Source: Acidobacteriota bacterium
GTDB taxonomy: Bacteria > Acidobacteriota > Thermoanaerobaculia > Multivoradales > UBA5704
DNA length: 16,257 bases
Direction of reading: 5' to 3'
NCBI GenBank assembly: GCA_040005235.1
Contig: JBDTZG010000092.1
Coordinates: 1-16,257, forward strand
Shown: positions 1-16,257 of the stretch, piece by piece
Numbering within the stretch: the first letter of the stretch is position 1
Layout of the letters: each line of letters begins with the position of its first letter
Notes under the pieces: model-generated
Seen by the model: the letters and a program-made list of their open reading frames with translations, nothing else
The model's database searches: none
Told to the model about the DNA's origin: nothing
Program-made: the position numbers and the translations under genes

Positions 1-57
1 TTGAACCCGCGACCCCAACCTTGGCAAGGTTGTGCTCTACCACTGAGCTATTCCCGC
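1..57 (-). tRNA. tRNA-Gly(GCC), 3' end cut off by the window edge
   Basis: Reverse complement reads GCGGGAATAGCTCAGTGGTAGAGCACAACCTTGCCAAGGTTGGGGTCGCGGGTTCAA: D-arm AGCTCAGTGGTAGAGC, anticodon stem CAACC/GGTTG with a GCC anticodon (plus-strand 23-25), T-loop GGTTCAA. Confidence 0.97.
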
Positions 58-76
58 CCGCCCAAACAGGATGCAG

Positions 77-105
77 AGGATAGTCAGAGGGCCGCGAGGT
101 GTCAA
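77..105 (-). promoter_or_regulatory. sigma70-type promoter of tRNA-Gly
   Basis: Minus strand TTGACA (105-100), 17-nt spacer, TATCCT (82-77), about 20 nt upstream of the tRNA 5' end. Confidence 0.85.
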
Positions 106-130
106 GCTCCGGCCTTTTTCTACCACTCCC

Positions 131-634
131 TTACCCCTCCTCCATCCCCTTCTTGAGGGTCGCGATTGCGAGCGCCAGGACTTCGGGGTTGGCCATTTTG
201 AGTGCAACTAGTGCATCTTCGAGGTCGCGATCCCAGAAGCCATCCGGCGGCGAGCTGCCCCCAAATCCGGAGAGATCGAACGTGAGGACGTGGAAACCGG
301 CGGCACGCAGCGCCTCGATCCGCCCGCGACGGTGAAAGTAGGCCTGGCCCCATTCGAGCCACGGGTGGGCGAGCAGCACCGCGCCGCGAGGGTCGGCGGG
401 GCTGGGATACCAGGTGGCGGCCAGCTCGCCGCGGCCATTGCTTCTTGGGATCACGAAGCGCTCGAACGGCGCCAGCTCGTCCGGCGGCGCAATCGCTGCG
501 CCGCGGAGCAGGCGCGGACCGAAGGAGTAGAACAGTAGACGGCCCAGGCGCTCTTCGAGCCGACCGGGGCGAATCGGCACCGGCAATGCATCGGCACGGA
601 TCGCGGTCGGTCGCATGGAGTCGAAGGAAGTCAT
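131..634 (-). pseudogene. Truncated or internally deleted alpha/beta-hydrolase (N-terminal part only); start at 634 or 616
   Basis: ELAATWYP...RGAVLLAHPW...LRAAGFHVLTFDLSGFGGS matches the N-terminus of lysophospholipase-like alpha/beta-hydrolases. The ORF ends about 40 aa later with no GxSxG nucleophile elbow or catalytic Asp/His. Confidence 0.65.
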
Positions 635-725
635 TCGGCATTCGTCACGTGGGCTCGCCGGCCGTTACAATCGGACGCCGCAGCCGCGCCGCGACGTAGC
701 CCACCCAACTGGAGACTGTATCGCG

Positions 726-2726
726 ATGAGATCTCGAATCCTTCGTTGGCTGGTCCCGATCGTCCTGCTCGCCGCCGGGGCTTCAAGGACCCGATTGACC
801 GCCCAGTCCGCCGACGCCTCGGGGAAGACCGATTTCGTGGCGGTCGCCGAGGCGCGATCGGTAGAGGTCGATCTGCGCGCTCTGCCGATCCTGCCGGACT
901 GGAAACCAGGCGACCCGTTGGGAGTCGAGGAGGAGCGCTTCGAGCCGAAGGGGCTGCCTCCCCGCGCGCCCGCCGTGCCGCGGCGCGACCCCCTGCTGGA
1001 CGCCCAGGAGAGCGCCGACTTGGCGCGGGCGTTCACGACGCCGCTCACAAACTTCGCGGGCCTCACCACCAACGCGAATCCGCCCGATGCGACCGGCGAT
1101 GTCGGCCCAGACCACTTCATCCAGGTCCTCAACAACGGCGGCGCGCGCTTCGCGGTCTTCCGCAAGAGCGACGGCGTGATCCTTTCCGGTCCGACCGGCC
1201 TGAATTCGCTCGGCACGGGCAGTTGCGCCTCAGGGGTCGGCGACGGCATCGTGCTCTACGATTCTTTCGCCGGGCGTTGGCTCCTGTCGCAGATCGTTCT
1301 GAACGTAAACGTCCTCTGCGTCTTCGTATCGAAAACCGCCGATCCGATCGCCGGGGGTTGGTGGGCCTACCAGTTCTCGGTCCCGGACTTTCCCGACTAC
1401 CCGAAGTACGCCGTCTGGCCGAGCGCTTTCGTCGTCACCGCCAACGAGGGAGCGACGACGAGCGTTCCCGCGGTCTACGCGCTCGACCGGACCCGGATGC
1501 TCGCAGGACTGCCCGCGACCCTCCAACGCTTCGCCGCCTCGCCTCTGGCCGGGTTTTCGTTCCAGGTTCTCACCCCGGCGGACGCCGACGGGACAGCGCC
1601 GCCGACGGGCGCCCCGGCCTACCTGCTGCGCCACCGCGACGACGAAGAGCATTCGCCCGGGACGGCGAACCCGAATCAAGATTTCATCGAGCTGTTCTCG
1701 CTCAATTTGGATTTCGCGATCCCGGCCAATTCGACGTTTTCCGGACCGACGTCGATTCCGGTCGCCGAGTTCGATTCGAGCTTCTGCGGCTCGGACAGAG
1801 CCGCAACCTCGTGCATTCCCCAGACCACCGGTGTTCGCCTCGACGCGCTTCGCGAGCCGATCATGAACCGGGTGCAGTACCGCAACTTCGGCGACCACGA
1901 GACGCTGGTCGGCAATTTCATTACCGACGTCGATGGCGCCGACCGGGCCGGCATCCGCTGGTTCGAGCTGCGCAAGAGCGGCGCCGCCCCTTGGGGCCTG
2001 TTTCAGGAAGGGACCTATTCGCCCGACGCGACGCGGCGCTGGATCGGCTCGATCGCGATGGACGCCCAGGGCAATATCGCGCTGGGCTACAGCGCGTCGA
2101 GCACCGCGGTCTCGCCGGGCGCCCGCTATTCCGGCAGGCTCTCGTGCAATCCGCTGGGCACGTTGCCGCAAGGGGAGAATTCGATCCAGGCTGGCTCAGG
2201 AGAGGTCTCGGGTAACCGCTGGGGCGACTACGCCGCAATGATCGTCGATCCGAGCGACGACTGTACGTTCTGGTTCACCACCGAGTACGTCCAGGGATCC
2301 GCCACGCCGACGCGGATCGCCTCGTTCAAGTTCGACAACTGCCCACCGGCCGCTCCTTCACCCGGCTCGTTCTTCACCGTCGCTCCGTGTCGGGCGGTCG
2401 ATACCCGGTTGGTGGCAGGCGGCATCCTCGCCTCCGGCGTTCCCCAAACCTACCGGTTGGCGGCCGCCTGCGGCGTCCCTTGTTCGGCTCGGGCGATCTC
2501 CACCAACGTCACCGTGGTTGGGCCGGCCGGATCGGGCTTCTTCACCCTCTACCCGGGCGGCACCGGCCCGCCGACCACGGCAACGCTCAATTTCGGCGCG
2601 GGACAGACGCGCGCCAACAACGCCATCCTCTCGCTCGGAACAGACGGCTCGTTCGCCATCCTCCCCTTCATATCGGGCGGCGGCCAGGCGAATCTGGTGG
2701 TCGATGTGACGGGCTACTTCGAGTAG
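726..2726 (+). CDS. Secreted beta-rich hypothetical protein (~666 aa) with a C-terminal Acidobacteria-type beta-sandwich domain
   Basis: ATG at 726 follows GGAGA (711-715). Signal-peptide-like MRSRILRWLVPIVLLAAGA. Motifs NPPDATGDVGPDHFIQVLN, PDYPKYAVW, GIRWFELR and RWGDYAAM recall an uncharacterised secreted family. C-terminal FFTVAPCRAVDTR...CGVP...LNFGAGQTRANNA...VVDVTGYFE. Codon usage is GC3-rich. Confidence 0.85.
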   Translation: MRSRILRWLVPIVLLAAGASRTRLTAQSADASGKTDFVAVAEARSVEVDLRALPILPDWKPGDPLGVEEERFEPKGLPPRAPAVPRRDPLLDAQESADLARAFTTPLTNFAGLTTNANPPDATGDVGPDHFIQVLNNGGARFAVFRKSDGVILSGPTGLNSLGTGSCASGVGDGIVLYDSFAGRWLLSQIVLNVNVLCVFVSKTADPIAGGWWAYQFSVPDFPDYPKYAVWPSAFVVTANEGATTSVPAVYALDRTRMLAGLPATLQRFAASPLAGFSFQVLTPADADGTAPPTGAPAYLLRHRDDEEHSPGTANPNQDFIELFSLNLDFAIPANSTFSGPTSIPVAEFDSSFCGSDRAATSCIPQTTGVRLDALREPIMNRVQYRNFGDHETLVGNFITDVDGADRAGIRWFELRKSGAAPWGLFQEGTYSPDATRRWIGSIAMDAQGNIALGYSASSTAVSPGARYSGRLSCNPLGTLPQGENSIQAGSGEVSGNRWGDYAAMIVDPSDDCTFWFTTEYVQGSATPTRIASFKFDNCPPAAPSPGSFFTVAPCRAVDTRLVAGGILASGVPQTYRLAAACGVPCSARAISTNVTVVGPAGSGFFTLYPGGTGPPTTATLNFGAGQTRANNAILSLGTDGSFAILPFISGGGQANLVVDVTGYFE

Positions 2727-2756
2727 AAGGGTCCGTGATTGCGTTTGCCGTAGAAC

Positions 2757-3209
2757 TCAGATGCCTTTAAACAGCGCGTCGAACGCCGACCGCGCCTCGC
2801 TCGGCTTGCCCGGCTTGGAGGCGGCCCGCTCCTCGGGAAACTCGCTCGTGGTCTTCGGCTCGAAAAGGGGGCAGTCGTTCTTGGCGCGCTTCTTCACCAC
2901 CCGCACGGGAACCTCTTCGTAACGGCGGCACTCGAAGCGGCTGCCGGGATCGAACGAGACGCAGTTGGCGCAGGCGTGGAGCGCGGCGCCGCAGCCGGCG
3001 CAGGTCGTCTCGACTTCGATCGGGTCGGAGATCAACCGCTTGTGGTTGCACGCCACGCAGCGAAACACCGTCTCGGTCGGCGCGCCGAGGCCCCGGCCGC
3101 GAGGACCGTCTTTTTTCGGCGGCGGCGGCCCCCCCGGGCTACGCCGCGAGTCCTTCGAATCGTCGCTGCTCTGGTAGCCGCGGTGCCGGTATTTTCGCTC
3201 GTCGGACAT
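2757..3209 (-). CDS. Cys-rich hypothetical protein, probable zinc binder (150 aa)
   Basis: AAAGGA SD before the ATG; CVAC, CAGC and CANC plus two more Cys (8 in total); charged, low-complexity N-terminus; C-terminal ARSAFDALFK. Confidence 0.8.
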   Translation of the reverse strand: MSDERKYRHRGYQSSDDSKDSRRSPGGPPPPKKDGPRGRGLGAPTETVFRCVACNHKRLISDPIEVETTCAGCGAALHACANCVSFDPGSRFECRRYEEVPVRVVKKRAKNDCPLFEPKTTSEFPEERAASKPGKPSEARSAFDALFKGI

Positions 3210-3235
3210 GGGAGTCCTTTCTTCGGTTTGCGATC

Positions 3236-5011
3236 CTACCCCGGCACGGCCGGCAACGCGGCGAGCAGGAGCGATCCCGGGCCGAAAATCGCGCCGAGCG
3301 GCGGCCCGATCTCCCCGAGAATCACCTCGGCGGCGGGCCAGCGTTGTCCAACCAGGGCGCGCAGAGCCTCCGCCGCCTGCGGCAACTCGCCGTGGGCGAT
3401 GCCGACGAGGCCCGGACGCACCGCGCCGAAGGCTTCGGCCACCCTTCCGAGCAGAGCGGCGGGCACTTTGGACTCGCGATCGGTCCGGTCGCGCGAGTAG
3501 AGCTCGCCCGCGTCGATCTCATAGATCGACCAGAAATCGACCGGCTGAACGAACAGACCGAATCGCTGCCGCTCCTCTCGCTCGCGCGCGGCGGCAAAGA
3601 CTCTGAGCCCCGCGGCAAGCTCCACCACCCGGCGGCGGATCGCCGACGCCGAAGCGCCGCGCCCGGCCAGCCGCGCCGCGGCGATGGCGAGCAGACCCTG
3701 GCCAAGGCTCACGCTGCGGCTGTCGATCACCTCGATCGAGAGCGGATCGAGCTGGGCGCGAAAACCCACCCGGCCGCGTAGCGCATCGTCGGCGGCGGCC
3801 AGGGAGTTGTTGAGCGCGCTGCCGAACCGGGGCGCGGCGTGGATCGATACCAGGTTCTGGGTTTCGAGACCCGCCGCGAACATCGACAGCAGCTCGCCCC
3901 GGCCGGGCGGCTCGATCGCGGGCGCCGCCGCGCCGCGCGCCGCGTCGAGCCGGTAGAACTCGGCCGGCGAGATCTGCTCGCGATCGCGGACGAAGGTTTC
4001 GCCGAACGAGAGCGAATAGGGCGCGAGCAGGATGCCGTGCGCCCGCGCCACCGCTTCGGGCAGGTCGCTCGCCGTGTCGGTCACAACGCGCGCCCGATCC
4101 TTGGGCTCGTCGAGGACCGCCACCCCCTGGCGGATCAGCTCGCCCAGGCCGCGCAGGATCTCTCCGTCTGAGCGGCCGGGCAGCGCGTCGAGCAGCGGCC
4201 CCACCTGGTCGGCCTGCTGAAGCGCGCCCAGGATTTCGCGCTCGATCGCCCCGAGGGCGTTGCCGAAAAACTGCGGCCCCAGGCGCAGCCTCACGCGCGC
4301 CTCGGGGTCGGGCGGAGTCGCCAAGCGGTCTTCGAGCACGGCGAGGACGAGGCTCGGCAACGGCAGGAAGATCTCGCGCACGACGCTTCCCGGTTCCGCC
4401 CCGCCGCCGGCCGCCGGAGTGGGGAGGAAACGCACCTCCCCTGCGCCTTGGAGAGAGAGGCGACAGAGCGCCTTGACCGCGCGATGCGCGCCGGAGCGAG
4501 CGGCGATCAATTCGCCCCGTTCGAGGACAATCTCTCCCAACTTCGTCCGCACGGTGCCGGAGCTTGCCGCGCCGCCGAGCGCGCGCAGCAGCTCAAGCAA
4601 CGGCACCACGGAAAGATCGCCGACCAGGGCGCCCGCCTCCGGGTCGAGCACCAGATCGGCATCCAAACCGGAGAGCCCCCGATGGCCGCCCAGCTCGCTG
4701 CGCAACAGGGCGAGCAACAGCCGCCGGATCACCCGCTCGAACGCGTCGCCCACGAGCGCCAGTTCGGCCGGGTAGCGCACTTCGAAGGCGCGGGCCGCGT
4801 CAGCCGGCGAATCGTTGGCCAGCACCCCGTCGTCCGACACTACGAACGCGATCGATGGGGCGCTCCCGGCCAAAAACGCCGCGGCGAACCGCGCGCCCTC
4901 GGCGCCGGTGCGCACCGGCACCACCTCGCGCCCCGAGGCGGCGATCCGCTCCGCGAGCAGGCGGCGCCGGTCGGCATCGCCCTCGACCAGGACTACGGTC
5001 TTCCGATTCAT
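3236..5011 (-). CDS. Fusion of a receiver-like N-terminus, a DUF4388-like domain and a degenerate DegV domain (591 aa)
   Basis: N-terminal TVVLVEGDADRRRLLAERIAASGREVV is receiver-like. LVGDLSVVPLLELLRALGGAASSGTV...GEIVLERGELIAA is DUF4388-like. VVTDTASDLP...ISPAEFY...IEVIDSRSVSLGQGLLAIAAA...GPGSL is DegV-like. Confidence 0.8.
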   Translation of the reverse strand: MNRKTVVLVEGDADRRRLLAERIAASGREVVPVRTGAEGARFAAAFLAGSAPSIAFVVSDDGVLANDSPADAARAFEVRYPAELALVGDAFERVIRRLLLALLRSELGGHRGLSGLDADLVLDPEAGALVGDLSVVPLLELLRALGGAASSGTVRTKLGEIVLERGELIAARSGAHRAVKALCRLSLQGAGEVRFLPTPAAGGGAEPGSVVREIFLPLPSLVLAVLEDRLATPPDPEARVRLRLGPQFFGNALGAIEREILGALQQADQVGPLLDALPGRSDGEILRGLGELIRQGVAVLDEPKDRARVVTDTASDLPEAVARAHGILLAPYSLSFGETFVRDREQISPAEFYRLDAARGAAAPAIEPPGRGELLSMFAAGLETQNLVSIHAAPRFGSALNNSLAAADDALRGRVGFRAQLDPLSIEVIDSRSVSLGQGLLAIAAARLAGRGASASAIRRRVVELAAGLRVFAAAREREERQRFGLFVQPVDFWSIYEIDAGELYSRDRTDRESKVPAALLGRVAEAFGAVRPGLVGIAHGELPQAAEALRALVGQRWPAAEVILGEIGPPLGAIFGPGSLLLAALPAVPG

Positions 5012-5031
5012 CTAGGGGGTGAAGTGCCGGA

Positions 5032-5820
5032 TCAGGAGACTTCGGCGACTTTGTCGAGCACGAAGTCGGCGATCACCGGCAGGTGGTCGCTCGCCAGGCG
5101 GGCGAGCCGCAGGCGGGAAGCCTGGACGGCGAGCAGCGAAACCGGACCGCGGTAATAGAGGCGGTCGAGCCCCCCTTGGGGCGAAAACGAGGGGTAGGTC
5201 GGGATCACCCGACGCCGGCCGTGCGCCCGCTCGGTGGCGCAACGAAAACCCAAACTCTCGGTGAACGTCGGCAGAAGCAGCGATCGCCAATCGTTGAAGT
5301 CGCCGCCGATCACCGTCGCGTGGCGCGGATGCGCTTGGCGATATTCGTCGGAGCGCACCAGCTCCGCCACCTGCTGCACCCGTTCGCGCGCCGAGAGGCC
5401 GAGGTGCAGATTGAACACCTCGAAGCGCCAGCCGCGACCGAGGTCGAGCGTCGCATGCTGGCAGCCCCGGCGGATCCAGCTGTCGGCCATGGTGAGATCG
5501 ATGTTGCGCTCGGCGACGATCGGAAAGCGGGAGAGGATGGCGTTACCGTACTTGCCCTGCTTTAAATCGACGTTGAGCCCCAGGGCGACCCCCGGCAGCT
5601 TGAGCAAGCCCGACAGCTCGACCGCGAGGTCGAGACTTCGCGACCGCGGAGCCCCCTGATCGACCTCCTGCAGGAGCACCACGTCCGGGGCGTAATGGGA
5701 AATGACTTCCGCGGTCCGGTCGAGCCGGAAGCGGCGATCGATCCCGATCCCTTTGTGGATGTTGTAAGTCAAGAATCGCAGTTGCACGCGCGCTCGGGTC
5801 TCCTCATCGCGGATGGGCAC
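5032..5820 (-). CDS. Endonuclease/exonuclease/phosphatase (EEP) family protein; alternative GTG start at 5787
   Basis: LTYNIHKG, DVVLLQEVD, YGNAILSRFPI, NLHLGL, GGDFNDW, LDRLYYRG and ASDHLPV form the full EEP motif set. GAGGAGA precedes the GTG at 5787. Confidence 0.93.
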   Translation of the reverse strand: MPIRDEETRARVQLRFLTYNIHKGIGIDRRFRLDRTAEVISHYAPDVVLLQEVDQGAPRSRSLDLAVELSGLLKLPGVALGLNVDLKQGKYGNAILSRFPIVAERNIDLTMADSWIRRGCQHATLDLGRGWRFEVFNLHLGLSARERVQQVAELVRSDEYRQAHPRHATVIGGDFNDWRSLLLPTFTESLGFRCATERAHGRRRVIPTYPSFSPQGGLDRLYYRGPVSLLAVQASRLRLARLASDHLPVIADFVLDKVAEVS

Positions 5821-5856
5821 GGGGGCGGGAGTCTAGCGCACCCGGCCGGGTGCTCC

Positions 5857-6843
5857 TCAGCCGCACCGGCCGAACGAGAACGCGTAGGCCCGGGCACCCG
5901 GCACGACGAACCGCAAGGTCAGGCGGTGCTCACCATGACCGCCCTCGATCAACCGGACCATCCGGCCCCGTTCCCACCTCGCGATCGTGCCAGTCGTTCC
6001 ATAATCGACGTCCGCCCCACGCTCCCCTACCGGCACAGGAACACCGTCCAGCAAAATCTCGGCCATCCCGGCGGATGCGAGGACCAGGTTCACCCCCGCG
6101 GCCTCGTAATACAGCTCGATCTCGGCCCCCGCCTCGGCGCTCTCCAGGTACTCCGCCTCGTGCCGCCAGGCGCCGCGGGCGGTAAAACCGCCGAGCGGAA
6201 TCTCCGCGGACGGCAATCCGGCATGGCGCACTACCTCGCCCGGCCGGTACCCCTCGGGCGCGAACAGCCGGCCGCGGTGCCAGCCGAGATAGGTCTCGCG
6301 GGTGGAGGGCCGGCAAACTTCTCCGGTCCCTTGGGCGCCGGTCCCCGCGCCTCCCGGTCCGACCCAAGGCTCCGGCCACGGGCCGGGATCGCCCGCCTCC
6401 GCGAGCAGTTTTTGAATCCACCGCTCGATCTCTGGGTAGCTCCCTTCGCCGAACGCTTCGTAGCGCAGGTAGCCCCGGCCGTCGATCAGATACTTGGCCG
6501 GCCAGACTTTGTTCGCAAAGCGCTCCCAGGTGGCGCGCTCGGGATCGGAAAGGACGGCGTAGGGAATCCTCTCCGCCGCGACCGCGCGCTCCAGGTGCTC
6601 CGGAGCGGCGGTGAAATCGAATTCAGGGGTATGAACGCCGATGATCGCGAGCCCCCTCGCGGCGTAGCGCTCCTGCCAGGCGATCAGATACGGCAGCGTC
6701 CGCAGGCAGTTGACGCAGGTGGATTCCCAGAAATCGACCAGCACGACCCGGCCGCGCGCGGCCGGGATCGACAGCGCCGGGCCTTGGATCCACGGGCCGG
6801 GGGCGAAATCCGGCGCGCGCAGCGCGTGAGCGATCTCGGGCAT
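5857..6843 (-). CDS. DipZ-like redoxin: thioredoxin-fold domain plus C-terminal beta domain, no membrane DsbD part
   Basis: GRVVLVDFWESTCVNCLRTLPYL (CxxC), IIGVHTPEFDF, WPAKYLIDGRGYLRYEAFGEGSY, ETYLG, VNLVL and AYAFSFG match the soluble part of DipZ. Confidence 0.88.
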   Translation of the reverse strand: MPEIAHALRAPDFAPGPWIQGPALSIPAARGRVVLVDFWESTCVNCLRTLPYLIAWQERYAARGLAIIGVHTPEFDFTAAPEHLERAVAAERIPYAVLSDPERATWERFANKVWPAKYLIDGRGYLRYEAFGEGSYPEIERWIQKLLAEAGDPGPWPEPWVGPGGAGTGAQGTGEVCRPSTRETYLGWHRGRLFAPEGYRPGEVVRHAGLPSAEIPLGGFTARGAWRHEAEYLESAEAGAEIELYYEAAGVNLVLASAGMAEILLDGVPVPVGERGADVDYGTTGTIARWERGRMVRLIEGGHGEHRLTLRFVVPGARAYAFSFGRCG

Positions 6844-6870
6844 GGCGGTGAGACTTTACCCCGGAGGCAA

Positions 6871-6924
6871 GGTTCGCGGTTTCGTTAGCCCCGCAGAGCC
6901 AGGAGGCCAACGAAACCGCGAACC
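6871..6924. repeat. Long inverted repeat between divergent genes
   Basis: GGTTCGCGGTTTCGTT (6871-6886) is the exact reverse complement of AACGAAACCGCGAACC (6909-6924). It extends by GCC/GGC after one mismatch, leaving a 14-nt loop. Confidence 0.9.
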
Positions 6925-6939
6925 CCATATGATCCGTGA

Positions 6940-7824
6940 ATGCCGCGCGCCGCGATTTCGGAAACCGGCCGCGCGCTGCTCGTCGCCTCGATCGCGGGGG
7001 TCTGTTTCGGGGCGATGGCGTTCTCAGCCAAGCTCGCCGCGGCGCACCTCTCCGGCTCCGAGGTCGCTTTCCTCCGCTTCGTCCTGATGCTCACGCCACT
7101 GCTCTGGCCGCCGGTGCTCAAAAAAGCGCTGGTGGTCCAACGGCTCGACCTTCTGTTCTATCGCGGCCTGTTCGGCGGCCTCGCGGTGCTGTTCTACTTT
7201 CTCGCGATCGAGCACATTTCGGTCGGCGTCGCGACCCTGCTCAACTTCTCGGCGCCGATCTTCAGCGTGCTGTTCGCCGCCCGGTTTCTCGGCGAGCGGA
7301 TCGACCGCCGCTTCCTCGTGCCGATGGCCATCGCGGTGCTCGGCCTGATCCTCGTTGTGCGCGGCCAGACTCCGATGTCGCTCGCGATCTCCTTCGGCAC
7401 CTGGGAGTGGGTCGGGGTGATCTCGGCGGTTTTCTCCGGCGCCGCGGTCGCCTCGCTACGCGCGGCCCGGCGGAGCGAAAGCTCATGGTCGATCTACACC
7501 AGCTTCTCGCTCTGCGGCCTGCTCGTCACCCTGCCGTTCGCGCTCGCCTCGTGGCGGATGCCCTCCGGCAAAGAGGTGGCATTGCTCGGCGCGGTAGGAG
7601 TCACCTCGATCGCCGCCCAGCTCGGCATGACCTACGCCTACCGCTGGGTGACCAACCTCCAGATGGGCGTCTGCACCCAGCTCGCCGTAGTCGTCGCGAT
7701 GGCGCTCGGCATCGCCTTCCTCGACGAACCGGCCACCGCCCTCGGCCTGGCTGGCAGCGCGCTGACGATCGGCAGTATCCTCGCGGTCGTCGCCATCCAA
7801 GCTACGCCTCGCGCAGTCGAGTAA
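6940..7824 (+). CDS. DMT/EamA family transporter
   Basis: 294 aa, about 10 hydrophobic helices in two repeats; EVAFLRF, RGLFGGLAVLFYFLAIEHISVGVATLLNFSAPIF, FLGER, AQLGMTYAYR, FLDE. Confidence 0.93.
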   Translation: MPRAAISETGRALLVASIAGVCFGAMAFSAKLAAAHLSGSEVAFLRFVLMLTPLLWPPVLKKALVVQRLDLLFYRGLFGGLAVLFYFLAIEHISVGVATLLNFSAPIFSVLFAARFLGERIDRRFLVPMAIAVLGLILVVRGQTPMSLAISFGTWEWVGVISAVFSGAAVASLRAARRSESSWSIYTSFSLCGLLVTLPFALASWRMPSGKEVALLGAVGVTSIAAQLGMTYAYRWVTNLQMGVCTQLAVVVAMALGIAFLDEPATALGLAGSALTIGSILAVVAIQATPRAVE

Positions 7825-7832
7825 GAACTCTC

Positions 7833-8627
7833 ATGTCCATTCCTCTCCTGCCGGAAGACGGCCCGCCCCTCGACCGCCCGCCCTTCGACCGCCCGGCGCC
7901 AGCGCCCGAGGCGTCGGTTCCACCGAAACGCGGCTGTGTCCGCCGCTTCTGGCTTCCCGCGGTTATCCTGCTGGTGGTCTACGTCGGCTGGAAGGCGCTT
8001 ACCTGGCCGGACGTCGCGGCGCTTGCCAAGGACAATCCGAAGTCGACAGCGTTCATCGACGCCTACCGCAACCGGTGGTTTTTCGCGGATCGCGAGGTCG
8101 AATGGAAGTGGGTACCCTACACGCGGATTTCGCGCAATCTGCGGCGTGCCGTGCTGGTCGGCGAAGACGCCACGTTCTTCGGCCATGAGGGGTTTGACAC
8201 GGACGAGATGAGAGACGCGATCACCAAGGCGATCGAGAAGAAGCGGCTGCCGCGCGGCGCTTCGACGATCACCCAGCAGTTGGCGAAGAACCTCTATCTG
8301 TCGCCCTCGCGCAACCCGCTGCGGAAGATCGAAGAGGTGATCCTCACCCGCCAGCTCGAAGCGCACCTCCCCAAGAAGCGGATTCTGGAAATCTATCTGA
8401 ACGTGGTCGAGCTCGGCCCCGGCATCTACGGCGCCGAGGCCGCCTCGCGCCACTATTTCCATACCTCCGCCGGCAAACTTTCCGCCCACCAGGCGGCGCA
8501 GCTCGCCGGGAGCCTGCCGGCCCCGAAGACCTGGCATCCGGGCAGCGACAGCAAGAAGTACCTCTGGCACGTCCGCTGGATCGAGCGCCGGATGTGGCGC
8601 ACCGGCTGGGTGAGCGGCCGGGTCTGA
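7833..8627 (+). CDS. mtgA: Monofunctional biosynthetic peptidoglycan transglycosylase (GT51)
   Basis: N-terminal TM anchor, then WVPYTRIS, AVLVGEDATFFGHEGFD, RGASTITQQLAKNLYL, RKIEE, KKRILEIYLNVVELGPGIYGAEAASRHYF. The real start is likely the ATG at 7833, just after the EamA stop; the track ORF from 6936 is an over-extension. Confidence 0.92.
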   Translation: MSIPLLPEDGPPLDRPPFDRPAPAPEASVPPKRGCVRRFWLPAVILLVVYVGWKALTWPDVAALAKDNPKSTAFIDAYRNRWFFADREVEWKWVPYTRISRNLRRAVLVGEDATFFGHEGFDTDEMRDAITKAIEKKRLPRGASTITQQLAKNLYLSPSRNPLRKIEEVILTRQLEAHLPKKRILEIYLNVVELGPGIYGAEAASRHYFHTSAGKLSAHQAAQLAGSLPAPKTWHPGSDSKKYLWHVRWIERRMWRTGWVSGRV

Positions 8628-8662
8628 CCGATCTCCCTTCGCTCGGCACGCCACGGTCACGG

Positions 8663-8974
8663 CTACGACAGAGACTGCTCAGATCGGCGTCTCGCTTTTT
8701 GCGCAGCGGGACGTGCGTCGCCTTTCGTAGCGCTTTTCTTCCCGCTCTTGGCCGGATCGATGGCCGCCGGTGCGTCGGCCTTCTTGGGCGGCACCATGAC
8801 GGGGAAGACAGCCCAGAGTCTCTTCTTCTCGCCCGGATTGTCGTCCACCACGCTGACGACGGGATCTTGCTCTCCGCTCGCCAGAGCCAATGCCGCGTTA
8901 TCCAAGACCTTCGCGACTTCTTTCTTCGATTTCCGCGACGGACGATCGGCGTCCTTTTCCAGATGTCGTTCCAT
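8663..8974 (-). CDS. Small basic, largely disordered protein B (103 aa, contains PPKK)
   Basis: GAGGAG SD 7 nt before the ATG; preceded by the repeated promoter-like motif and hairpin; Lys/Ala/Pro-rich with one short hydrophobic patch (LWAVFPVMV). Confidence 0.65.
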   Translation of the reverse strand: MERHLEKDADRPSRKSKKEVAKVLDNAALALASGEQDPVVSVVDDNPGEKKRLWAVFPVMVPPKKADAPAAIDPAKSGKKSATKGDARPAAQKARRRSEQSLS

Positions 8975-8990
8975 GGCTCATCTCCTCATT

Positions 8991-9020
8991 GCGCCGGGGC
9001 GATTGCGTCGCGCCCGGCTC
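8991..9020 (-). promoter_or_regulatory. 5'-UTR hairpin in front of small protein B
   Basis: Minus strand GAGCCGGG-C-GCGA-CGCAA-TCGC-CCCGGC-GC immediately upstream of the SD; shares the GAGCCGGGCG and CGGCGC ends with 10863-10887. Confidence 0.6.
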
Positions 9021-9062
9021 TCCCTCGTTAGATCACAACCTCAGGTGGTGGGTTCCGGAGAA

Positions 9063-9091
9063 AAAGACACCGTATTGCGGATTCCGTTGAG
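9063..9091 (-). promoter_or_regulatory. ECF-sigma-type promoter motif, copy 2
   Basis: Minus strand CTCAACG-gaatccgcaatac-GGTGTCTTT, 13 nt after the C25 stop; boxes and 13-nt spacer length identical to 10899-10927. Confidence 0.75.
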
Positions 9092-9104
9092 GGGATCCGA
9101 TCGT

Positions 9105-10607
9105 TCACGATTCCGCTTCGGGAGGCAAGGGAAGACGGACGGCCGGATCACCGAAGACGGCGTAGTACCGGGCGTCGTGGCAGGCGGCCTTGACCTCCCA
9201 GAGCGTTTCGGCGGGGACCTCTTTCTTCTCGTAGGCGCGTTGGCTCAATTCGGCGTGCTCGACGAGCCGAGCCTGGTAACAAGACCGAAAGGGAGTCATC
9301 GCCTCGCCGACCGGCCGCCCGCGCAGGAGATCCTTCAGGCATCGGTCGTAGAGCTGCGGCGGCTCAGGGCAGGCACCGTCTTCGCTCCGACCCTCGCGAA
9401 AACTGTAGGCGAAGACGAGATCGAGATGGCCGATCGCCGCGAGCGCTCCCTGCGCGAGCATTCGCTGCGGCAACCGGGCGACCAGATCCTCCGGCGCGAG
9501 CCACTCGGGGATCGGCAGGCCGGCGAGGTGCAGCTCGTTTTGCGCCGGCACGCCGAGGCTGCAGCAGGCGAAATGAAAGGCGATCATTCCGCCGAGCCGG
9601 GTCTCGGCGGCGAGATCGCCGGCCGAGAAGTAGTCGGATTCCGAGATCGCCGCGGCCTCCGGTCCCTGCCAGTCGGCGCACACCAGCGCGCCCTGGTCGG
9701 CGGCCTGGCGCTCGTCGCCGCTCTCGAAGACGGCGCCATGGCCGGCGGTGAACAGAATCGACGGCGGAATCGCCCGCCCGAGCAGCTCGGCGAAGCGATG
9801 CTTGGTCGCCTTCTCGCCCAAAATCCGCTCGACGGTCCAACCATCGTGCGGCAGAGCACAGGCGTCGGCGAGCGGCGCGGCCAGCGATCCTGAGCTCTCC
9901 TTGGAAAGCGGATCGTCCGGGTGCTCGGGCGCGAAAAAGGCGATCCGTCGAGAGGTTTCCGCCGAGGCCGGGGCTCGCTCCATCCGCACCACGTTCTCGG
10001 CATAGCGGGCGAAGGCTTCGATCGAATCGAAATCGATCCGGCCGACCGCATACTCCTGCGCCGCAAGCTCGGTCTGGAAATCGAACGGGATCGTCTGCGG
10101 ACCACCGACCAGCAAAAGGTAACCCGGAATCTTCTTCGGATCCGGGATGCCGGGAGTCACTCTGTACCGTCGGCGAAAATCGAACAGCATCTCGCCCGGC
10201 CGATACTCCAGCTCGCGAAAATGGCGGTCGCCCACCTGTTGGCGACGCAGGGCGAACAGAGGAGCCAAGGCTTCGCGAATCGCCGGCACCTGGCGGTCGC
10301 CGGTCGGAAAAACCACTCCCCAACCGCGGCTCGCGACCTCCCATTCGGGTAAATCCGAACCCGGCGGAGGCTTGCGAGCGCCACGTTTGGACGACCCCGG
10401 ACCGAGTTCCATCACTTCTTGGAGACCCGCCAGCTCCCGATCGGCGAGGCTGCGCCGAGCGTCGGCCACCAACCCGGGCCGCGCGAGCGCGAGGTGAGCG
10501 GCGACCTCCAGGTCGTCGCTCGACAGGGCCGGCAGCGCATAGCGGCCGGTGCGGCCGTTGACGCCGAAGAGTTGAATCCTGTGCGGAGGAGCGGCCATTT
10601 GGTTCAA
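9105..10607 (-). CDS. C25 (gingipain)-like cysteine peptidase, caspase-hemoglobinase fold, no signal peptide; start TTG 10607 or ATG 10598
   Basis: GWGVVFP, IPGYLLLVGGPQTIPFDFQ, YAVGRIDF, ILFTAGHG (His at 9738-9740), QGALVC, AFHFACCSLG (Cys at 9561-9566), GALAAIGHLD, YAVFGDPAVRL. Confidence 0.82.
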   Translation of the reverse strand: MNQMAAPPHRIQLFGVNGRTGRYALPALSSDDLEVAAHLALARPGLVADARRSLADRELAGLQEVMELGPGSSKRGARKPPPGSDLPEWEVASRGWGVVFPTGDRQVPAIREALAPLFALRRQQVGDRHFRELEYRPGEMLFDFRRRYRVTPGIPDPKKIPGYLLLVGGPQTIPFDFQTELAAQEYAVGRIDFDSIEAFARYAENVVRMERAPASAETSRRIAFFAPEHPDDPLSKESSGSLAAPLADACALPHDGWTVERILGEKATKHRFAELLGRAIPPSILFTAGHGAVFESGDERQAADQGALVCADWQGPEAAAISESDYFSAGDLAAETRLGGMIAFHFACCSLGVPAQNELHLAGLPIPEWLAPEDLVARLPQRMLAQGALAAIGHLDLVFAYSFREGRSEDGACPEPPQLYDRCLKDLLRGRPVGEAMTPFRSCYQARLVEHAELSQRAYEKKEVPAETLWEVKAACHDARYYAVFGDPAVRLPLPPEAES

Positions 10608-10609
10608 AC

Positions 10610-10632
10610 CCGCGGCGGCGCAACCGCCGCGG
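10610..10632 (-). terminator. GC-rich hairpin between small protein A and the C25 gene (weak terminator, attenuator or translational block)
   Basis: Perfect 9-bp stem CCGCGGCGG/CCGCCGCGG with a 5-nt loop, extendable by AAT/GTT; followed only by GTTTG on the minus strand. Confidence 0.5.
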
Positions 10633-10640
10633 ATTCGGAT

Positions 10641-10841
10641 CTAGGTGCGCTTCGGCCCGGCCGGAGAGGGAGTCGTGGAGAACGCGCCGGACGCGCTCAT
10701 GATCTTCTTCGGCGGCCCCTTGGGGTCGGTGTCCCCGGGATCGCCCGTGGCGGTTTTCCCCTTGGGCTTCCTCGTGCGGACCGCTTTCGGTGCAGCAACG
10801 TCTGGCACAGCGGCGAAACGTACCGGCGATTGATCGGACAT
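10641..10841 (-). CDS. Small basic disordered protein A (66 aa, contains PPKK)
   Basis: TAAGGAGG SD 5 nt before the ATG at 10841 (MSDQSPVRFAAVPDV...GDPGDTDPKGPPKKIMS...PKRT). The upstream ATG at 10889 in the track lacks an SD. Confidence 0.7.
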   Translation of the reverse strand: MSDQSPVRFAAVPDVAAPKAVRTRKPKGKTATGDPGDTDPKGPPKKIMSASGAFSTTPSPAGPKRT

Positions 10842-10862
10842 ACCCGCCTCCTTAAAGCGTAA

Positions 10863-10887
10863 GCGCCGAGCTTCATTCGCCCGGCTC
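10863..10887 (-). promoter_or_regulatory. 5'-UTR hairpin in front of small protein A
   Basis: Minus strand GA-GCCGGGC-GAATGAA-GCTCGGC-GC: 7-bp stem with one G-U pair, just upstream of the SD. Confidence 0.6.
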
Positions 10888-10898
10888 ATCCAATCCCG

Positions 10899-10927
10899 AA
10901 AGACACCTGTCTGTTCGTTTCGTTGAG
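10899..10927 (-). promoter_or_regulatory. ECF-sigma-type promoter motif, copy 1
   Basis: Minus strand CTCAACG-aaacgaacagaca-GGTGTCTTT, 12 nt after the CHAT stop; an AAC-containing -35 box and a GTC-containing -10 box are typical of ECF promoters. Confidence 0.75.
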
Positions 10928-10939
10928 CACTTTTCTCGT

Positions 10940-13795
10940 TTAGAGGCCATCATCTCGCCAGTCGCCTTGAAGCACAAAGGCGCCCCAGTAATAGGGATCG
11001 TTCCATTGAGGCCGGGAACGAACCGCGAGCTGGCTTTGGCGCAGGGCCGCCGCGGCGGGGAGCCCCCTCTGCAAGAGCTGGCGGTAGAAGCCGACCATTA
11101 GCTCTTCCGTCGAGGTGTCGTCGACCCGCCAGAGGCTCACCAGCGCCTTGGCCGCCCCGGCGGCGAGGAAAGCCCGGCCGAGGCTCTGCGGCCCTTCGCC
11201 GCGCGTCTCTCTTCCGAGCGCCGTGTCGCAGGCGCTCAAGACCACCAGGTCGGCCCGCAGCCTGCGGCCGGCGAGGTCCGACAGGCGGAGAAACGAGTCG
11301 CCGGCGAGTGGGCCGCCTCGCGGATCGCGCCGGGACAAGGCCAGCCCGGAACGCGCCGGACGCACCGGATCGACCAGCCCGTGGGTCGCGAAGTGAAGGA
11401 CGCGGAACGATTCCAACGGCGCGCCGAGCACGGCGCTCCGGCTCGCGGCGAAGCCGAGCCGCTCCACCAACCCGCCGGCACCGGCCAATCGGGCGATCGC
11501 GGCGATTTCGGATCCCGTGCGCCCGATCCGCGGCAGGAGGCCGACGGTGGCGCCGCGCCCCTCCTTGCGGGGGCCGGAAATCACGGTCTCCGCCCAAGAG
11601 CCGAACCGGGTGGCGAGCGAGGCCGGAGCCGGGGCCGGGTTCTTTGGCGTCGCGCAGGAGAGCCGATCGTCCGGACATCCGAAGACCGGATCGCCGACGG
11701 CGAAGAGACCTTGCGCCTTCGGGCGACGCGCCACGGCGTCGCGGATCTCCAACGCAAGCGAGGCCGAAGGAAGGGTGACGACCGCTCCCCGGTCGATCAG
11801 GCGCTCGGGGTTCGCCCCGCTCGAACCGGGGATCGGCAAGGCGGCAAACGGCACCTTGAACAGCACGCCGTCCGGCACGACGACGAAGCCTTGCCCGGCG
11901 AGCCGATCGGCGATAGGGCCGAACAGCGTCCGCGCCAGAGAACCGACGTGATCCTCGCGCGTCGCCAACCGGCCCGGCGGAGCGCCGAGCGCCCGGCTCG
12001 CCAGCCGGCCTTGCGCCTCAATCGCCTCCTGGGCCGGAAGGATGGCGAGCGACAGCCCCTCCCGGCGCACCACCCAGACGAAACTCCGCGTCTCGCCGAG
12101 CCAGTAGTCGAGCAGCCGGTAGCCGGGAGGAAGCGAAGATTGAATCTCGGCCAGGCTCCGCGCCTGGGCGACCGGCCGGCCGCTCACTTCATCCAATAAG
12201 GTGCGCGCCCGCGACCTCTCGCTCGCTTCGAACGCCGCCGGGAACTGTTTCTGCTCCACCAGCAGGTCGACCAGGCGTTCGAAGAAGCGATGCCGATCCG
12301 CGAGAAGGTTGGCGCGTCGTTGCGGCTCCAGCGTCGGGCGCAGCCGCTCCAGGATCGTGATCGCCTGGAGGAGATCGTCGCGCGCCTCGTCGAGGCGGCC
12401 CGCCAGCCGGAGCGCGTCCGACCGGCGAGAGAGCACCCAGGCGTAGTCGCTCTCCCGGCCGAGCCGCCGATACCCTTCGAGCGACCGATTGATCCGTTCG
12501 AGAGCTTCGGCAACCTCGCCGTTCTCCGTCGCGGCAACGCCAAGGATGACTTCGACATTGGCGAGCAAACCGGGCTTGTCGACTTCGTTCCGGAGGATGG
12601 CTTCCGCCGGCCGGAGGAAACGGAGAGCCTCTTTCCTCCGCTTCCGATCCATCTCTACCGCCCCCATCGTGAGCAGAAAGGAGGCTTCCCGCCCCCGGTC
12701 GCCCAACTTCCGGGCGACCGCCAGCGCCTGGTCGGAAGTCGCCAGGGACAGGTCCCACTTCTCTTGGTAGCGATAAGCCAAAGCGAGGTCGTCGAGGAGG
12801 TCTGCCCGCGGCAGTGGAGAGAGACCCAGTGCGAGTCCCGCTTTCGCCCTGAGCTCGGTCTCCTCGGGATCGCCAAGCTCCAGGGAGAGCCTTCCCAAGA
12901 TTTGCTGGCTCAGAGCCTGCCGATGTCGATCGCCGAGTTTCCGCCAGAGGAGCAGCGCCTGTTGAGCGCGAGCGAGCGCCTCCTCGTACCTCCCGCGGAG
13001 CTTTTCGAGGTTACTGAGCCCTTCCAGGGCGAACGCCTCGCGAAACGGGTCGGCCGAATGGCGGCCCAGCCGGTACTCCGCCCCATAGGCCGCCGCCGCC
13101 TCGTCGAGCCGCTGGAGATTCGCCAGGACTTTTCCCAGCTTGTGCAACGCCGCACCTCGGAGCTGGGGTTCTTCCACCAAGGCGGCGGCAGCGCGGAAGT
13201 GGCGGAGCGCTTGGGGATCGTCCTCGGGCAGGCGGCGGCCGATCCGATCGTGGATCTGCGCGGCAAGATCGCCCGCCCTCCCGTCTTCGGCCTGGCGGAG
13301 CGCCCGTTCGAGCAGGGGTACCGCTTGTTGCGAAGGTAGGGCGTTCGCCTCCTCGAAGGCGGCGAAGGCCGCGGCACGTAACCGCTCGCGCGCCGACGCC
13401 GGATGCGGCACCGAGATCGTCAGGCGATAGGCCGGCGCCTCCCCGATCGCCTCCTCGACCACCACCCGCACGCGCGCTTCGCCGGAAGCCTTGGCGACCA
13501 GCTCGAAGGCGTCTGTCCCCGTCGCATAGGTGTTTCCGTCGATCTCCGTCGGCGCGGCTTCGCCCGGCGCCAGGATCTCCAGGATGACGTCGCTCGACCG
13601 CTGCTCGGCGGCGATTCGCACGAACTGCCCCGCGAGGAGCGGGAAGCGATAGAGGTGAGAGGTCTCGCTCCCGCTCCAGGTGCGCACGGCCGCGATACCG
13701 TCGAATTTCTCCCCTTCGATCCGTGCGCCTTCCGTCGAGCCCAGGGCGAGCCCGGCCAGAAGAGCCAGCAGGAAGGAAAGACCGTACCTAGGCAA
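10940..13795 (-). CDS. Exported TPR-CHAT cysteine protease (signal peptide, beta-sandwich, TPR array, CHAT), 951 aa
   Basis: TTG start; signal-like MPRYGLSFLLALLAGLALGSTEG; HLYRFPLLAGQFVRIAAEQ beta domain; TPR-like repeats; AFEASERSRARTLLD; VVPDGVLFKVPFAAL; VLHFATHG (His 11381-11383); LVVLSACDTALG (Cys 11228-11230); VSLWRVDD; PYYWGAFVLQG. Confidence 0.93.
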   Translation of the reverse strand: MPRYGLSFLLALLAGLALGSTEGARIEGEKFDGIAAVRTWSGSETSHLYRFPLLAGQFVRIAAEQRSSDVILEILAPGEAAPTEIDGNTYATGTDAFELVAKASGEARVRVVVEEAIGEAPAYRLTISVPHPASARERLRAAAFAAFEEANALPSQQAVPLLERALRQAEDGRAGDLAAQIHDRIGRRLPEDDPQALRHFRAAAALVEEPQLRGAALHKLGKVLANLQRLDEAAAAYGAEYRLGRHSADPFREAFALEGLSNLEKLRGRYEEALARAQQALLLWRKLGDRHRQALSQQILGRLSLELGDPEETELRAKAGLALGLSPLPRADLLDDLALAYRYQEKWDLSLATSDQALAVARKLGDRGREASFLLTMGAVEMDRKRRKEALRFLRPAEAILRNEVDKPGLLANVEVILGVAATENGEVAEALERINRSLEGYRRLGRESDYAWVLSRRSDALRLAGRLDEARDDLLQAITILERLRPTLEPQRRANLLADRHRFFERLVDLLVEQKQFPAAFEASERSRARTLLDEVSGRPVAQARSLAEIQSSLPPGYRLLDYWLGETRSFVWVVRREGLSLAILPAQEAIEAQGRLASRALGAPPGRLATREDHVGSLARTLFGPIADRLAGQGFVVVPDGVLFKVPFAALPIPGSSGANPERLIDRGAVVTLPSASLALEIRDAVARRPKAQGLFAVGDPVFGCPDDRLSCATPKNPAPAPASLATRFGSWAETVISGPRKEGRGATVGLLPRIGRTGSEIAAIARLAGAGGLVERLGFAASRSAVLGAPLESFRVLHFATHGLVDPVRPARSGLALSRRDPRGGPLAGDSFLRLSDLAGRRLRADLVVLSACDTALGRETRGEGPQSLGRAFLAAGAAKALVSLWRVDDTSTEELMVGFYRQLLQRGLPAAAALRQSQLAVRSRPQWNDPYYWGAFVLQGDWRDDGL

Positions 13796-13811
13796 AGTAA
13801 ATCAGAGAATA

Positions 13812-14618
13812 TCAGGGTGCCGAAGATTCCCCCGAGCCGACGGCCGGAGACCCCACCCCGAAGGTACCGACCTCCTTCCAGCCTCCGGCGTTCCATGCGC
13901 CGGCCGGTACCGAGCAACGGAGCCGGCCTCCGGGTAGGCGACGGAAGCGAGCCGGGATTTCGATCCCATATTCGCCGTCCTCGGTCGCCGGGGCTTCCCC
14001 TTGCCAGACCACTGCCCCGGTCCCGTCGAGAAACTCCACCCGCACCGGCGTTCCCGCCGTCAGGTCGGTCATGGGCACGAGGAGCGCCAGGGGATGCCCC
14101 TCTCCCCCGTCGATCCCCCGCTCCGCGCCGCGCGAACCGCCCGTGGCCACCGCCTCGGCAATCACCACGCCGAGCCGGGGTTGATTCGCCTGGTACCAGG
14201 TCCAACCGGCAATCGAGAGCGACAGCACGGCGACCAGCGGCGAGGCCCAGCCGAGCCAATTCTTGCCGCTTCGGGGCGGCGGCATCAGAACCGCCGGCAC
14301 CAGAACCGGCGCCGGCGGCGCTTCGTCGAACCGAGCCCGCAGCTCGTGCCAGGCCCGGCGCTCCTCGGCATCGGCCACCCTCGCGGCCTGGGATTCCGGC
14401 ACGAGGGTCTCTCCCGCCTTCGGTCCGGCAAGCACCAGCTGGCGGCAGGCCCGGCAGGTGACCAGGTGGTCGCGCAGCGTCTCCACCTGTTCGGGCGGCA
14501 GCTCCCCGGCGCCGTAGCGCAGCCAGGTCGCGGCCTCGGGATGCTCCGACAGCGCGTGGGTCCCCGCGTCGATCCAGGCCCTGGCCGCACTGGCGAGTCG
14601 AGATTCCATGTCGATCAT
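13812..14618 (-). CDS. Zinc-binding (zf-HC2) single-pass membrane anti-sigma factor (268 aa)
   Basis: GAGGGAGA SD before the ATG at 14618; HPEAATWLRYGAGEL...DHLVTCRAC (HxxxCxxC); TM WLGWASPLVAVLSLSIAGWTWY; extracytoplasmic beta-rich C-terminus; lies directly downstream of the ECF gene. Confidence 0.88.
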   Translation of the reverse strand: MIDMESRLASAARAWIDAGTHALSEHPEAATWLRYGAGELPPEQVETLRDHLVTCRACRQLVLAGPKAGETLVPESQAARVADAEERRAWHELRARFDEAPPAPVLVPAVLMPPPRSGKNWLGWASPLVAVLSLSIAGWTWYQANQPRLGVVIAEAVATGGSRGAERGIDGGEGHPLALLVPMTDLTAGTPVRVEFLDGTGAVVWQGEAPATEDGEYGIEIPARFRRLPGGRLRCSVPAGAWNAGGWKEVGTFGVGSPAVGSGESSAP

Positions 14619-14635
14619 TTCGTCTCCCTCTCGCC

Positions 14636-15199
14636 TCAGTGAACCGGTTCGCCCGGATCGGTCAGAATTTCGCGCAAGCGGCGGCGGGCTTGGAACAGAT
14701 GGGCGCGGACGGTCTCTTCCGAGACCAGCAGCAGGGTGGCAATCTCGCCGTAGCTCTGCCCGTCCAGGTACAAGAGGACGACGCGGCTCATCTTCTTCGG
14801 CAACGATTCGATCGCCGCGCGGAGCCAGAGCGCCCGTTCCCCTTCGAGAGTGTCGGCGAGCGGATCGATCTGGGGATCGGGAAGGTCGAAAAAGTTTCCT
14901 TCGCCGTCGTCGAGCGAGATCTCGCGCCCCTTGCGCTTGCCCGCGTCGCGGTGCCGCAGATGATTCTTGTAGATGTTTTTCGCGATCTGGTACAACCAAC
15001 CCTCCTTCGCCTCCTCGTCCTCGAGCTGGTGGATGCCCCGCCAGACCCGGGAGAAGGTCTCTTGCGCGAGATCTTCCGCCTCCTCGGTGGAAAATCGTCG
15101 GACAATGAAGAAGACACGGATGGAGTGCCAATGGTTGAGAAAAAGTTCCTCGACCATCCGGGAATCGTCCCGATCGCGTCGAGAGGGGGGGATCGCCAT
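14636..15199 (-). CDS. ECF-type RNA polymerase sigma factor (~187 aa; alternative start 15157)
   Basis: Region 2: EEAEDLAQETFSRVWRG...GWLYQIAKNIYKNHLR. Region 4: LRAAIESLPKKMSRVVLLYLDGQSYGEIATLLLVSEETVRAHLFQARRRLRE. No region 3. The track ORF from 15883 is an over-extension across yceI. Confidence 0.93.
   Translation of the reverse strand: MAIPPSRRDRDDSRMVEELFLNHWHSIRVFFIVRRFSTEEAEDLAQETFSRVWRGIHQLEDEEAKEGWLYQIAKNIYKNHLRHRDAGKRKGREISLDDGEGNFFDLPDPQIDPLADTLEGERALWLRAAIESLPKKMSRVVLLYLDGQSYGEIATLLLVSEETVRAHLFQARRRLREILTDPGEPVH
15110..15139 (-). promoter_or_regulatory. Possible third copy of the ECF motif, inside the sigma gene
   Basis: Minus strand CTCAACC-N14-CGTGTCTTC: CTCAAC and GTGTCTT cores identical to the other two copies, spacer 1 nt longer. 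Confidence 0.4.
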
Positions 15200-15213
15200 A
15201 GCCGCGATCGATT

Positions 15214-15834
15214 CTAGCGCTCGGCCGGTGCCCGTAGGGCCTCGATCGTAATCGTCACCTTCACCTCGTCGCCAAGCAGCGCGCCGGCCCCTTCGAGCAC
15301 CCGGTTCCAGGTGATTCCATAATCCTTGCGGTCGAGGGTGAACGCCGTCTCGAAACCGATCCGCTCCCCCTGCGGCGTCCGGACCAGGCCGAGCAGGGTG
15401 ACCGGCAGAGTGACGCGTCGGACCACCCCGTGGATCGACAGGTCGCCGGTCACTTCGAACCGGGTCGCTTCCAGCGCCCGCACGCCGGTGGTGGCAAACG
15501 TCAGCTCGGGGAACCGCGCGGCGTCGAAGAAGTCGGCCGAGCGTAGGTGGGCGTCCCGATCGTCGTTGTCGGTGTCGATCGACGCCGCCTTCACGCGAAA
15601 CTCGACGCTCGACCGCGAGGGGTCGTCGCGGTCGTAGCGCAGCGTGGCGGAAAAATCGCGAAACCGGCCCGGCACCGGCGTGACGAAATGCCGCACCGAA
15701 AATCCGACCGAGCTGTGGTCGAGATCGGCATGGTAGATCGCCGGAGCTGGAGCGGGCGGCGCCTGGGCCCCCACGCCGACCCCGCCGAGGAGAAACAGGC
15801 CGATGACCGCGACATAGAGTCTTGGAGCCGCCAT
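15214..15834 (-). CDS. YceI family lipid/polyisoprenoid-binding protein with signal peptide
   Basis: DLDHSSVGFSVRH, GRFRDFSA, AASIDTDNDDRDAHLRSADFFDAARFPELTF, VTGDLSIHGV, LDRKDYGITWN, LGDEVKVTITIEA. Confidence 0.93.
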   Translation of the reverse strand: MAAPRLYVAVIGLFLLGGVGVGAQAPPAPAPAIYHADLDHSSVGFSVRHFVTPVPGRFRDFSATLRYDRDDPSRSSVEFRVKAASIDTDNDDRDAHLRSADFFDAARFPELTFATTGVRALEATRFEVTGDLSIHGVVRRVTLPVTLLGLVRTPQGERIGFETAFTLDRKDYGITWNRVLEGAGALLGDEVKVTITIEALRAPAER

Positions 15835-15842
15835 CCCGCTCC

Positions 15843-16257
15843 CTAGACCGAAAGCGCGAACGGTTTTTCCGCGTCGATCCCAAGCTCGGCGATCGCCCGC
15901 CCCGGCAGGTCGGCCGCGACGTCGCCGCGCAACGCGAGCTGAGACAGGGCGGCCACCACCACCGCCTCGGCGTCGACCTCGAAGAAACGGCGCAGTGCCT
16001 CGCGCGTGTCGCTCCGGCCGAAACCGTCGGTGCCGAGCGCGTCGAGCCGCCCGGCCAGCCAGCGGGCGATCTGATCGGGCACGATCCGCATGTAGTCCGA
16101 CACCGCGACGATCGGCCCGGGCTCGTGTTCGAGCAGCGAGACGACGTACGGTTTCCGCGCCGGCTGGTCGGGGTGGAGCATGCTCCAGCGCTCCGCTTCG
16201 AGCGCTTCGCGGCGCAGCTCTTTGTAGCTGGTGGCGCTCCAGACGTCGGCCGCCACG
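15843..16257 (-). CDS. aceE: Pyruvate dehydrogenase E1 component (homodimeric AceE type), C-terminal fragment
   Basis: ADVWSATSYKELRREA, PIVAVSDYMR...DQIARW, LGTDGFGRSDTREALRRFFEVDA match the AceE C-terminus; the gene runs off the window edge. Confidence 0.92.
   Translation of the reverse strand, partial: VAADVWSATSYKELRREALEAERWSMLHPDQPARKPYVVSLLEHEPGPIVAVSDYMRIVPDQIARWLAGRLDALGTDGFGRSDTREALRRFFEVDAEAVVVAALSQLALRGDVAADLPGRAIAELGIDAEKPFALSV

Follow-up and report, generated by a model that had tools for sequence, protein, structure and literature searches.

A predicted ECF sigma promoter repeated after two protease genes in a split DdvS/DdvA-like cassette of Acidobacteriota

Genes and motif copies at the locus

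The window, i.e. the whole stretch of 16,257 nt that was analysed, carries on its minus strand, in order, yceI, an ECF sigma factor, a putative anti-sigma factor, a TPR-CHAT protease, motif copy P1, a 66-aa ORF (peptide A), a C25-like protease, motif copy P2 and a 103-aa ORF (peptide B) (Table 1). On the plus strand, positions 615-2726 encode a protein of up to 703 aa that is probably exported and has no Pfam match at E 0.01.

Table 1. Features of the cassette and of its predicted promoters
Feature	Positions in the window	Strand	Remarks
ECF sigma factor, 187 aa	14636..15199	minus	Pfam Sigma70_r2 and r4_2; TIGR02937 above cut-off
Candidate third promoter, sigma codons 21-30	15110..15139	minus	seen in the genus only
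Putative single-pass anti-sigma factor, HxxxCxxC zinc motif	13812..14621	minus	zf-HC2 just below cut-off, E 3e-4
TPR-CHAT caspase-like protease	10940..13795	minus	Pfam CHAT and TPR_12
P1, predicted ECF promoter	10899..10927	minus	-35 box TCAACG, -10 box GTGTCT
Peptide A, 66 aa, first gene after P1	10641..10841	minus	RBS and orthologues
C25-like (gingipain-type) cysteine protease	9105..10607	minus	without signal peptide; start may be 10598
P2, second motif copy, predicted ECF promoter	9063..9091	minus	
Peptide B, 103 aa, first gene after P2	8663..8974	minus	

Among solved structures, the sigma profile matches 6in7 and E. coli RpoE (1or7) best, and Pfam gives no region 3 match. Profile alignment to RpoE equates residues N75, N79, R165 and A166 with RpoE Asn80, Asn84, Arg171 and Ser172 (RpoE numbering is used below). 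The -10 recognition loop (sigma residues 57-67) is atypical in the genus, with Leu and Glu for RpoE Phe64 and Ser68; the genus lies on a long branch and its loop is unlike the RpoE-type loop of the family, yet C at -10 is retained. The putative anti-sigma factor scores 21.3 bits against zf-HC2 (cut-off 22.2) and has a single moderately hydrophobic 19-residue segment at 123-141, beyond which the C-terminal part is presumed to be periplasmic.

Both protease assignments made in the initial annotation are fair. The TPR-CHAT protein has a clear Pfam CHAT match (E 2e-62) and, by hydropathy and motif inspection, a signal-like N-terminus and the His and Cys motifs; among solved structures, TPR structures alone were matched. 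The C25-like protein matches Peptidase_C25 below the curated Pfam cut-off (E 3.5e-4), is placed among C25 clusters by ESM Atlas (score 0.99) and retains the His-Gly in 47 of 48 aligned rows; a search by sequence found no solved-structure relative.

Peptide A lies 57 nt past the P1 motif, has no signal peptide and gave no Pfam, NCBIfam or PADLOC match, and peptide B begins 88 nt past the P2 motif. No family was matched by the peptides, none of their cluster members is named, and elsewhere in the genome no paralogue was found; direct BLASTP of the window's peptide A against peptide B gave nothing. Orthologues of A and B within the genus have in common a short core ending in Ser-Gly-Ala-aromatic or a similar hydrophobic stretch. 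Because the leaders of P1 and P2 also share a further stretch, GAGCCGGGCG, and the peptide cores are shared in relatives, the two promoter-peptide units probably go back to an old duplication. The C25-like gene is probably co-transcribed with peptide A from P1. Between these two genes lies a perfect 9-bp GC hairpin predicted from the sequence (10614-10636, minus strand), which could lower read-through or stabilise the peptide mRNA.

The positions and bases of the two motif copies are as first described: all 16 box bases are the same in P1 and P2, the 13-nt spacers differ in sequence, and the distance from AAC to GTC is 17 nt in both. Transcription would start near 10891-10894 for P1 and near 9056, at a pyrimidine-purine step, for P2. 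P1 and P2 are the only matches in the window, even with three mismatches allowed; none of 200 shuffled windows had two matches (mean 0.07). The genome scan proposed in the initial annotation, pre-filtered on AAC, gave in the 6.2-Mb genome (66% GC) two exact matches and two with one mismatch at the 13-nt spacing, and none at 0 or 1 mismatch with spacers of 10-12 or 14-16 nt.

Conservation of the site and covariation with the sigma factor

An orthologous sigma factor is present in all seven genus relatives (Thermoanaerobaculia) at 63-96% identity, and there too the anti-sigma factor and TPR-CHAT are separate ORFs. P1 is found in five of the seven, i.e. G003, G004, G006 and G007, plus G005, where it stands on another contig before a peptide A-like gene. 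The remaining two, G001 and G002, have neither P1 nor peptide A, and their C25-like gene follows CHAT within 100 nt. P2 is present in six of the seven; in G005 the sequence ends short. In the genus alignment the spacer is gap-free and variable and the boxes are near-invariant. P1 begins 12 nt past the CHAT stop and P2 13 nt past the C25-like stop, with ACGA directly after both stops, as the initial annotation had it. This holds for the window. In G004, G006 and G007, however, the CHAT frame reads through the P1 motif, and in G003 the CHAT stop is followed by GCGA; 'ACGA after stop' was dropped as a feature of the motif. Since P1 and peptide A are absent together and CHAT can read through the site, the motif travels with the downstream small gene and not with the stop. 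Its position after the protease genes was thus correctly described, but it belongs to the small peptide gene that follows. Cassette copy number also differs within the genus: G007 (L017) has three tandem CHAT genes and G001 (L021) a second CHAT gene 3' of the C25-like gene; in G002 (L018) the C25-like gene occurs twice, and P2 as a tandem pair.

Beyond the genus, 160 loci collected via the sigma alignment gave 86 sigma/CHAT units, 76 of them distinct. Of these 76 cassettes, 58 have a site at the motif spacing within 200 nt of the CHAT end that reaches 9 or more out of 10; the reverse strand has none (0/76), and shuffled sequences average 1.85. Perfect scores number 44 at the motif spacing and at most 3 at other spacings. 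A score of 9 is also reached at shifted spacings, in 37 cases when the spacing is three shorter and in 17 when it is one longer, and these matches probably overlap the same sites. An RBS-led ORF starts within 120 nt past the site in 57 of 59 cases, compared with 4 on the reverse strand and 8.8 in shuffles. A held-out set of 80 further sigma regions (17 without a nearby CHAT gene; 60 units, 3 of them duplicates) added 57 new cassettes. In 23 of these the site lies above the 99th null percentile of a matrix that is blind to -13/-12 and was trained on the picks of a first site picker favouring GTGTCT and GGATCT. In the combined set the site is present at the CHAT 3' end in 86 of 133 sigma/anti-sigma/TPR-CHAT cassettes; the 47 with no site above threshold include 34 of the 57 in the more divergent second set.

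The -10 boxes can be grouped into the classes GTGTC, GGGTC, GGATC and GCATC/ACATC. Among the sigma columns, that of window residue 79, the equivalent of RpoE Asn84, carries the most information on the -12 base. A at -12 occurs with none of 63 Asn84-type sigma factors (56 G, 7 T) and with 21 of 23 Lys, Glu or Arg types. Across the 133 cassettes the -13/-12 pairs are TG 45, GG 11, xT 7 and xA 0 with Asn at 84, GA 18 and GG 1 with Lys, CA 2 with Glu, and GA 1 and AT 1 with Arg. Mutagenesis by Todor et al. 2020 (PMC7776599) showed, in the parts of the article used here, that the Asn84-equivalent residue sets -13 and -12. The portion of its Dataset S3 that bears on these residues gives GA (0.19, top) and GG (0.18) for Lys84, CA (0.35, top) for Glu84, and CG (0.40) followed by TG (0.19) for Asn84; it also gives C at -31 for Arg or Lys at 171 (0.88, 0.98), and C stands at -31 in 58 of 58 sites here. 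The natural -13/-12 variants, as read from predicted sites, match this published mutagenesis of residue 84 as far as those portions go. T at -12, found in 7 of 63 Asn84 sigma factors, is disfavoured by it.

On the tree, residue 84 and the -12 base change three times each, with one independent pair of changes on well-supported branches and three on all branches; because there are only one to three independent changes, a tree test cannot reach significance. The weight of the covariation is its agreement with independent experiments for three residue states. At other positions the family alignment offers less. No explanatory sigma column was found for the -34, -33, -32 and -15 bases, and the -30 base tracks residue 161, confounded with clade; it is G in the genus of the window only. 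A rule linking His80 to G at -13, drawn from seven His80 rows with one Asn80 exception in the first set, failed in L235 and L237 and was rejected.

Typically, the ORF that comes first after the site encodes 25-120 aa (median 58) and is rich in Pro, Gly, Asp and Lys. Among 55 such peptides, 15 have an exact internal repeat of at least six residues and one has a hydrophobic stretch. Those of L145, L154, L162, L164, L165, L109, L092 and L050 consist of two to four near-identical repeats of 10-24 residues, which differ by lineage and resemble multi-core precursor peptides; a C25-like gene follows directly in all except L050, where the sequence ends. Going by this co-location, the best guess is that the peptides are processed by the C25-like protease. 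Cassettes of the Lys84 type (L063, L074, L083, L101, L112, L180) often have a second, more distant sigma gene past the peptide, which suggests a sigma cascade.

The reader of the motif and its regulon

The sequence evidence allows the motif to be called an ECF promoter with great confidence. An AAC -35 and a GT -10 core stand at fixed spacing, in a single orientation and upstream of RBS-led ORFs, and the bases fit the specificity residues of the sigma factor, the T at -12 in some Asn84 cassettes and the atypical -10 loop being exceptions. With orientation, fixed spacer, footprint, downstream ORFs and -13/-12 covariation, the original proposal of an ECF promoter is well supported, and the covariation with the base-reading residue likewise favours the local sigma factor, which is judged with good confidence to be the main reader. 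The genome has 39 TIGR02937 matches over cut-off, so an ECF promoter read mainly by another sigma factor, e.g. a general envelope-stress ECF to which the local one is a mere neighbour, has to be weighed. No site was found upstream of the local sigma gene, and Asn84 also occurs in four further aligned sigma factors, of which the one at C119:6191-6790 is encoded some 7 kb from the L,D-transpeptidase site described below. These other Asn84 sigma factors, however, differ at 171, 172 or 175; among 30 aligned sigma-like proteins (of 53 matches, several gapped at key positions) the window sigma alone combines N80, N84, R171, A172 and F175. With a common outside sigma, moreover, the -12 base would not be expected to vary with the sigma factor next to it, and neighbouring cassettes on a single contig have different boxes (L051 and L057; GGGTC after one CHAT gene and GTGTC after the next). 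Reading by another sigma factor is accordingly considered unlikely.

Two fixed boxes around a free spacer are found in operators too, but the motif is neither a palindrome nor a direct repeat, has one orientation and ECF-like AAC-17-GTC geometry, and covaries with a residue of sigma region 2; in 8500-11200 no sigma-70 promoter that an activator or repressor could regulate was predicted. A site for a transcription factor other than a sigma is very improbable on these grounds. Hardly credible either is an RNA element at the 3' end of the protease mRNA (terminator, processing site or small RNA) or a neutral remnant of duplication, even with the motif standing just past two stops and the two units being probable old duplicates by their leaders and by the peptide cores of relatives. 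No stable fold (z -1.36 and -0.25), no terminator call at the motif and no credible Rfam match were obtained; in some relatives the motif overlaps CHAT codons, and it is lost with the downstream peptide gene. The boxes are also kept while the spacers diverge across an order. The initial claim of a protein-recognised site and not a recent duplication needs correcting in that the copies and their peptides look like an old duplication, in which selection has preserved the boxes.

With a matrix built from 38 non-genus sites, P1 ranks first in the genome and P2 ninth. At scores of at least 15, the 13-nt spacer gives 16 matches, compared with 15, 6, 16 and 4 at spacers of 11, 12, 14 and 15 nt. A large regulon was rejected on this lack of excess over control spacers; for the same reason, of the regulon that was to be predictable from the motif, only a handful of sites can be predicted. 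From the sequence the regulon looks small, comprising two peptides rich in Pro, Gly, Asp and Lys and the C25-like protease. An L,D-transpeptidase and an exported TPR protein are probably included. The site at C119:14055 lies 146 nt before the L,D-transpeptidase gene and is kept in G002 and G007, has one extra spacer base in G004, and is missing from more distant homologues; with another Asn84 sigma about 7 kb away, cross-reading there is possible. At C18:74139 the site stands before the gene of a TPR protein of 142 aa whose N-terminus is signal-like; G002, G004 and G007 retain this site.

Other high-ranking matches fared differently. C83:8192 scores high, but neither gene nor site was found in five relatives and it is unsupported. 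Upstream of it a 54-nt piece alone matches, in G002; this piece (L012:8200-8253, minus strand) corresponds to a repeat close to two contig ends of G002, and it looks like the end of a mobile element. C83:5408 is antisense and inside a gene, and was discarded. The third-best match in the genome (G000:C9:37992, minus strand) lies 24 nt upstream of a tandem pair of TPR-CHAT genes; a different ECF sigma factor, with Asp at 84, is encoded nearby, and cross-talk between that cassette and the window's is possible. In all, the genome (G000) has 25 CHAT-domain matches, and several of its CHAT genes are beside sigma genes.

Upstream of the sigma CDS, no site scoring at least 13 was found in the 76 cassettes, up to 1.5 kb where sequence allowed. 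In E. coli, the rseA P3 promoter lies within the sigma gene, depends on the sigma factor and increases expression of the anti-sigma factor. The candidate third promoter inside the window's sigma gene would match this arrangement, but it departs from the motif by one extra spacer base, or by ACC in place of AAC, and is confined to one genus, where it scores 14.9-17.1 in nine of nine rows. Sigma codons 19-35 keep five non-preferred codons in 13 invariant columns, compared with 2 of 97 such columns elsewhere in the sigma gene and 1 of 106 in yceI. As rare codons may also be retained in 5' regions on unrelated grounds, the chance that this internal site drives the anti-sigma factor as a negative feedback is put near even; transcription from it would run on into the anti-sigma and CHAT genes.

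Known systems and a possible mechanism

Additional information can be garnered from described ECF systems. Going by the parts of PMC6061681 and PMC11506125 used here, the DdvS/DdvA system of Myxococcus xanthus, like the window, combines an ECF sigma factor, a zinc anti-sigma factor (a putative one in the window) and a TPR-CHAT module, has several local promoters with AA and GT cores, and shows the same operon order, including a small unknown gene and a C25-type peptidase (compared via the Fig. 1A legend). DdvA has a membrane helix between its zinc domain and TPR-CHAT, and the window's anti-sigma factor a single hydrophobic segment. The differences are that DdvA is one fused protein and the window has two separate ORFs (Table 1), that DdvS promoters read GTAA-n16-CGT, one base shorter than TCAAC-n15-GTGTCT, and that DdvS has an upstream autoregulatory promoter, of which none was found for the window's cassette. 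DdvS/DdvA also controls CBASS and CRISPR-Cas, neither of which is among the scanned window proteins or the top predicted targets; in the same sources only a subset of DdvA-like pairs lies near defence genes. Fused DdvA forms are given by the DdvA authors for Myxococcota and one Comamonas only. DdvS was not among the solved-structure hits of the window's sigma profile. By this analogy the cassette resembles a split DdvS/DdvA unit.

The predicted promoter itself is an ordinary ECF promoter. As in the RpoE/AlgU type of PMC7776599, in the parts used, AAC lies at -33 to -31 and GTC at -12 to -10, and the window's sigma factor keeps Asn80, Asn84, Arg171 and Phe175; the RpoE-type -35 box starts with GG and here with TC (Ala at 172 and Gln at 176). 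The motif search of that study, as its consulted parts describe it, looked upstream, and the window's promoters lie downstream of the cassette. ECF54 of Casas-Pastor et al. 2021 (PMC7826278) is likewise near TPR-CHAT genes, but in the parts of that article used here it is 100% actinobacterial, without a putative anti-sigma factor and with the motif GTATCAG / CTCC; membership was rejected, the relatives being Thermoanaerobaculia, an anti-sigma candidate being present and the motif another. No description of a split cassette in Acidobacteriota was found in a literature search that had most subscription journals outside its range.

The sigma factor would be held by the zinc anti-sigma factor of the next gene, going by ECF biology and DdvA, and would be freed by anti-sigma cleavage, plausibly via the exported TPR-CHAT protease as proposed for DdvA. 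Once free, it would use P1 to express peptide A together with the C25-like protease and P2 to express peptide B, and would also transcribe a few envelope genes at a distance. Its own gene is apparently not driven from upstream, and in the genus the anti-sigma factor may rise via the site inside the sigma gene. This whole account, in which the motif is the -35/-10 promoter of the local sigma factor, released by anti-sigma cleavage and with a small regulon, is considered probable.

A bolder reading, which we regard as doubtful, sees in the cassettes a large family, so far undescribed, of protease switches gated by peptides, with a short, fast-evolving peptide as main product. The cytoplasmic C25-like protease would cut the peptide into core units; the cores, out by lysis or export, would bind the periplasmic TPR-CHAT protein of the same cassette, and the bound protein would trigger or damp anti-sigma cleavage. 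If true, the cores would serve as a danger or kin signal particular to each cassette, in which sigma factor, promoter, peptide and receptor are matched, and would give a lead on the activating signal that is missing for DdvA-like systems.

For the DdvS/DdvA-like account favoured above, the predicted promoter offers a ready reporter for a split protease switch of this type. Because the cassette is split, the proposal that CHAT cuts the anti-sigma factor can be assayed with separate proteins. The output of the family is identified as tiny peptide genes without family annotation. The cassettes further provide natural sigma/promoter pairs from a little-studied lineage, which follow the published Asn84 code and lie outside upstream motif searches.
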